From Vampirovibrio chlorellavorus (lineage in GTDB: Bacteria > Cyanobacteriota > Vampirovibrionia > Vampirovibrionales > Vampirovibrionaceae): a stretch of 64,000 bases of DNA. Below are positions 1 to 64,000 of this stretch, piece after piece. The notes beneath the pieces were generated by a model. The model was given only the letters and a program-made list of their open reading frames with translations. It was not told where the DNA came from and ran no database searches. The stretch lies in contig NZ_QFWH01000001.1 of assembly GCF_003149375.1 (NCBI RefSeq), positions 24,753 to 88,752 of the forward strand. The letters are read 5' to 3'. Position numbers and translations under genes: made by a program. Position 1 is the stretch's first letter; the number at the start of each line of letters is the position of its first letter.

Positions 1-305
1 AGTCGGACGTGGCCTTTTTCCTACAACTGTCCCGAAATAAACCGCCAGAATCCCCTAAGGATTTGAGCCTGTGGGAAGTAGCCCCGGCCTTTATGGTCAG
101 CGAGCTGCGCACCGCCTTTGAAATCGGCTTTATCATTTTCATTCCCTTTATTGTCATTGACCTGGTGGTGGCCAATATCCTGCTGGCCCTGGGGATGATG
201 ATGTTATCGCCCACCATTATTTCCCTGCCCTTTAAAATCCTGATTTTTGTGGCCGTGGATGGTTGGAGCCTGATTGTAAACGGGCTGGTACAGAGCTTTA
301 ACTAG
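1..305 (+). CDS. fliP: Flagellar export gate protein FliP, C-terminal part (runs off left edge)
   Basis: PAFMVSELRTAFEIGFIIFIPFIVIDLVVANILLALGMMMLSPTIISLPFKILIFVAVDGW is the conserved FliP C-terminus; followed by fliQ and fliR. Confidence 0.95.
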   Translation, partial: SDVAFFLQLSRNKPPESPKDLSLWEVAPAFMVSELRTAFEIGFIIFIPFIVIDLVVANILLALGMMMLSPTIISLPFKILIFVAVDGWSLIVNGLVQSFN

Positions 306-362
306 AGAACCCCGCCGAGCGAGGCGTCATGGGCTGCAAGCCCTCAGTGAGGACGGACTGTT

Positions 363-875
363 ATGGAGATATTGCTGGAACATTTGGGCCGGGGGCTGAT
401 GCTCAGCCTGTTGATGTCCCTGCCTGCCGTGCTGATGGCCGCTGCCATTGGTTTGGTGGTGGGTATTTTGCAAGCGGTCACCCAGGTGCAGGAGCAAACC
501 ATTGCTGCCGCCCCCAAAATCGTGGGGGTTTTTGCGGTCATATTGCTGGGCGGCGGCCTGATGATGAACATGATGACGGACTATGTGCGGGAATCCATGC
601 AGATTGCCTTCAGCGATGTCCCCGAGGACGGCATCTTCGTGATGCCCACCACCCGGCACCAAACCCCGGGCCAATTGCGGGCCAAACACTTTTTTGAGTT
701 GCAAGCCAAAGAAGGCGCTAACAGCGCTAAATTAAAAGAGTTTGCCGCCCAGTGGGAAATGCCAGACAGCGACGGGGCCGCGGGGGCCACCCTCAAGGTG
801 CGGCAGGGCGGGAGCAAAGGGGGTGCCCTCAGTATCCCCGAGAAAATGACCCTGCAAAAAGACGGCAAGCGGTAG
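363..875 (+). CDS. fliQ: Flagellar export protein FliQ with an ~80-aa C-terminal extension
   Basis: N-terminal ~90 aa carry the FliQ signature GLVVGILQAVTQVQEQTIAAAPK; lies between fliP and fliR. Confidence 0.9.
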   Translation: MEILLEHLGRGLMLSLLMSLPAVLMAAAIGLVVGILQAVTQVQEQTIAAAPKIVGVFAVILLGGGLMMNMMTDYVRESMQIAFSDVPEDGIFVMPTTRHQTPGQLRAKHFFELQAKEGANSAKLKEFAAQWEMPDSDGAAGATLKVRQGGSKGGALSIPEKMTLQKDGKR

Positions 876-884
876 GACAGGCGC

Positions 885-1691
885 ATGCACTTTGACGCGG
901 CTCTGGAATCGTTCGGTCGGCTGCACCACCAGTTGGGGCCGGTGGTCGATGGGGTGCTGCTGATGTTTTTCCGCATGCTGGCCTTTACCACCACCGGGCC
1001 CATTTTTAACCGCAAGAACATTCCCATTGTGCTTAAAATCAGCGCGGCTATTTTCTTTACCGGAGCCATGGCCTGGCTGGTACCACCCCATCAGGATACC
1101 GGGCCCCTGTCCCCCGGCGGAGACTATCCCTCCTTTCTGATTCAGTTGGTGCTGAATATTGTGGTGGGGGCTTTTCTGGGCTTTATGGCCGATATGATTT
1201 TGCAGGCCGCCTACGCCGCAGGGAACGTCATGAACAACCAGATCGGCTTGTCCTCCGCCATGATTATGGACCCGGCCAGCGGCAAGCAGGCCATGTTGCT
1301 AGAAACGCTGTTTAACAACATCACCATTTTGTTGTTCATTGAACTGGGCGGCGTTCACTGGATGCTGAGCGCCCTGAAGCGCAGCTTTCAGGTCTTTCCC
1401 CTGTATGCCATGCAGCATAACTTTGCCCAGGCCATCAGTGTGGACTATCTGGTGACGCTTTCCGGCAATATTGTGCTGATTGGGGTGCAGTTGGTCTCGC
1501 CCATTATGGTGGTGACTATGGCCGTGGATCTGATGCTGGGCATCATGAACCGAACCGCCCAGCAGATGCCCGTCTTTCAGCTCAGTTTTGCCCTGAAGCC
1601 GTCCATTGGCATCGCCGTGATGCTGATGACCATGACCGTATTTTTACAGGCCTTGAGCAACTACCTCAACGAGTACGCCCATATTTTTTAA
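885..1691 (+). CDS. fliR: Flagellar export protein FliR
   Basis: Hydrophobic 268 aa with FliR motifs (QIGLSSAMIMDP, DLMLGIMNRTAQQMPVFQLSFALK); operon context. Confidence 0.95.
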   Translation: MHFDAALESFGRLHHQLGPVVDGVLLMFFRMLAFTTTGPIFNRKNIPIVLKISAAIFFTGAMAWLVPPHQDTGPLSPGGDYPSFLIQLVLNIVVGAFLGFMADMILQAAYAAGNVMNNQIGLSSAMIMDPASGKQAMLLETLFNNITILLFIELGGVHWMLSALKRSFQVFPLYAMQHNFAQAISVDYLVTLSGNIVLIGVQLVSPIMVVTMAVDLMLGIMNRTAQQMPVFQLSFALKPSIGIAVMLMTMTVFLQALSNYLNEYAHIF

Positions 1692-1834
1692 GCGCCTTTG
1701 TCTGAGCTGCACGCAGTTTTAGAAACAGGTTGTGCAAGGAGACTCGCCTGATGATTAGGAGGATGTCCGGCCCGACCACACAGGGTATGATCAGGGGAGT
1801 GTGAGGATTGATTTCCGTTTAAGGAGTGATTCGT

Positions 1835-4606
1835 ATGGCCGCTGGCCCCAACCCCAACCCGGAGCCGGGTTTGCGCTTTCAGCGATTTTTCACCCGGGAA
1901 GGGCTGCACCCCTTTGACGCGGTGACCTTCGAGCGCCGGGAGGCTCGCATTACCAGCCCCACCGGAGAAGTGGTCTTTGAAATGCGGGATGTGGAAGTGC
2001 CTATCGAGTGGTCCCAGTTGGCCACCGACATTCTGGCCTCCAAGTACTTCCGCAAGCTGGGGGTCCCGGGCTCGGGCAGTGAAACCAGCCTGAAGCAGGT
2101 CTTGAACCGTATTACCACCACCATCCGCCAACAGGGAGAGGTGGTGGGCCTGTTTGCCAGCCCCGAAGACGCCAACAGTTTTGAAAGCGAACTGACCCAC
2201 TTGTTACTGCACCAGATGGGGGCTTTTAACTCGCCCGTGTGGTTCAACTGCGGGTTGTGGCATCAGTATGGCATTGCAGGCAGCGGGGGCAGCTGGTTCT
2301 GGAATCTCCAAACCCGACAGATTGAATCCACCGCCAACGCCTACCAGCATCCCCAATGTTCGGCCTGCTTTATTCAATCGGTGGATGATGACCTGATGGG
2401 GCTGTTTGAGCTGATGAAAACCGAGGCCCGGCTGTTTAAGTACGGCTCCGGCACGGGGACCAACTTCTCTCGCATTCGGGGCAAGCAGGAAAAACTGTCC
2501 GGCGGCGGATACTCTTCGGGTTTATTGTCCTTTCTGGAGGTGCTGGATCGGGGGGCCGGGGCCACCAAGTCCGGGGGCACCACTCGACGGGCGGCCAAAA
2601 TGGTTTGTCTGGATATGGATCACCCGGAAATTGTGGATTTTATCCACTGGAAGCGCAAGGAAGAGCTAAAAGTGCAGGCTCTAATTCAGGCCGGGTACTC
2701 GGGGGACTTTAACGGGGAAGCCTACCAGACCGTGGCGGGGCAGAACTCTAATAATTCGGTGCGGTTGAACAACCGCTTTATGCAGGCTTACCTGAATGAT
2801 GAGCCCTGGCAAACCACCCTGCGCACCACGGGGGAGGTCTGTGAGACTTTTCAGGCCAGAGATTTAATGCGACAAATTGCCGAATGCGCCTGGGCTTGCG
2901 CCGATCCAGGCGTCCAGTTTGATGATGTCATCAACGAGTGGCACACTTGCTCCACCGGTGGGCGGATTCGGGGCTCTAACCCCTGCTCGGAGTTTCATTT
3001 TCTGGATGATACGGCCTGCAATCTGGCCTCACTCAACTTGCTGAAGTTTGTGCAACCGGACGGGCAGTTTGATACTCCGGCGTTTCGGCAGGCTTGCCGG
3101 GTCTTTTTCACTGCTCAGGAGCTTTTGGTGGACCTGGCCTCTTACCCAACCGCCCGTATCGCCCAAAACAGCCACGATTATCGTCCGTTGGGGCTGGGCT
3201 ACGCCAATTTGGGGGCCTTGCTGATGCGCTGGGGCCTGCCCTATGACAGTCCCGAGAGTTACGCCATCACCGGGGCCATTACTGCCCTGATGACCGGAGA
3301 AGCCTACCGCACTTCCGCCGAACTGGCAGGAAGATTGGGAGCGTTTCCCGCCTTTCCCGAGAATCAGCAAAGCATGTTGACCGTCATGCGTAAGCACCAA
3401 GCGGCCTTGGCGGATATTCAGCCCGACCATTGCCCCACAGACTTGCTGGCAGAAGCGGTGAGCGTGTGGGATGAGGTGCTGACTCTGGGGCAACGGTATG
3501 GCTATCGCAATGCACAGGCCACGGTTTTAGCCCCCACGGGTACCATTGGCTTGCTGATGGATTGCGACACCACCGGCATCGAGCCGGATTTCGCCCTGAT
3601 TAAGTGGAAAAAGCTCTCCGGGGGTGGCACCCTGAAAATGGTCAACCACGGGGTGGCTCAGGCCCTGCAAGGGCTGGGGTACACCGAAGCCCAACAGCAG
3701 GCCATTGTGGCCTACGTGGATCAGACCGGCACCGTGGAAGGGGCTCCCGGCTTGCAGGAGGCCCATTACGCCATTTTCGATTGCGCCACGGCCTCCGGGC
3801 AGGGCACCCGCTTCATCGCCCCCATGGCCCACATCCACATGATGGCCGCCGCACAGCCTTTTTTGTCCGGGGCCATTTCCAAAACAGTCAATCTGCCCCA
3901 TTCGGCCACGGTAGAAGATATTGAGGCGCTTTATGTCACCGCCTGGCGCTTGGGCCTGAAGGGGGTGGCCTTGTACCGGGATGGTTGCAAGTTTTCTCAG
4001 CCCTTGAGTACCCAACCGCTTTCTAGTCAGGCTTCCACGCTTCCCTCGACAGAATCTTTACAAGCAGAGCAGCCGATTACGGTGGCTGTGGCAGGCCAGG
4101 CCTTGCGCCTTCAGGCCCAAACGTTTTCCGATCATCGCTTGGCCGCCATTCGCATTGAGGGAATCTTCACCGATGAGACGGTGAAGGCTTTGCTGCAATG
4201 TTGGCTGTACGCCGTGTCTCTGGCCTTGCAGGCCGGGGTTCCCCTGACCCGTTTTGTGGAAGCCTACGCCTTTACCGCCTTTGGCCCGGCTGGCTTAACC
4301 GATCATCCCCATGTGCGTCAATGCAGCTCGCTGGTGGATCTGATCACTCGCATTCTGGGCGTGGCGTATCTAGGTCGCTTTGAGTTGGCCCAGGCACCTC
4401 CCAGCGGTGCCGAGGCCCAACGCATTCTAAGTCGCCTGCCGCAAGCAGAACTTGTTTCCCCCCATGCGGGGACGAGTGCCCCTGACTCGTCGTTGGCCCA
4501 CCTGTGGGCAGAGGCGCCGCCCTGTAGCCAGTGTGGCAACCCGACCCTTCGGGATGGGGCCTGTTATCGCTGCCACAACTGCGGGCACTCTCAAGGCTGC
4601 GCCTGA
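1835..4606 (+). CDS. nrdJ: Class II (adenosylcobalamin-dependent) ribonucleotide reductase
   Basis: FNSPVW, CSACFI, SNPCSE active-site loop, APTGT, GAISKTVN, C-terminal CxxC..CxxC zinc ribbon; ATG 1835 follows AAGGAG (track start 1826 is a GTG inside the RBS). Confidence 0.95.
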   Translation: MAAGPNPNPEPGLRFQRFFTREGLHPFDAVTFERREARITSPTGEVVFEMRDVEVPIEWSQLATDILASKYFRKLGVPGSGSETSLKQVLNRITTTIRQQGEVVGLFASPEDANSFESELTHLLLHQMGAFNSPVWFNCGLWHQYGIAGSGGSWFWNLQTRQIESTANAYQHPQCSACFIQSVDDDLMGLFELMKTEARLFKYGSGTGTNFSRIRGKQEKLSGGGYSSGLLSFLEVLDRGAGATKSGGTTRRAAKMVCLDMDHPEIVDFIHWKRKEELKVQALIQAGYSGDFNGEAYQTVAGQNSNNSVRLNNRFMQAYLNDEPWQTTLRTTGEVCETFQARDLMRQIAECAWACADPGVQFDDVINEWHTCSTGGRIRGSNPCSEFHFLDDTACNLASLNLLKFVQPDGQFDTPAFRQACRVFFTAQELLVDLASYPTARIAQNSHDYRPLGLGYANLGALLMRWGLPYDSPESYAITGAITALMTGEAYRTSAELAGRLGAFPAFPENQQSMLTVMRKHQAALADIQPDHCPTDLLAEAVSVWDEVLTLGQRYGYRNAQATVLAPTGTIGLLMDCDTTGIEPDFALIKWKKLSGGGTLKMVNHGVAQALQGLGYTEAQQQAIVAYVDQTGTVEGAPGLQEAHYAIFDCATASGQGTRFIAPMAHIHMMAAAQPFLSGAISKTVNLPHSATVEDIEALYVTAWRLGLKGVALYRDGCKFSQPLSTQPLSSQASTLPSTESLQAEQPITVAVAGQALRLQAQTFSDHRLAAIRIEGIFTDETVKALLQCWLYAVSLALQAGVPLTRFVEAYAFTAFGPAGLTDHPHVRQCSSLVDLITRILGVAYLGRFELAQAPPSGAEAQRILSRLPQAELVSPHAGTSAPDSSLAHLWAEAPPCSQCGNPTLRDGACYRCHNCGHSQGCA

Positions 4607-4630
4607 GACGGTTCTGTTTTAGCTGCAAGC

Positions 4631-4664
4631 AAAAGCCCCACCGAGCAATTCGATGGGGCTTTTA
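4631..4664. terminator. Bidirectional intrinsic terminator between convergent nrdJ and korB
   Basis: AAAAGCCCCA-13 nt-TGGGGCTTTTT inverted repeat with A and T tails. Confidence 0.85.
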
Positions 4665-4685
4665 GATTGGTAATGACCCGGCCGA

Positions 4686-5675
4686 TTAAATGGTGAAATC
4701 GGCAGCGGCCTTGGACAGATCGGTGTTGGCGATCATGGTCTGAGGGTCGTAGTAGGGCAGTTCCACCGGGGTGAACTCGTTCAGCAGCGGAATATTCTTT
4801 TTCAGAATGTCCTGGAACGTGGGGCGTTCAATCTGGTAGTACACACCCAGCGCCACGCGGTCTTCCACCTTGTGGGCCTGCTCGAAGCACTGAGCCTGCT
4901 TGGCGTTGACTTCATTGATGTCGTTGGGGTTTTTCACCACGCCATCGTAGCCTTCGTTCTCCAGATAGTAAACCCGAGGAACCTGGCTGCCGCCCACATC
5001 CACCATCTCGGCGAAGTAGTCCTTCGTGTGGATGTTGTTGTAGGTGGGGCAAGGCTGCAGGACATCAATCAGAGCCATCCCTTTGTGCTGGATGGCTTTC
5101 ATGATGGTTTCCTTCAGGTGCTTGGCATCGAAGGCGTAACTACGGGCAATGAAAGTGTAGCCGCAGGCCAACGCCAGGGTCACCGGGTTGATGGCGGTGG
5201 TTGGATTGGGCAGGGCCAGGGACTTGGGCTGTGCGCCCTGGGCCAAAGTCGGGGAGGCCTGACCTTTGGTCAAACCGTACACTTCGTTGTTGAACACCAC
5301 GTAGGTCATGTCCATGTTCCGGCGACCGGCGTGGACAAAGTGACCCGCGCCAATCCCGTAGCCGTCACCGTCGCCACCGGCGGCGATGATGTGCAGGTTG
5401 GGGTTGGCCAGCTTGGCGCCCTGGGCAAACGCCAGCGAGCGACCGTGCAGGGTGTGCATGCCGTAGGTGTGGATGTAGTGAGGCACTTTACCGGAGCAAC
5501 CCACACCGGAGACGATGAAGGTTTCCCAAGGCTTCATGCCCAGACCAGCGATGGCTTGCTGAATGGAATTGGTAATCCCGAAGTCGCCGCAACCGGGGCA
5601 CCATTCGGAATGGATGTCGCTTTTGAGCTGCGAGCCCTTCAGCGGTGTTTTCAAGGGGGTGGGACTAGAGACCAT
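4686..5675 (-). CDS. korB: 2-oxoacid:ferredoxin oxidoreductase beta subunit
   Basis: WCPGCGDFGI, VSGVGCSGK, HTLHGR, GGDGDG TPP-binding motif, GLTKGQASPT; ATG 5675 overlaps the alpha-subunit stop. Confidence 0.93.
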   Translation of the reverse strand: MVSSPTPLKTPLKGSQLKSDIHSEWCPGCGDFGITNSIQQAIAGLGMKPWETFIVSGVGCSGKVPHYIHTYGMHTLHGRSLAFAQGAKLANPNLHIIAAGGDGDGYGIGAGHFVHAGRRNMDMTYVVFNNEVYGLTKGQASPTLAQGAQPKSLALPNPTTAINPVTLALACGYTFIARSYAFDAKHLKETIMKAIQHKGMALIDVLQPCPTYNNIHTKDYFAEMVDVGGSQVPRVYYLENEGYDGVVKNPNDINEVNAKQAQCFEQAHKVEDRVALGVYYQIERPTFQDILKKNIPLLNEFTPVELPYYDPQTMIANTDLSKAAADFTI

Positions 5676-7512
5676 AGGACAATACCACCTTTCTGGACTG
5701 TTTCTCGTTAATTTCTTGAATGGCGGCAACCAGCTCGGTTTCAGAAATCGGACGACCGCTCCACTTCAGCACTTCATGCTCAATCTGGATACCCGTGCGC
5801 ATGGTGATGAGTTGGGTGATTTGACCGCCGAAGCTGCTTTCCACCACCACGGCCCGTTTCACGTTCGCCATGGCTTTCTTGAAGGCATCTACCGGGAATG
5901 GGCTCAACAGGCGGATCTGAATGAAGTTGACATCCAGATTGTGCTTTTCTTTCAGCACTTTAATGGTGTCCAGAATCACGCCCTTGGTGGAACCCCAGCT
6001 GACAATGGTGATAGGGGCGTTTTCCGGCCCATGAACCACCAGTTGATCTTCCGGCAGGATTTCCCGAGCGGCCAGATCCAGCTTTTTCATCCGCTTTTCC
6101 TGCATGGGAATGCGGATTTCCGGCTCTTCGGTAATGTGGCCATACTCGCAATGCTCGTCACCGGTCATCCAGTAGATGTGGCCGGGCATGCCGGGCAGGG
6201 CACGGGGAGAAATGCCGTCTTCGGTGATTTTGAAGCGGGGGAACTTTTGCAGGGCCGCTTCAATGTTGTTTTCATCAAATTTGGCGTCTTTACCGGCCAT
6301 TACGCCCAGATCGACTTTCATGTTGCTGTCATCGAACTTGGGGAAGCACACGGTGTTGTTGGCCAGCAACTTATCGCTGATGAAGGTGACCGGGGTCTGG
6401 TAGCGATCCGCGTAGTTGAAGGCCTTGAAGGTGTCGTAGAACTGCTCGCGGGCATCGCCGGGGCACATGACGATCTTGGGGTACTCGCCATGGCCGCTGA
6501 ACAGGCAGGCCAGCATGTCGGTTTGCTCATGACGGGTGGGCAAACCGGTGGAGGGGCCGCCCCGCATGTAGTTGAACATAACCACAGGCACTTCGTTGAT
6601 GCCCGCCCAGCCGAGACCTTCGGTCATCAGGTCCATACCGGGACCAGAGGTGGAGGTGGAGGCCCGAACGCCAGTGGTACCACCACCGATGGCCATGTTG
6701 ATGGCTGCGATTTCATCTTCGCACTGCACAACCGGCAAACCGTACTCGGACAGGTCTTCCAGGTAAATGCACTCATCCACGGCCGGGGTAATGGAGTAGT
6801 AGGTTTGCAGACGGCAACCCGCTTTGAGCTTGGCCAAACCAGTAGCCACAGCGGCGTTCAGCAGGTAACGGGAGCCTTTGGCCGGAACCGTGGCCGGTTT
6901 TTCCATTACATAATTGAACTTGGCCGTATCCGGGTTGTTTTTCATGATTTCGTAAGCCTTGGTGGCCGCTTGCATGTTCAGCGAAACCAGCTTGGCTTTG
7001 CTGCCGGTGAAGATGCCGTTCAGGGCTTCTTCAATAGCGCTGATATCGAGTTGACACAGGGCCATGGAGGCAGCCACGGCAATGGTGTTCTTGATGATGG
7101 ACAGGCTGGTTTGGGTTTTGCCCGTGGCCTGGGCAATCTCTTCCAGAATCTGATCAAAGGGGATGGGGAACAGCAAGACGCCCGGTTTTAAATCCAGCTT
7201 GGCGGGATCGGTGACTTTGGGGTCGTAGATGAAAGCGCCATCGTCCACGATTTCAAAGGCGTGCAGTTGGGCAGTCGAGTTTTCAAAGGTGGCCAACAGG
7301 TTGACGGGATCGGTATGGCTGTAAACAGGCTCGGTTTTCACCCGAACTTGAAAGTAGCTATGCTCCCCCTTGATGTTGGAGTGGTATTCACGGCGACCGT
7401 AGACCCAGTAGCCGGCTACAGCGCAGGAGCGGGCAAACAGGGTGGCCGAGGAGTCAACCCCTGTCCCTTGTGGGCCGCCGATCATCCAGCATAAATCATG
7501 CGTGCGGTTCAT
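5665..7512 (-). CDS. korA: 2-oxoacid:acceptor oxidoreductase alpha subunit (gamma-alpha fusion)
   Basis: IGGPQGTGV, YHSNIKGEHS, YYSITPA, EDEIAA, STSGPG, RGGPSTGLPT motifs. Confidence 0.93.
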   Translation of the reverse strand: MNRTHDLCWMIGGPQGTGVDSSATLFARSCAVAGYWVYGRREYHSNIKGEHSYFQVRVKTEPVYSHTDPVNLLATFENSTAQLHAFEIVDDGAFIYDPKVTDPAKLDLKPGVLLFPIPFDQILEEIAQATGKTQTSLSIIKNTIAVAASMALCQLDISAIEEALNGIFTGSKAKLVSLNMQAATKAYEIMKNNPDTAKFNYVMEKPATVPAKGSRYLLNAAVATGLAKLKAGCRLQTYYSITPAVDECIYLEDLSEYGLPVVQCEDEIAAINMAIGGGTTGVRASTSTSGPGMDLMTEGLGWAGINEVPVVMFNYMRGGPSTGLPTRHEQTDMLACLFSGHGEYPKIVMCPGDAREQFYDTFKAFNYADRYQTPVTFISDKLLANNTVCFPKFDDSNMKVDLGVMAGKDAKFDENNIEAALQKFPRFKITEDGISPRALPGMPGHIYWMTGDEHCEYGHITEEPEIRIPMQEKRMKKLDLAAREILPEDQLVVHGPENAPITIVSWGSTKGVILDTIKVLKEKHNLDVNFIQIRLLSPFPVDAFKKAMANVKRAVVVESSFGGQITQLITMRTGIQIEHEVLKWSGRPISETELVAAIQEINEKQSRKVVLSYGL

Positions 7513-7821
7513 CTTGTATTGCTCTTTCTTTGTCTTGACTATTCCTGAGAGTTTGGAGAGCCTGCCTGGGGTTCAAGGAATAAACCAGACCCGGCCAGAT
7601 TCCAAACTGGACGTTGCCGAGGTCTTTGGAATCGTTGAATTCAGCGGAAACTGGGCGCACCGGTTCCAAAGTGTGCCTATTCTAGCAGAAACCAAAAAGT
7701 GCGTTAAGGATTTTGCACAAGCCCTTGTCCAATGTTTGAGAGGGCCGTTCGGGTCAGAAGGTCAGCCAGCTTAGTATGCTACTATTTTTTAATCCCCAAC
7801 CGATTGGTAAATCTCTTCCTT

Positions 7822-9393
7822 ATGAAAAACAAAGCCACCAACGCCAAACTGGTCATCCGCAATGCCACTCCAGCCGATTTGGTTGAAATTCAGCGCCTCT
7901 CTGAAAAAGTGTATCCCGATATACCGCCTTACTCACTGGATATCCTGAGAGGCCAGCTCAACAATTACCCGGAAGGGCAGTTTGTGGCCGTATACGATTC
8001 TAAAATCGTGGGCTATTGCGCCACCATACGGGTATCGGAGCAAGTGGCGATGGCCCCTCACACCTGGCGTCAAATTACGGGCGGCGGCTACGGCTCTACC
8101 CACTTGGCCACGGGGGAGTATCTTTATGGCATGGAAATCTTTGTGGATCCTGATTATCGGGGCTTGCGCATTGGGGAGCGCTTGTATAGCGAGCGCAAAA
8201 AATTATGCCGATACTATCGCCTGAAGGGTATCGTCTTTGGCGGGCGCATGCCGATGCTGAAGAAGCGGCTGAAGCAAGTGGGCTCGGTGGAGCAATATGT
8301 CGAGCAGGTCAAAGACCGTAAAATCAACGACCCCACCACCAGTTTTCAGTTGCGCCAGGGCTTTGAAATTATGGGGATTTTGCCCGATTACCTGCCCAGC
8401 GATAAGGAGTCCATGGGCACGGCCACCCATATGGTTTGGCGGAACCCGGAAGCTCCGGAGCCAGAGGGAAAATCACGCACCAATGCCGGTCGATTGCCGG
8501 AATCGGTGCGGGTGGCTACGGTGCAATACGAGCAGCGACGCATTCATTCCTTTGAAGAGTTTGAACAAATTGTGACCTACTTTGTGGATGTGGTTTCGGA
8601 TTATCGCTCGGATTTCGTGGTGTTCCCGGAGTTGTTTACCTTACAGTTGCTCTCCATTGAGAATGAACCCATTCCGCCGGATAAGTCCATTGATCGGCTA
8701 ACGGAATATACGGAAAAAATCAAGGAAATGTTCCTGCGGCTGGCCATTAAGTACAACATCAATATCATTGCCGGTTCGCACCCCACCAAAATGAAGGACG
8801 GATCCATCCAGAACGTGACTTTTGTGTGTTTGCGAGATGGTTCCATTCATGAGCAACCCAAGATTCATCCTACGCCCAACGAGCGGTATTGGTGGAATAT
8901 TCAGGGAGGTGACAACCTCAGCGTCATCCAGACCGACTGCGGCCCCATTGGGGTTTTGATTTGTTATGATTGCGAATTCCCGGAACTGGCCCGGCACTTG
9001 ATCGATCAGGGGGCCAATATTTTGTTTGTCCCCTTCTGTACCGATGAGCGCCAAGGGTATTTGCGGGTGCGTTATTCGGCTCAGGCCAGAGCGGTTGAGA
9101 ACCAGTGTTATGTGGCCATGTCCGGTAACGTGGGTAACCTGCCCCGGGTTCATAACATGGACATTCAGTACGCCCAAAGCTGTATTTTAACCCCGTGCGA
9201 TTTCTACTTTGCCCGCGATGGCATTGCCGCCGACACCACCCCCAACGTGGAAACGGTGGCATTTGCCGATTTGCGACTGGAATATATTTATCGGGCCCGC
9301 CATTCTGGCACGGTAATGAACCTGAAGGATCGTCGTCACGACCTCTATAGTGTGGTGTGGCATAAAAATAAGAAGCTCAGAAGCAAAGAGTAG
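7822..9393 (+). CDS. Bifunctional GNAT acetyltransferase / carbon-nitrogen hydrolase (nitrilase superfamily)
   Basis: N-terminal GNAT (VDPDYRGLRIGERLY); C-terminal C-N hydrolase with E (VFPELF), K (QPKIHPTP) and C (ICYDCEFPE) triad; ATG 7822 preferred over track start 7732. Confidence 0.9.
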   Translation: MKNKATNAKLVIRNATPADLVEIQRLSEKVYPDIPPYSLDILRGQLNNYPEGQFVAVYDSKIVGYCATIRVSEQVAMAPHTWRQITGGGYGSTHLATGEYLYGMEIFVDPDYRGLRIGERLYSERKKLCRYYRLKGIVFGGRMPMLKKRLKQVGSVEQYVEQVKDRKINDPTTSFQLRQGFEIMGILPDYLPSDKESMGTATHMVWRNPEAPEPEGKSRTNAGRLPESVRVATVQYEQRRIHSFEEFEQIVTYFVDVVSDYRSDFVVFPELFTLQLLSIENEPIPPDKSIDRLTEYTEKIKEMFLRLAIKYNINIIAGSHPTKMKDGSIQNVTFVCLRDGSIHEQPKIHPTPNERYWWNIQGGDNLSVIQTDCGPIGVLICYDCEFPELARHLIDQGANILFVPFCTDERQGYLRVRYSAQARAVENQCYVAMSGNVGNLPRVHNMDIQYAQSCILTPCDFYFARDGIAADTTPNVETVAFADLRLEYIYRARHSGTVMNLKDRRHDLYSVVWHKNKKLRSKE

Positions 9394-9487
9394 TCTCCTT
9401 CCATTGGGATGGTATTTGCCAAAAATCCTCCCCGACTGATTACTTCCGTGTAGGTTTTTTCTGCTTTCAGTTGGAATAATCCATTTA

Positions 9488-9628
9488 GAGACTATCCGAA
9501 AAGTATTTAGTCCGGTGTGGCGACAAGGCCGGAGCAGCGCAAGCAAGGCGCTTATACTGATAAGTAACGAAGCTGAGCAGCACACGAACGCAGTAGACGC
9601 CCGGAATGGAGGCTTTTCGGATAGTCTC
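9488..9628. mobile_element. Non-autonomous MITE (~141 bp) with 16-bp perfect terminal inverted repeats and a TTA target-site duplication
   Basis: GAGACTATCCGAAAAG (9488-9503) and CTTTTCGGATAGTCTC (9613-9628) are exact reverse complements; TTA directly flanks both ends; no transposase inside. Confidence 0.8.
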
Positions 9629-9715
9629 TTAGAGACCGGGCTGTTATCTTTACTCCTTGCCTTTGGGGTGATTGCCGGGGCATTTTGGGATGCGAAAAGA
9701 AATTCGTTTTCAGGG

Positions 9716-9762
9716 CTTGACTCCGTACCCTTGACCCCGTACCAAGGTACAGGGATTAAAGT
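9716..9762 (+). promoter_or_regulatory. MerR-type promoter/operator with a tandemly duplicated -35/left half-site
   Basis: TTGACC (9731-9736), dyad CCGTAC-caag-GTACAG, 20-bp spacer, TAAAGT (9757-9762); preceded by the near-identical 14-mer CTTGACTCCGTACC (9716-9729); matches the Tn21/Tn501 mer promoter layout TTGACT-CCGTAC-n4-GTACGG. Confidence 0.85.
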
Positions 9763-9785
9763 AGGTTCATACGGAGGACACCCCC

Positions 9786-10226
9786 ATGCATTCCCTGAAA
9801 TCTGGAGAACTGGCCAAGCAGGCCAACGTGAACCCGGAAACACTCCGTTATTATGAGCGAGAGGGCTTGTTGCCGGAACCCACCCGCACCGAGGCGGGAT
9901 ATCGGCTGTATCACCCCGATGATGTGAAGCGGGTGCGCTTTATCAAAAAGGCCCAGGAATTGGGCTTCTCCCTGAAGGAAGTGAAAGAGCTGCTGGCCCT
10001 CAAGTTGAACGCCGATCACTCTGCCAGTGAGGTAAAACGCCTCACCGAGCATAAAATTGAGGCGATTGAAGCCAAAATCCAGAGCTTGCAGGCCATGAAA
10101 AACGTTTTGAAGGATCTGGCTTCGGCCTGTTCCGGCACCGGCAGCGTGGATCATTGCCCCATTCTGAATTGTCTGGAAGATAACACTCAAGAGAAAGGAG
10201 GTGAAAACTCATGCAAAACCTGTTAG
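9786..10226 (+). CDS. MerR-family heavy-metal-responsive transcriptional regulator (CueR/MerR-like)
   Basis: N-terminal MerR HTH (SGELAKQANVNPETLRYYEREGLL), GFSLKEVKELL, metal-binding loop CSGTGSVDHCP; GGAGG RBS upstream. Confidence 0.95.
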   Translation: MHSLKSGELAKQANVNPETLRYYEREGLLPEPTRTEAGYRLYHPDDVKRVRFIKKAQELGFSLKEVKELLALKLNADHSASEVKRLTEHKIEAIEAKIQSLQAMKNVLKDLASACSGTGSVDHCPILNCLEDNTQEKGGENSCKTC

Positions 10227-10333
10227 TACGCAGTTTCATGCCCCAGGCTGAACAAACCAAAGAGTGTAACTGCAATCCCTGCACGTGCGATCCGTGCGAA
10301 TGTGGCCCGCAATGCAGCTGCCACCAGCAGTAA
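10211..10333 (+). CDS. Putative metallothionein, 40 aa, four C-x-C motifs (absent from ORF track)
   Basis: Hand translation MQNLLVRSFMPQAEQTKECNCNPCTCDPCECGPQCSCHQQ*; AAAGGAGGTG RBS 7 nt before ATG 10211; overlaps the merR stop by 16 nt; followed by a hairpin. Confidence 0.8.
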   Translation: MQNLLVRSFMPQAEQTKECNCNPCTCDPCECGPQCSCHQQ

Positions 10334-10364
10334 CCATACAATGCCCCGCCATGCCCCCTTCTCC

Positions 10365-10394
10365 GGCCCCGTCTATTGAGTGATAGATGGGGCC
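10365..10394. terminator. Hairpin between the metallothionein-like gene and the convergent GNAT gene
   Basis: GGCCCCGTCTAT-tgagtg-ATAGATGGGGCC (12 bp with one G-U pair) followed by tggctttt. Confidence 0.65.
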
Positions 10395-10400
10395 TGGCTT

Positions 10401-11480
10401 TTACGCCACAGAAACAAGCGACGCAACCGCCCCTCCAGGAATGAAGCCGGGCAGAAACAAACGCCCGAGGTCTGGAATTTTCGCAGAAATGCCCGTTATC
10501 TCCGGTATTTGGATTGGGCTTAACGTTTTATATTTGACATAATTCACGTATGCCTGCCCCCGGATTGATTTCGGGTTGGCCAATAACAGGGAGTAATAGG
10601 GATCGGTGCGGTTGGCAATTCCGGCTTTGTAGCCATGCTCCCCGTCTCCCAGGTTGATTTGCAGTATGTTATACTCCGTAGCCCTTGCCATGCGGTGGTA
10701 CAGGCTCAGCAAACCTGGAGCGAACTCCTGATACTCTCCGGTGTTGATGGTCATGACGGAGTAAAGTGTATGGCCCATCAGAATATTCATGGTCAGATTG
10801 GTAAGAGTACCGTTCAGATAAAACCCTTCCAGAAGCAAAGCGCCCTGTTCCTCCAGCGCTTGTGCCCATGCCACGATGAAGTCCCGCTCACGGAGATCGC
10901 TAAAATAGGAATGTCCGGCTTTTTGTGTCCAGTACGCCAGATGGTGCTTAAAAAACAGGGAAAAAAATTGCTGAATGCCATCAATCCCTGAAAAACGCCG
11001 CAGCTCAGGATGCAGCGCTTCCGATTTTTTGAGTTTGCGACGAATGTCCTTCCGTTTGGCGGCACTCAACTGGCTCAAATAAGCATCGAAGCCATGGTGC
11101 AAATCAACCCAATAAGCGGTGGAACTGGGTTTTTGGAATATTTCAAGCCCCAGTTCCGTCAATAACTCAAACCGCTGAAACGCCCGGCGACTCTCCGGCC
11201 AGGTTAACGCCAAATAATCCCACTGGCTTTGGGGCTGCAGGCTGGCAAATTGCTCGTAGCAACGCTGGTCAAAATCCTGAGACCAGGCATTGTTCCACCC
11301 TGCGTAACGAAGCTCCTTCAGCGCAACGCCCTTGCACATTTCACGGCGATGAATCGCCAGATTGTGGTGGACATCCACAATGTCAAACTTGGGGGACAGG
11401 TACTGCCACCAACACTCGAAAAAGCTTTGTAACTGATAAGGATGATGGATCTCTGATAGCACAGTTGATTCAGCAATCAT
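10401..11480 (-). CDS. GNAT-family acetyltransferase (CelD/BcsL, Acetyltransf_6-like)
   Basis: FDAYLSQLSAAKRKDIRRKLKK, APGLLSLY and INLGDGEHGYK motifs typical of this family; ATG 11480 preferred. Confidence 0.75.
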   Translation of the reverse strand: MIAESTVLSEIHHPYQLQSFFECWWQYLSPKFDIVDVHHNLAIHRREMCKGVALKELRYAGWNNAWSQDFDQRCYEQFASLQPQSQWDYLALTWPESRRAFQRFELLTELGLEIFQKPSSTAYWVDLHHGFDAYLSQLSAAKRKDIRRKLKKSEALHPELRRFSGIDGIQQFFSLFFKHHLAYWTQKAGHSYFSDLRERDFIVAWAQALEEQGALLLEGFYLNGTLTNLTMNILMGHTLYSVMTINTGEYQEFAPGLLSLYHRMARATEYNILQINLGDGEHGYKAGIANRTDPYYSLLLANPKSIRGQAYVNYVKYKTLSPIQIPEITGISAKIPDLGRLFLPGFIPGGAVASLVSVA

Positions 11481-12027
11481 GGGCAGTCCCAGGGTTATGG
11501 GCTCAATTGGGCTTCGGTTGGCCGAACCCCACACGGAATAGCAATCAAAGACAGGTATCAATTTGCGTATTAGGATAAAAACTATCCGGGAGAAAAAATT
11601 GACCTTCCGTCACATACCTGCAGAAGGGCTTGCGTCCATCCGCACGTTTGAAAAAAGTAAGGCCGCCTTACCTCAAAAATGCCCCAATGCTCCCTTGAGG
11701 CAGTTTGATCAATCCAGACTAATGGCAGTTGCCCACAATTATTTACACATATTAAGTAAAAACTTGTATCCAAAAACAGGGGATTTGGAGAGATTGGCAT
11801 ATCCAGCAAAGCAGCGGAAGATATGCGTTTTTTATCGGCTGGATAGATGGCCACAAAAGCGAACCGAGCCTCTTCATTCTAAATGATTGTTTTTAATTTC
11901 TATTGTTGTAATATGAGATCAGTGGAGAGGTTCACCGGGCTGGTGATGAACCCATCCATGGGGTATCCCCGGTTGGTATCCCCGGGCTTTGAGTGAAGTG
12001 AGTGTGTGTTTAGAGAGGCTGTGTTGT

Positions 12028-12231
12028 ATGGAATATTTTCCGAATGCCAAAGCATTGGTTTATGGTGAGTTGAATTTCGTTTCTACCGTGAACGGTTTAA
12101 CCGAAATAAAAGTGTCTTACGATATGGATGCCCTGCTGGATGAGGTCTCCAACGAGGTGTTTGCCTTGTTTATTGGGGAGCCAAGGCCCACTGCGGCTCT
12201 GGAAGTGGTTCGTCAGGCCCAGATGGTATAA
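12028..12231 (+). CDS. Small hypothetical protein (67 aa)
   Basis: GAGAGG RBS 9 nt before ATG 12028; protein-like composition; no family recognised. Confidence 0.5.
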   Translation: MEYFPNAKALVYGELNFVSTVNGLTEIKVSYDMDALLDEVSNEVFALFIGEPRPTAALEVVRQAQMV

Positions 12232-12621
12232 ATCCATCCTATCAATTCATCCACTGGATTTTTCCCACGATTTAATTGAGCTTTGAATTAAGTTTCGAGC
12301 TGAGCTACAAGCATGGATGGCAAGCCCCTCCCGGCTTGATGTCATCTGAATGATCAGGAAATAGGCGATTGGACTGAACAGTGTGGAAGTTTAGCCAGGA
12401 ACTCCCAAAGGGTTTCCCGGCAAGCAGCAGCGGTTCAGAATCAGTCGGGCAAGTTGACCTTGCCCACTGGTTTTGGCCGAGTCTCCCGGCATGCGTGGCC
12501 CCGGAGATGCAACATCATTATGGATGGTTCTCTTTCTTTCTCTTACTTACTTTCTTTCTCTCTCTCTCTTTCTTTGTGGGCGGACAGTGGCTCTTCGTTC
12601 GCGTCACAAGCTCATTCTTTC

Positions 12622-12660
12622 AACCCTTTTGTGGCCAAGCCTAAAAGGGTTTTTTATTTT
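12622..12660 (+). terminator. Intrinsic terminator-like hairpin
   Basis: AACCCTTTT-12 nt-AAAAGGGTT followed by TTTTATTTT. Confidence 0.6.
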
Positions 12661-12691
12661 CTTCCGTTCGGATATGGCGTAAAATAACACG

Positions 12692-14794
12692 ATGCCCACC
12701 ACCCCACTGCCATTCCATGCCGACTCTCACCCTGACAACCTTTCCGCCCTGGTCTGGCAAAGCATGCTCAGCCAGTTGACCCCAACGATTTCTGAGAACA
12801 ATCCATCGTCGATTTCATACATCCCGCCCGGATTGCGACTTTCCCAATGGCAAGGCTGGGAGGCAATATGGCCACAACCCGATGACCATTGGGTCGCTTT
12901 GTATGAGCAAACCCAGGCGCGATTGGCCCGACAAAATCGCAAAAAAAAGGGCGAATTGCAGCAAGGGGTTTTTTATACCCCGGAGCCCATGGCCCGCTAT
13001 CTGGTACGGCAAACCCTGGGCGTTTTTCTACAGCAGCGCTATCAGGCCATTGCAGGGGCCATTTTAGAAAATCAGGTGCAAGCAGCGCAAACACTGGTGG
13101 ACGAGGTTCAGGGGGTGAAAGTGATCGATCCGGCTTGTGGCACCGGGGTATTTTTAGTGGCCGCTTTACAGTGCCTCAGCGAATTTTATCAGCGACTTCA
13201 AGAGCAATTTACGACCATCCACATTGAGGGTAACGCCCAATTCGCCATCCGGCATCAGTTATACGGCATCGACATTGATCCGCTGAGCGTGGCCATAACC
13301 GAATGCCGATTGTGGCAATGGGCCCACTGGCTTGAGGCCCAAGACCGTGCGGACGAATCGTTTTTTACTCATACCAATTTGATGGCGGCAACTTTGATGG
13401 CGGCGGATACCTTGAACGCCTCGCCCTTTCCAGACCTGCGCTGGCAGTTTATTGTGGGCAACCCACCGTTTGTCTCGGAAGTACGCAAGCAGGCTGAACG
13501 TTTTAAAGCACTTCAGCACACCGATTTTTATCAGGCCAAAATGGATGTCTGCGACGCCTTTACCGCCTGGGCCATTCAGCACCTTTCGCCCAACGGACAA
13601 CTGGCTTACGTGTTGCCCATTTACTGGATGCAGCGAACCAGTAGCCAGTCGCTGCGAACGCTACTGTGGGAAACAGGGCGATTCCGGCAATTATGGCGTT
13701 TTGGGGACAGTCCCATTTTTAAAAACGCACCCGGTCATCATCCCTCGTTGCTCCTTTGGCAGAAATCGTTGTCAAATCTTAAGAACGTCGAGAAGGCTAG
13801 CAGGCAATCCATCCAATGGGGAACAGCGGAGACGGTAGAAAGCCTCTCTGAGTCTGGGCTATCGGCGGCCTGTATATTAAACGATGCCCGTTCCGGAAAA
13901 TTTGTAGTGGGCGAACAACAGACCATCGATCTCCTCCATCGCTTATCCGACTTGCACACACTAATTCCTGAAAAAGCCATTCAGCAGGGCATTGTGCTGC
14001 CCCAGGGACGTTTGAAAAAATCGGATTGGCGGCAGCAAACGCCATCCTTTCAAGCCCAATTTTCCCAGGATGCGGGCATTTTTTTGCTGACGGACGCGGA
14101 AGTGGCAGCGCTCTCTTTCAACGATTTTGAACGGGCTTTGCTGAAGCCCTACTATGGACCCACCGGCTTTTTACCCTTTCAGGGATTTCAACAAAACAAG
14201 GCGTTGTACCAACTGATTTACACCGATGCCCCAGCCCGGAAAAAAATAGCCACACATCCTGATCGCTACTCCAATCTCCGGGCCCATCTCGATCGTTTTG
14301 CCCCCGTGTTGACCGCCGCCTTCAAGCCCTATGGTTTGCATCGTCCCCGGCAGCCCCACTGGTTTGAAAACCCTTGCAAAACACTCTGCCCCCGGCAAGT
14401 GCCCTATCCCGCCTTTGCCGTGGTGGAACACCCTGCTTATGTGTCTGAAGGCTTTTACATCTTGCAACCCGAGAATGCAGGACAAGCGCATTTCTGGACA
14501 GCCCTGCTGAACAGCCAGCTGGGCTGGTTCTGGTTGTATCATCAAAAACGCAAAGGGCAGCGGCTGCAAATTGATAAAGACGTCTTGCAGGTGTTTCCCC
14601 AGCCGCCCTCCGTTACGGAAGCAGCGATAGAAACGCTGGCAACAATCAGCCAAAAATTGGCCCAGCCTGTATCAGCATTAGAACGCAAAACGCTTTTGAA
14701 CAGGCTGAATAAACAGGTTTTTCAACTGTATCAATGCAGTCCAGAGGAAGTGGCATGCGTGAGGGCTGCCTATAACGCTATGGGCTTTGCGTGA
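12692..14794 (+). CDS. Gamma-class adenine DNA methyltransferase (TaqI/Eco57I-like) with C-terminal target-recognition domain
   Basis: GVFYTP, motif I VIDPACGTGVFL, YGIDIDP, motif IV IVGNPPF, TaqI_C-like region (LHRPRQPHWF...ALLNSQL). Confidence 0.85.
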   Translation: MPTTPLPFHADSHPDNLSALVWQSMLSQLTPTISENNPSSISYIPPGLRLSQWQGWEAIWPQPDDHWVALYEQTQARLARQNRKKKGELQQGVFYTPEPMARYLVRQTLGVFLQQRYQAIAGAILENQVQAAQTLVDEVQGVKVIDPACGTGVFLVAALQCLSEFYQRLQEQFTTIHIEGNAQFAIRHQLYGIDIDPLSVAITECRLWQWAHWLEAQDRADESFFTHTNLMAATLMAADTLNASPFPDLRWQFIVGNPPFVSEVRKQAERFKALQHTDFYQAKMDVCDAFTAWAIQHLSPNGQLAYVLPIYWMQRTSSQSLRTLLWETGRFRQLWRFGDSPIFKNAPGHHPSLLLWQKSLSNLKNVEKASRQSIQWGTAETVESLSESGLSAACILNDARSGKFVVGEQQTIDLLHRLSDLHTLIPEKAIQQGIVLPQGRLKKSDWRQQTPSFQAQFSQDAGIFLLTDAEVAALSFNDFERALLKPYYGPTGFLPFQGFQQNKALYQLIYTDAPARKKIATHPDRYSNLRAHLDRFAPVLTAAFKPYGLHRPRQPHWFENPCKTLCPRQVPYPAFAVVEHPAYVSEGFYILQPENAGQAHFWTALLNSQLGWFWLYHQKRKGQRLQIDKDVLQVFPQPPSVTEAAIETLATISQKLAQPVSALERKTLLNRLNKQVFQLYQCSPEEVACVRAAYNAMGFA

Positions 14795-16148
14795 GAATGG
14801 CTTGGGCAGCAGTCGTGCCGGATTGCACACAGGCGTTCAGGGCAATGCCATGGAGATAATTCCCCGCTAAATGCAAGCCTTTGTGCTTTTGCAGTACGGC
14901 TTCAATGCCCGCGATGCGTTGCACGTGCCCCAAGTTGTATTGCGGAATAGCGTTGGGGTGATGCTGAATGTGGCTAAACACAGGCTCCAGCGAACCTTTG
15001 AGATGGAAGACCGTTTGCAGATCCCGGGTGACTTGCCCCTGAATTTGGGACGCCTTTTGCTTCAGAATTTCAGGATAATGGGCGCCCCCAATAAAGTTAC
15101 TGAGCAGCACATGCCCTTGAGGCGCTCGCTCCGGGAACAGGCTGCTGGCCCAAATAGCGGCCAATAGCGGGATATTCTCTTTGCGGGGAATCAGGCAGCC
15201 AAAGCCATCCAGCACATGGGGTATTTGTTCAACCCGAAAGCCCAAATGGGCCACCGCCAAACTGCTATAGGGAACGTGCCGGAGCAGGCTTGCCGCATCG
15301 GGACTTAGGGTGTCCAGTAAGGCGGCGGCCACAAAGGCAGGCACGGCCAGAATAATGTGCTGTGCCTGCAAGATTTCCCCGCCGTTCAGTCTGACTTGAT
15401 AGGTCGTGGCGTCGGCTTTTTCGATGGCTTGAACCGGGCACCGCAAGCGAATGGCGTGGGCGGGCAGGGCTTGGGCCAAACGGTGGGTGAGGGTTTGTAA
15501 TCCTCCCGCTACGCTCATGAGTTGCATTTTGGACTTGGGTTGAGTGGGCTCTTTTTTAGGACGATGACGCAAACCCTTAAAAATACTGCCATACTCCTGC
15601 TCCCACTGCCACAGCTTGGGGAACACGGCGGGCATGCTCAGGGTATTCACATTGCCAGCATAAATGCCGCTAATAAAGGGATCGACCAGATTCTCCACCA
15701 CCGCTCGCCCCACCCGGTGCGTTAGAAAACCGGCCACACTCATGTCATCGGCTTGGCATTTCGGCTGAAACGGCTCTTTCAGCAATCGGAGTTTGGCCCA
15801 AGGGGACAGCACCGGGGTGGTCAGGACTTGCCACGGTTTTTGGGGCAAAGCGGTCAGTTTGCCATTGAGGTACAAGTAGCGTTTGCTGGCCGATGCCTGG
15901 GTCGCCTGAGGTTCCAGACCCAACTCCCGGCACAAGTCCATCAGTTCCTGCGCCGTGCTGGGGAAGGTATTGGGGCCACCCTCAAAGGTGTAGCCCCCCT
16001 CGTGGTGGGTTTGAATCCAGCCACCCACCCGGTCGGCCGCTTCCAGCACCATCACCGATCGGTTTTGTTGATGCAGGCGATACGCAGCCGTCAGGCCACT
16101 CAGACCCGCCCCAATAATCAGGGTATCCACGGATTGCATGTTAGCCAC
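14778..16148 (-). CDS. hemY: Protoporphyrinogen/coproporphyrinogen oxidase (HemY/HemG, FAD-dependent)
   Basis: IIGAGLSGL FAD motif, EAADRVGGWI, EGGPNTF, SGIYAG, AIPQYNLGH; alternative start ATG 16139. Confidence 0.93.
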   Translation of the reverse strand: MANMQSVDTLIIGAGLSGLTAAYRLHQQNRSVMVLEAADRVGGWIQTHHEGGYTFEGGPNTFPSTAQELMDLCRELGLEPQATQASASKRYLYLNGKLTALPQKPWQVLTTPVLSPWAKLRLLKEPFQPKCQADDMSVAGFLTHRVGRAVVENLVDPFISGIYAGNVNTLSMPAVFPKLWQWEQEYGSIFKGLRHRPKKEPTQPKSKMQLMSVAGGLQTLTHRLAQALPAHAIRLRCPVQAIEKADATTYQVRLNGGEILQAQHIILAVPAFVAAALLDTLSPDAASLLRHVPYSSLAVAHLGFRVEQIPHVLDGFGCLIPRKENIPLLAAIWASSLFPERAPQGHVLLSNFIGGAHYPEILKQKASQIQGQVTRDLQTVFHLKGSLEPVFSHIQHHPNAIPQYNLGHVQRIAGIEAVLQKHKGLHLAGNYLHGIALNACVQSGTTAAQAILTQSP

Positions 16149-17193
16149 TGGCCTGCGCTTGAATCAGCTCGGGAAAGGTGGAAAACTCAGCGGCATTCCC
16201 CGGCTTGTTCTCCAGCTGATCAATCGTCAACTCGCACAGGGCTTGAATAAAGCTGGCGTTGGTATTGAGCGAGGGGGCCCGGTAGCAATGCTCAATCCCC
16301 AACTCGTTGGCCAGGGGAATGTACTCGTGATCAATCTCTACCAGCGTTTCCACGTGATCGGACACAAAGCTGAGGGCCACCATTAAAATATTGTCCCGGT
16401 GATTGGCGGCAAAATAGGGCAGCACGCCTTCCGTGGCTGGCCCCAGCCAGGGCATTTTACCCACCTGACTCTGGTAGGCCAATTCCCACGGATTATTGGG
16501 GAAAAAGCGGGTGGCAATGGTTTCCGCGCAAGCGTAAATCTGCTCGGGATACGGATCTTTGGTGCGCTTCACGTGCTTCACCGGCAAACTGTGGGCACTG
16601 AATAGAATCTGCACCTCGTCCTTGGGACACGTCCACGGGTTGCTATTGAGCCCTTCCTCAATGCACTCCCGCATGGCCTCTAAATACAGGGGATGATCGT
16701 GATACGGCGGCACCACTTGCAGTTCAAACCGCACGTTTTTTTGATCCAAAACTCGTTTCAGCTCGTTCAGACTACTGCCAGTGGTGGTGTAGGAGAAATG
16801 CGGGTACAGGGGCACTACAATCACCCGCTGAATGCCATCTTTCACCATGGCATCCACCGCTTCTTCCGTAAAAGGGTGCCAGTAGCGCATGGCGATGTAC
16901 ACCGGCAGATCCGGGTAGCCTTTTTCCGCCAGCGCCCGCGAGAGGGCCTCTCCCTGCGCTTCAGTATATTTCAGAATGGGGGAGCTGCCACCCATGATCT
17001 CGTAATTTTCCTGAGCCAGTTCTTCCCGCTTGGTGGAAATAAGCCAAGCCAGTGGCTTTTGAAAAATAAAAGACAGGGGCAATTTAATAATATCGGGATC
17101 GGCGAACAGGTTGAACAGAAAGTGTTTGACGTTCTCCAGGCTGTCCGGGCCGCCCAGATTGAGAAATAGAATGCCGGTTTTCGGTGAACTCAT
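16141..17193 (-). CDS. hemH: Ferrochelatase
   Basis: NLGGP, AMRYWHP, LYPHFSYTTTGSS, LFSAHSLP, FVSDHVETLVEID; AAGGAG RBS before ATG 17193. Confidence 0.95.
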   Translation of the reverse strand: MSSPKTGILFLNLGGPDSLENVKHFLFNLFADPDIIKLPLSFIFQKPLAWLISTKREELAQENYEIMGGSSPILKYTEAQGEALSRALAEKGYPDLPVYIAMRYWHPFTEEAVDAMVKDGIQRVIVVPLYPHFSYTTTGSSLNELKRVLDQKNVRFELQVVPPYHDHPLYLEAMRECIEEGLNSNPWTCPKDEVQILFSAHSLPVKHVKRTKDPYPEQIYACAETIATRFFPNNPWELAYQSQVGKMPWLGPATEGVLPYFAANHRDNILMVALSFVSDHVETLVEIDHEYIPLANELGIEHCYRAPSLNTNASFIQALCELTIDQLENKPGNAAEFSTFPELIQAQASG

Positions 17194-17225
17194 GTGGAAG
17201 CTCCTTGGCAATCAAACGTGAACCA

Positions 17226-18623
17226 TCAAACCGTTTTGGAAAAAGTCGGTTTGTCCCCACTCAGTTGGGGCAAATAAGCATCAAAGGGCATGGCGATGTT
17301 GCGGCTGAACAGGCGGCCCAAGGGCGTCACGCTCAAGCCGGTTTCGGTCAGTTCCACCAGACCATCGGCGGCCATGTCCTCCAGCTTGGGGAAGGCATCG
17401 GCAAAGTGGGATTGAAAATCCACGCCAAAGCGTTGCTGAATGTCCCTGTAGCTGATTTTTCCGGGACACAAAACGGCCAGGATTACCGCTTGCCGCAAGC
17501 GATCTTCAGCGCTCAGTTCATAACCCCGCATGGTGGCGATGCGTCCGGCTTCAATGGCCTCGTAATATTGGGACAATTTGCGCCAGTTCTGGGCGAATTG
17601 GCCTTGCAACCCGCTGATGGCGCTGACCCCGAAGCCGTATAAATCGCTGGGCAGGTTGCCGTGCTGCACCGTGTAGCCCATAAAGTTGCGGTGCAGGTTG
17701 CCATTTTGCAGGGCCAGACTCAGTTCATCGGTGGGTTTGGCAAAGTGATCCATACCGATGTAGAGGTAACCGGCTTCCGTCAGCAGTTGCTGGGCGGTTT
17801 GCAGAATATTGAACTTGGTTTCGCTTTCCGGCAGGGCCGCTTCCGGGATTTGGTTCTGGTGGGGGCTGAGCCACGGCACATGGGCGTAACTATAAAGGGC
17901 AATGCGATCCGGGCTGAGTTGAATCACCTCTCGCACGGTTTTTTCAAAACTTTCCACCGATTGATGGGGCAACCCGTAGATTAAATCAAAATTCAGCCCT
18001 TCAAAGCCCAGTTGTCGGCAATGCTCGGTGGTGGCTGCGGTCATATCCAGTGGCTGGATTCGATGGATGGCCTCCTGCACCTGCGAGTTAAAATCCTGCA
18101 CCCCCAGACTGATGCGGTTAAAGCCCAATTCCTTGAGTAATTCAAGCTGCACCGGGGTGGTGACCCGAGGGTCCACCTCAATGGCCACTTCAGCGCCGGG
18201 AGCCAACTGGAACAGTTCAGTCTGGAATTTAAACAGGCGGGCCATTTGTTCTTCAGACAAATAGGTGGGTGTACCGCCGCCCCAGTGGAACTGCACCACT
18301 GGGCGGCTGCGATCCATCCAGTTGGCAATGGTTTCCATTTCCTTAAACAGGTAACCCAGATATTTTTCAGCCTGATCCCGCTGTTGGGTGATGACCACAT
18401 TGCAGCCGCAAAACAGGCAGCGGCTTTCGCAAAAGGGCAAATGCACATATAAGGACAACGGATGCGGATTGCTACCGGGCGGCTGGTTGGTGTCCCGAAT
18501 GGTTTTTTCGTGGGCGACGGCATTATAGCTGTCCTGCCACACCGGGGCCGTCGGATAGCTGGTGTATCGGGGGCCGGAGGTGTTGTATTTCTGCAACAGT
18601 GCCTTGGATGCCATGCTTTGCAT
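17226..18623 (-). CDS. hemN: Oxygen-independent coproporphyrinogen III oxidase (radical SAM)
   Basis: GPRYTSYPTA, YVHLPFCESRCLFCGC (CxxxCxxC), HWGGGTPT, IGMDHFA, RNFMGY. Confidence 0.95.
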   Translation of the reverse strand: MQSMASKALLQKYNTSGPRYTSYPTAPVWQDSYNAVAHEKTIRDTNQPPGSNPHPLSLYVHLPFCESRCLFCGCNVVITQQRDQAEKYLGYLFKEMETIANWMDRSRPVVQFHWGGGTPTYLSEEQMARLFKFQTELFQLAPGAEVAIEVDPRVTTPVQLELLKELGFNRISLGVQDFNSQVQEAIHRIQPLDMTAATTEHCRQLGFEGLNFDLIYGLPHQSVESFEKTVREVIQLSPDRIALYSYAHVPWLSPHQNQIPEAALPESETKFNILQTAQQLLTEAGYLYIGMDHFAKPTDELSLALQNGNLHRNFMGYTVQHGNLPSDLYGFGVSAISGLQGQFAQNWRKLSQYYEAIEAGRIATMRGYELSAEDRLRQAVILAVLCPGKISYRDIQQRFGVDFQSHFADAFPKLEDMAADGLVELTETGLSVTPLGRLFSRNIAMPFDAYLPQLSGDKPTFSKTV

Positions 18624-18652
18624 GCGGAGATCCTTGCGTTTCGTCTTTTAGT

Positions 18653-19708
18653 TTAAGAGTGAGCGGGTGTCAGGGCGCTTTCTTTCACCAGATCCACCAG
18701 CAAGCGCACATTGTCCACCGGGGTGGGCGGCAAAATGCCGTGACCCAAATTAAAGATGTAGCCCTGGTTGCCGCCTTCGGCGATCAGGGATTGCACCAGT
18801 GGCTTCAAGACCTCCGGACTGCTGAACAAGGCGATGGGATCCAGATTGCCTTGCAGGGCGAACCGGGAGCCCACAATCTGTCGGGCCTGACTGATGGACG
18901 TCAGCGGGTCAATGCTGATCACATCGGGATCGGCTTCGGCCATCAGCGGCAAAATGCCCCGGCTGTTGTTGACGTATAAAATGACCGGCGTCTCATCCCG
19001 CTTTAAGTTGCGGATAATCTGCTGATGGTAGGGCAGAATAAAGCGCCGGTAATCGGCTTCGTTCAGAATGCCGCCCCAGGTGTCAAACAGTTGCACGGCC
19101 TGGGCGCCCGCCTCAATCTGGGCGTTCAGGTACAAGGTGACCGTTTCGGCCAGTTTGCCCAGCAACCGGTGCAGTACATCCGGCGATTCGTACATCATGC
19201 CTTTGATTTTAGCGAAGTGCTTGCTGCCGCCGCCCTCAATCATGTAAGTGGCCAGCGTCCAGGGAGAACCGGCAAAGCCCACCAGGGCCTTATCGGGATG
19301 GCTGGCCAGTTCTTGTCGCATGCGCCGAATAATTTCCATGACAAAGCCGGTTTTTTCCACCGGATCAGGAATAATCAGGCGATCCACATCGGCGGCGCTG
19401 CGCAAGGGGTTGGGGAACTGGGGGCCGCCATCGCCAAAGACCACTTCCATGCCCATGGCTTCCGGGGGAATTAAAATATCAGAGAAAATGATGGCCGCAT
19501 CCATACCAAAGGCGTTGATGGGCTGCATGGTCACTTCCACCGCCGCATCCGGCGTTTTGCAGAGTTCCAGAAAGCTCAGTTTTTCCCGCACGGCCCGGTA
19601 TTCAGGCATATAGCGTCCGGCCTGGCGCATCAGCCAGACTGGGGGGCGGTCCAGCGTTTCTTTACGGCAGGCTTTGATCAAGCGGGGAGTGGGGTTTGGG
19701 GAAGTCAC
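18653..19708 (-). CDS. hemE: Uroporphyrinogen decarboxylase
   Basis: PVWLMRQAGRYMPEY, DAAIIFSDIL, GFAGSPWT, NLGHG. Confidence 0.96.
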   Translation of the reverse strand: MTSPNPTPRLIKACRKETLDRPPVWLMRQAGRYMPEYRAVREKLSFLELCKTPDAAVEVTMQPINAFGMDAAIIFSDILIPPEAMGMEVVFGDGGPQFPNPLRSAADVDRLIIPDPVEKTGFVMEIIRRMRQELASHPDKALVGFAGSPWTLATYMIEGGGSKHFAKIKGMMYESPDVLHRLLGKLAETVTLYLNAQIEAGAQAVQLFDTWGGILNEADYRRFILPYHQQIIRNLKRDETPVILYVNNSRGILPLMAEADPDVISIDPLTSISQARQIVGSRFALQGNLDPIALFSSPEVLKPLVQSLIAEGGNQGYIFNLGHGILPPTPVDNVRLLVDLVKESALTPAHS

Positions 19709-20035
19709 GGGGCATTTCCTTTTTGGGGTTGGCCTGTGGGCATCGGATCAGGGGACAATTGGAGGAGGCAATGGCAGATGAGGCATGTGCTACACCTGCT
19801 ATCATACTCCAAACTTGCCGGAATCAAAAACAAGGCCCCGCTTCAGGCATCAACCCGGAAATGAGAGAGGTCCGAAAATGAAAGGCCCGACATTTTGCAG
19901 GCTTGAGATCATAAGAGGCTTGTAGTAAGTTGATGGTTAAAGATATCGGGGTGCTGGCGTCAAGCTGGCTGAGAGCACCGTCTGGTCGGTGAAACCCTTG
20001 AACCTGCTCTGGATAATGCCAGCGAAGGAAACGCC

Positions 20036-21010
20036 ATGTCATCACCTGTTTTGTCTCATGTCCCAAAACAGTCGGAGCTTTCACCGGCTCAGGCCCGGTT
20101 TGTGTACTGGCTGAATGGCTTGGCCCCGGTGGTCACCAACGTGATCACCCCGCTGGTGGTGTTTTGGAAAATGGGCGGCTCTAGCAAATTGCCCTTGGTG
20201 AAGTATAACCAGCAGGTCAACGAGGTGGTGCGCCAGTTTATCAGCGGCACCATTGGCCTGCTCAGTTATTTTGGCGGCGGGGAGCTGACCAAGGAGGCCT
20301 TGAACCGGGTTTTCGATAACAATGGACGCACACTGGATGAATCCAGCAAGCAAGTGGCCATGATCGTGGGCGGGGTGGCCATGAGCTTTATCGGCTTTGC
20401 CTTTGTGCGCCCTTATGTCAGTACCGAGCTGATTTGTAAATTCCTGAAGCAGGAAAAAGGGCTGGAGCAAAACATTTCCGAGCAAAAGGCCCGCGCCATC
20501 CTGAAGGCGGCTTGCCCCAACCCCCAAAGCCTGCAAAAAGGACTCAATCTGCTGGAAGGCACCTTAAAGGAACAGGCCGCTGAACTGGCCGGGGCCAGAT
20601 CCAGCAACACGGCCATTCGCTGGCTGCAAAACAAGGTGGATCAGCACTTACTGCCCGGCGGCCAGCCAAATCTGAAAAAGACTGCGCTGGTGTCCACGGC
20701 GGCCCTGTCCGGGTATTTGGCCCTGCTGACCGGGGCGCTGTGGGGCGTGAACCGTGCCCTGAATCGAAAAAACAAGCCGGAAGCACCGGAAGCACAAGAT
20801 GCAATGATAGCTCAACGTTTAATGTCCGTTTCTTACCCTATCCCTCAACCGTTGATGGGGGCTTTGCCTTCTTCGTCTGCGTCTGCGGCGCTTTACTTTG
20901 CGCAGGGGCGACTAGGCAACGGAGCCTCTCCCCACCGACTTCCCCCGGTGCAGTCCTATGCGCCCGCGTTTCGTCAACCCCCATCCCCGTGGCCTGCCAG
21001 TGGCCTGTGA
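20036..21010 (+). CDS. Hypothetical membrane protein with Pro-rich C-terminal tail
   Basis: 324-aa ORF with several Gly-rich hydrophobic helices; no family recognised. Confidence 0.7.
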   Translation: MSSPVLSHVPKQSELSPAQARFVYWLNGLAPVVTNVITPLVVFWKMGGSSKLPLVKYNQQVNEVVRQFISGTIGLLSYFGGGELTKEALNRVFDNNGRTLDESSKQVAMIVGGVAMSFIGFAFVRPYVSTELICKFLKQEKGLEQNISEQKARAILKAACPNPQSLQKGLNLLEGTLKEQAAELAGARSSNTAIRWLQNKVDQHLLPGGQPNLKKTALVSTAALSGYLALLTGALWGVNRALNRKNKPEAPEAQDAMIAQRLMSVSYPIPQPLMGALPSSSASAALYFAQGRLGNGASPHRLPPVQSYAPAFRQPPSPWPASGL

Positions 21011-21025
21011 GTGAAGGCAGCTAAA

Positions 21026-22504
21026 CTAGCCCAAGTCCGCCAAGGCCGTGACCGGAGCGTTTTCAGTGTCGTCAGTCTGCGTTTGGGAGTCCTGCCGTTC
21101 GGGCAGATTGAGACGACCGGGCTGCCAGGCATAGCCCAGAGCAAAGCCCAACCCGCTGAGGCCAATGCCAATGAGGGTGGAATACGGCCAGCCGGGCAGC
21201 CCCAGCACATTGGGCAGGATACCGTTTTGGGTCAGGGCGCTGAGGATGACGGCGCTGATGCCAAAGCCCATGGCCAATACCCCGCTCCACTTGGGCGGAT
21301 TCTTCAGGTACAACATGCCCACCACCGGCACAAACATGCCGGAGGCGTAAATATCGGCGGAAATCCACAAAATGTGGATGAGATCCTTGAACGCCAGCGC
21401 CAGAGCCATGGCCGGAAGCACCATCAACACCGTGGCGATACGACTGACCCGAATTAGCTCTTGGTTGCTGGCTTGGGGACGCAGGAAGCCCTGATAAATG
21501 TCCCGGGTGAGGGTCAGGCTACCCACGTTCAGCGAGGAGTCCATGGTGGAGGTGACCGCCGATAAAAAGCCCAGTAAGACCAAAGCGCTGAAAAACGGCA
21601 CCGGGATTTTCAAGGCCAGATCAATGAGTACCGCGTCGCTTTGGTCGATGATCCGGGTACTCAGCAGGCCGATGATCACGATGATGGAAAACAACAGCAC
21701 CATCACGCACAAGGCTTGCCATCCGGCTTTAAAGGCCAGCTCCGGGTTTTTGGTGGAGGACATGCGCTGCCACATTTCCGGGGCAATGCACCAGGCCAGC
21801 ACAAAGGTAATCACCAAAAAAATATTTTGCTGCCAGCCGTGGGTAACATCCCAGAAGTGGGGCGGCTGATGGCTCAAAAAATGCTGCCAGGCAGCCGCAT
21901 CGGGGAGGGCCGTGGTGGCCGTAAACACCAGCAAAATGAGGAAACCCAGCACAATAAACACCATTTGGGCGATATCGGTAATGACCACCGTGAAATACCC
22001 GCCCCACATGGCGTAACTAACCACGGCAAGGGTGCTGAGAACGGTGGCCCACACCAAATCCAGCCCGAACACGCTGTGAAACAGTTGTCCGGCGGCCACC
22101 ATCTGGGAGCCAATCAGGGTGGTGGTGGCGGCCAAAATAATGCAGGCCAGCAGGAAGCGCCCCGGTTTGCCGTAGTATGCGGCCACCGCTTCCGGTTGGG
22201 ACAGGTATGACTGCCTGGCCACGGGCTTGGCCATAAACAGGGTAATGGCCACAAAGGATAGTACAGAGGGCAACACCAACTGCCAGGCCCCACTGAGGCC
22301 CTGATGATGAAAGGCATTAATAGAGCCCATGGTGGAGGAAGCCCCGAACCAGGAGGCCGCGAGGGTCAGGGCCACCGGAAAGGCGCCCATTTGGCGTCCG
22401 GCCAGAAAAAAGTCCTTCAGCGTTTCCACCCGCCGGGAAAAAAACCGGGCGATCAGCAGAATGACCACAAAGTAGCCAAGTAAAAAAACGGGGGATACGT
22501 TCAT
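21026..22504 (-). CDS. Sodium:solute symporter (SSS) family transporter
   Basis: DFFLAGR, LAASWFGASS, GGYFTVVITD, WQRMSST, SAVTSTMDSSL; many TM helices. Confidence 0.92.
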   Translation of the reverse strand: MNVSPVFLLGYFVVILLIARFFSRRVETLKDFFLAGRQMGAFPVALTLAASWFGASSTMGSINAFHHQGLSGAWQLVLPSVLSFVAITLFMAKPVARQSYLSQPEAVAAYYGKPGRFLLACIILAATTTLIGSQMVAAGQLFHSVFGLDLVWATVLSTLAVVSYAMWGGYFTVVITDIAQMVFIVLGFLILLVFTATTALPDAAAWQHFLSHQPPHFWDVTHGWQQNIFLVITFVLAWCIAPEMWQRMSSTKNPELAFKAGWQALCVMVLLFSIIVIIGLLSTRIIDQSDAVLIDLALKIPVPFFSALVLLGFLSAVTSTMDSSLNVGSLTLTRDIYQGFLRPQASNQELIRVSRIATVLMVLPAMALALAFKDLIHILWISADIYASGMFVPVVGMLYLKNPPKWSGVLAMGFGISAVILSALTQNGILPNVLGLPGWPYSTLIGIGLSGLGFALGYAWQPGRLNLPERQDSQTQTDDTENAPVTALADLG

Positions 22505-22531
22505 GGGGGATTAAAAACCGATCCGGGTGGC

Positions 22532-23221
22532 TTAGTGTGCGTGCGGGTGCAGGGGAATATTCAGCCTGAGCAGGCAATCTCCAAAGGCGGTGGAAAACTG
22601 ACGGGCCCGCTCTTCCTCAGAGGGGTAGTGGGGCAGCTTGCCAATCAGTTGAATCTGCTGGGCCTGCAAAGCCTCTTCCAGCGAGGCGGGCAGATCCTGA
22701 TTGCCGTACTGGTTGAGAATCAGGGCCGGGGTTCGCACAAAGGCTCGTCCATTGGTCAGGCGCCAACCTGAAAAATCCCGAGGGATGACGATGTCCAGCA
22801 ATTGCAGGGTTTCTTCCGGCAGGAGCCCGTGCAAAACCGGATGATGTCCATCCAGAATCACGTAATCGTAATTTTCAATCAGCCGGGTTAGGCCGTATTG
22901 CAGTTTTTGCAATTGAATTTCACTGAGTGTCAGGGGCAATTCACCCACCGTTAGCAGTTCCTGCTCCTCCCCTACGGAAACGGTGAGGTCCTGAAAGACC
23001 CAGTCCACGGCTTCCCGGCTGGGGGCCGCCGCTGAATGCTCGGAAACCAGTCGGCCCAGGGTCAGTTCCGGCAAGGTGGGGGCCAACGCCTCGGTCAGTT
23101 GCCGATCCGGGGAGGCATCGATATACAGTACGGAGGCGGGTGTCAACTCTTCTCCCAGGCTGATAACCACGCTGGTTTTGCCGGAGCCGGGCTGCCCGGT
23201 CACTTCGATAATGGCTTTCAT
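22532..23221 (-). CDS. P-loop NTPase, CooC/MinD-like
   Basis: N-terminal GQPGSGKT, YIDASPD, YDYVILDG. Confidence 0.65.
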   Translation of the reverse strand: MKAIIEVTGQPGSGKTSVVISLGEELTPASVLYIDASPDRQLTEALAPTLPELTLGRLVSEHSAAAPSREAVDWVFQDLTVSVGEEQELLTVGELPLTLSEIQLQKLQYGLTRLIENYDYVILDGHHPVLHGLLPEETLQLLDIVIPRDFSGWRLTNGRAFVRTPALILNQYGNQDLPASLEEALQAQQIQLIGKLPHYPSEEERARQFSTAFGDCLLRLNIPLHPHAH

Positions 23222-23254
23222 GGATTCAGGTGAAACCTTGTCCTCGTCAAAATA

Positions 23255-23623
23255 TTATGGGGATTGCTGGCTTTTAATGGCCGCAGTCAGGGCTTTTTCC
23301 AGTGTTTCCACTTTATTTTCCAGAACCTTGACCTTGCTTTCAGCCTCTTCGCGAGAAACGTCCTTGCGTTCCAAATCCCGATTAATTTTTTTGTACTGAT
23401 TGCCAAGATCCAGCGTGCGTTCCCAGGCTTTCAGCAGGATAGAGGCGCCCACCATCAGCGCTACCATGGCCAGCAAGGCACCCAGCGGCAAATCAATCAG
23501 GGTGCCCCCTAAAAATTTGACGTGCTGCTCGGGAATATCCATATTCTGAAACACCAGTAGCAGGGCAGCGCTCAACAACAGCAGGGCCAGCAGATTCAGA
23601 AGCAATTTTTGGACTTTCAGCAT
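23255..23623 (-). CDS. LapA/DUF1049-family membrane protein with C-terminal coiled coil
   Basis: TM-FQN-...-DLPLGALL-TM-coiled-coil architecture. Confidence 0.7.
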   Translation of the reverse strand: MLKVQKLLLNLLALLLLSAALLLVFQNMDIPEQHVKFLGGTLIDLPLGALLAMVALMVGASILLKAWERTLDLGNQYKKINRDLERKDVSREEAESKVKVLENKVETLEKALTAAIKSQQSP

Positions 23624-23753
23624 TTCGCACCGCCTTCGCAGTTGAAATTGAATGTAAAAAGCAAAGTAAAGGGAAAAAGCATGGATGCGCTCATTTTGCC
23701 TGAAACCAATTCGAGTTTCAATTTTTTGACTGACAATTTAATCATTGGAGCCT

Positions 23754-24767
23754 TTATTGTTCACAAACCGTTGGAAAAACGCTTGTGCCACCCCCGTTGA
23801 CTTTCTCGGAGAGTAAGCGCCACATACGGCTGATTTCAGGGTCTTGCGGAATTTCAAAGGTCAACCGCTCCCCACTGGGGTGAATAAAACTTAAACGAAA
23901 GGCCTGTAACATCTGGCCCGGCGTTTTCAGCTTCAGGGTTTTCTCCAGGCCACTGCCATAGAGTGGGTCACCGAATAGCGGGTGTCCAATATGGCTCATA
24001 TGCACTCGAATCTGATGGGTTCGTCCGGTTTCCAAACTCAGTTCCAGCAGGGCGAACTTGTCATTCAGGCGCTCCTGCACCCGCCAATGCGTAACGGCAT
24101 GCCGCCCGTCTTCCAAAATGGCCATTTTGTCCCGGTGCTTGGGATTCCGTCCTATGGGGGCGTCCACGGTGCCGGTGTCTTCCGTAAACTTGCCCTGGGC
24201 AATGGCCCGGTAGTCCCGGCGGGCGGTCTTGTCTTTCAGTTGGGCCGATAAATGAAAGTGGGCGGCGTCCGTTTTGGCCACCATCAGCAAGCCACAGGTA
24301 TCCCGATCCAGCCGATGCACAATCCCCGGACGGATTTGCCCGTTAATGCCAGACAAACTACTCCCGCAATGGGCCAGCAAGGCATTGACCAGTGTGCCTT
24401 CCCGCTCCCGACCCGTGGGGTGGGTCAGCATGCCACGGGGTTTATTGATCACCAGCAGTTGATCATCCTCAAACACCACACTGAGCGGAATGGCTTGGGG
24501 TTGCAGGGCAATGGGCCGGGCTTCCGGGATGTGGATGGTGACCCGATCGCCCTCTTTCAATCGCAGAGAAGCCTTCCGGGCCGGTTGATCATTGACCCGC
24601 ACCTGACCGTCCTTGATCAGCGATTGCAGACGCTCCCGAGACAGCGAGAATTCTTCCAGCTCACTGGCCAGCAGCTTGTCCAGCCGCTCCCCCTGATCTT
24701 CTTCAGAAATCAGCAGGCTGTGCTGGGTGCCCGTGCCATCAGGATTGAGCGGGTGGTTCATGGGCAT
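23754..24767 (-). CDS. rluD: RluA-family 23S rRNA pseudouridine synthase with S4 domain
   Basis: RLDKLLA S4 domain, NKPRG, GIVHRLDRDTCG, TGRTHQIRVH. Confidence 0.93.
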   Translation of the reverse strand: MPMNHPLNPDGTGTQHSLLISEEDQGERLDKLLASELEEFSLSRERLQSLIKDGQVRVNDQPARKASLRLKEGDRVTIHIPEARPIALQPQAIPLSVVFEDDQLLVINKPRGMLTHPTGREREGTLVNALLAHCGSSLSGINGQIRPGIVHRLDRDTCGLLMVAKTDAAHFHLSAQLKDKTARRDYRAIAQGKFTEDTGTVDAPIGRNPKHRDKMAILEDGRHAVTHWRVQERLNDKFALLELSLETGRTHQIRVHMSHIGHPLFGDPLYGSGLEKTLKLKTPGQMLQAFRLSFIHPSGERLTFEIPQDPEISRMWRLLSEKVNGGGTSVFPTVCEQ

Positions 24768-25248
24768 TGGTACCAGCCGTGGAATCGTTGGCGGGCGCGC
24801 TTCTAAAAACCGTCACAATCATTAAAATCACGCCCACAAAAATAAAACTGTCGGCCACATTAAAAATGGGGTAGTGGATGGCCACTACATCAAAATAATC
24901 GGTGACCCGCCCGGTGGTCAGCCGATCCACCAAATTCCCCAGCGCTCCCCCTAAAATCAGGGCCATGGCCAATGGTTCACCTTTGGCAAGCTGGCGGCGG
25001 GACAGGGCATAAGTGAGCAAAACAATAAACAACACCGAGGTAAACGCGCTGAGCAACTGGGGCTGATGACGCAGCAAACTAAAGGCGGCACCGGTATTAA
25101 AGGCCAAACTGAGCTGAAAAACCCCCGGGATGATGGGCACCGATACCCCCGGCGATAAATAGGCTTTGGCCAGCCATTTACTCCCCTGATCCAGCAACGC
25201 AAAACAAACAATCCAGAAAATCAGGTTCCAACGGCTGCTGTTTATCAT
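24739..25248 (-). CDS. lspA: Signal peptidase II
   Basis: DQGSK, NTGAAFS, GGALGNLVDR, FNVAD. Confidence 0.95.
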   Translation of the reverse strand: MINSSRWNLIFWIVCFALLDQGSKWLAKAYLSPGVSVPIIPGVFQLSLAFNTGAAFSLLRHQPQLLSAFTSVLFIVLLTYALSRRQLAKGEPLAMALILGGALGNLVDRLTTGRVTDYFDVVAIHYPIFNVADSFIFVGVILMIVTVFRSAPANDSTAGTNAHEPPAQS

Positions 25249-25290
25249 CGTGTATCAAGACTTATCGGAAGCGTTACTGCGACGTGGCGA

Positions 25291-26319
25291 CTATTCCTGA
25301 GGACTCTCCGGCTCGATGTCCATGGGCCCTTCCTCGCTGTCATCCGCCGGATTGGCTTGCACGGCAGGCTCTACCTTGACTTTGCCATCCGCTGTGGTTC
25401 GGGTGACGCCTTGCTCAGGGCTTTCCACCTTGTAGGTGCTTTTGGGAATAACATTAACCCGCTTCACCACCGTTAAAATCCCCTTCAGGTTAATGGTGGG
25501 GCGTTCCTGATCATCCTGCCCGATTTCGGTGAAGCCGACCGTGGCCGTGACCACTTCGTTGTTACTGGTGGCATTGGCCTTGAAAATCCGCTCCAAGTCG
25601 GTTTTTTCAGCGGATAACGTGCGGAACTTGTCCTTGCTGCTGTGCTGCGGATAGGTCAACGGTTCCTGGGTCAGGGTGGCAAAGGCAATGTTACCGGCAG
25701 GCACATCCACCTGTACTTTGGCTGTGTAAGAGTCTCCGGCGAACACCTGCTCGGGGGTTTCCACATCAATATTCACGCCATCAAAAGGGCCATAGGTAAT
25801 GGTGGCTTTTTCAAACAGGGTGGCGTCGCTGATAATTTCCCAGGTTTTACCCACCCGGTGCAAGTACAACATCCCGCGGGAGCGGCTTTTCATGGTGCCG
25901 GGCTTGGTGCTGACCACCGGGTCCACTTTGGCGGTGGCGGTGGCCGTATCCAGGCTTTCCACCGTGGCCCACTTGCCGTTGATGCGAATTTCGGTGATCT
26001 GGCTGCTGTATTTGATGTCCGGGAACATCTGCCAGGTGTCTTTAATCAGACCCCGAATGTCGGACAGGCTCAAACTGTCCCCGCTGGAAAAATTGGGCGA
26101 GTAATGCTTAAGCACACCTTCCAGATCATGCCGGTTGGACGCGGTCATCAAATCACGCAACACCTCTTGCACCGCGTTGGCATCCTGAAGATCGGCTTTG
26201 CTCACCTCTAAATGAGGGGCGGAGGGACTGACGGTCTTTGCTGAAAAAGCCTGAGGCGCCATACTGCCGGAGAGTGCCAAGGTCAAAATAAAGGCCAGGG
26301 GAAAGAGGGTTTTACGCAT
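25291..26319 (-). CDS. Exported NTF2/SnoaL-like domain protein
   Basis: Signal peptide, ASNRHDLEGVLKHYSPNFSSGD NTF2-like segment, beta-rich C-terminal domain. Confidence 0.65.
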   Translation of the reverse strand: MRKTLFPLAFILTLALSGSMAPQAFSAKTVSPSAPHLEVSKADLQDANAVQEVLRDLMTASNRHDLEGVLKHYSPNFSSGDSLSLSDIRGLIKDTWQMFPDIKYSSQITEIRINGKWATVESLDTATATAKVDPVVSTKPGTMKSRSRGMLYLHRVGKTWEIISDATLFEKATITYGPFDGVNIDVETPEQVFAGDSYTAKVQVDVPAGNIAFATLTQEPLTYPQHSSKDKFRTLSAEKTDLERIFKANATSNNEVVTATVGFTEIGQDDQERPTINLKGILTVVKRVNVIPKSTYKVESPEQGVTRTTADGKVKVEPAVQANPADDSEEGPMDIEPESPQE

Positions 26320-26432
26320 GATTTACTCAGTCTGGTTTAACGAACGTGACATTATTGTACCCGATTCAATACCCGGACGCCTTTAAAAATTAAAGTTCAG
26401 CTTTCCAGAGGGCTTCTGAATCCGGATTTGAA

Positions 26433-27386
26433 CTACCGCAGGTAATTCAGCAGGCTGGTTTGCATCAGTCGTCCCGTGATGTTCAGGGACGCTTCAAACA
26501 CATTTTGTTGCTGGTTAATATTGGAAATCAGGGCGGGCATGTCAATGTCCTGAATACTGGCAAATTCCTGGGTCAAAATGGATTTGCGCTCATCAATGCG
26601 ATCCTGAGTCAAACTCAATCGGTTTGAAGTGGCCCCGATGATGGATTGCTTGCTGAGAACGGTATTCATATCCGCAGTCATTTCGTCCAGCCGGGTGCGG
26701 ATATCGGCCAATTGAGACGGGTTGCTGGCGTCGGCCAAATTCTGTTTCAGTTGCACCAGGGTTCTAAAAATCCCCGAACCGCTCACAGTGACCGGTGGAC
26801 CGGCAGTCACCGCGCTGCTGCCCATCATATCCTGCCCATTCACGTTAATGGTAACCTTGACGCCTCGGGCAATTTCCACTTCCCGCTCCCACGATTCGGT
26901 GACGGGATTTCCGGTGTAGGTCACATCATCGCCGGTGCGGCTGAAGGGAGGGCCATCGGTTTTAAACCCGCCAAAAATGTACTTCCCACCAATATCGGTA
27001 TTCCCCAGTTGCACCAGCTGGTTGATGATCTGGTCAATTTCCAGCCCAATGGCGTTTCGCCCGTCCTGATTGTTGGTAAAGTTGGCCGCCTGTGTGGTTA
27101 ATTCCTGGGCCCGCTGAACCAGAGCCACCATGCTGCTGATGGCATTATCGGCGGTATTCACCTCGGCAATGGAATCCTGAATGTTGCTACTGTATCGGTC
27201 ATCAGTTTTCAGGGTATTGGATAAGGCTAGAATACGGGTTAAACCCACCGGATTGTCCGAGGGAACGTTTATGTTTTGCCCGGACGATAAAGTTTGCTGC
27301 AAGGAGGACAGCAGGGACATGTTGGTATTCAGGTAGCCCAGGGCCTGATTTCTCATGTAGCTGGTGGTGATGCGGCTGATACTCAT
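26433..27386 (-). CDS. flgL: Flagellar hook-associated protein 3
   Basis: Flagellin-like N-terminus (QQTLSSGQNINVPSDNP), GGKYIFGGFKTD, SLLNYLR C-terminus. Confidence 0.93.
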   Translation of the reverse strand: MSISRITTSYMRNQALGYLNTNMSLLSSLQQTLSSGQNINVPSDNPVGLTRILALSNTLKTDDRYSSNIQDSIAEVNTADNAISSMVALVQRAQELTTQAANFTNNQDGRNAIGLEIDQIINQLVQLGNTDIGGKYIFGGFKTDGPPFSRTGDDVTYTGNPVTESWEREVEIARGVKVTINVNGQDMMGSSAVTAGPPVTVSGSGIFRTLVQLKQNLADASNPSQLADIRTRLDEMTADMNTVLSKQSIIGATSNRLSLTQDRIDERKSILTQEFASIQDIDMPALISNINQQQNVFEASLNITGRLMQTSLLNYLR

Positions 27387-27408
27387 GGCGGAAGGTCCTT
27401 ACAGTTTT

Positions 27409-27460
27409 CCTTGGTCAAATCTTCTCGGGCAAACTGCCCTTGGTCCGATATTCTCGGGCA
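27409..27460. repeat. Two 23-bp direct repeats (20/23 identical) in the flgK-flgL spacer
   Basis: CCTTGGTCAAATCTTCTCGGGCA (27409-27431) and CCTTGGTCCGATATTCTCGGGCA (27438-27460). Confidence 0.85.
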
Positions 27461-27470
27461 TTAACAGGCC

Positions 27471-29024
27471 TTAATTGACCAGCCCGATGATGCTTTGGGT
27501 CACCTGATCCAGAATGCTGATGGTTTTGGAGGTGGCTTCCAGCATGCGCTGATAACGCAGCAGATCAATGGTTTCCTCATCGATATTCACCCCGGAAATA
27601 GACTGGCGTTGCTGCTCCACCGACATATTCAGATTCTTCTGGTTCTGGCTGCCGTTTTTGTAGCTTTGAGAATCAATGCCCAATTTGGCCGTGGTGCTGT
27701 TAAAGTAATCCACCAGCCCGGTTCCCAGATTGGCAAAGGTCTGATTTTTCAGTTGCGCCATGGCCAAAGCGTTCCGACCATCGCCCACCCCGGCAAACCC
27801 ACCCGCCACGGTGCTGTCATCAATGGCTGCCGCAATCAGCTTGGGATCGGCCAGAATGGCCGGATTCACCTTCCAGTGGAAGATATTCAGGGTTTGCCCC
27901 GGATTGAGCGTGGCATCATTCAGAAACAGAGCATCCGTGGCCAGGTTCCCGTTCTGATCCCGACCGGCGGGCAGGGGCGGGGCGACTTGACCCACCTGCA
28001 GAATGTTCAGCTGATCCACCACGGTGCCCATCAGGGTATCCAGCTTGCCCATCAGGTTGCGCACGCTGCTCAGGTTGGGATCATTACCCCCCATATCCAG
28101 AATGGCCTTGATCTTCCCGCTGGTGATTTCATCACCCGTGCCATCATTCAGCACCACGCCCCCATTCACCGTGCTGACCAGGGCCGGAACATCATCCGGT
28201 GTAGGGGCGGCACCCGTATTTTCCAGGGCTTGCAGACTATCCAGTTGATTGACGCCTCGTATCATGGTTTGTCCGGCAATGTTCAAATCAATCTGGCCAT
28301 TGTCGTAATAGGTCACATCAATGTCCACCAGATTGGAGAGATCATCCAGCAGCTTATCCCGCTGATCCAGCAGGTCATTGGGTGCCGCGCCCGAGGCTTT
28401 GATACTGACAATATTCTGGTTCAGGGCGGCAATGCTGGCCAGCTTCTGGTTAATATCGCTCACAGTAATGGCCAGCTGACTGGTTCCAAAACTGTTCGGC
28501 GATAGCGGGCTGCCCACCAGATTCTGCCGCAGATCGGAGAGCTGCAAGGCCTGTTGCTGAAAAACATCCACCAGATCCAGCGCTTGTTGCACAAAGGTGG
28601 AGCGCACGGCGGCGTTTTGCGGGTTAACGCTCAGGGCCTGCGCGGAATCAAAAAAGCTCTGCAGGGCATCATTCACCCCACTGGTGGAGGGCTCATTCAG
28701 GATGCCTTCCAGTTGTTTGAGGACATCCCGGGTGGATTCATTCCGCCCCAGCGCACTGTTGGACAGGCGAAACTGGGCATCCAGAAACTGATCTCGCATA
28801 CGGGTCACTTGCTGCAAAATTGGGCCCTGCCCAATTTGCCCGGCATTCAGTTGGGAGTTGTTGGGAAAGGCATAGGCGTTATAGGCCATTAAGTCGACCC
28901 GTTGGCGACTATACCCCGGCGTGTTGGCGTTAGAGACGTTGTGGTTAATAGTACTCAGGGCGTTTTGAGCCGCTATGAGTCCACGGTGGGCATTATAAAG
29001 GCCGAAAAATCCCGGTGTAATCAT
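27471..29024 (-). CDS. flgK: Flagellar hook-associated protein 1
   Basis: HNVSNANTPGYSRQR, NDLLDQRDKLL, SGVNIDEE. Confidence 0.95.
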   Translation of the reverse strand: MITPGFFGLYNAHRGLIAAQNALSTINHNVSNANTPGYSRQRVDLMAYNAYAFPNNSQLNAGQIGQGPILQQVTRMRDQFLDAQFRLSNSALGRNESTRDVLKQLEGILNEPSTSGVNDALQSFFDSAQALSVNPQNAAVRSTFVQQALDLVDVFQQQALQLSDLRQNLVGSPLSPNSFGTSQLAITVSDINQKLASIAALNQNIVSIKASGAAPNDLLDQRDKLLDDLSNLVDIDVTYYDNGQIDLNIAGQTMIRGVNQLDSLQALENTGAAPTPDDVPALVSTVNGGVVLNDGTGDEITSGKIKAILDMGGNDPNLSSVRNLMGKLDTLMGTVVDQLNILQVGQVAPPLPAGRDQNGNLATDALFLNDATLNPGQTLNIFHWKVNPAILADPKLIAAAIDDSTVAGGFAGVGDGRNALAMAQLKNQTFANLGTGLVDYFNSTTAKLGIDSQSYKNGSQNQKNLNMSVEQQRQSISGVNIDEETIDLLRYQRMLEATSKTISILDQVTQSIIGLVN

Positions 29025-29072
29025 GGTGAACCTCTCTCACTGGGGATGCGTTTTCCCCGGGGTATATGCCGT

Positions 29073-29106
29073 GATGAACCTGCAAACTGGATGAACCTGA
29101 AAATTG
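29073..29106. repeat. Tandem 17-bp repeat (15/17 identical) in the flgN-flgK spacer
   Basis: GATGAACCTGCAAACTG / GATGAACCTGAAAATTG. Confidence 0.75.
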
Positions 29107-29174
29107 GAAGATCGAAAACAAATTCTGGGTGAACTGGATGAGATGAACTAAATAAAAAGTGGCCAAACGCTTGC

Positions 29175-29702
29175 TTAAGCGGAATGACTGATAGTCGACT
29201 GATCGGGACTGGTGGGCTGATGCCCCCCCTTGGCCTGCTGCTTTTCCCCGTGGGCGTTGTAGCTGGCCGGGTCCGGGTTCAGGGCGCCCCGCACCACCGC
29301 AATAGTATCCTGCGTCCATTTAAGGGACAGGGTCAACAAGTCCCGGGTTTCCCGATTCGACTGTTCCACGTCCCGGGCCAGGCGGGTTAACTGTTCCCGC
29401 AACCGGGTCAGGCGTGGCTCGTACTGGGCAGGAAGTTCCGCAATAATCTGCTTCAGGGGACGCTGTCCCCAACCAGACTGCCGGGACAGTTCCTCCCGAT
29501 TCCGGCTCAGGGTGGCGCACTGCTTGCCGATGGCGCTCAATTGACGATCAATGGGGGGCAGTTGATCAATGGCTCCGCTCACCAAGGCCTGTTGCTTCAG
29601 CTGTAGCTGCTGCCGGGCCGCTTCCAGCTGCTCTCGTTCCTGCTGCAGGATGCTGATCAGATCCTGAATGGGTTGAGGCATGGATGAATGGTTGTTACTC
29701 AT
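29175..29702 (-). CDS. flgN: Flagellar export chaperone FlgN
   Basis: Helical protein (KQQALVSG..., NRETRDLL) directly upstream of flgK. Confidence 0.8.
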   Translation of the reverse strand: MSNNHSSMPQPIQDLISILQQEREQLEAARQQLQLKQQALVSGAIDQLPPIDRQLSAIGKQCATLSRNREELSRQSGWGQRPLKQIIAELPAQYEPRLTRLREQLTRLARDVEQSNRETRDLLTLSLKWTQDTIAVVRGALNPDPASYNAHGEKQQAKGGHQPTSPDQSTISHSA

Positions 29703-29718
29703 GGCTTTCGCGCTCCTC

Positions 29719-30018
29719 CTATACCCGGTAGTCGGCCAACAGGCTTTCGCCCTGCTGGTAAGCCCGACGGATGTCTTGTTCGGTCACACCCACAAACCCT
29801 GCTTTGGCCGCAATATTTTGAATGTCATTGACCGTACGCTGCCATTGCGGAGAGATGGGCTGGCTGGGAAGGGCCGCTGGGGCTGGTGGGGTTTCAAGTT
29901 CAATTCTGGATGCCGGAAACTCGCTAGCCGGTGTTTGCGGTTTGCTGGCCCGACGGGCTTCCCAGGCCTGTTGGGCTTTGAGCATTTGTAACGACTGGGC
30001 GCCGGATTCAATACGCAT
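29719..30018 (-). CDS. Small protein at the syntenic position of anti-sigma-28 factor FlgM (divergent)
   Basis: 99 aa between flgJ and flgN; MRI start, disordered middle, helical C-terminus. Confidence 0.55.
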   Translation of the reverse strand: MRIESGAQSLQMLKAQQAWEARRASKPQTPASEFPASRIELETPPAPAALPSQPISPQWQRTVNDIQNIAAKAGFVGVTEQDIRRAYQQGESLLADYRV

Positions 30019-30020
30019 GC

Positions 30021-30440
30021 CTATTTCACCTCACCATTTGTTCCCTGAACCATCGTTGGCGCGGCACCCATGGCCCCGCTCGCTCCACTCTCATTCTTTT
30101 TGCCGTTTTGGGCCATTTGCCGGTAAATGCTTTCCGCCAAGCCAAAGCCGCTGCCCCCTTGCTTCGTGGTCATGGATTTGGAGATCTCCTCGTTCAGCAT
30201 GCTGCGGAAGTACTCCTCGCTGCTGCCGCCATTTAAAAAACTGTCTTTGCGATCAATGGTTTTGTCCATGGCATCCAGCATTTGCTGCACAAAAATGGCC
30301 TCAAATTCCTGAGCGGCCTTTTTCAGCTTTTTCTGATCCTGATTTTCAGGATTCTGGTACTGGCGCTGTAACTCCAGCAGCTTGGCCGTTTGGGCCTGAC
30401 CTTGCCACTGGGTGCCGCTGGTTGGAGCATTGAAATCCAT
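30021..30440 (-). CDS. flgJ: FlgJ rod-binding domain only (no muramidase domain)
   Basis: KLKKAAQEFEAIFVQQML..M, YFRSMLNEEISK, FGLAESIYRQM. Confidence 0.88.
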   Translation of the reverse strand: MDFNAPTSGTQWQGQAQTAKLLELQRQYQNPENQDQKKLKKAAQEFEAIFVQQMLDAMDKTIDRKDSFLNGGSSEEYFRSMLNEEISKSMTTKQGGSGFGLAESIYRQMAQNGKKNESGASGAMGAAPTMVQGTNGEVK

Positions 30441-30476
30441 AACATTGATTCCTGTTTCGTATCCGATAATCTGAGA

Positions 30477-31616
30477 CTAGATAATCTCAAGCGTCGCTTC
30501 CAGGCTGCCAGAGGCTTTGAGGGCCTGCAGCACGGAAATCAGATCACTGGGCGTGACCCCCAGCGCATTGAGGGCGGCTACCAGATCCTGCAAGGTGGCG
30601 TTGGCCCCCAGCTTCACCAGACTGCCCTGGGCCTTGTCGATGGAGATTTTACTGTTAGAAATACCCACGGTTTGCCCACCCGGGCTAAAGCTGTCCGGCT
30701 GGGAAACACTGTTTTCGGTACTGACGCTGACGGTAATGCCCCCGTGGGCCACGGCGGCGGGCAACAGTTTGACATTGTTGCCAATCACAATGGTACCGGT
30801 ACGCTCGTTAATGACCACTTTGGCCACTTCTTCAGTGGCGTTCACGGTTACGTTTTCCACCCTGGATAAAAAGGCCACCCGGTTATCAATAAACTGATCG
30901 GGAAACAATACCCGTACGGTGCTGCCGTCAATAGCTCGGGCCGGGGCCACGCTTTTGGTAATGGATTCCGCCACCCGGCTGGCCAGGGTAAAGTCCGTGC
31001 GGTTCAGCACCAGATCCATCCCGTTTTCATCGCCAATATCGGTATGGATTTCCCGCTCCATAATGGCCCCATTGGGAATACGAGCGGAGGTAGTAATGGC
31101 CGTGCGCTTGGAAGAGCCACTGGCGCTGACCGAGGTGCCGCCGGTGGACAAGGGCCCCTGAGCCAGTGCCACCACCTCCCCGTTGGGGGCTCGCAATTCG
31201 GTATTCACCAGAACGCCCCCCTCCAGACTGGCCGCATCGGCCATGGAAGAGACCATGACATCCAGCGGGTCCCCTTCCTTGGCAAAGGGCGGCACAATGG
31301 CCGTAACAATAACGGCGGCGGTATTGGTGGAGCGAATGTCGTTGTCGTTGTTCAAACGCCCGTTGAAGTTGTTAATCAGATTGGCTGTACTGGTTTGGGT
31401 AGAGCGGCTTTTGTCCCCGGTTTTACTGAGGCCCACCACCAGACCGTACCCTACCAGCTGGTTATTCCGGACCCCTTTCACCCGAGAAATGTCCTTTACC
31501 CTTAAGGTGGCCGCCGAAGCGCTAAACCCCAACAGGGCATGGCCCACGATGCCAACGACGAGAAGCCCCCAGGCGATGAGTTTGCTTTGAGTTGAGTTCA
31601 ATCCACGCATATCCAT
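30477..31616 (-). CDS. flgI: Flagellar P-ring protein
   Basis: RVKDI, NQLVGYGLVVGL, SLEGGVL, VVINERTGTIV, DLISVLQALKASGSL. Confidence 0.96.
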   Translation of the reverse strand: MDMRGLNSTQSKLIAWGLLVVGIVGHALLGFSASAATLRVKDISRVKGVRNNQLVGYGLVVGLSKTGDKSRSTQTSTANLINNFNGRLNNDNDIRSTNTAAVIVTAIVPPFAKEGDPLDVMVSSMADAASLEGGVLVNTELRAPNGEVVALAQGPLSTGGTSVSASGSSKRTAITTSARIPNGAIMEREIHTDIGDENGMDLVLNRTDFTLASRVAESITKSVAPARAIDGSTVRVLFPDQFIDNRVAFLSRVENVTVNATEEVAKVVINERTGTIVIGNNVKLLPAAVAHGGITVSVSTENSVSQPDSFSPGGQTVGISNSKISIDKAQGSLVKLGANATLQDLVAALNALGVTPSDLISVLQALKASGSLEATLEII

Positions 31617-31625
31617 CTCGCCTCG

Positions 31626-32327
31626 CTAGTTAAAGAACTGGTAAATCTTGTTGGCGATACCGTCGTTTTGTTGACGGCTGAGAATGCCCTTGCCGCCTTG
31701 CATCATCTGGAAGTTGCCCACCATATTGGAGCTGATTTCGTTGCGGCGGTTCAGGTAGTAGGGCTTGATAATCCCGGTGACAACCAGATCGGTACGCTCC
31801 TTGCTGCCCTGCACTGTTTTTTGCCCCTGTACCATCAAATCGCCGTTGGGCAGCACTTGCACCACCTGGCAGGTAATGGTATCCACCAGCCCGGTGGTGC
31901 GGTTGATTTCGGCCCGGCTGTTCATTTGGTTGTTATTGTTTAAGCCGTTAAAATTAGGCGCCTGCAAAGTGGTGTTGATGCGGCTGGTGTTGAAGGGCAA
32001 CTTGCCCAGCATAAAGCCCAGCATGCTGTTAAATAAATTACTGCCGTTTTGGTTAATACTCTGCTCTTTGGTCATACGGATGTCACTGCGAATCAGATTC
32101 TGGGTGGTTTCGTTGATCTGAATGGTCACCAGATCGCCCACGGCTCGGGCAATGGGCGGCGTAAACAGGGAGCGGGAGTACACTGGCTCCTGACTCGTGT
32201 ACGTGGTGCTGGCCCGGAACAGGGATTCAGCAGGAGCGGAAGCCATATGGCTGAGTGCGGCCAGCAAGAGCAGACCCACCCAAAGGGCTTGGAGCGACTG
32301 GCGTTTTTGAGGGCTGTGGCTTTGCAT
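31626..32327 (-). CDS. flgH: Flagellar L-ring protein (no lipobox Cys)
   Basis: AVGDLVTIQINE, QVLPNGDLMVQGQK, VTGIIKP, ISSNMVG; ATG 32327 preferred over track start 32507. Confidence 0.9.
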   Translation of the reverse strand: MQSHSPQKRQSLQALWVGLLLLAALSHMASAPAESLFRASTTYTSQEPVYSRSLFTPPIARAVGDLVTIQINETTQNLIRSDIRMTKEQSINQNGSNLFNSMLGFMLGKLPFNTSRINTTLQAPNFNGLNNNNQMNSRAEINRTTGLVDTITCQVVQVLPNGDLMVQGQKTVQGSKERTDLVVTGIIKPYYLNRRNEISSNMVGNFQMMQGGKGILSRQQNDGIANKIYQFFN

Positions 32328-32391
32328 CTTGTTTGATTCTCCCTGAACTTCCCTGATTTGGCTTAACGCGTGTCTTGACCGGGGTAATGGG

Positions 32392-33156
32392 TTACATTTC
32401 AACCAATACCTTGTTTTTATCCACGATTTTGGCGCTGTAGTCCTTGCGCTGAAACACGGCCTGACGCACCCGGATGGTTTCCCCGATTTTGCCGTTGGCC
32501 AAGGCAATACCCGGCACGGTGACCGTCATGCCATCGCCATTGGACAGAAAAATACGCACCGGGCTGTTGTAGGTGACATCCGGGGGGATGACGATTTTAC
32601 GGGCGTCCAGAATATCGCCGGGCCTCAGGTTGACCCGGGCCAGATATTGATTCAGGTTGCGTTCAGCACCCACCGCATAGTTATAGCAATTGCTGACCTC
32701 CTTGCTTTGCAGGCTAAAATCAGAGGCTCGCAGCGGTTCGTTAGCGTTAACCACGTTTTTTACCACCCAAACCGGCTTCTGAATGCCAATCTGGACGGGT
32801 ACCCCAATTTCCCGCTGATGACCGCTGCCATCCTGCAGGGAAACCTGCACGATGCCCCGGGGGGAGTACACTTCCCCCAACCGGGAGGTAAGACTGACTT
32901 TAATCTCCTGCGGGGTTTTGGCCGCCGGGAAATCAAAGGGGGCCGCTGGAACCCGGACAATGGAAACGCGGATGTTTTTGGCGTCGGCAGGGTCCACCAC
33001 CTGAGCCACTTTTTCCTGAACGTGGGCCACCACTTTGTCTTTAATTTGCCCTTCGGTCAGCAGCACGGCCTCCGAAGATTGCCATAACCCGCCGCAAAGC
33101 CCCAGCAGCCAAGCAAACAGGGAAAAAAGCGAGGATTTGAATACAATGCGGGTCAT
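32392..33156 (-). CDS. flgA: P-ring assembly chaperone FlgA
   Basis: Signal peptide, SAF domain, ALANGKIGETIRVR C-terminal motif. Confidence 0.88.
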   Translation of the reverse strand: MTRIVFKSSLFSLFAWLLGLCGGLWQSSEAVLLTEGQIKDKVVAHVQEKVAQVVDPADAKNIRVSIVRVPAAPFDFPAAKTPQEIKVSLTSRLGEVYSPRGIVQVSLQDGSGHQREIGVPVQIGIQKPVWVVKNVVNANEPLRASDFSLQSKEVSNCYNYAVGAERNLNQYLARVNLRPGDILDARKIVIPPDVTYNSPVRIFLSNGDGMTVTVPGIALANGKIGETIRVRQAVFQRKDYSAKIVDKNKVLVEM

Positions 33157-33189
33157 GGAATCATCCTTGGGTTAGGGTTAGGATTATGA

Positions 33190-33981
33190 TTAAACGGTGT
33201 TGTTGGCGGTTTGCAGCAGTTCATCGGCGGCTTTAATGACTTTGGAGTTGGCTTCAAAGGCACGCTGGGCGCTGATCAGGTTGATCAGCTCTTCCACGAT
33301 TTGCACGTTAGAACCTTCTAAGAAGCCTTGAGTGATGGTGGTTTTGGAGAAATCGCCTTGTCCGGCGGTGCCTTGAACAGCCGCCCCGGAAGCGGGAGTT
33401 TCCTGAAACAGGTTGCGTCCAATACTTTCCAGACCTGCCGGGTTGGCAAAGCGCACCAATTGCAACTGACCCACCTGATTTAAGGTAATAGAGCCAGCTT
33501 GCCGCACCGAGATGGTTCCGTTCAGGCCAATGACAATTTCGGTGGCGTCGTTGGGCAAGGTTATGTTGGGTTGTACCGGGTAGCCGTCACTGGTTACCAT
33601 TGTACCGTTGGCATCGCGCTTAAAGTTGCCATCCCGGGTATAACCAATGTTGCCGCCATCGGTTTGCACCTGGAAAAACCCTTCGCCCTGTATGGCCAAG
33701 TCCAGTGGGTTGCCGGTCTGCTGAATGGAACCGGGCAGAAAAATACGCTGGGTAGCTGTTACCTGAACCCCCAGACCCACCTGAATCCCCACCGGATCAG
33801 TGGTTCCCTGATCGCCAATGGCCCCAGCCGCCGAGTAGGTCTGGCTCAGTAAATCCGAAAATTCGGCCCGGGCCTTTTTATAGCCGGTGGTGTTTACGTT
33901 GGCCACGTTGTTGGCGATGACATCAATATTGAACTGTTGGCTGTTGGAGCCGGTGGCTGCGGTATATAGGGCTCTAAGCAT
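33190..33981 (-). CDS. flgG: Flagellar distal rod protein FlgG
   Basis: MLRALYTAATG, ANNVANVNTTGYK, FSDLLSQ, TGNPLDLAIQGEGFF, LEGSNVQIVEE. Confidence 0.95.
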   Translation of the reverse strand: MLRALYTAATGSNSQQFNIDVIANNVANVNTTGYKKARAEFSDLLSQTYSAAGAIGDQGTTDPVGIQVGLGVQVTATQRIFLPGSIQQTGNPLDLAIQGEGFFQVQTDGGNIGYTRDGNFKRDANGTMVTSDGYPVQPNITLPNDATEIVIGLNGTISVRQAGSITLNQVGQLQLVRFANPAGLESIGRNLFQETPASGAAVQGTAGQGDFSKTTITQGFLEGSNVQIVEELINLISAQRAFEANSKVIKAADELLQTANNTV

Positions 33982-34054
33982 GCGGGCCTCCGATTGCGGG
34001 GTTTAAAACAAAACGGGGTTAAAGTGGAAATTCTGACAATCTGGATTTCAGGGC

Positions 34055-34831
34055 CTAGCGGGGACGACCGACTTCGTTCACCGCTTTGCCCAGAGTATCG
34101 TTGTGGATGTGGATATTTTTTTGCAGGGCTTCATACAATCTCAGCCCCTGAATGTTATTGACCAATTCGGCCACCGGGTTGATATTGGATTCTTCCAGCA
34201 TGCCGCTGTTGATCTGGTAACCCAGAGGATCGCCGTTTTTGGGTTCCGGGAGTTGTTTGCTGTTGTTGGTAGCCTGAAACAGGTTATCGCTGAGTTTTTC
34301 CAGGGCTTGGTTGTTTTCAAAGCGGGCTATTTGCAGTTGAGCGATAATGCCGTTGCGGCCGCTCACATTTCCTTGCCCGTTGATGTTAAAGGGGCCACCG
34401 TCCAGGGCCATTTGCACGTTGCCCAATTTACCCTGCACAAAGTCACCATTTACAGTGGTTAAAAATCCGTTTTGATCCATGGTAAAGTTGCCAGCGCGGG
34501 TGTAGTAGGTATCGCCATTTACTTTGGATTTCACGGTGAAGAAGCCATCGCCCTGTATGGCCAAATCGAAGGTATTACCAGTTTGCTTCATGGCTCCGGG
34601 GGCAAAATTAACAAAGCTGCCGTGTACTTTACTGCCGGCCATCAGGGTACCCACCCGCTCTTGTCCCTGGCTGCTCATGCGGTTGATCAGCATTTCGGGG
34701 AACGTCTGGTAATTGACCTTGTTGCCTTTGAAAGCCACGGTATTCACGTTGGACAGGTTGCTGGCCAGCGTGTCGGTCCCGGTGGTGGATGCCAGCATTC
34801 CGGCGGCGGCGGTATACAGACCTCTCAGCAT
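34055..34831 (-). CDS. flgF: Flagellar rod protein FlgF
   Basis: MLRGLYTAAAGM, SNLSNVNT, YTRAGNF, LEESNINPVAE; directly upstream of flgG. Confidence 0.85.
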   Translation of the reverse strand: MLRGLYTAAAGMLASTTGTDTLASNLSNVNTVAFKGNKVNYQTFPEMLINRMSSQGQERVGTLMAGSKVHGSFVNFAPGAMKQTGNTFDLAIQGDGFFTVKSKVNGDTYYTRAGNFTMDQNGFLTTVNGDFVQGKLGNVQMALDGGPFNINGQGNVSGRNGIIAQLQIARFENNQALEKLSDNLFQATNNSKQLPEPKNGDPLGYQINSGMLEESNINPVAELVNNIQGLRLYEALQKNIHIHNDTLGKAVNEVGRPR

Positions 34832-34834
34832 GGG

Positions 34835-35458
34835 TTAACCCCCTTGGGCGTTTTGATACGCCTGATAGGATTGCATTACTTTTTGCACGTACTGGGTGGT
34901 TTCCTTGTACGGCGGAATGCCGTTGTACTTATCCACGGCCCCGGGACCAGCGTTATACGCGGCCACCGCCTGCGGAACAGAGTGATATTTATTCAGCAGC
35001 GTTTTCAGGTACTTGGCACCCCCGGCAAGGTTTTGAACAGGATCGAAACTGTTGGACACCCCCAATTCGGCTGCCGTACCGGGCATCAGCTGCATCAGCC
35101 CCTGAGCGCCCACGGGGGAGACCGCATTGGGGTTGAAGTTGGATTCGGTCTTGATGATAGCTTTCAGCAGATCCCCATCCAGACCATTGGCTTGCGCCTG
35201 AACCTCAATTAAGCCGGACAAGGCCGCAGGCACCGGAGCGGCGGCTTGATTGCCCATGGTCTCACTAAGGGCTTGTCCCAGGGCCTCATCGAACGTGGGC
35301 GCCCCCTGAGGGGTGGCAGGCTGGGCAGTTGGCAGCAAAGTGCCAATGCGGCTTTCAATGTCCGCAATGCGCTGCAAGGTCGATTGGAGGTTTTCCAAGC
35401 TCACGGTATGGTTTCCTAACGCTTTCACGAGTTCCCTGAAGTATTGGCCGTTGACCAC
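34835..35458 (-). CDS. Lytic transglycosylase (SLT domain), first gene of the flg rod operon
   Basis: IIKTESNFNPNAVSPVGAQGLMQLMPGTA, AAYNAGPG, ETTQYV; true start may be GTG 35404. Confidence 0.92.
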   Translation of the reverse strand: MVNGQYFRELVKALGNHTVSLENLQSTLQRIADIESRIGTLLPTAQPATPQGAPTFDEALGQALSETMGNQAAAPVPAALSGLIEVQAQANGLDGDLLKAIIKTESNFNPNAVSPVGAQGLMQLMPGTAAELGVSNSFDPVQNLAGGAKYLKTLLNKYHSVPQAVAAYNAGPGAVDKYNGIPPYKETTQYVQKVMQSYQAYQNAQGG

Positions 35459-35811
35459 GACGGCGGTGAGAAAAGCCCTGATGGGGATATCTGTTCAAAC
35501 CGGGTATTCCGGTCGTCCAGACACCCTCGCTCAGCATAACCCTTTACAGAAGGCCTTTCATCGGTTGTCTGAAGGAGGGTCGGTTGTAGATTCCACCTGT
35601 TCTTGTATTTTTCCTTTTCAAGCTCCTCATAAAACTTGACCCATTGGTCGGTTTTTCCTGCGAACGGTGGTCAACCACATGGACGATTCCAGGGACTGGT
35701 TGAAGCCCGGGTCGTAAACAGCCTTGAGCATTGGGTGGGTGTGGTCAGGCCGCTGGATTTCAGATACAGTATTGATAACTTGGTAAACTTGAGTGGAAGG
35801 AGCAGTGAAAA

Positions 35812-36291
35812 ATGGGCGGTTTGGTCGAACAGGCCGGTTTGGCTCGCACCGTTGAGTTAAAGGGGCACGTCATTGATTCCCTGACCCTGTCCAAGGTCAT
35901 TGACCGGGTTCAGCAACTGGGCGGCGATTACCGTATCAACGATATCCACGTGGGCAGCCTGAAAAAAGACATTTCCTCCATCAATCTCACCCTGTTGGCT
36001 CCCGACGCCGATACGCTGGAGCGGCTTCTGGAAGCGGTAACCCCGTATGGGGCCGTGCCAGAGGTAGGCGATGCAGAGACCCTCCTCTGCGCCGAAGATG
36101 GTATGCTTTCCGAGGAGGCCTACCGGGTGCGCTTACCTCGAAAAATCAGGCAAAACGGTCAATGGGCCCCTGTGGAAAACGGCAACGACTGGTGTTTACG
36201 CATCCAGAACGGACAGGCCCAAATGATTCCGGTGGCCCAGGTTCGTAAAGGAGACACCGTGGTCCGTGGCGCTCACGGTTTGGATTGGTAG
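35812..36291 (+). CDS. Truncated LOR/SDH (TIGR00300-like, ornithine cyclodeaminase N-terminal) domain protein
   Basis: RTVELKGHVIDSL..KVIDRV..LGGDY matches the start of the ArgZ/AgrE middle domain from memory; ends without the Rossmann part. Confidence 0.7.
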   Translation: MGGLVEQAGLARTVELKGHVIDSLTLSKVIDRVQQLGGDYRINDIHVGSLKKDISSINLTLLAPDADTLERLLEAVTPYGAVPEVGDAETLLCAEDGMLSEEAYRVRLPRKIRQNGQWAPVENGNDWCLRIQNGQAQMIPVAQVRKGDTVVRGAHGLDW

Positions 36292-36300
36292 AGGCCCGGT

Positions 36301-37185
36301 ATGAGCCCATCCTCTTCGCACCCCCTGAGCAGTGACTGGTTTAACCCCCATCCAGTGGGACGCACGCCTTTTTCCAAATCGGGCAAGCCCACCATTTTAA
36401 TGTGTCCGCCCACTTACTTCACCGTATCCTACGCCATTAACCCCTGGATGCAGGAAGCCCCGCCCTGCGATGAAGCGCTGGCCCAGCGACAGTGGGAAAC
36501 CTTGTATAAAACCATCCTCAAAAAAGCGGGAGCCAATGTGGAATTACTGACTCCCGAACCAGGCTTGCCCGATTTGGTGTTTACGGCCAACGCCGCCTTT
36601 GTGTACAACGATATGGCCATTATCGCCCACTACAAGCACCCGGAACGCCGGGCCGAAGAGCCTATTTGCGCCCAGTGGTTTGAAGAACACGGCTTTTTAC
36701 CGGTACTAATGCCGGATCACGTATTTTTTGAAGGGGCGGGCGATGCCCTGATCTGGCAGGATCGGGTCTTTGCCGGTTACAAAACCCGCACCGACATTGC
36801 CTCCCATAGTTTGCTGACCGCAGCGACTGACTTGCCGGTGCTGTCCATGGAGCTGATCAACGATCGCTACTATCACATTGACGTGTGCCTGTGCCCCTTG
36901 CAGGACGGCCACCTGATTTACTCTCCCGACGCCTTTGATGAATACGGCCGAGCGGTCATTGAGGCCAACGTACCGGAGAAAAAGCTGATACCCGTTTCGC
37001 CGGAGGAGGCGGCCCGCTTTGCTTGCAATTCGGTCAACATTGGGGATACGGTCATTTTGAATCAGGGCTCTGGCAAACTGGTGGATGACCTGAAGCAACG
37101 GGGTTTTCAGGTGATTGAAGTGGATCTCAGCGAATTCCTCAAGGCGGGCGGCTCCGCCAAATGCCTGACCCTGCGCATTGCCTGA
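36301..37185 (+). CDS. Amidinotransferase-superfamily enzyme, ArgZ arginine dihydrolase-like
   Basis: LMCPP..F.V.YAINPWM, LPDLVFTANA, FEGAGD, YYHID, terminal GGSAKCLTL with catalytic Cys. Confidence 0.85.
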   Translation: MSPSSSHPLSSDWFNPHPVGRTPFSKSGKPTILMCPPTYFTVSYAINPWMQEAPPCDEALAQRQWETLYKTILKKAGANVELLTPEPGLPDLVFTANAAFVYNDMAIIAHYKHPERRAEEPICAQWFEEHGFLPVLMPDHVFFEGAGDALIWQDRVFAGYKTRTDIASHSLLTAATDLPVLSMELINDRYYHIDVCLCPLQDGHLIYSPDAFDEYGRAVIEANVPEKKLIPVSPEEAARFACNSVNIGDTVILNQGSGKLVDDLKQRGFQVIEVDLSEFLKAGGSAKCLTLRIA

Positions 37186-37279
37186 GTCCGAACCGGACGT
37201 AGCCCAGAGCGCTCGTTTTCAAGAGCGTTTCCTGTCCACAACGCCGTCTGCATGACGCCTGGAAAGCCGCCTGGATCGT

Positions 37280-37957
37280 CTAGATCATACGATTACTGAA
37301 GGTATCCAGCGGACTGTCGTTGGCGGGGAGTGGTGGGGGCTGCAAAGCCGGGGCCGGATTCTCCTCGGGAGTCAGCGAGGTGCCTTCCTCCCCTTCCCCC
37401 ATTCCGGCTTCAGCCGCAGAGGATTTGGCGTCTCCACCCACTTTTTTGGGAATGGTAATCACCAGTTCGGTCTGCTTGCCATTCTGCTCGGTCTGTCGAT
37501 ACACTTGCCCCGGTACCACTTCCTGGGCGGTGCTGAAGGTTTGCATGAAGGACGAAGAGATTGTTTGGCCTTCACTTTGGCTGCCCGTCTGCCCGGAGAC
37601 TTCAATGCGGTGCGGGGTCACCTCCACCTTGATGGCCGAAGAATCCTCCGGCTTGGCCAACGGCACCCGCAGCACATAGGCGCTGGAGGTCTCTTCCACC
37701 ATAATGTCCGTGGTGGGCACAGGCATGCCAAAAATCGAATTCTCCAGATCCGGGAACTTCAGGGGGTCTGGCAGGGAAGGCGCGGGCGTCGCCGGAGCGG
37801 CTTCCCCCTCCGGGCCGTTGGCGCTGGCTTGCCCCAACAGGTTGTCCAGGTGCTGCCGGGCATCGTTGGAGGACGCCCCTTGCCAGAGCAGAATAACGGC
37901 CAACAAGAGGGCAGCCCCCGTGAACACGTATAGCCCGGCAGTCCGTCGGTTTCTCAT
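37280..37957 (-). CDS. Membrane-anchored or exported Hsp20/alpha-crystallin-like domain protein
   Basis: N-terminal TM; TDIMVEETSSAYVLRVPL...IKVEVTPHRIEVSG...SFMQTF...ELVITIPK resembles an ACD. Confidence 0.6.
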   Translation of the reverse strand: MRNRRTAGLYVFTGAALLLAVILLWQGASSNDARQHLDNLLGQASANGPEGEAAPATPAPSLPDPLKFPDLENSIFGMPVPTTDIMVEETSSAYVLRVPLAKPEDSSAIKVEVTPHRIEVSGQTGSQSEGQTISSSFMQTFSTAQEVVPGQVYRQTEQNGKQTELVITIPKKVGGDAKSSAAEAGMGEGEEGTSLTPEENPAPALQPPPLPANDSPLDTFSNRMI

Positions 37958-38382
37958 GGCTTGAACTCAAAGCCCTCTTTTCGATAGGTGGCCACAATGG
38001 TACTGGAAATAGCGCCACGAGCGCTAAAATCGCCAGTCACTTCCATAAAGCGGGGCTGGCAGGTGGCCACCAGGTCATCCAGAATCTGATTGGTCACCGC
38101 TTCATAAAAAATGCCCCGGTTCCGGTAGCTGAGGAAGTAATACTTCAGGGATTTCAGCTCCAGACATTTCTGATCGGCCACGTAGTCAATGCTGATGGTG
38201 CCAAAATCCGGCAGGCCGGTTTTGGGGCAAACCGAGGTAAATTCGGCCACTTTGATGGAATTGACGTAATCCCGGTTGGGACGGGGATTGTCAAAGGTAT
38301 CAATCACCGGGGCTTCGGTGTACATTTTTTGCTTTTCAAGTTCGCTTAAGCTACCAGTGGGGGTCATCAGACGTCTTTCCAT
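37954..38382 (-). CDS. queF: NADPH-dependent preQ0 reductase (QueF type I)
   Basis: EFTSVCPKTGLPDFG, ELKSLKYYFLSYRNRGIFYE, RGAIS. Confidence 0.95.
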   Translation of the reverse strand: MERRLMTPTGSLSELEKQKMYTEAPVIDTFDNPRPNRDYVNSIKVAEFTSVCPKTGLPDFGTISIDYVADQKCLELKSLKYYFLSYRNRGIFYEAVTNQILDDLVATCQPRFMEVTGDFSARGAISSTIVATYRKEGFEFKP

Positions 38383-38446
38383 TAATCTGCTACAACAAGC
38401 ACATTATACGGAACATAGTCCCTAAATTCCATTCGCGAACACAGTT

Positions 38447-40783
38447 TCAAGCGTTATTCTGATTTCGCTGGGTAAAGTAGGCATCCACCAGCCGATCAAT
38501 GCTACGGCCCAGAAATCGGTTGCTGTGCAGCAGTACGTCCTGGCTAAACGTATCTATGGCATCCGAAATGGACTCACTATGGGGAAGTACCGTTTCTTTC
38601 GCCAGCTCAGAGGCAATTCTGGATTCCAGCAAGAGCGCAAGCTCCGCCATATTTTCAGGCACGAGTTTTTCAGGCGATGGCTTTGCGGGCTCCGGCTGAG
38701 ACTCGGCGGTCACTTGCGGTTCTGGTGAAGCCGCCGTGGTGGGCGATTCCCGGTCGGCCAGATCTGTTGGCTCCATACTCGTACCCGATTCCATATCGGA
38801 CGGAGGCCAGCCGTCCGGCCCGGCTGTGTCATCGCTGCTGCCAGATCCCAGCAAGTCAGAGTCCAGCAAGAAAGAGGCGTAACTGTTGTCTGGAAGGGCT
38901 TTGGTAGCCTGCTCTTCCATACTGTCCCGATCATCGCTGTTTTGACCATCGCTATCCTGCTCTTCAGAGGCCCACAGGTTGGCGCGGAAGCTCAGCTCGC
39001 TTTCCGGCTCGGTGTAATACTGGTCGTAAGACAGGTTGTCGAGGAACGCAGCGGCGGGCTGTGGCGCTTCATCCAGCACAAAGGCTTCCGCGGGGGCGTC
39101 CGGATCTTCGTAATGGCCAAAATCATAGGAGTCCAGATTGTCGTGCCCCTTCAGGCCCTGAGCCTCATCCCCGAAGTAATGCTCCAGAATATCCGCGTCC
39201 GAAGGCTCGACACTGTCAGCCAGAACAACTGAAGGCGATATTTCAGAGGGCGGCATTTCAGGGGGTAGACCGGGTTGGCCCGGAAGTTCGGCGGGATCGG
39301 CGGTGCCCAGCAGAATGCGGTCCAGATCGAACGTCTCGTCATCCAGGCTCAAGCCATCCGGCAACGGCAGACCCAAGTCATCCGGCAAGGACGGGGCTAC
39401 AACCTCTGGGGGGGTGTCAAACAATGACACAGGACTTTCCGGGCTTCCCAGAATCTCAGGCCCCAATTGCAGATCATCCATTGCCGAGGCAAACCCCTCC
39501 GAAGGAACGGCATTGGGTGGCACTGAATCTGGCAATATCGGCAAGCGGAACTCGTCCTGCCCACCCGGCAGGGAAACTGCATCCGATGCCTGAGCCATCC
39601 CCTGAGCCATCCAGAGATCGACGGGGCTCATCGCATCGGCAGGCTCCCAAGGGTTGAAGGGATTTGCCGACAGTGGAGGACTATCCGTCTGGCCAGCAGA
39701 CTGAGCCTCCGGGGTTGGATACAGGAAAAAGGCTTCTGAATGCTGAACGAGATTTTCAGCCGAATGATCAGCCGAGCTTTCAGCGTCCCAGCCTTCAGCC
39801 TCCGGGAACGATGCGGCCTGTACCGAGGCCGGGAAGGTATTAACGGTACTCATCAGGGCATCATCGGCACCGGATGGCTTTAGGAAACTATCAAAGGCAA
39901 ACCAGTCCTCAGGGGAGGTGGCGGGCTCCGGCGCCACCGGGGCAAAAATACCCGTGAGTGGATAAATCCCGGCTGCAGGATCGTCAACTGCATCATCAAC
40001 AGTCACAGGGACATGCACAGGGGTCTCTACCGGAGGCAACGGTCGGGTTTCCAGCGTGTTGGGCAGTGCGCTTGGCATTGCGTCCAGCATTGGATCTTGC
40101 AGTGCCTCCGGGGAGGAAACGGGGAAGGCACTAAAGGGGGCGTTCAGATCCACAGAAGGCCCCTCAAAATAAGGGCTCAGCCCGGGTGTTTCCGTCTCTT
40201 CCGGCGCTAACAGGAACGCCTGCGTGCTGGCATGCCCGGACGATAAGTCGGTGCCCTGCGGTGGTGAAAGTGGATCAAGGCCCGGCACCGGATCGAGCCA
40301 CTCTGTGGGCATTTCAAGGGAAGGATGAAAAGGAGCAGCCTCCACTGAGGACGAAGCCTGGGACGGAGGCCCGCTGTGCTTTGAACCGGTGGCGATCAAC
40401 TCCAGTTGATGCTTTTCAAAAAAGTCGGAGAGATCTTTCGGGCTGGTGGCCGGAACAGGAGAAGAGCCCGTAGCAGGTTCATCATCTGCTGGCTGGGATT
40501 CTTCCGCCGGAAGAAGAGCCAGATCCTCAAAAGAAGGGGCTGGCGGGGAGAACGCCTCCGGCTGAACCATCGATTCAGGTGCGCTGGCAGATCCTGCAAA
40601 CCCCACAGATCCCGCTGAGTCCAAGGAGTCCACTGATCTGGACTGAGCCAAAGGAGCGGCGGTGAGGGTATCCGGTTCGTCCGGGCTGGCCAAAATCACA
40701 CCGGGAGGCAATTCCATTTTCTGGACTTGCTTTGGCGTGAGGGGGCTGGGGTTCGTTTTTTTTGAGAAAGGCCAGAGATTCAC
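38447..40783 (-). CDS. Long acidic, Pro/Ser/Ala/Asp/Glu-rich low-complexity protein (778 aa)
   Basis: Uninterrupted ORF with GAGAGGAG RBS; very few Lys/Arg; helical-looking C-terminal ~60 aa. Confidence 0.8.
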   Translation of the reverse strand: MNLWPFSKKTNPSPLTPKQVQKMELPPGVILASPDEPDTLTAAPLAQSRSVDSLDSAGSVGFAGSASAPESMVQPEAFSPPAPSFEDLALLPAEESQPADDEPATGSSPVPATSPKDLSDFFEKHQLELIATGSKHSGPPSQASSSVEAAPFHPSLEMPTEWLDPVPGLDPLSPPQGTDLSSGHASTQAFLLAPEETETPGLSPYFEGPSVDLNAPFSAFPVSSPEALQDPMLDAMPSALPNTLETRPLPPVETPVHVPVTVDDAVDDPAAGIYPLTGIFAPVAPEPATSPEDWFAFDSFLKPSGADDALMSTVNTFPASVQAASFPEAEGWDAESSADHSAENLVQHSEAFFLYPTPEAQSAGQTDSPPLSANPFNPWEPADAMSPVDLWMAQGMAQASDAVSLPGGQDEFRLPILPDSVPPNAVPSEGFASAMDDLQLGPEILGSPESPVSLFDTPPEVVAPSLPDDLGLPLPDGLSLDDETFDLDRILLGTADPAELPGQPGLPPEMPPSEISPSVVLADSVEPSDADILEHYFGDEAQGLKGHDNLDSYDFGHYEDPDAPAEAFVLDEAPQPAAAFLDNLSYDQYYTEPESELSFRANLWASEEQDSDGQNSDDRDSMEEQATKALPDNSYASFLLDSDLLGSGSSDDTAGPDGWPPSDMESGTSMEPTDLADRESPTTAASPEPQVTAESQPEPAKPSPEKLVPENMAELALLLESRIASELAKETVLPHSESISDAIDTFSQDVLLHSNRFLGRSIDRLVDAYFTQRNQNNA

Positions 40784-41134
40784 GAGCGGAGGTCTCCTCT
40801 CAATGGGGATGGCAAATTGGGATTATTGGATGATTCGGCAAATCCAAAAATATCTTCAATGCTTTTTGGTACTTTTCAGGACCAATCCTGCGAGATCATT
40901 GTTCCGCCTGCCTTTTGAGAGCAAAAACCGCTTAACATACCTTTAGGGTTGACGGCAAAAGACCGGGACGGCATCGTATTTTTCGGTATACTCTTACTGT
41001 TCAGTGTTAAGCATGTATTTTCGGGGTTGGTAGCACGATTTCTTTTTGTGCGCCGTTAATAAAGCAAGCGGAACGTGGTAAATCGTGACTCAGTAGTGAT
41101 TCAGTCAGTTCAGTTCAGTCAATAAGGAATAGCA

Positions 41135-41188
41135 ATGGCGCTTTCTCGCAAACAATGGACTCTTTTTAACAGTAAGGGGGCAAATTAG
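41135..41188 (+). CDS. Possible 17-aa leader peptide/uORF
   Basis: MALSRKQWTLFNSKGAN* after an AAGGA RBS; its TAG shares a G with GTG 41188. Confidence 0.3.
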   Translation: MALSRKQWTLFNSKGAN

Positions 41189-42516
41189 TGGGAATTTCTA
41201 TGGCAAGGCTGACAAAGCCCTCATTGGTGGTTCAAGTGGTCGCGGGTATGGTGCTGGGTATTGCCCTGGGCCACTTTTGGCCGGAAGTGGGCGTTCAAAT
41301 CAAACCGCTCTCCGACATTTTTTTACGTATGATCAAAATGCTGATTGCCCCGCTGATTTTTGCCACTTTGGTCATCGGAATCGCGGGCACCGGTAGCCAC
41401 AAGAACCTGGGGCGCCTGGGGGCCAAAACCCTGATTTATTTTGAACTGGCCACCATACCGGCCCTGATTATCGGCATGGTGGTTGCCAACCTGTTGCGTC
41501 CCGGTGACGGCATCGATATGAGCGCCCTGAGCGCCAAAGGGGTGGCCCAGTTGGGCGCCATTACCGGCAATATCGAAACCGTTCAGCACCACACCCTGTG
41601 GGATACGCTGGTCAATATGGTTCCCACCAGCGTGATTGACGCCATGGCCAGGGGCGATATTTTACAGCTAGTGGTGTTTTCCGTGTTTTTTGCCCTGGCT
41701 ATTCTTTCTGCCGGAGAAAAAGCCCGCCCCATCCTGGGGGTGCTGCAATCCCTGTCTGAAATCATGTTTGAATTTGTGAACAAAGTCATGGCCTTTGCCC
41801 CCATGGGGGTCATGGCGGCCATTGCGGCCACCGTCGGGGCGAACGGACTGAAGATTCTGCTGGTATACGCCAAACTAGTGGGCGCTTTGTACTTCGCTCT
41901 GGGGATTTTCGTTCTGCTGGTGCTTTGCTCCGCCTGCGCCATCGCCCGCATTCCATTCCTCCGCCTGATGAAAGCCATCAAAGAGCCCTTTCTGCTGGCT
42001 TTCTCCACGGCCAGCAGCGAATCCGCCTTGCCCAAGGCCATGGAAGTAATGGAACGCTTTGGCGTTCCTAAAAATGTGGTTAGCTTTGTCATGCCCACGG
42101 GGTACAGCTTCAACCTGGATGGCAGCACGCTGTATGTGGCCTTGGCCGCCCTGTTCGTGGCCCAAATGGCCCACGTGGAAATGAGCCTGCAAAGCCAGCT
42201 GGTGATGCTACTGACCCTGATTCTCACCACCAAAGGGGTGGCGGCGGTACCCAAAGCCTCACTGGTAGTTCTGGCGGCCACCCTCAGCGCCTTTCACCTG
42301 CCCATGGAAGGGGTGGCTGTCATTCTGGGCATCGATCACTTCCTGGACATGGGCCGTACCTCCATCAATCTGGTGGGCAACTGCGTGGCCTCCGCCGTGG
42401 TGGCCCGTTGGGAAGGCGTGTTTGACGATGACAAGATGAACGTTTTTGGCACCGAAAATGAGGTGTTTGAAGAGGAAACAGTCAACGAATCCATTCGCAC
42501 CCCCCTGTTGGTGTGA
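41188..42516 (+). CDS. Dicarboxylate/amino acid:cation symporter (GltP/DctA family)
   Basis: FLRMIKMLIAPLIF, AFSTASSE, PTGYSFNLDG, DMGRTSINLVGN; start may be ATG 41200. Confidence 0.93.
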   Translation: MGISMARLTKPSLVVQVVAGMVLGIALGHFWPEVGVQIKPLSDIFLRMIKMLIAPLIFATLVIGIAGTGSHKNLGRLGAKTLIYFELATIPALIIGMVVANLLRPGDGIDMSALSAKGVAQLGAITGNIETVQHHTLWDTLVNMVPTSVIDAMARGDILQLVVFSVFFALAILSAGEKARPILGVLQSLSEIMFEFVNKVMAFAPMGVMAAIAATVGANGLKILLVYAKLVGALYFALGIFVLLVLCSACAIARIPFLRLMKAIKEPFLLAFSTASSESALPKAMEVMERFGVPKNVVSFVMPTGYSFNLDGSTLYVALAALFVAQMAHVEMSLQSQLVMLLTLILTTKGVAAVPKASLVVLAATLSAFHLPMEGVAVILGIDHFLDMGRTSINLVGNCVASAVVARWEGVFDDDKMNVFGTENEVFEEETVNESIRTPLLV

Positions 42517-42545
42517 CCAAAGGGCTTTCAGGCCTTACATTCAGG

Positions 42546-42577
42546 AAGGATGGTCTCATCGCCGGGACCATCCTTTT
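42546..42577 (+). terminator. Terminator after the symporter gene
   Basis: AAGGATGGTCTC-atcgcc-GGGACCATCCTT then TT. Confidence 0.75.
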
Positions 42578-42685
42578 AAATTTCAGGTCAAGTTTCAGAG
42601 CAACTTTCGGGGCATGCCTTGCATCAGGCAGGGCTTCAGGAGACAATAAACCCAGTTTGCCCCACCCCCACAGGAGCGTATAACA

Positions 42686-43558
42686 ATGACTTCGCCCGCC
42701 ACCGCTTGCATTCTCGATGGCAAGCTGACTTCCCGGAATTTACTGGACTCACTGTCTCTGGAACTGGCCCAACTCAAGGCACAAGGATTGTCACTGCCCA
42801 AACTGGTGGTGGTTCTGGTGGGGGATGACCCGGCCAGTCAGGTTTATGTGGGCAAAAAAGCCAAAACCGCCCAGAAGATCGGCATGTTGTCTGAACTATT
42901 GACCTACCCTGCCGAGATTTCGCAGACGGAACTGTTGTCCGTAATCGCCCGCCTGAATCAGGACGCCAGTGTGCAGGGTATTCTGGTGCAATTGCCCCTG
43001 CCCAGGCATATCGATACCCTGTCTGTCATTCGAGCCATTGACCCCAAAAAAGATGTGGACGGTCTGCATCCCCTGAATATGGGCCTGCTGATGAGCGGTG
43101 ACCCCTCGGCCTGCAAGCCCTGCACCCCAGCTGGGGTCATGACCCTGCTCAAAGCCTATAACGTCCCGCTGGCGGGTAAAAACGCCGTGGTACTGGGACG
43201 CTCTAACATTGTGGGCAAGCCCATGGGCTTGCTATTGCTGCAGGAGAACGCCACGGTGACCTATTGCCACAGTAAAACCGCCGATTTGCCCGCAGTGTGC
43301 CGAGAGGCCGATATTCTGGTGGCAGCGGTGGGTGTACCCAATCTGGTGACAGCCGATTTCATCAAGCCGGGGGCCGCCGTCATTGATGTGGGCATTAACC
43401 GCCTGGATGGCAAGCTGGTGGGCGATGTAGACTTTGCCAGCGCCAGTCAAAAGGCCGGTTTCATCACCCCGGTGCCCGGTGGGGTGGGCCCCATGACCAT
43501 TGCCACCCTCATGGCCAACACCCTGTTTCTCTATCGGCAAGGTCAACGCAACGCATAG
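42686..43558 (+). CDS. folD: Methylenetetrahydrofolate dehydrogenase/cyclohydrolase
   Basis: VGDDPASQVYV, ILVQLPLP, KDVDG, PCTP, GRSNIVGKP, TPVPGGVGPMT. Confidence 0.96.
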   Translation: MTSPATACILDGKLTSRNLLDSLSLELAQLKAQGLSLPKLVVVLVGDDPASQVYVGKKAKTAQKIGMLSELLTYPAEISQTELLSVIARLNQDASVQGILVQLPLPRHIDTLSVIRAIDPKKDVDGLHPLNMGLLMSGDPSACKPCTPAGVMTLLKAYNVPLAGKNAVVLGRSNIVGKPMGLLLLQENATVTYCHSKTADLPAVCREADILVAAVGVPNLVTADFIKPGAAVIDVGINRLDGKLVGDVDFASASQKAGFITPVPGGVGPMTIATLMANTLFLYRQGQRNA

Positions 43559-43707
43559 ACACAGTCTGCGGATACTTCCAAGGGCCAATCAGGGTTTAAA
43601 GCCTGATTGGGCGCAGGGACAAGCCCGCCTGTTTGTGGTATATTGAGCCCAATAGTTCGGGTTTGATTTCCGTATAATCTCGACTGAAATGAAAGAGGAG
43701 GCCCATA

Positions 43708-44304
43708 ATGCCCGCCACCCAAGTGAAGCCCTATGAGGCTCAAACTTATAATTTGCAACTGGATGGTATTTCCGCTGAGCAGCTGGAAACCCACTACGCC
43801 CTGTACAAAGGCTATGTCACCAACACCAACACCCTGAACGACAAACTGTCCGAGCTGCGGGAAGCCGGAAAAGTCGGCACCCCGGAGTACAACGAGATTC
43901 GTCGTCGCCTGGCCTTTGAATACGATGGCATTCGCCTGCACGAGTACTACTTTGAAAACATGATCGGCAACGGCGGCGCTGCCCCCACCAGCGGCAAACT
44001 GGCCGAAGCCCTGAAAGAATACTTTGGCAGCGTGGATGCCTGGGTGGCTGATTTCAAAGCCACTGGGGCCATGCGAGGCATCGGCTGGGCGGTGTTGTAC
44101 CAGGATCCCATCACCGGCCGCCTGCAAAACTTCTGGATCACCGACCACGAGAACGGCCACCCCGCTGGCTTCACCCCCATTCTGGTGATGGATGTATGGG
44201 AACACGCTTACGTGGGCGACTACAAAGCCACCGAGCGCGGCAAATACATCGAAGCATTCTTCCGCAACATCAACTGGAAAGTGGTGGAATCCCGCCTGAA
44301 GTAG
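43708..44304 (+). CDS. Fe/Mn superoxide dismutase family protein (divergent subfamily)
   Basis: C-terminal DVWEHAY; His ligands in ETHYALY and RLHEYYF; GIGWA. Confidence 0.88.
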   Translation: MPATQVKPYEAQTYNLQLDGISAEQLETHYALYKGYVTNTNTLNDKLSELREAGKVGTPEYNEIRRRLAFEYDGIRLHEYYFENMIGNGGAAPTSGKLAEALKEYFGSVDAWVADFKATGAMRGIGWAVLYQDPITGRLQNFWITDHENGHPAGFTPILVMDVWEHAYVGDYKATERGKYIEAFFRNINWKVVESRLK

Positions 44305-44327
44305 GCTAACCGCCCTCCATAAACTCT

Positions 44328-44376
44328 AAAAATACCCTGATACGCCTTGTTAGGAGTGCGGTCAGGGTATTTTTTT
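44328..44376. terminator. Bidirectional terminator after sod
   Basis: AAAAATACCCTGA ... TCAGGGTATTTTTTT 13-bp inverted repeat. Confidence 0.85.
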
Positions 44377-44440
44377 GGTGGGTTGGTCCAAATTTTAAAT
44401 GCTGATTGATTCTTAAATGGGAAAATTTTCTAATTAAGAA

Positions 44441-44833
44441 TCAATCTAATTTAGGAATTTCTGATTGCGGATAGGGCGGCAGACGTTCCCCGGCGTCCCG
44501 ATGTTCAAGCAGCCTGTTCAAAAGCAATCGGGAGCCAATAATCACTTGCTCCAAAGAGAACGGCGGCGAATACTCGAATTGTCGGGCCACCGCGTCCAGC
44601 TTTTCCAGCCCGGATTGCAGCTTGTTACGCGCCCCCACGGCATTGCCCCGCTGCCAGTGGTAAAAACCGACGCCCACCTGGAGCAAGCCCTGCAAGCAAG
44701 TCTTTTCGGGGCCCGACGGCAGGGGACGCCAGAGTTCTTCCAGCACCTCATGGCACTCAAAAAAGGCCTGTCGATTGAACAGCGCCATCGCCTCTGTCAG
44801 CAAGGCTTCAGCGTCCGACTTTAAATCGCTCAT
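44441..44833 (-). CDS. DUF309 family protein
   Basis: LFNRQAFFECHEVLEELW, LQGLLQVGVGFYH..RGN..GA. Confidence 0.88.
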   Translation of the reverse strand: MSDLKSDAEALLTEAMALFNRQAFFECHEVLEELWRPLPSGPEKTCLQGLLQVGVGFYHWQRGNAVGARNKLQSGLEKLDAVARQFEYSPPFSLEQVIIGSRLLLNRLLEHRDAGERLPPYPQSEIPKLD

Positions 44834-44905
44834 CGTGCCCCATCAGCTTTCAGAACCATAGTCACCAGCGAATGGTAACACACTCAAAGCCGGGGTTTCC
44901 GTGGC

Positions 44906-45262
44906 TCAAGTGTCCGTTTTCAGCAGGGTGGGCGTGAGGCCCTGCTTTTTCATGGATTCCAGAAAACGGTTGGCCGCCTGACGCTGAATGGCCGGGGGAA
45001 CCACCCGCAGCAATTCCACGGCTTTAGAGACAATGGGATCCTGATCGTACCAGCGATTGCCCATTTTTTCGGGCTTGGCCAGCTGATAAAACTTCTCCAG
45101 GGCCTCTTTGCCGATTTGCTCTTCGACTTTACGGAGAAAGGTCTCGGCCTGTTCCCGGACATCAGCGGGATAGGCCCGCAGCAATTCCAGCACCTCACCG
45201 AGCAGAGGATCCTGATCGTACCAGCGCCGGGGGGTACCCGAGGGATTGGATGTTTCGCTCAT
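44906..45262 (-). CDS. Hypothetical protein built from two ~57-aa repeats (RWYDQDP)
   Basis: RRWYDQDPLLGEVLELLR / NRWYDQDPIVSKAVELLR; exact 20-nt DNA repeat at 45036-45055 and 45207-45226. Confidence 0.8.
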   Translation of the reverse strand: MSETSNPSGTPRRWYDQDPLLGEVLELLRAYPADVREQAETFLRKVEEQIGKEALEKFYQLAKPEKMGNRWYDQDPIVSKAVELLRVVPPAIQRQAANRFLESMKKQGLTPTLLKTDT

Positions 45263-45314
45263 GGAAGATTACCGATTACTCTCTCTATCCTGCCGAGATA
45301 GCTGTGTTCAATGT

Positions 45315-46619
45315 TCAGGCAGATGTCTCTTCGCTCACCGGGCGCTCGGAGTTATCCGGGACTCGCTCAATGGTGGCTCCCAGACTTTGCATTTTGCCCA
45401 CCACGTCTTCATAACCCCGATCCAGATGGTGGAGATCGAAGACCTGAGTAGCTCCTTCGGCCATAACACCAGCAATGACCATGGCGGCACCGGCCCGCAG
45501 ATCGTGGGCATTGACTTCCGCCCCGCTGAGATGCGGTACACCCGTAATCACCGCCACATCACGCTCCACGGAAATATCGGCGCCCATGCGCTTGAGTTCG
45601 CCCACTTGTTTAAACCGATTCTCGTAAATGGTTTCTTTGACGATGCTGACCCCATCCGCCGTACTCAACAAGGTCATAAACGGCGCTTGCAGGTCAGTGG
45701 GGAAGCCCGGATAAGGCTGGGTCACAATATTTTGGGCTTGCAGACGGCGATCGCTGCGAATGCGAATGCTGTTGGGGGTGGGCATCTCGATATCGGCACC
45801 CATTTCAATCAGTTTATGGGTCAGGGAGCTTAAATGCACCGGCAACACGTTGTTGACCGTCACATCCCCCAGAGTACCCACGCCGGCCATCAGGTAGGTG
45901 GCCGCTTCAATGCGATCGGGCATCACGCTGTAGGTGGTACCGTGCAAGGTGCCGGGCTTCACCCCGTTGATCACGATTTCGTTGGTGCCCGCGCCGCTGA
46001 TATCGGCACCCATGGCATTCAGGAAATTGGCCAGATCGACAATCTCGGGCTCCTGGGCGGCATTGGACAAAATGGTAGAGCCTTCCGCCATGGTGGCAGC
46101 CAGCATAATGTTCTCAGTGGCGCCCACGCTGGGGGTATCCAGCAAAATTTCAGCGCCCACCAAACGGGTGGCCTTGGCTTCCACGTAGCCATGGTTGATT
46201 TCGACTTCCGCACCCAGCGCCATCAGGCCCTTGACGTGCAAATCGACGCTGCGCTTGCCAATGGAGCAGCCACCGGGCAGGGCCACACGGGCCTCGCCGA
46301 AACGGCCCAGCAAGCTGCCCAGCACATCAAAGCTGGCTCGCATCTTACGCACCAGATCGTAGGGGGCTTCGCAACTGGTAATGTTTTTGGCCTGAATATA
46401 CAGGCGATCATCGTCCTGCTGGTCCACATCGCAACCCAGATGCTTGAGTACCTGGGTCATGACGCCCACATCGCTGAGGTGGGGAACATTTCGCAGTTCA
46501 ATGCTGTCTCCAGTCAACAGCGTGGCTGCCATCAGTTTGAGAACGGAATTTTTGGCGCCCGAGATTTCAACTTCACCGCGCAGGGCCTTGCCGCCGTGAA
46601 TGATTAATTTTTCAGTCAA
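45315..46619 (-). CDS. murA: UDP-N-acetylglucosamine 1-carboxyvinyltransferase
   Basis: SGAKNS, MRAS, LPGGCSIGKR (Cys115 equivalent), PDRIEA, PGFPTDLQ, DLRAGA; TTG 46619 (GGAG upstream) preferred over track start 46769. Confidence 0.96.
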   Translation of the reverse strand: MTEKLIIHGGKALRGEVEISGAKNSVLKLMAATLLTGDSIELRNVPHLSDVGVMTQVLKHLGCDVDQQDDDRLYIQAKNITSCEAPYDLVRKMRASFDVLGSLLGRFGEARVALPGGCSIGKRSVDLHVKGLMALGAEVEINHGYVEAKATRLVGAEILLDTPSVGATENIMLAATMAEGSTILSNAAQEPEIVDLANFLNAMGADISGAGTNEIVINGVKPGTLHGTTYSVMPDRIEAATYLMAGVGTLGDVTVNNVLPVHLSSLTHKLIEMGADIEMPTPNSIRIRSDRRLQAQNIVTQPYPGFPTDLQAPFMTLLSTADGVSIVKETIYENRFKQVGELKRMGADISVERDVAVITGVPHLSGAEVNAHDLRAGAAMVIAGVMAEGATQVFDLHHLDRGYEDVVGKMQSLGATIERVPDNSERPVSEETSA

Positions 46620-46695
46620 CCCTGGATTCTCCACGCTGTCTTCGTAGGGGGGATATTGGTTAATATAACATATATTAAGAAACGGTGGCACCGCC

Positions 46696-47298
46696 TTGTT
46701 GGATGAATTAAAACCGACCGAGCCCCCTGATTGCCTCATTCTGCCTGCCGCGTTTTTTGCACAGGACACAGTGACTGTGGCCCGTGCCCTGCTGGGCTGC
46801 CAGTTGTGGCAGTTTCATCCCCCCACCAGTGCTTGGCGGGCCTTCCGCATTGTGGAAACGGAGGCCTATACCCAGAACGATCCGGCCTGCCATGCCTACA
46901 ACCGCACCACCGGACGGGCGGAAACCCTGTATCACCATCCGGGAACCGCCTATGTATACCTGATTTACGGCATGTATCACTGTTTAAACGTGGTGACCGA
47001 ACCGCACGGTACAGCAGGGGCGGTATTGTTTCGGGCTTTGGAGCCGGTTGAAGATCAGTCCCTCAAAACCCATGGGCCGGGACGCCTGACCAAGGCGCTG
47101 GGCATTACCCGCCAAGCCGCAAACGGACTTCCCTTGACCCGCTGGGAACATGGGCTCTGCCTCAGTGCGGGGCAGGACTACTCCGATGGTCAAGTGATTC
47201 AGACCACCCGAATCGGCATTACCAAGGCGATGGACTATCCCTGGCGCTTTTATATCAAGGACAATCCCTGGGTGTCAGTCAAAGCGGCGAGTGTTTAG
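46696..47298 (+). CDS. mpg: DNA-3-methyladenine glycosylase (AAG/Mpg family)
   Basis: VARALLG, IVETEAY, YVYLIYGMY, AVLFRA, GPGRL, RIGIT, WRF. Confidence 0.93.
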   Translation: MLDELKPTEPPDCLILPAAFFAQDTVTVARALLGCQLWQFHPPTSAWRAFRIVETEAYTQNDPACHAYNRTTGRAETLYHHPGTAYVYLIYGMYHCLNVVTEPHGTAGAVLFRALEPVEDQSLKTHGPGRLTKALGITRQAANGLPLTRWEHGLCLSAGQDYSDGQVIQTTRIGITKAMDYPWRFYIKDNPWVSVKAASV

Positions 47299-47383
47299 GG
47301 CACCGTCATCGTTCCCTCGATGCGCCAATACTGAAGCGGCAAGCCGCCCTCCTTGTCAGGTTTCATCACGCATTATCACGCAA

Positions 47384-47412
47384 AAAATCAGGCAGATGGA
47401 CTGCCTGATTTT
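47384..47412. terminator. Bidirectional terminator between mpg and rplI
   Basis: AAAATCAGGCAG-atgga-CTGCCTGATTTT. Confidence 0.85.
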
Positions 47413-47431
47413 GGGTTGCCGATGGCAAGTT

Positions 47432-47935
47432 TTAGTTTTCTTCGCCTGCGAAAGCGTCTTCCAGTACGAATTCTTCGTGCTTGGCCTTGATGGCTTTCAC
47501 TGCCAGTTTCACCTGGGCGGAAACCTTGGCGGAGAATTTCACGTACACCGTGTACTCACCCACTTTATTAATGGGGTGATCCACGTTGACGTTACGGCGC
47601 TCGATTTCGTAGCCGGTTTTCTCCTGCAGAACCTTGGTCAGTTCCTTGGTGGTGATGGTGCCGTACAGTTTACCGGTGTCGCCAGCGTTGGCTTCCAGGG
47701 TAATCAGTTGCAGGGCATTCACTTTTTCGGCCTTGGCCAGGTCTTCCTGATGCTTTTTCTCGGCTTTGGCGCGAATGCGGTCGATGCGACGCTGCAAGTC
47801 GGCCAGGGATCCTTTGGTGGCGATGACGGCCATGTTACGTGGCCCGAGGTAGTTGCGGTAATAACCGTCGGAAACCTCGATGATATCGCCGTTGCTACCC
47901 AGCGTATCCACATCTTTGGTTAAAATTACCTGCAT
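47432..47935 (-). CDS. rplI: 50S ribosomal protein L9
   Basis: MQVILTKDVDTLGSNGDIIEVSDGYYRNYL, GKLYGTIT. Confidence 0.96.
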   Translation of the reverse strand: MQVILTKDVDTLGSNGDIIEVSDGYYRNYLGPRNMAVIATKGSLADLQRRIDRIRAKAEKKHQEDLAKAEKVNALQLITLEANAGDTGKLYGTITTKELTKVLQEKTGYEIERRNVNVDHPINKVGEYTVYVKFSAKVSAQVKLAVKAIKAKHEEFVLEDAFAGEEN

Positions 47936-48214
47936 GGGTGTGTCTCCAATTCCTTTCCAGAGTGTAGGGGGTCATTAATATAACACAAAAGCAAAGCTGG
48001 CAAGCAGCAGCCATGATCATGCCACGATTGAACGCAGCTTGCGATTGTGACGAGATAGCAACATGAGCTTCATCAATTGTTTCTATCGTTATATCCTTAG
48101 AAGAATCAGGATGACCAAAGGTGAACAAAGTCACATGCTACAATCAGCAGTGTTAAAGATCAGTGCGCCAATGGTGGTCTCCTGGCGGTATATGGGTTTT
48201 CGAGGGTTTTAACG

Positions 48215-49033
48215 GTGTCAGACAGCCTGATAGACAAATTAAAAGAGCTGGGTTTCAATACCTACGAAGCAAAAGTCTATCTGGCACTGCTCAAGCAGCA
48301 CCCCGCCACGGGGTACGAGGTCAGCAAAGAGTCTGGCGTCCCGCAGGCCCGGGCTTACGATACCTTAAAAGCGCTGGAATCCGCCAACGCAGTGGTGGCC
48401 ATTGGCGGAAAGCCGGTGACCTACATGCCCATCCGTCCGGAAGAACTGCTGGATCGATGGGAAAAGTCGTTTCAGGGTTCAATCGATTACCTGCGGCAGG
48501 CCTTACCCAGTATTGCCGAGGAAACCGTAGAGCCCGTCATCAACATGCGTGGGCAGGAGTCCATTTTCAAGTACGCCCTGGACATGATTAACAGCGCCAA
48601 GCGCTCTATATTTATGGAATTCTGGAAAGATGACGCTGCCGTCTTGCATGCGGCCTTGTTGGCCGCCAAAGACCGAGGGGTGGATGTGCGTCTGGTCGGT
48701 TACGACTACTGCGAGCTGGAAGGCCTGGAGGTCTATCAGCACGGACTGGCTTGCAGTATCGAACAATCGTTGGGTGGGCGCTGGATGATTCTCTCCGTGG
48801 ATGACAAGGAGGGCCTGGTGGGAACCGTTTCCCAGGCGGATCGTCCCCCTCAGGCGGTGGTGACCCGGAACCCCGGCATCGTGCTGGTGATTAAAGAGTT
48901 GATTGTCCACGATATTTTCCTGCTGGATATTGAAAGCAATTTACAGCCTGAACTGGAAAGGCTGTACGGCAAGGACATGTTACGGTTACGTCGAAAAATT
49001 TTGGGGAACGTGACCGCTGCCTTAGGGGTTTGA
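48215..49033 (+). CDS. TrmB-family transcriptional regulator
   Basis: LGFNTYEAKVYLALL...GYEVSKESGVPQARAYDTL winged HTH plus effector domain. Confidence 0.9.
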   Translation: MSDSLIDKLKELGFNTYEAKVYLALLKQHPATGYEVSKESGVPQARAYDTLKALESANAVVAIGGKPVTYMPIRPEELLDRWEKSFQGSIDYLRQALPSIAEETVEPVINMRGQESIFKYALDMINSAKRSIFMEFWKDDAAVLHAALLAAKDRGVDVRLVGYDYCELEGLEVYQHGLACSIEQSLGGRWMILSVDDKEGLVGTVSQADRPPQAVVTRNPGIVLVIKELIVHDIFLLDIESNLQPELERLYGKDMLRLRRKILGNVTAALGV

Positions 49034-49081
49034 TGGGCTTGTGCTAAACTGATACGGTTCCACAAAACGCCACCAATCAGG

Positions 49082-49306
49082 ATGGAGTTTGTTATGACCT
49101 CACAATCGCCGAAACTGGAAAAATCCAAGCCTGCCGCGCCTCGTAAAAAATTCTCGCAAGAACGCCTGATGATTATGTTCACCCTCTTTTTCATCGCTGG
49201 CATTCTGTTGCTGGTGGTCATTCCGGAAGGTAGTCCGGTCCGTGGTGTGGCCATGACCCTGTATTCCGTTTCCGTGTTTTGGGCCATGTTCAAATTTTGC
49301 ATGTAA
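49082..49306 (+). CDS. Small two-TM membrane protein
   Basis: 74 aa, basic N-terminus and two hydrophobic helices; directly downstream of trmB. Confidence 0.6.
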   Translation: MEFVMTSQSPKLEKSKPAAPRKKFSQERLMIMFTLFFIAGILLLVVIPEGSPVRGVAMTLYSVSVFWAMFKFCM

Positions 49307-49568
49307 CTCACGGGCCGTCTTGGTCAAACCCCGCGTAGAATCACCGAATGAAATCGCCGGATAGCGTCACGAGATCGTTGTCGGGTTAAAAATTGGCGCC
49401 GTGCCCTGGTGTCTTTTTTGGGTAGATAAAATCAAGCCGGTCATGCTATCGAACCGAACAGGGCAGAAGATCCTCTGGCCTGAACTAAACGCCCTCCCTT
49501 AAGACGCCCCTGCCGTAAAACCGAAGATATGGAACTCAAAACTTCGGTTTTGTGTGAAAACCGAATAT

Positions 49569-49747
49569 TTACCTGCTTTGTTAAGCATTTGTTTTCGGTA
49601 TAAAGAGAGAAGTGAGTGCCGGGATAGCCGCTGAGAGCCTAGTGCGCTGAAAGATGAAACGGATTTTGGGAAATCGATTTGGGGTAATACCTGCAAGCAG
49701 CGGTCGTTCAGGCGTCCCGGCCCTAAAGTACAATGCGGAAGAGGTAA
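49569..49747 (+). ncRNA. Candidate structured ncRNA (~180 nt)
   Basis: ORF-free interval with nested long-range pairings (TTACCT/AGGTAA, GCATT/AATGC, GCCGGGAT/GTCCCGGC, GCCGCTG/CAGCGGT); G-U pairs favour the + strand. Confidence 0.3.
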
Positions 49748-49770
49748 CTTGGCAATGGATAGTCAGGAGT

Positions 49771-50187
49771 TTATAAAGGGTCTTCTTGAATTAGTGAAAA
49801 CAGCGCATGCCGCTTACTTGCAAGGCTTGGGGGAACCCCGTCCCGCTCCATGCTGGCCTGAAGGTTCTGAAAAAAATCTTTAGGGAGCCGCTCAATTTCA
49901 CCCTGTCGAATATACTCCACCAAAGCCAGTATCAGCTCTTCAAACTTATACTCATCAACCGCTCGCAGGGCTCTTAGCTGGCTGAGCAGGAGGCCTTCTT
50001 CCTGCAGGGCGGGCGTGTTTGCCAGCTTGACCAGAGTGTCATCCTTAAATCGACGGCGCCCATGGATCAAATTGGAAAGCGCATCGCCGGTAATGCCCAT
50101 CTGCTGGGCCAACTCCTCAATTTGCAGACCGCTTCTCATTAACAACAGCTGGATAGCCAGACCCAGTCTCTTCTCTGACGGTTTCAT
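49771..50187 (-). CDS. XRE-family HTH protein with helical C-terminal domain
   Basis: GLQIEELAQQMGITGDALSNLIHGRR is an XRE HTH; no S24 peptidase domain. Confidence 0.8.
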   Translation of the reverse strand: MKPSEKRLGLAIQLLLMRSGLQIEELAQQMGITGDALSNLIHGRRRFKDDTLVKLANTPALQEEGLLLSQLRALRAVDEYKFEELILALVEYIRQGEIERLPKDFFQNLQASMERDGVPPSLASKRHALFSLIQEDPL

Positions 50188-50420
50188 GCTAAAACAGAAT
50201 CCTTCTCCGGACAGAGGGCACCACCGCTAAAAAAATCGTAAATTTCATTTATGATCGCTCATCTTTCAAAAATGATATTATTGGTTCAGTTGTATCGACA
50301 CGATGAGACCAGAGGCAAGGCGGGCGCTTAAATGCAGCTAAACTTTACTTATTTTAATCCAAAATGAAGGGTCTCTGTAGGGTTTATCTTCGGTTTTCAG
50401 GATTGTGAGGGTTGTACGGG

Positions 50421-50612
50421 ATGCGATTGTTGATTGCGGAAGTGGCGTATCGTAAAAAAGGCTGGAACATGCGCAAAGTGGCCGACAGGCTGGATGTGGA
50501 TCATCAAACGGTCATGTACTGGAATCAGGGACGGGCTTACCCTCGATTTTTGACCCTGGTTCGGTTGTGCCGCCTGCTGGAATGCACCTTTGAGGATTTA
50601 TTGGCCGAGTAG
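50421..50612 (+). CDS. Small Cro/XRE-like HTH protein (63 aa)
   Basis: MRKVADRLDVDHQTVMYWNQGRAYPRFLTLVRLCRLLECTFEDLL; GAGG RBS before ATG 50421. Confidence 0.82.
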   Translation: MRLLIAEVAYRKKGWNMRKVADRLDVDHQTVMYWNQGRAYPRFLTLVRLCRLLECTFEDLLAE

Positions 50613-50934
50613 AGGCCAAGCCGGGTATCGGGCGGCAGGCCTGTCACGGCAAACTTGTAACGTTTCTGTGCGAAATCAATATCCGCCTGAGGGCCTCCGT
50701 ATCTCCGAAGTTTTCTAGCAGACGGTAAAAGGATGCAGAATCCCCTCCTACTGAGCAGCGTTGCCCCCATTCACCAAACCACCGGGACTCAATCCACTCG
50801 GGGAGTCGGGTTTTATTTTAAAGAAGACAACCCGTTTGACCGCCTGGGTGCGAATCGCAGGCGGGTGATTTGGTTCGGCATCGCTTTGGAATGATTGGGC
50901 TCCCCCGGTAAGCGTGTTGAGGTGACAGTTCCGC

Positions 50935-51198
50935 ATGCAGCAATGGCCAGAAATGAAGCAGGAAAACAGGCAGGAAAGCAAAATTTCAGGCCGATCAGCC
51001 TGCTTGCTGCAGACCGGCGATCCGTTTTTTGAGCTATGGGCCCTGGAGATGGCTGGCTTGCACAACGCCCGGACGGATGCCTTCTTTCAGCAGTGCCATG
51101 AGGACATTCAGCGACTTTTAGCCTATACTCTTGTGCTGGATGCTGGCGCTAAAAACCCCTTTCAGCTTGCAGGGCATCCCCGCATGAATTTAATATAG
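50935..51198 (+). CDS. Possible small hypothetical protein
   Basis: 87-aa ORF with GAGG upstream, ends just before ridA; no family recognised. Confidence 0.35.
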   Translation: MQQWPEMKQENRQESKISGRSACLLQTGDPFFELWALEMAGLHNARTDAFFQQCHEDIQRLLAYTLVLDAGAKNPFQLAGHPRMNLI

Positions 51199-51247
51199 CC
51201 CGGTGGCTTGTGAAAAGGCGCCGCTTCAATTGAGAAAGACTTTTGCC

Positions 51248-51736
51248 ATGACCCAGGATACGGTTTCTCCTCCCACCCAATCAGCAGACCAGCGGTCTGA
51301 ACTGGAGGCCCTTTTACCCCCACCCCCCTTGCCCATTGGAAGCTATGTGGCCACGGTACAGGTGGGTAATTTAGTCCACACCTCCGGTGTATTGCCCATG
51401 AAAGAGGGTCAGGTTGCCGTGACGGGCGCGGTGGGCAGCTGGGATGTCAGCGTTGCGGAAGGCCAGGAAGCGGCCAGATTGTGTATTTTAAACGCCCTGA
51501 GCCTGCTTCGGCATGCCCTGGGCAGTCTGGATCGGGTCAAGCGCATTGTGAAGCTGACCGGCTTTGTGAGCAGCGCCCCCAACTTTTATGAGCAACCCCA
51601 GGTGATGAATGCCGCTTCTGACTTGCTGGTTGCGTATTTCGGCGAAGCCGGAAAACATGTGCGTTCTGCCGTGGGCGTGGCCAGCTTGCCAAAAAACGCC
51701 GCCGTGGAAGTGGAACTGGTGGTCGAGGTCGCTTAA
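51248..51736 (+). CDS. RidA/YjgF-family protein
   Basis: [53 protein letters not shown]. Confidence 0.92.
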
Positions 51737-51776
51737 ATCCGTCTATAGCGATTGCCAGAGCGATACGGTTTAACGA

Positions 51777-52517
51777 TTACTGACCGTAGCGCCGTTCCCG
51801 CCGGGCAAAAACTTCCACAGCCCGCTCAAAAGCCTGCGGACTGAAATCCGGCCACAGCAGGTCGGTGACATAGAATTCGGCATAGGCGCTTTGCCACAGC
51901 AAATAGTTGCTAATGCGGGAATCCCCGCCGGTGCGGATAAGCAAATCCAGATCGGGCAGCCCGTGGGTGTAAAGTTTGGCGTCAATATGGGCTTCCGTAA
52001 TGTCTGTGGGGGACAATTGACCCTCCTGCACCTCCTGAGCCAATTGTTGCATGGCCTGAGCCAACTCATGGCGTCCGCCGTAATTGGCGGCAATCTGGAA
52101 TTTCAGGCCCGTGTTGTGGGCAGTTTGCTCGTGGGCGGACTGAATCAGGTTGTACAAATCCGGGGGAAAGGCTGAAATATCCCCGATAAAGCGAATTTGC
52201 ACGTTGTTACGGTGCAGTTCGGCCAGCTCTTTGGACAGGGCTTCCACAAACAAGCGCAGCAAATAGCCCACTTCCTCGGTGCTGCGCCGCCAGTTTTCCG
52301 TGGAAAAGGCATAGACAGTCAGCGCTTTCAGCCCATGATCCGAACCAAAGCGAACCAGCGTCCTCAAAGCGTCCACGCCTTTCTTGTGACCCACCAGCGT
52401 GGGTAAGTGCCGCTGTTTGGCCCAGCGGCGATTGCCATCCATAATAATGGCCACATGCTGGAGTCCACTGCTGGTGAGCAGTTCGGTAAATTGGGTACTG
52501 ACTTCTGTGGTAATCAT
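51777..52517 (-). CDS. uppS: Undecaprenyl diphosphate synthase
   Basis: HVAIIMDGNRRWA, AFSTENWRR, NYGGR, IRTGGDSRISNYLLWQ. Confidence 0.96.
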   Translation of the reverse strand: MITTEVSTQFTELLTSSGLQHVAIIMDGNRRWAKQRHLPTLVGHKKGVDALRTLVRFGSDHGLKALTVYAFSTENWRRSTEEVGYLLRLFVEALSKELAELHRNNVQIRFIGDISAFPPDLYNLIQSAHEQTAHNTGLKFQIAANYGGRHELAQAMQQLAQEVQEGQLSPTDITEAHIDAKLYTHGLPDLDLLIRTGGDSRISNYLLWQSAYAEFYVTDLLWPDFSPQAFERAVEVFARRERRYGQ

Positions 52518-52959
52518 TCGGTTTATTTTAGGACAAGCGCTCCGCAATACAAACCCGCAGATTATCCGGTGCCGCCCTCACGGGGCCAGCAGTGCTGGCC
52601 GGACCATCGCCCGCTCTGGTCAACACCCTTCACCAAAGCCCTGAATCCGGAGATCAGAGAACACCATCGGTTCTGAAGTAGGCTACCACGGGTTTCCTAA
52701 CGCTCAAAATGTCTTTTTTTAGAGGCAACGGCTCGGACTAGATTGCCCCTAAAGAAAAACAGCCTTACCAGTTTAGAGGAGATGACATAGTGTAGTAGTA
52801 GGTGTGTTTGTTGGTAAAGCTGGAGAATTGAGTAGTTCGTTTTGTTTAACTTTCGCCAGACAATTATAGCAAAACAGCCCCCCACTGGTCTAACAACGGA
52901 CGGATTTTTATTAGACTGCTGGCTAATTCACAAAACAGCCTGACTTTTCCTCAAAAACG

Positions 52960-52990
52960 CAAAAACTGCCCGACCAGCAGGCAGTTTTTG
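52960..52990 (-). terminator. Terminator downstream of the DUF561 gene
   Basis: CAAAAACTGCC-9 nt-GGCAGTTTTTG. Confidence 0.8.
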
Positions 52991-53021
52991 AGATCCGGCG
53001 GTTCCGGATAATGCAGAAAGC

Positions 53022-53777
53022 CTAGCAGGCCACGCTGATTGTGTGGGCGCTAGCGGCCACCACGGCCTGGCAGCGCTCCACCATCTCCGCTTCGGTTTGG
53101 GCTTTATTCACAAAGCTACCCACGCCTACGGCACTGGCACCGGCTTCCAGAGCGGCAGCCACATTGTCAGCGGTAATGCCGCTGGCGGTCATGATGGGCA
53201 AGCGGGTGGCTTTTGACAAAGCACGGGTGTTGCGCAGGGTGATGGCTTCTTTTTCTTGCTGACTCATGGATTTTACAGTGGGCTCAGCGGCCAGAACGCG
53301 GCTCGCGCCTTCGGTTTGAATGATATCCACACCCAGGGCTTCCAGTTGAGCAGCCAAGCGTACTTGGCTTTCCACGGTCAGGTGACCGGGAATGGTGATG
53401 GACACCAGCGCTTGACCCTGAACGGCAGACACGGTTTGCTGAGCCAGTTCCAGCACTTCATCGGCGCTGAGGAACAGGCCTTGATCGTAGAGGGCATCGA
53501 AGTTGCCCAATTCGGCCACATCGGCACCGGCGGCAACGGCGGCAGCCAGCGCGGCAGGCTCTACGCTGGAGGCGAACACGGCAGCTTGGGTGGCCTCTTT
53601 GGCGGCTTTCACGATTTCAGGGTGAGCAGCCACGTCCACAGCCACGGCGCCAGCGGCTTCAGCGGACCGAACCACTTGCAGGACATGGTCCAAATCCAGG
53701 TTAGCGATGCCGGCAATGACTTTAACGGCGTTGCGGGCTTTTAATGCGGACTTTAAGGCGTTAATACGAGCGTTCAT
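53022..53777 (-). CDS. DUF561/Ycf23-family TIM-barrel protein
   Basis: KVIAGIANLD, VDVAA, ELGNFDALY, DIIQTEG, ASAVGVGS. Confidence 0.88.
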   Translation of the reverse strand: MNARINALKSALKARNAVKVIAGIANLDLDHVLQVVRSAEAAGAVAVDVAAHPEIVKAAKEATQAAVFASSVEPAALAAAVAAGADVAELGNFDALYDQGLFLSADEVLELAQQTVSAVQGQALVSITIPGHLTVESQVRLAAQLEALGVDIIQTEGASRVLAAEPTVKSMSQQEKEAITLRNTRALSKATRLPIMTASGITADNVAAALEAGASAVGVGSFVNKAQTEAEMVERCQAVVAASAHTISVAC

Positions 53778-53836
53778 GATGAATGTCTCTCCAAACAACA
53801 GTTGATATGAATGTCATTATAATGGAAGCATGCCTG

Positions 53837-55747
53837 CTATAAGGCAACACTTTGCATGAGGGTTTCAATGTCAGGATTCAGGGCCTTGGCCTGAGCCAAT
53901 TTCTCGGTGGCGGCCTCGACTTCTCCCACTTGGCGCAGGGCTTCACTCCAGTAATAACAAATCAGGGCACTCTCTGCCGGGGAGGCGTCGTTGAGCAACA
54001 GGCCAAACCCGCTGTTCAAGGCCTCTACGGAGTCCAGCAAGCCCGCCAGCAGGGCCAGATTGACCTGGGCCTCCAAATGTCCGGGAACTATCCCCAGCAG
54101 GCTATGGAAGGTGGCTTGAGCGGCTTGCCATTGCACTTGCCTCTCTGTCGAAGCGCTGAGCGCCTCAGCCAGCCGCATGTGGCACAAACCCAGCAGGTAA
54201 AGGGCGGGTACGTTCTGTGGCTCCTGCCGCAACACCTGAAGCAGAAAGTCCTGAGCCTCGCCGGATTCGCCCAATTGCATCAGGGTTTCCGCCATGGCCA
54301 CCCTGGCGCTCCGGTGTTCGGGCTCCAGTTGCAGGGTTTTGCGGTACTTGTTCAGGGCGTCCTTGAGATCGCCGTGGCGGTACAAGACCAAGCCGTAAAA
54401 AAAGTTAATTTGGGCCGACTCCGGCTTACGGCGGATGATGGGACGCATCTGCCGCACGGCCTCCAGCGTTTCCCCCTGTTCGCACAGCACCAGCGCCAGA
54501 TTGACAGCGGCATCATCGAGGTCGGGCTTCTCCATCAGGGCTTTTTGTAAGTGCGCTTTGGCTTTGAGCCAGTCTTCCAGCCCCATGTAATAGGTGCCCA
54601 GCAAATAATGGGCTTGCGGGTTCCACTGATCCCGTTGCTCAATGGCCTTCAGGTGCGGAATGGCCTCTTCGGAGCGGCCGGTTTTGATCAGGGCCAGGGC
54701 CAGATTCATAATCAGGGTCAGGTTGTCCGGCTCTTGGGCAAACGCCTTGTTCAAATGCGGCAAGGCCGCTTCAAACTGGCCACACTCCAATAGCTGTTGT
54801 CCCCATTCGGATTCCAGTCCCGGAAAATCCGCCTGCAGGGCATGGCAGTGGGCAAATTGCTGAAAACCTTCCTCATAGTGCCCTTGCTGGCACAGGGCAA
54901 TCCCCCAGCTTAGATAGGCTTCCGGGAGTTCCGGGTTGAGGAGGGTGGCCTGCTTGTAGTTCTCAATGGCCACATCCGGCCGCTTTAAATTGGCCAGAAT
55001 ATCGCCCTGGTTCAGGTAGGCCTCCGCCTTCTCCCAACCCAGTTCAATCGCCCTGCGGGATTTGCTCAGGGCCTCTTCATAGCGTCCCAACCGGTTCAGG
55101 GCCACGCTCCAGAAGTAAAAGGCCTCGGCGTGCTTGGGCAGAAAGCGCAAGGTAATCCTGAATTTTTCGATGGCCCCCTGATAGTCCTGAAGCTCGGCCA
55201 AAATGGCTCCCCATAAAAAATAAACCTGGGGCTGATGGCCAGAGATGGCCAAGGCCTGCCTGAAATGCTTGATGGCCTCCCGGTAATTGCCCTGCCGGGC
55301 CAAAGCAATGCCCCAGTTCACGTGGGGTTCCGGATTTCCGGGGTTCAAGGCAATGGCCTTCTCGTACAACTGGCAGGCCTCTTCAACCTTCCCCTGAGTC
55401 ATGAGAACCGCCCCCCAAAGCATGTAGGGGTTGACCTGTCCGGGATCTTTTTCAATGCAGCATTTAAACTGTTCAATGGCCTCATCCAGCCGGTTCAGCT
55501 TGGCCAGAGCCACCCCCCAGTTCAGGTAAGGCTCGTAGCGATTGGGGGCAATCTCGCTGGCCTGCTTGAATTTGGCCAGCGCTTCTTCCAGCTGGCCGTT
55601 CTGGGCCAAATCCACACCCCAGTTCACATAGGCCATGCCATGGTCAGGGGAGGACTCCACGGCACGCAAGTAATCGGACACAATACGGTTGTACTGCCCG
55701 ACTGTATCCAGAAAACTGCCCAGAAAGCTGCGTATGGTTTTCTTCAT
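53837..55747 (-). CDS. Tetratricopeptide-repeat protein
   Basis: Many ~34-aa repeats (AYVNWGVDLA...A...F..A...P). Confidence 0.93.
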   Translation of the reverse strand: MKKTIRSFLGSFLDTVGQYNRIVSDYLRAVESSPDHGMAYVNWGVDLAQNGQLEEALAKFKQASEIAPNRYEPYLNWGVALAKLNRLDEAIEQFKCCIEKDPGQVNPYMLWGAVLMTQGKVEEACQLYEKAIALNPGNPEPHVNWGIALARQGNYREAIKHFRQALAISGHQPQVYFLWGAILAELQDYQGAIEKFRITLRFLPKHAEAFYFWSVALNRLGRYEEALSKSRRAIELGWEKAEAYLNQGDILANLKRPDVAIENYKQATLLNPELPEAYLSWGIALCQQGHYEEGFQQFAHCHALQADFPGLESEWGQQLLECGQFEAALPHLNKAFAQEPDNLTLIMNLALALIKTGRSEEAIPHLKAIEQRDQWNPQAHYLLGTYYMGLEDWLKAKAHLQKALMEKPDLDDAAVNLALVLCEQGETLEAVRQMRPIIRRKPESAQINFFYGLVLYRHGDLKDALNKYRKTLQLEPEHRSARVAMAETLMQLGESGEAQDFLLQVLRQEPQNVPALYLLGLCHMRLAEALSASTERQVQWQAAQATFHSLLGIVPGHLEAQVNLALLAGLLDSVEALNSGFGLLLNDASPAESALICYYWSEALRQVGEVEAATEKLAQAKALNPDIETLMQSVAL

Positions 55748-55794
55748 GCCGTCTCTAAAGCCATTTATACAGATTGATTATGCCTATCAAAAAC

Positions 55795-55824
55795 CAAAGG
55801 GAGCCTGTTCACAAGCTCCCTTTG
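55795..55824 (-). terminator. Terminator for the small minus-strand gene at 55869
   Basis: CAAAGGGAGC-10 nt-GCTCCCTTTG with a T-run after the stem on the minus strand. Confidence 0.7.
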
Positions 55825-55868
55825 AATGAGGTTGCACCACACTCCGTGAAATTTGGCGTTGAGTCAGC

Positions 55869-56078
55869 TCAGGCCCGATTTTCCCATTCGGCTTGCCCGG
55901 CTTCGGGCCAGCCCAGCTCAGACTCAAAATTCAGGGTGTCGTAGGCGTCCAAATACTCGATAAAATCTTTTTGCTTATAGCGCTGGCGTTTGAGTGAGCG
56001 GGTTTGATACAGTCCTGCGGTGAGATCCAGGGCCTCAAATTTTTCAACATACTTTTTCATGGGCCGGTTCATAGCCAC
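55869..56078 (-). CDS. Small hypothetical protein
   Basis: AGAGGAG RBS before GTG 56078/ATG 56072; own terminator; charged ~67-69 aa. Confidence 0.65.
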   Translation of the reverse strand: MAMNRPMKKYVEKFEALDLTAGLYQTRSLKRQRYKQKDFIEYLDAYDTLNFESELGWPEAGQAEWENRA

Positions 56079-56412
56079 TTGTTCTCCTCTGTTCACTGTG
56101 GGAGTTTACCCAATTGGATCGTGTGTAAATGTCGTTCTTACCCCAATCATCGGCCCATTCCCAAGCCATGCGACAGCAGGCGCAGGCGGACCAACTGGTT
56201 AAAAGCGTATCCCTCTTTCTTGCCTCAAGAAACCTTTAATTGGATTAAATCATTCCGTTTTTTCTTGAGCCTATTATACCAGCTGGACTTTAATGTGAGT
56301 AGCCTCATATTCATCCGACCATTCTCCTCGCGGAAGAGAAGGCCGGGCGAAAAAGAAAGCAACAGAAACGCATCAGACCTCAATCGTCTCTGTCTTTGGA
56401 TGATTCCAAAAC

Positions 56413-56438
56413 AAAATAACGGCCCGAAAGCCGTTATT
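56413..56438. terminator. Hairpin downstream of rpoZ
   Basis: AAATAACGGC-ccgaaa-GCCGTTATTT (coordinates approximate). Confidence 0.7.
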
Positions 56439-56459
56439 TCAGAAACTTTGAAAGCTGAT

Positions 56460-56687
56460 TTAGCCGATCAAGCCGTCGCCGATATCAATCTCGCTGGACT
56501 TCATGATCAAGGCCTGGTAAATCACCTTCTCGGAAGAGGTGGACGCTTTGGAAAAGGGATCGTGGCCCAGTTTGTCCCGATTGTCTTCCAGCAGGCGCTT
56601 GCCCAGTTCGGCAATTTCCAGCACCAGCGCATAGCGGTTGGTTACTTTTTCGTTGAGATCGCAGGCGATCTGGGTAATGGTGGTCAT
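56460..56687 (-). CDS. rpoZ: RNA polymerase omega subunit (cyanobacterial Ycf61-like)
   Basis: 75 aa; NRYALVLEIAELGKRL and KVIYQAL match omega motifs. Confidence 0.7.
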   Translation of the reverse strand: MTTITQIACDLNEKVTNRYALVLEIAELGKRLLEDNRDKLGHDPFSKASTSSEKVIYQALIMKSSEIDIGDGLIG

Positions 56688-56793
56688 GCGGTAAAGCGCT
56701 CCCTTTGTTAGATGGTTGCCGATAATGCGATGATGATGGGTACATTCCGTACATGGCAAGGCTTTTTATTTTAAGGAAAACACCCGGCCAAAG

Positions 56794-58788
56794 TCAATTT
56801 GCGATGGCGCTTTTCAGGGTCAGTTGCACCGGTAAAATGGGACTGACCGAAGTGCTGCTTTCCTCCGGGGCCTTGGGGGTGGCGATGGTGAACATATTGA
56901 AAAACGCTTCCAGCAGACCGGGGTCCCACTTGGTACCGGCCCCCGCTTCCAGAATTTTACGGGCATTGGCCACTTGCATGGCCTTACGGTAGGGCCGATC
57001 GGAGGTCAGGGCATGGAAAGCGTCCACAATAGACACAATGCGGGCCCCCACCGGAATTTTTTCGCCTTTATGCCCGTGGGGATGGCCGCTGCCGTCCCAG
57101 TTTTCGTGGTGACATTCCACCGCCGGGATGATGGGTCGAAGAGAAGCCACCGGGTATAAAATCTGCTGGGCCCCGATGACCGGGTGCTGTTTCATGATTT
57201 CCCACTCTTTTTCATTCAGCGGGCCGTCCTTGCACAAAATATCCTCGGGAATGCCGATTTTACCGATGTCATGCAGGAAGGCCGCCGCCCGAATTTCCTC
57301 CACCTCGGTGGGGGTCATTTTTAAGGCATGGGCCAAGGCCACAGCATAGTTGGCCACCGCTTGAGAGTGCCCCCGGGTGTAGCGATCCTTGGCCTCCAGG
57401 GCCCCGGCCAGCGAAGTGATGGTTTCCAGCATCAGGTCATCGGTCTGGGCTTTGCTGGGGGTCTTTTTCTCGATGTGGTTGACCAGTTCCTGGTAGACGC
57501 TGGGCACGTGAATATTGTCGTACTTGCGGGCCACCTGCGAGGCAAAGACCTCAATCACCGTCTTGTCGTTGAGCTGATCAATCTCTCCGCAGGCAATGCA
57601 GGCGGATTCTCCGGCTTTATTGCCCTTGAACTTGGCCAGATGTAAAGCCTGTTCAGCCAGTTTGAGCAGTTTCTCCCGGGTTTTGGTGTCATCCGGGTAA
57701 GTGGCGTGCCCGATACTGATGGACAAATGTCGGAGCTGCTCGGGCAGGCGGATTTTGAGCCCTTCCAAAAAACGATGGGCGATTTCATCGGCGGCTTTTG
57801 GGCCGGTTTCCGGCAGAATGACCACCACTTCATCCCCGCCATAGCGGGCAATGGTATCCAGACCCCGACTCAGCCTTCTGACGGTGGAGGCCAGATGGCA
57901 AATGGCCTCGTCGCCCGCCTGATGGCCCAACGTCTGGTTGATATCCTCGATGTTGTTGATGTCCAGAATCATGATAGAAACCGAGCCCTGATTGGATTCG
58001 GCCTTGCTCATTTCCCGTTCTAAAACGCCCTGAAAATAGCTGTAATTCATCAGGCCGGTCAGGCTATCCACCTGCGTCTGGCTTTTCATACGGTCCTGCA
58101 GGATGAGGTTCCAGATGAGCTGGGCGATTTGGTCCCGCAGGGTGTACACATAGGACAGCTTGGCCTGCGAGAAGGCGTCCATTTCCTTAAAACCCAGGGT
58201 GAGCATGGCAATGGCCTCGCCCCCGGCGATGAAGGGCACGCTGAACAGGTTAAAACTGTTGGTGCCAGGCTCGGCATCCGCTGCCGCCCAGGGCGTATGG
58301 GACAGAATATCGGCGCCCAGCGACTTGAGGTAGGGGGAAAAGGTGGTATCTTTTAGATTGTAGGCCTGCACCAGATGATTACTGGTGTCGGCGGTGGAAA
58401 TGCGGGGCGGCTCGCTCTGTCTGGAGGTGACTCCGGTATGAATAAAGCGGACCTGAATAAACTCTCCCCGTTCATCCTTGATGGAAAAGCACAGAAAGTC
58501 GATGGGCGTCCCGCTTTTCAGGCGCTTGAGGAAAAATTCCCACACATCGGCCAATGAGGCGGCGGAGCTGACCAGTCGCCGAATTTCTTCTTCCGGGGTG
58601 GCCAGCTTGGTTTTGGCCAGTTTAGAGCCGTGGGGCTTTTTGCCCATCTGCACTTTTTCAGCATGCAAAATGCCGTTGGCGCACTGATCCACCCGCTGGG
58701 ACAAGTGACTGCAAAACTGGTTCCATTTGGCGGCCAGCCGCTTGCTGACCGGCCTGGCTTCATTTTTGGGCAATTCCTGCTTTTCCAC
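56794..58788 (-). CDS. GAF-GGDEF-HD-GYP cyclic di-GMP turnover protein
   Basis: DSLTGL, DINNIEDIN...GHQAGD, RGLD I-site, RYGGDE; YTRGHS, HDIGK, HHENWDGSGHP. Confidence 0.92.
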   Translation of the reverse strand: MEKQELPKNEARPVSKRLAAKWNQFCSHLSQRVDQCANGILHAEKVQMGKKPHGSKLAKTKLATPEEEIRRLVSSAASLADVWEFFLKRLKSGTPIDFLCFSIKDERGEFIQVRFIHTGVTSRQSEPPRISTADTSNHLVQAYNLKDTTFSPYLKSLGADILSHTPWAAADAEPGTNSFNLFSVPFIAGGEAIAMLTLGFKEMDAFSQAKLSYVYTLRDQIAQLIWNLILQDRMKSQTQVDSLTGLMNYSYFQGVLEREMSKAESNQGSVSIMILDINNIEDINQTLGHQAGDEAICHLASTVRRLSRGLDTIARYGGDEVVVILPETGPKAADEIAHRFLEGLKIRLPEQLRHLSISIGHATYPDDTKTREKLLKLAEQALHLAKFKGNKAGESACIACGEIDQLNDKTVIEVFASQVARKYDNIHVPSVYQELVNHIEKKTPSKAQTDDLMLETITSLAGALEAKDRYTRGHSQAVANYAVALAHALKMTPTEVEEIRAAAFLHDIGKIGIPEDILCKDGPLNEKEWEIMKQHPVIGAQQILYPVASLRPIIPAVECHHENWDGSGHPHGHKGEKIPVGARIVSIVDAFHALTSDRPYRKAMQVANARKILEAGAGTKWDPGLLEAFFNMFTIATPKAPEESSTSVSPILPVQLTLKSAIAN

Positions 58789-58894
58789 GCTGAAAAAACT
58801 CCCCGCTGTCTCCCGGAATGAAAGCGGTTACACACGCCTAGTTCAGCAATTCTAACATATTGTAAAGATGGCATGAACTGGCAGTTTTTCAGGA

Positions 58895-60100
58895 CTAACG
58901 CTGGAGCAGACCCAGTTCTTTCCCGATTTTTTCAAAGGCCTCAATACACCGGTCCAGATGGGCCTGAGTGTGGCAGGCGTTGATGATAACCCGCACCCGG
59001 GCTTTATCGGCGGCCACGGTGGGGAATACAATGGCCCGACCATAAATGCCCTCTTCCAACAAGCGCTGGCTGAGCTTCTGGGCCTTTTCGCTGGTGCCCA
59101 CAATCACCGGGCAAAGCGGGGTTTCACTATCAATGGGCAAGCCAATGGACTTCATGCCCGCTTTGAAATAGCGGGTGTTGAACCACAGCTTCTGAATCAG
59201 GGCGTCATCGGCCTCCAAAAGTTCAATGGCCGCCAGACAAGCCGCTACCACCGACGGCGGATGCGGGGTGCTGAACAGCAGCGGGCGGGCCTTGTTGACC
59301 ATGATCTCTCGCATGGCCTGGGTGCTGGCCACGTAGCCACCCATCGAGCCCAGCGCCTTGGACATGGTGCCCACCACAATATCCACCTGATCGTGCAGGC
59401 CAAAGTGATCCACGGTACCTCGGCCATGACTGCCCAAGACACCGCTGCCATGGGCGTCATCCACCATGACGATGGCGTTATACTGCTCGGCCAACGACAC
59501 AATGTCCGGCAATTTGGCGATGTCCCCGTCCATGGAAAACACGCCATCGGTGACGATCAGCCTGCGGCGGGCGGTTTTGTGCTTTTTAAGCACGCTTTCC
59601 AGGGCGTTCATGTCGCTGTGGGCGTAAATATCCTTGCTGGCCCCACGGCTGAGGCGCACGGCATCAATGATACTGGCATGGTTCAGGGCATCGCTGATAA
59701 TAACATCGCCTTCGCCCATAATGGGGGGAATGGCCGCCATGTTGGCCGTAAATCCGGATTGCAGCACCAACGTTGCTTCGCAGTGCTTGAAGCGGGCCAA
59801 CTTTTCTTCCAGTTGCTCGTGAATGCCCATGGTGCCGATGATGGTGCGCACCGCACCCGCGCCCACGCCCAGTTCTCGGGTGGCCTGGATGGCCGCTTCA
59901 ATCAGCTTGGGGTGATTGGCCAAGCCCAGATAGTTGTTGGAGGAGAAATTGAGGATTTGCCGTCCGTTCATGGAAAGTTCGGCATCCTGCGGCCCTTCAA
60001 ACGGTTGCAGGGCCTGGTATAAATGTTCGTCTTTCAGGCGCTGGATTTCATCTTTCAAAAAGTCCAGACGATGTGATTTTTTTTCAGTGCTGGCAGTCAT
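58895..60100 (-). CDS. kbl: Glycine C-acetyltransferase (2-amino-3-ketobutyrate CoA ligase)
   Basis: SSNNYLGLA, SDALNHASIIDA, TDGVFSMDGD, VDDAHG, GTMSKALG; adjacent to tdh. Confidence 0.92.
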   Translation of the reverse strand: MTASTEKKSHRLDFLKDEIQRLKDEHLYQALQPFEGPQDAELSMNGRQILNFSSNNYLGLANHPKLIEAAIQATRELGVGAGAVRTIIGTMGIHEQLEEKLARFKHCEATLVLQSGFTANMAAIPPIMGEGDVIISDALNHASIIDAVRLSRGASKDIYAHSDMNALESVLKKHKTARRRLIVTDGVFSMDGDIAKLPDIVSLAEQYNAIVMVDDAHGSGVLGSHGRGTVDHFGLHDQVDIVVGTMSKALGSMGGYVASTQAMREIMVNKARPLLFSTPHPPSVVAACLAAIELLEADDALIQKLWFNTRYFKAGMKSIGLPIDSETPLCPVIVGTSEKAQKLSQRLLEEGIYGRAIVFPTVAADKARVRVIINACHTQAHLDRCIEAFEKIGKELGLLQR

Positions 60101-60175
60101 GGGGCAATCCTCTGGGTAAATCTTATGGGCTGTTTGGCCCTATTCTTACTGTAGCATAGCCCCAATGGGCTTTTA

Positions 60176-61228
60176 TCAGGGTTTCAGCAGGATCTTGCCG
60201 CTGACGCCCTGGCGAATCAGTTCCATGGCTTGGCCAAACTCGCTCATGGGCAGTTGGTGGGTGATAATAAAGTCCAGATCCAGCTTGCCCGCTTCCATCA
60301 GATCCAGCATGAGTAACCAGGTTTGGAAAATCTGGCGGCCATTGACCCCCACCACTTTGGCTTCCTTGAAAATAATGTCCTTGCTGATATCCAGCTCCAC
60401 CTTACCTTTGGGAATCCCCATCAGCACCACGGTACCACCCAAGCGCAGGCTTTCCAGCGCCCCGTTTATGGCGATGGGGCTGCCGGACATTTCTAGCACC
60501 ACATCCACCCCGCTGCCGCCGGTTTTTTGTTTAAGTTCTTCCGCCACATTGACCTTATCGGCGGCCAACACGGCATCGGCCCCGGCCTTTTCGGCCAGTT
60601 CCAGGCGGAAGGGGGACACATCGGAAGCGAAAACCTTGAGGGCTCCCATGGCTTTGGCCACCACGATGGCAAACAGGCCCAGCGGCCCGCAACCCACCAC
60701 ATGCACCGTTTTCCCGGACACATCGGCCTTGGACACGGCATGCACGGAGTTCCCCAAGGAATCCAGCAAAGCGCCATATTCCGGCTTGATAGAGCTGGGC
60801 AGTTTAACCACCTGCTTGGCCGGAATGGCGATGTACTCGGCAAAACAGCCCGGCAAATCGATGCCGAAGATCTTCACGTTCTCGCAAATGTGCTTGTGCC
60901 CTTGCTGGCATTGCAAGCAGTGACCACAAGGCAGGTGCATTTCCGCGGAGACGTAATCGCCCGGCTTGAGTCCGTGGACTTTGTCGCCCACGCTTTCAAT
61001 CACCCCGCAGAACTCGTGCCCATACACCAACGGGGTTTGGATGCGGTTGGCGCTCCACTCATCCCATTCCGTAATGTGGAAGTCGGTCCCACACACGGAA
61101 GCCAGACTCACCTTGATCAACACCTCTTTGGGGCCGGGTTGGGGTTTATCCACAGTGGCGACTTTAAAGCCTTTTTCCGGGGCGGCCTTTTGGATGGCTT
61201 GCATGGTCTGAATGCTAGTGGCTGGCAT
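60176..61228 (-). CDS. tdh: L-threonine 3-dehydrogenase
   Basis: VCGTDFHI, GHEFCG, CGHCLQC..GHKHIC, GCGPLG, GKILL. Confidence 0.93.
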   Translation of the reverse strand: MPATSIQTMQAIQKAAPEKGFKVATVDKPQPGPKEVLIKVSLASVCGTDFHITEWDEWSANRIQTPLVYGHEFCGVIESVGDKVHGLKPGDYVSAEMHLPCGHCLQCQQGHKHICENVKIFGIDLPGCFAEYIAIPAKQVVKLPSSIKPEYGALLDSLGNSVHAVSKADVSGKTVHVVGCGPLGLFAIVVAKAMGALKVFASDVSPFRLELAEKAGADAVLAADKVNVAEELKQKTGGSGVDVVLEMSGSPIAINGALESLRLGGTVVLMGIPKGKVELDISKDIIFKEAKVVGVNGRQIFQTWLLMLDLMEAGKLDLDFIITHQLPMSEFGQAMELIRQGVSGKILLKP

Positions 61229-61273
61229 GGCGTTCCTTACTGTTCAGGGGTTCAGGGGGAAAGTGTGAATATC

Positions 61274-61753
61274 CTACTGCGAAGTCGCACTGGATGAAAC
61301 GAGGCTTTTAATGCCTGCCCAGTAGGCTCGGCAACCCTCCTTAAAATCAGATGACTTTGGCCATAATGGGGCGGGAGGAAGACCGAGTGCTTTACGTCTT
61401 TTCCGCTCAAGCAAAAAATTCCAGAGTGCAACGCATTGTAAGATAGGCATGGAAATAAAAAGCATTCCTGCAAAGGCTGAAATTGGGCTCAGCAAAAGTG
61501 CTTTTGCATGACTCATAGCGTTTTTGCCAGTAATTAAAGCTAACTGGCATTTACCTACACCAAATAAAGCCCCACCGGCAAACGCCAAGATGGATGCCTC
61601 TTTAAGTGGGATGGGCTGAAGCGGATCTTTATTAAAAACAGGGTGAACAGGCTTTGAGGCAGCCAAAGCCGGCTTTTGTGCTGTTAGCGGCAAGGGATAA
61701 GTGGGTTGTGGATAAGTATAGGGTGGCTGATACCAAGGCGGCAGCGTTGACAT
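61274..61753 (-). CDS. Hypothetical membrane protein with Pro/Tyr-rich N-terminus
   Basis: AAGGGG RBS before ATG 61753; two hydrophobic segments; visibly more AT-rich than its neighbours. Confidence 0.6.
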   Translation of the reverse strand: MSTLPPWYQPPYTYPQPTYPLPLTAQKPALAASKPVHPVFNKDPLQPIPLKEASILAFAGGALFGVGKCQLALITGKNAMSHAKALLLSPISAFAGMLFISMPILQCVALWNFLLERKRRKALGLPPAPLWPKSSDFKEGCRAYWAGIKSLVSSSATSQ

Positions 61754-61876
61754 GATTGATTCCCCTTTAGAAGGGTGCAAAAATACAGCAGCTTTTTAAA
61801 GCTATTATCTCGGTTAAACGTTCCTCAAGATAGAAAATTAATAGCGCTCATTCACTGCTTGAGCCGTCAGTTTGGA

Positions 61877-62977
61877 TTACACATTAAAACGGAAGTGAAC
61901 CACGTCGCCGTCTTTCATGATGTAGTCTTTGCCTTCCAGGCGCATCAAGCCTTTTTCCTTGGCGTTTTTCTCGCCGCCGACGGTCACATAATCGGTGTAA
62001 GCGGTCACTTCAGCCCGAATAAAGCCCTTTTCAAAGTCAGTGTGGATGACTCCGGCGCACTGGGGGGCGGTCATGCCCTTATCATAAGGCCAGGCCCGCA
62101 CTTCTTTTTCGCCAGCCGTAAAGTAGGTTTCCAGACTCAGGGTTTTAAAAGCGGCCTGAATCAAGCCGTCAATGCCAGAGGACTGCACGCCCAGGCTTTC
62201 CAGATAGCCCGACTTCTCAGCTTCATCCAGCTGGGTCAGTTCCGCTTCAATCTGGGCGGAAATGGGCACAGCAATACGGCCCTCTTCAGCGGCCCGGTCA
62301 AACAGCTTTTTAAAGTGCGGATTGCCCAAGGGGTTGGCCAAGTCGCCTTCGGCCACGTTCCCGGCGTAAATGACCGGCTTGGTGCTGAGCAGTTGGGAGC
62401 GCTTGAGCAGGATCTGCTCTTCAGCGCTGAGGGTTTTGTGATCAATGACCCCGGCCCCGTCAATAATGGGCTTGATCTTCTCGAACAGGGCCAGCTTCTC
62501 TTCCGATTCCTTGTCTTTCTGCTTGATCTGTTTGCGCAGGCGCTCCATTTGCTTTTCCATGGAGCTGGAGTCGGCCAGACACAGCTCAATGTGGATGGTT
62601 TCCAGATCCCGCAGGGGATCGACGCTGCCTTCCACATGCACCACATCGGTATCCTCAAAGCAGCGCACCACATGCACAATGGCATCCACTTCCCGAATGT
62701 TGGCCAAAAACTGGTTGCCCAGGCCTTCGCCTTTGCTGGCGCCACGCACCAGCCCGGCAATGTCCACAAATTCAAACACGGCGGGGATGACCGTCTGCGT
62801 TTTAGCCAGCTCCTTCAGCACGGCCAGACGGGGATCGGGCACCTTCACGATGCCCACGTTGGGCTCAATGGTACAGAAGGGGTAGTTGGCGCTTTCCGCC
62901 TGATAAGAAGAGGTAAGGGCGTTAAACAGGGTGGATTTTCCGACGTTGGGAAGTCCGACGATTCCGGCCTTTTGCAA
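61877..62977 (-). CDS. ychF: Redox-regulated ATPase YchF
   Basis: [58 protein letters not shown]. Confidence 0.97.
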
Positions 62978-63058
62978 AATAAAGGGTCTCCGTGTGGTTC
63001 CGTGTAAGGGTGTGTAATGGGGGACGTACAGATTGAGCCCGGTCTGGGGTATGATAAT

Positions 63059-63820
63059 GCCATGTCCGCATCATCAATCTACCTGAAACACGAAATCACG
63101 ATCAAGGATCTGCCGGAGTTGACCGGCTCGACCCAACGAGCCAGCCTGGGCAACAAATGGCTGTTTGTGGGCATTGATATGGCCCCCATCGACAGCCTGG
63201 AAACCGGCATCGCCGTTCTGGACCGGGAACGGCGCATTCTGCGCATGGACAAGCTCAGCGACAATGATGACATTTTGCTGTTTCTGGACAATTTGGCCCC
63301 GCCGGAAAACTTGCTGGTGGTGCTGGATATTCCCAAAAGCCTGAGCATACCCAGCAAATGGCGGCAGCAGCAGATTAAAATGCATCCCCTGCACCTGCGC
63401 TCCTCCATTCCTAACGCCACTCAGGAGGTGGTGCCCACCGAGCGCTTTGCCCAGCGGGCCAAGGAGTTTTATGAAGCGGTGGATGAGCGGGGCATCCTGA
63501 TGCTGAACTTTTTTACGGCCCACGCCAAGCTGCGCTACGATTTAAACATGCCCTTCCGCCATCGCAGTTCCCAGGGTTGCCGCACCTTGCAAGCGGCTCT
63601 CAAGCAGCAGTTGTATATTCAGGATGTGCCCGCCAACCTCATGCCCAGCTCCGTGCTGGATGCCATGATTGGCGCTTACACGGCCTGGATGGTCTATAAG
63701 GCTCAAGAGGGGCAGCATTTCCAGCTCTATCGGGATGACGAGCGCCGCCTGTACGTAGACCCTCTGAAACGCTGGATTAAACCCGTCCGCTATCGGCAGG
63801 GTCGCTACCGTTCCGGCTAG
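63059..63820 (+). CDS. DUF429-like protein (RNase H-like fold)
   Basis: FVGIDMA, VVLDIPKSL and LDAMIGAYTA motifs; start uncertain (63017/63059/63062). Confidence 0.55.
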   Translation, partial: AMSASSIYLKHEITIKDLPELTGSTQRASLGNKWLFVGIDMAPIDSLETGIAVLDRERRILRMDKLSDNDDILLFLDNLAPPENLLVVLDIPKSLSIPSKWRQQQIKMHPLHLRSSIPNATQEVVPTERFAQRAKEFYEAVDERGILMLNFFTAHAKLRYDLNMPFRHRSSQGCRTLQAALKQQLYIQDVPANLMPSSVLDAMIGAYTAWMVYKAQEGQHFQLYRDDERRLYVDPLKRWIKPVRYRQGRYRSG

Positions 63821-63900
63821 AGAAGGTGAGGCTGGCTGGCTTTTCTGCGAGATAATGGATTCAAGCATGATGGTAGGCCGTATCAATAGAGGGAACGACT

Positions 63901-64000
63901 TTGGGCGGAAGTGAACTGGCCTTGCTGGATCAGTTGAGAGACAGCACCTTGCAGCTGGCGTTTGTGGCCGGAACCGCTCTGCTACTGGGCTGGATACGAC
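63901..64000 (+). CDS. Possible start of a membrane protein gene (runs off right edge)
   Basis: TTG after GAGGG; open frame MGGSELALLDQLRDSTLQLAFVAGTALLLGWIR. Confidence 0.4.
   Translation, partial: MGGSELALLDQLRDSTLQLAFVAGTALLLGWIR

Follow-up and report, generated by a model that had tools for sequence, protein, structure and literature searches.

In Vampirovibrio chlorellavorus, a predator of the Melainabacteria type, the gene for a MerR-family regulator ends inside a second, much shorter open reading frame, and this arrangement raises the question of what a cysteine-rich peptide of 40 residues does next to a metal sensor. We analysed the locus together with its surroundings, a stretch of 64,000 nucleotides that we refer to as the window (Table 1). 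Judged from the sequence, the two genes are likely to form an autoregulated, metal-inducible operon, with Cu(I) as the probable inducer, for the production of a metallothionein-like peptide.

Table 1. Features of the merR-peptide locus, in window coordinates
Feature	Position	Strand	Remarks
Extra -35 box and copy of the left operator half-site (CTTGACTCCGTACC)	9716..9729	+	14-bp tandem duplication with 9730-9743
MerR-type promoter/operator (predicted)	9730..9762	+	-35 TTGACC 9731-9736; -10 TTAAAG/TAAAGT 9756-9762
merR Shine-Dalgarno, GGAGGA core	9772..9779	+	Column nearly invariant in the alignment
merR, metal-sensor gene, 146 aa	9786..10226	+	HTH, dimerisation helix, C115-x8-C124 loop
Shine-Dalgarno of the peptide gene, AAAGGAGGTG	10194-10203	+	Inside the merR 3' end; invariant in 4/4 Vampirovibrio genomes
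Cys-rich peptide gene, 40 aa	10211..10333	+	ATG 10211, TAA 10331-10333; metallothionein-like metal-sequestering role proposed
Intrinsic-terminator-like hairpin and TGGCTTTTAC tail	10365..10404	+	13 pairs, 4-nt loop
GNAT gene, convergent	10401-11561	minus	Stop abuts the terminator hairpin

The short frame translates into MQNLLVRSFMPQAEQTKECNCNPCTCDPCECGPQCSCHQQ. Cysteines occupy positions 19, 21, 24, 26, 29, 31, 35 and 37, prolines positions 23, 28 and 33, and a histidine position 38, which gives the layout (CxCxP)3 + xCxCH. Cysteine makes up 8 of the 40 residues (20%) and 8 of the 22 C-terminal ones (36%), always as part of a CxC pair. One phenylalanine in the N-terminal part is replaced by leucine in two related genomes (L001 and L003). 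The peptide thereby shows the low mass, the high content of cysteines in CxC or CC arrangement and the scarcity of aromatics by which metallothioneins are recognized. The 18 N-terminal residues are moderately conserved as well, which the metallothionein-like reading does not account for. The Shine-Dalgarno sequence lies 7 nt from the ATG, and the frame overlaps merR, which ends with TAG at 10224-10226, by 16 nt. An earlier, sequence-only reading of this DNA had described a frame of 40 codons with a strong Shine-Dalgarno sequence, overlapping the merR stop and encoding eight cysteines arranged as (CxCxP)3 + CxCH, all of which we could confirm. Its further statement that the peptide was unannotated and had been missed by ORF callers went too far. 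The exact 40-residue protein is already present in a public protein collection (sources NCBI and Logan), and a Logan assembly includes it among its called genes; it is hence unnamed rather than uncalled. Homologues are uncalled in two Sphingomonadales isolate genomes.

Richness in cysteine alone is weak evidence for a gene, since the window contains a second stop-to-stop frame with 8 cysteines within 25 residues. The comparison with three other Vampirovibrio genomes (L001, L002 and L003) was more informative, as the frame, its Shine-Dalgarno sequence, its ATG and all eight cysteines are kept behind merR in each of them. Identity amounts to 82-95% across the promoter, merR, the Shine-Dalgarno sequence, the ATG and the eight cysteines of the four genomes, compared with 26-64% in the flanks, and conservation ends at the stop codon of the peptide. 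In L002, the upstream CN-hydrolase gene is absent and the merR-peptide pair is retained. The dN/dS ratio of the peptide is 0.02-0.27 in frame and above 1.5 in both other frames in the Vampirovibrio comparison. Furthermore, of the 21 columns that vary in the part not shared with merR, 16 are third codon positions (P = 7e-5). The peptide is under purifying selection. One could still suppose that the frame is not translated and that the conserved stretch is the 3' untranslated or terminator region of merR, open by chance. Small cysteine-rich frames do arise by chance, as the one elsewhere in the window illustrates, and most of the metagenome motif matches listed were repeat artefacts. Nevertheless, the substitutions show a coding pattern in the peptide frame only, the Shine-Dalgarno sequence and the ATG are invariant, and conservation stops where translation would stop. 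Moreover, insertions and deletions in the homologues from Sphingomonadales have lengths divisible by three, and Rfam gave no RNA family match in 9400-10700. We therefore regard the untranslated alternative as hardly credible and the frame as most probably translated.

The product of merR combines a helix-turn-helix with a dimerisation helix and matches the Pfam families MerR_1, MerR-DNA-bind and MerR (PF13411, PF09278 and PF00376) with E = 1e-22 to 3e-17. Its gene is likewise constrained, with a dN/dS of 0.05-0.13. The two cysteines of its loop, C115 and C124, align to the loop cysteines of MerR proteins (C114/C123 and C117/C126), and Ala80 occupies the position of the third cysteine (C79/C82 in MerR, C77 in CadR, Ser77 in CueR) in the alignments to 4UA1, 5CRL and 6JGV. 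A C-terminal C143-K-x-C146 tail is conserved. The NCBIfam models of ZntR, MerR, CadR and CueR gave 120-149 bits. With 139.1 bits against a cutoff of 150.85 (TIGR02051) and Ala80 in place of the third cysteine, the regulator falls outside Hg(II)-MerR proper. It also falls outside CueR (TIGR02044; 120.2 bits against 147.4), from which it differs by Ala80, flanked by serine, and by a C-x8-C instead of a C-x7-C loop, but this does not exclude CueR-like sensing with two thiolates. The only cutoff that was passed belongs to the ZntR model NF007069 (149.2 bits against 143); the other ZntR model, TIGR02043, gave 140.8 bits against 167.95, and the regulator has no equivalent of C79, no CC pair and no H119.

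The predicted promoter upstream of merR is of the type that such regulators activate. A spacer of 19-20 nt is a hallmark of MerR-activated promoters, and the spacer of this length found here contains the imperfect dyad CCCCGTACC-AA-GGTACAGGG. The promoter is 88-95% identical among the four Vampirovibrio genomes, compared with 26-64% further upstream. We counted a single occurrence of this pattern in the window, compared with 0 expected from shuffles, and no second copy of the operator was found in these 64 kb. The 14-bp duplication in front of the promoter is specific to this strain, as the alignment shows a gap of 14 columns at this place for L001 and L003 and unrelated sequence for L002. At the other end of the unit, the hairpin at 10365-10394 has a minimum free energy of -26.8 kcal/mol (z = -3.6). 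A strong hairpin follows the frame directly in all four genomes, where its sequence is of two unrelated kinds (z = -3.0 to -5.9). The sequence-only reading had proposed a compact unit of merR and the peptide gene between a mer-type promoter and a 12-bp hairpin. The anatomy of the locus supports such a unit, and the hairpin is present, although one G-U pair included it comprises 13 pairs. Together, the gene order, the overlap, the MerR-type promoter and the terminator argue for control of peptide expression by the metal sensor.

On this basis we propose the following mode of action. The MerR-family sensor would bind the dyad in the over-long spacer, and a soft metal captured by the C115/C124 loop would remodel the promoter at 9730-9762, from which the unit is presumably transcribed, such that the sensor induces merR itself. 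Owing to the 16-nt overlap together with the strong Shine-Dalgarno sequence, translation would be coupled, and the peptide would be switched on together with merR. The 22 C-terminal residues of the peptide, with their four CxC pairs and the histidine, could wrap around a small metal-thiolate cluster and thereby buffer the cytoplasmic metal. Such buffering would also lower the inducing signal, resulting in negative feedback.

The core of the peptide, CxC[ND]PCxC[DN]PCxC, recurs elsewhere. We found the module in five clusters of Sphingomonadales peptides from ten contigs, encoded by frames of 30-40 residues that are each divergent from the gene of a 129-residue MerR with two cysteines, in varying flanks. 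Uncalled copies are present in Aquisediminimonas profunda and Sphingomonas rhizophila. The module also occurs in a 69-residue frame directly after the gene of a CsoR-family repressor (P0030), beside two HMA genes and CopA (P0006 and P0008, the former being a three-module protein), in L055, in proteins with several modules and on phage-like contigs. The novel class that the sequence-only reading envisaged is thus not unique to Vampirovibrio. Regarding the searches themselves, an exhaustive HMMER search with the peptide returned six other matches, all of them repeat proteins that share the module and mostly eukaryote-like, and a word-indexed search of proteins, with only the peptide as query, recovered nothing but the query. 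A tblastn search against plasmids gave no significant match; it turned up an unannotated Calothrix frame. Among the matches listed from a metagenome scan for the DNA motif, most were out-of-frame tandem repeats, with L055 and a few small frames being useful.

The Vampirovibrio and Sphingomonadales regulators are 34% identical, and the operator TTGACnCCGTAC-N4-GTAC also precedes the Sphingomonadales peptides and other genes of the MerR clade. We considered the shared operator as a sign of common origin and rejected it, since the MerR loci L010 and L011, which contain Cys77, carry the same operator. As this operator is common property of the MerR clade, the modules may have arisen by convergence and not from a common ancestor. 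Nor is the pairing with a peptide general to this branch of MerR proteins, as none of the 11 non-Vampirovibrio relatives taken from genomes has a small cysteine-rich frame beside it. Taken together, these occurrences point to a scattered and unnamed group of bacterial peptides of 30-70 residues that share the module and are located beside MerR or CsoR sensors or copper pumps. With about even confidence, we suggest that they make up an undescribed and widely scattered family of stand-alone "mini-metallothioneins" built on a single module and linked to at least three settings of metal control, namely MerR activators in Vampirovibrio and Sphingomonadales, a CsoR repressor and CopA/HMA clusters, with further members on phage-like contigs. 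Such a family would have the module in common with the domain at the C-terminus of plant type-2 metallothioneins and would have stayed unnamed, and often uncalled in isolate genomes, owing to its size.

Next, we asked which metal the regulator would sense. Most likely it is a monovalent one, Cu(I), or Ag(I)/Au(I). This assignment fits a regulator with two loop cysteines and no third one. Its relatives without the third cysteine are L004, L005, L008 and L012; the three closest (L004, L005 and L008; 46-49% identity) precede a P1B ATPase, and the ATPase of L008, the only one read to its C-terminus, carries the Cu(I) signature CPC, YN and MTLSS. Cu(I) is not a secure assignment, because the loop spacing is that of Hg-MerR and the sole model cutoff passed is that of ZntR. 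We found no copA/HMA or other copper gene in the window. The same operon, with the same sequestering role, could instead serve Hg(II), Cd(II), Zn(II) or Pb(II), an alternative that we consider unlikely. It agrees with the canonical mer type of the operator (TCCGTAC-N4-GTAC), with the best relative in the PDB, which is the Bacillus MerR 4UA1, with the C-x8-C loop and the NF007069 score, and with the name "mercuric resistance operon regulator" that JGI gives to the Sphingomonadales regulators; moreover, plant MT2-type domains bind Zn and Cd. However, the third ligand cysteine (C79 in ZntR) is Ala80 in all alignments, the C114/C115/H119 set of ZntR is absent, and His123 is a tyrosine in L003. The P1B ATPases that follow the closest relatives lacking the third cysteine, and the CsoR and CopA/HMA genes that adjoin other carriers of the module, also speak for a monovalent metal, and no merA, merT or merP was noticed among the classified immediate neighbours of the unit.

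Two other roles for the peptide have to be weighed against that of a metal buffer. It might mainly be a partner of the regulator, acting as a metallochaperone or anti-activator that either withdraws metal from MerR or supplies it, similar to a MerD-like reset, and not as a bulk store. The tight and conserved coupling of the two genes, with an overlap suited to coupled translation, would agree with this role, as would the recurrence of the MerR pairing across two phyla, where no further neighbour is constant, and the conserved C-terminal CKxC tail of the regulator, which could serve docking or exchange. We find it improbable for two reasons. The module is also found apart from MerR, namely behind CsoR, next to CopA, within proteins of several modules and on phage-like contigs, and the strong Shine-Dalgarno sequence suggests a high rather than a stoichiometric output. 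Even less probable is a thiol-rich buffer of redox agents or electrophiles, or a modified or secreted RiPP-like precursor, under a MerR-type regulator that senses oxidative or thiol stress. A moderately conserved N-terminus of 18 residues followed by a cysteine-rich C-terminal "core" does resemble a leader and a core peptide, a GNAT/FemAB-like gene is a conserved convergent neighbour in Vampirovibrio, and certain members of the MerR family are sensors of redox state or electrophiles. Yet among the classified neighbours we identified no gene for a radical-SAM enzyme, a cyclase, a protease or an exporter; the GNAT gene lies on the opposite strand beyond the terminator and has no counterpart in the loci from Sphingomonadales or in those with CsoR or CopA; and the regulator has the loop cysteine pair of a metal sensor and not the patterns of NmlR or SoxR. 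A metallothionein-like buffer under the control of its own metal sensor remains our preferred explanation.

According to a paper of 2020, the biological function had been investigated for only two bacterial metallothioneins, SmtA and MymT (PMC7387436), and a review of bacterial metal homeostasis from 2024 gives the cytoplasmic proteins that sequester Cu(I) as MymT, CutC, CopZ and Csp (PMC11672702). If our reading is true, a third and much smaller type of peptide that travels with its own sensor would be a new part of the buffering of soft metals in bacteria, and the locus would represent a minimal natural cassette of sensor and sink for biosensing or bioremediation. It would also mean that metal regulons include small genes that are overlooked in annotation. 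Through their homologues, the Sphingomonadales provide culturable and genetically tractable hosts in which the idea can be tested.

How does the peptide compare with known metallothioneins? The peptide and 11 related bacterial peptides had no Pfam match at E <= 10 and no NCBIfam match, and a sequence search of the PDB with the peptide returned only chance matches to the cysteine motifs of EGF-like and pacifastin proteins; no described metallothionein family in these collections matches it, in line with the novelty that had been claimed. The literature on Vampirovibrio, on bacterial metallothioneins and on MerR/CueR with small cysteine-rich proteins yielded no description of the module family. 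The likeness to ciliate copper metallothioneins that the sequence-only reading had drawn holds for the spacing, but, judged by motif, the closest characterized relative is the cysteine domain at the C-terminus of plant type-2 metallothioneins (PF01439, Metallothio_2). Several of these domains read GC[KT]CNPC[TK]C[ND]PC[NT]CK and have the same CxC-x2-CxC-x2-CxC module with N-P or D-P, which the Vampirovibrio and Sphingomonadales peptides also have, the plant set having been chosen by this very motif. The profile of the bacterial peptides aligned to the plant cysteine domain with a probability of 97.5% (hhalign, E = 7e-12, 22 columns), a value that is partly circular owing to the motif-based selection of the plant set and that calls for caution because short cysteine-rich sequences give inflated or convergent similarity. 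The PF01439 model itself matched 0 of 12 bacterial peptides at E <= 10, and the three-module P0006 scored 19.6 bits, below the cutoff of 23. Unlike the Vampirovibrio peptide, plant type-2 metallothioneins have about 80 residues, with an N-terminal cysteine domain and a long spacer, whereas the peptide has a fourth CxC pair and a histidine.

The copper-induced and copper-binding metallothioneins of Tetrahymena subfamily 7b are built from the unit CKCXXCKC (PMC1808422). They share the CxCxxCxC spacing with the peptide, but are long, multi-module eukaryotic proteins with lysine beside cysteine and without N-P/D-P, a Pfam match or bacterial-type regulation; no lysine adjoins a cysteine in the Vampirovibrio peptide. 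Among bacterial proteins, SmtA begins with a CxCxPCxC motif (KCACEPCLC), and the genes of the SmtA/BmtA family (PF02069, Metallothio_Pro) adjoin that of their own metal sensor, as is the case here. SmtA has about 56 residues, folds into a zinc-finger-like Zn4Cys9His2 structure and is divergently transcribed from the ArsR/SmtB repressor gene (PMC7387436). The partner here belongs to the MerR family, PF02069 gave no match at E <= 10, and the SmtA structure 1JJD was absent among the PDB matches. MymT from Mycobacterium tuberculosis, a small, cysteine-rich cytoplasmic peptide that buffers Cu(I), is induced through a copper sensor of the RicR/CsoR type (PMC7387436, PMC10141476, PMC11672702). It resembles the peptide in being small, bacterial and rich in cysteine, and P0030 similarly follows a CsoR-family gene, but its cysteine pattern is different, it has no family model in common with the peptide, and it is released by derepression from a CsoR-family repressor instead of being switched on by a MerR activator.

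Finally, the regulatory part shares with the MerR, CueR, ZntR and CadR systems the helix-turn-helix, the coiled coil, the C-terminal cysteine loop and the dyad in a 19-20-nt spacer. It differs from them in the Ala in place of Cys or Ser at positions 77-82, the C-x8-C loop and the additional C-terminal CKxC, in that the sensor gene heads its own operon, and in that the predicted target is a 40-residue peptide and not a pump or the mer genes. A partial precedent for such a target is found in Pseudomonas aeruginosa, where CadR activates the metallothionein-like protein Zrd (PMC12301328).

The compact unit comprises a promoter, the regulator gene merR, a 40-codon open reading frame (ORF) starting within the end of merR, and a hairpin. 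All of these elements, and the Shine-Dalgarno sequence (SD) of the peptide gene, were found as a sequence-only reading had placed them. The hairpin and its tail run up to the stop codon of a GNAT/FemAB-like gene that converges on the unit. In each of the four Vampirovibrio genomes, C-K-x-C forms the C-terminus of the regulator (SCKTC, SCKIC, PCKTC, SCKVC), and the stretch at 10212-10226 is doubly constrained because the same bases encode this CKxC pair and the MQNLL start of the peptide. A 14-bp tandem duplication (CTTGACTCCGTACC followed by CTTGACCCCGTACC) at 9716-9743 gives this strain two copies of the -35/half-operator and could alter basal level or inducibility. The region is single copy in two of the other Vampirovibrio genomes (L001 and L003) and unrelated sequence in the third (L002).

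Features of the merR-peptide unit (window positions) and of two Sphingomonadales loci (positions in the locus)
Feature	Position	Strand	Remark
Compact merR + peptide unit	9716-10404	+	Read from sequence
-35 TTGACC	9731-9736	+	Read from sequence
19-nt promoter spacer with imperfect dyad CCCCGTACC-AA-GGTACAGGG	Between -35 and -10	+	Read from sequence
-10 TTAAAG/TAAAGT	9756-9762	+	Followed by SD and merR ATG
merR, MerR-family gene, 146 codons	ATG 9786, TAG 10224-10226	+	Read from sequence
Peptide-gene SD AAAGGAGGTG, within final merR codons	10194-10203	+	7 nt 5' of ATG
40-codon peptide ORF MQNLLVRSFMPQAEQTKECNCNPCTCDPCECGPQCSCHQQ	ATG 10211, stop 10331-10333	+	Read from sequence
merR codons 143-146 + TAG, overlapping peptide codons 1-6	10212-10226	+	Read from sequence
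Hairpin, 13 pairs, then TGGCTTTTAC	10365-10394	+	Read from sequence
Uncalled 40-aa Cys-rich ORF, divergent from merR	L147 2772-3000 (Aquisediminimonas profunda CP080327.1)		SD + mer-type operator
Uncalled 33-aa Cys-rich ORF, divergent from merR	L149 2473-3000 (Sphingomonas rhizophila CP060717.1)		SD + mer-type operator

Cysteine-richness alone is little proof of a gene, because another open frame in the window also has eight Cys in 25 residues. The decisive evidence was comparative and came from four Vampirovibrio genomes. The closest relatives of the regulator by protein identity were those of V. chlorellavorus NCIMB 11383 (94%), the Vampirovibrio MAG (L002, 92%) and V. chlorellavorus Vc_AZ_2 (89%), and the small ORF was present in all three other genomes, where its SD, its ATG start and its eight Cys are retained. 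DNA identity was 82-95% across promoter, merR and peptide, and only 26-64% 5' of the promoter and 3' of the stop in most pairs. Outside the merR overlap, third codon positions made up 16 of the 21 variable columns in the peptide ORF (P = 7e-5). Pairwise dN/dS was 0.02-0.27 in the peptide frame and above 1.5 in both other frames; for merR it was 0.05-0.13. The N-terminal 18 residues of the peptide were fairly conserved. Each genome had a strong hairpin directly 3' of the ORF, in one of two unrelated sequences, so the boundary of the unit is conserved and not merely its DNA. The upstream GNAT + CN-hydrolase fusion gene (window 7732-9393) is missing in the MAG, where merR and the peptide are kept. 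No Rfam family matched at the locus. The 40-aa ORF is thus very probably a real coding gene. It is not strictly unannotated, as had been proposed, since the exact protein is present in a public collection (sources NCBI and Logan) and was gene-called in a Logan assembly, with no family and no name.

Two neighbouring genes were also observed. In the MAG, a 2-oxoacid:ferredoxin oxidoreductase gene takes the place of the fusion gene directly 5' of merR. The other, two genes downstream in the window (12692-14794), encodes a 700-aa N6-adenine methyltransferase in which MmeI_Mtase and Eco57I domains were recognised, a restriction-modification enzyme resembling type IIG/IIL; L002 and L003 have it too.

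Family-model searches assigned the regulator a complete MerR metal-sensor architecture. C115 and C124 align with the two loop Cys of Bacillus MerR (4UA1), Tn501 MerR (5CRL) and CadR (6JGV). Ala80 occupies the position of their third-ligand Cys (C79, C82 and C77, respectively) and, by helix register, also matches CueR Ser77. His123 is not a conserved ligand, because it is replaced by Tyr in L003. Two-thiolate MerR-family sites without the position-77 Cys are a mark of monovalent-ion sensors such as CueR and GolS. Among more distant relatives outside Vampirovibrio, the third Cys is retained at four loci (L006, L007, L009, L010) and lacking at four others (L004, L005, L008, L012). The three closest of the latter (L004, L005, L008; 46-49% identity) each lie directly 5' of a P1B ATPase, and only that of L008 was read as far as the C-terminus; it carries the Cu(I)-pump signature CPC, YN and MTLSS. 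The absent position-77 Cys and these relatives before P1B ATPases, one of Cu(I) type, lead us to favour Cu(I), or Ag/Au, as the predicted inducer. Hg, Cd or Zn is a less likely alternative, for which the C-x8-C loop of the regulator and the mer-type operator leave room. The only NCBIfam cutoff passed was that of a ZntR model, by 6 bits, and the ZntR ligand set is missing from the regulator.

The 40-aa peptide had no match in Pfam, NCBIfam or among PDB sequences. When 1.8 billion representatives were scanned exhaustively with HMMER, six further proteins and no others were found, each containing CxC[DN]PCxC[DN]PCxCG modules in repeated form. Many proteins of 29-70 aa that end in GC[KR]CNPCTCNPC[KN]C were then collected with a profile built from small ORFs bearing the module. 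We looked up the contigs of nine module-bearing proteins. Five were peptide clusters on ten contigs, divergent from a 129-aa MerR with two loop Cys and no third Cys. Nine contigs include this regulator; the remaining one stops 150 nt 5' of the peptide but retains the operator. TTGACTCCGTACCAyGGTAC... stands in the spacer between the two genes, whose further neighbours differ from contig to contig. The 129-aa regulators are from Sphingomonadales (A. profunda, 83%; S. rhizophila, 71%; also Allosphingosinicella). In the complete genomes of these two species the gene tables list nothing in the gap 5' of merR, which encodes MKKTIETNPAASPNKGTCRCNPCTCSACSCNPCTCNPCKC in A. profunda and MTDNSKRACQCSPCTCAPCNCEACTCGKIRVAL in S. 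rhizophila, each behind an operator and SD. The Sphingomonadales ORFs differ in length by multiples of three. Metagenome contig L055 had the same layout, among the matches listed from a motif scan. In the 5' UTR of the Sphingomonadales peptide genes, TGATTCGCC-N4-GGCAAA is conserved 3' of the -10 and 5' of the SD, at L137 4968-4986 and at the same place in L139, L140, L144, L146, L147 and L055; Vampirovibrio lacks this element, which may form a small hairpin or serve as a further site of regulation.

The other contexts, one of the nine each, were a bacterial contig on which P0006/P0008, one of the six HMMER hits and with three modules, adjoins a CopA-type ATPase, a pair of HMA-domain genes and the gene of a PpoB2 membrane protein; the P0030 gene directly 3' of a CsoR-family repressor gene; an uninformative 1-kb contig; and a set of phage-like genes. 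The three-module protein (L015 2211-6384) has 143 aa and HAHGGCTCNPCTCDPCTCGS modules, and is flanked by the PpoB2/DUF2182 gene on one side and by the HMA genes and the CopA-type ATPase on the other; the start assigned to it falls within the preceding gene and may lie too far 5'. The protein behind the CsoR-family (PF02583) gene (L150 186-820) has 69 aa, ends in CSNPNCTCNPCNCDPCMCGQTTSTA and lies about 130 nt 3' of that gene, which parallels the RicR-MymT logic but with a CxCxPC module. Small module-bearing ORFs in phage-like contexts (L023 1073-1168, L099 1723-1782, L153 4001-4165), one with a predicted membrane anchor, have terminase-like and IscU-like neighbours, or are surrounded by numerous tiny ORFs and a T4-type RNA ligase. 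An unannotated 54-aa ORF, MTTQSIGCNCSPCNCSPCTCSPCNCSPCTCTVCLCGTAKQNECCGASKNTTANA, with no adjacent metal regulator, on a cyanobacterial plasmid (L152 3013-3177; Calothrix sp. NIES-4101 plasmid2, AP018275.1 67694-67858) could be genuine or an artefact of repeats. Eukaryote-like proteins (P0003, P0005, P0007; L121 354-965; L131 1-205) carry 2-10 tandem CxCDPCxCDPCxC modules; one is listed in a catalogue of marine eukaryote transcripts, one lies in 22% GC DNA, and one is apparently fused to a metacaspase-like start.

The repeated association of the module with soft-metal sensors and copper pumps is solid. The cores C[NT]CNPCTCDPCEC (Vampirovibrio) and C[RK]CNPCTCNPCKC (Sphingomonadales) have 10 of 13 residues in common; the regulators are only 34% identical. 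The common operator is generic to the MerR clade, because it also stands 5' of Cys77-containing MerR genes (L010, L011). Judged from these sequences, common descent with transfer and independent recruitment are both possible.

We infer that the unit is transcribed and translated and that its peptide binds metal, with the identity of the metal inferred likewise. The apo-regulator would sit on the promoter dyad, and metal at C115/C124 would, as in the MerR family, realign the over-spaced -35 and -10 boxes. Transcription of merR would then follow, with the peptide produced via the overlap and strong SD. A small metal-thiolate cluster, built by the four CxC pairs and His38, could buffer the ion and weaken the signal. 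A MerR-controlled metallothionein-like peptide is a credible reading.

Among characterised proteins, some plant type-2 metallothioneins come closest by motif, in their C-terminal Cys domain (GCTCNPCKCNPCNCK). Comparison of the bacterial peptides with these plant hits by hhalign gave 97.5% and E = 7e-12 over 22 columns, with a motif-chosen plant set. Because of that choice, and because Pfam model PF01439 detected none of the bacterial peptides, we do not claim membership. The suggested likeness to Tetrahymena Cu-metallothioneins was borne out in the Cys spacing, which is that of their CKCXXCKC unit (PMC1808422). SmtA/BmtA and MymT differ in both Cys pattern and regulator type (PMC7387436, PMC10141476). 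In the literature on Vampirovibrio, bacterial metallothioneins, and MerR/CueR with small Cys-rich proteins, we found no description of the module family, and a 2024 review names MymT, CutC, CopZ and Csp as cytoplasmic sinks of Cu(I) in bacteria, with nothing like the module peptide (PMC11672702). The lack of database matches agrees with the proposal of a new class, but a class unique to this locus is not supported: the Vampirovibrio peptide belongs to a wider module family that has no name. That a MerR-family sensor may drive a sequestering protein has a partial precedent in CadR, which activates the metallothionein-like protein Zrd (PMC12301328). Metal-sensor-coupled metallothioneins are already a known kind, to which the Vampirovibrio unit adds a variant deserving experiments.
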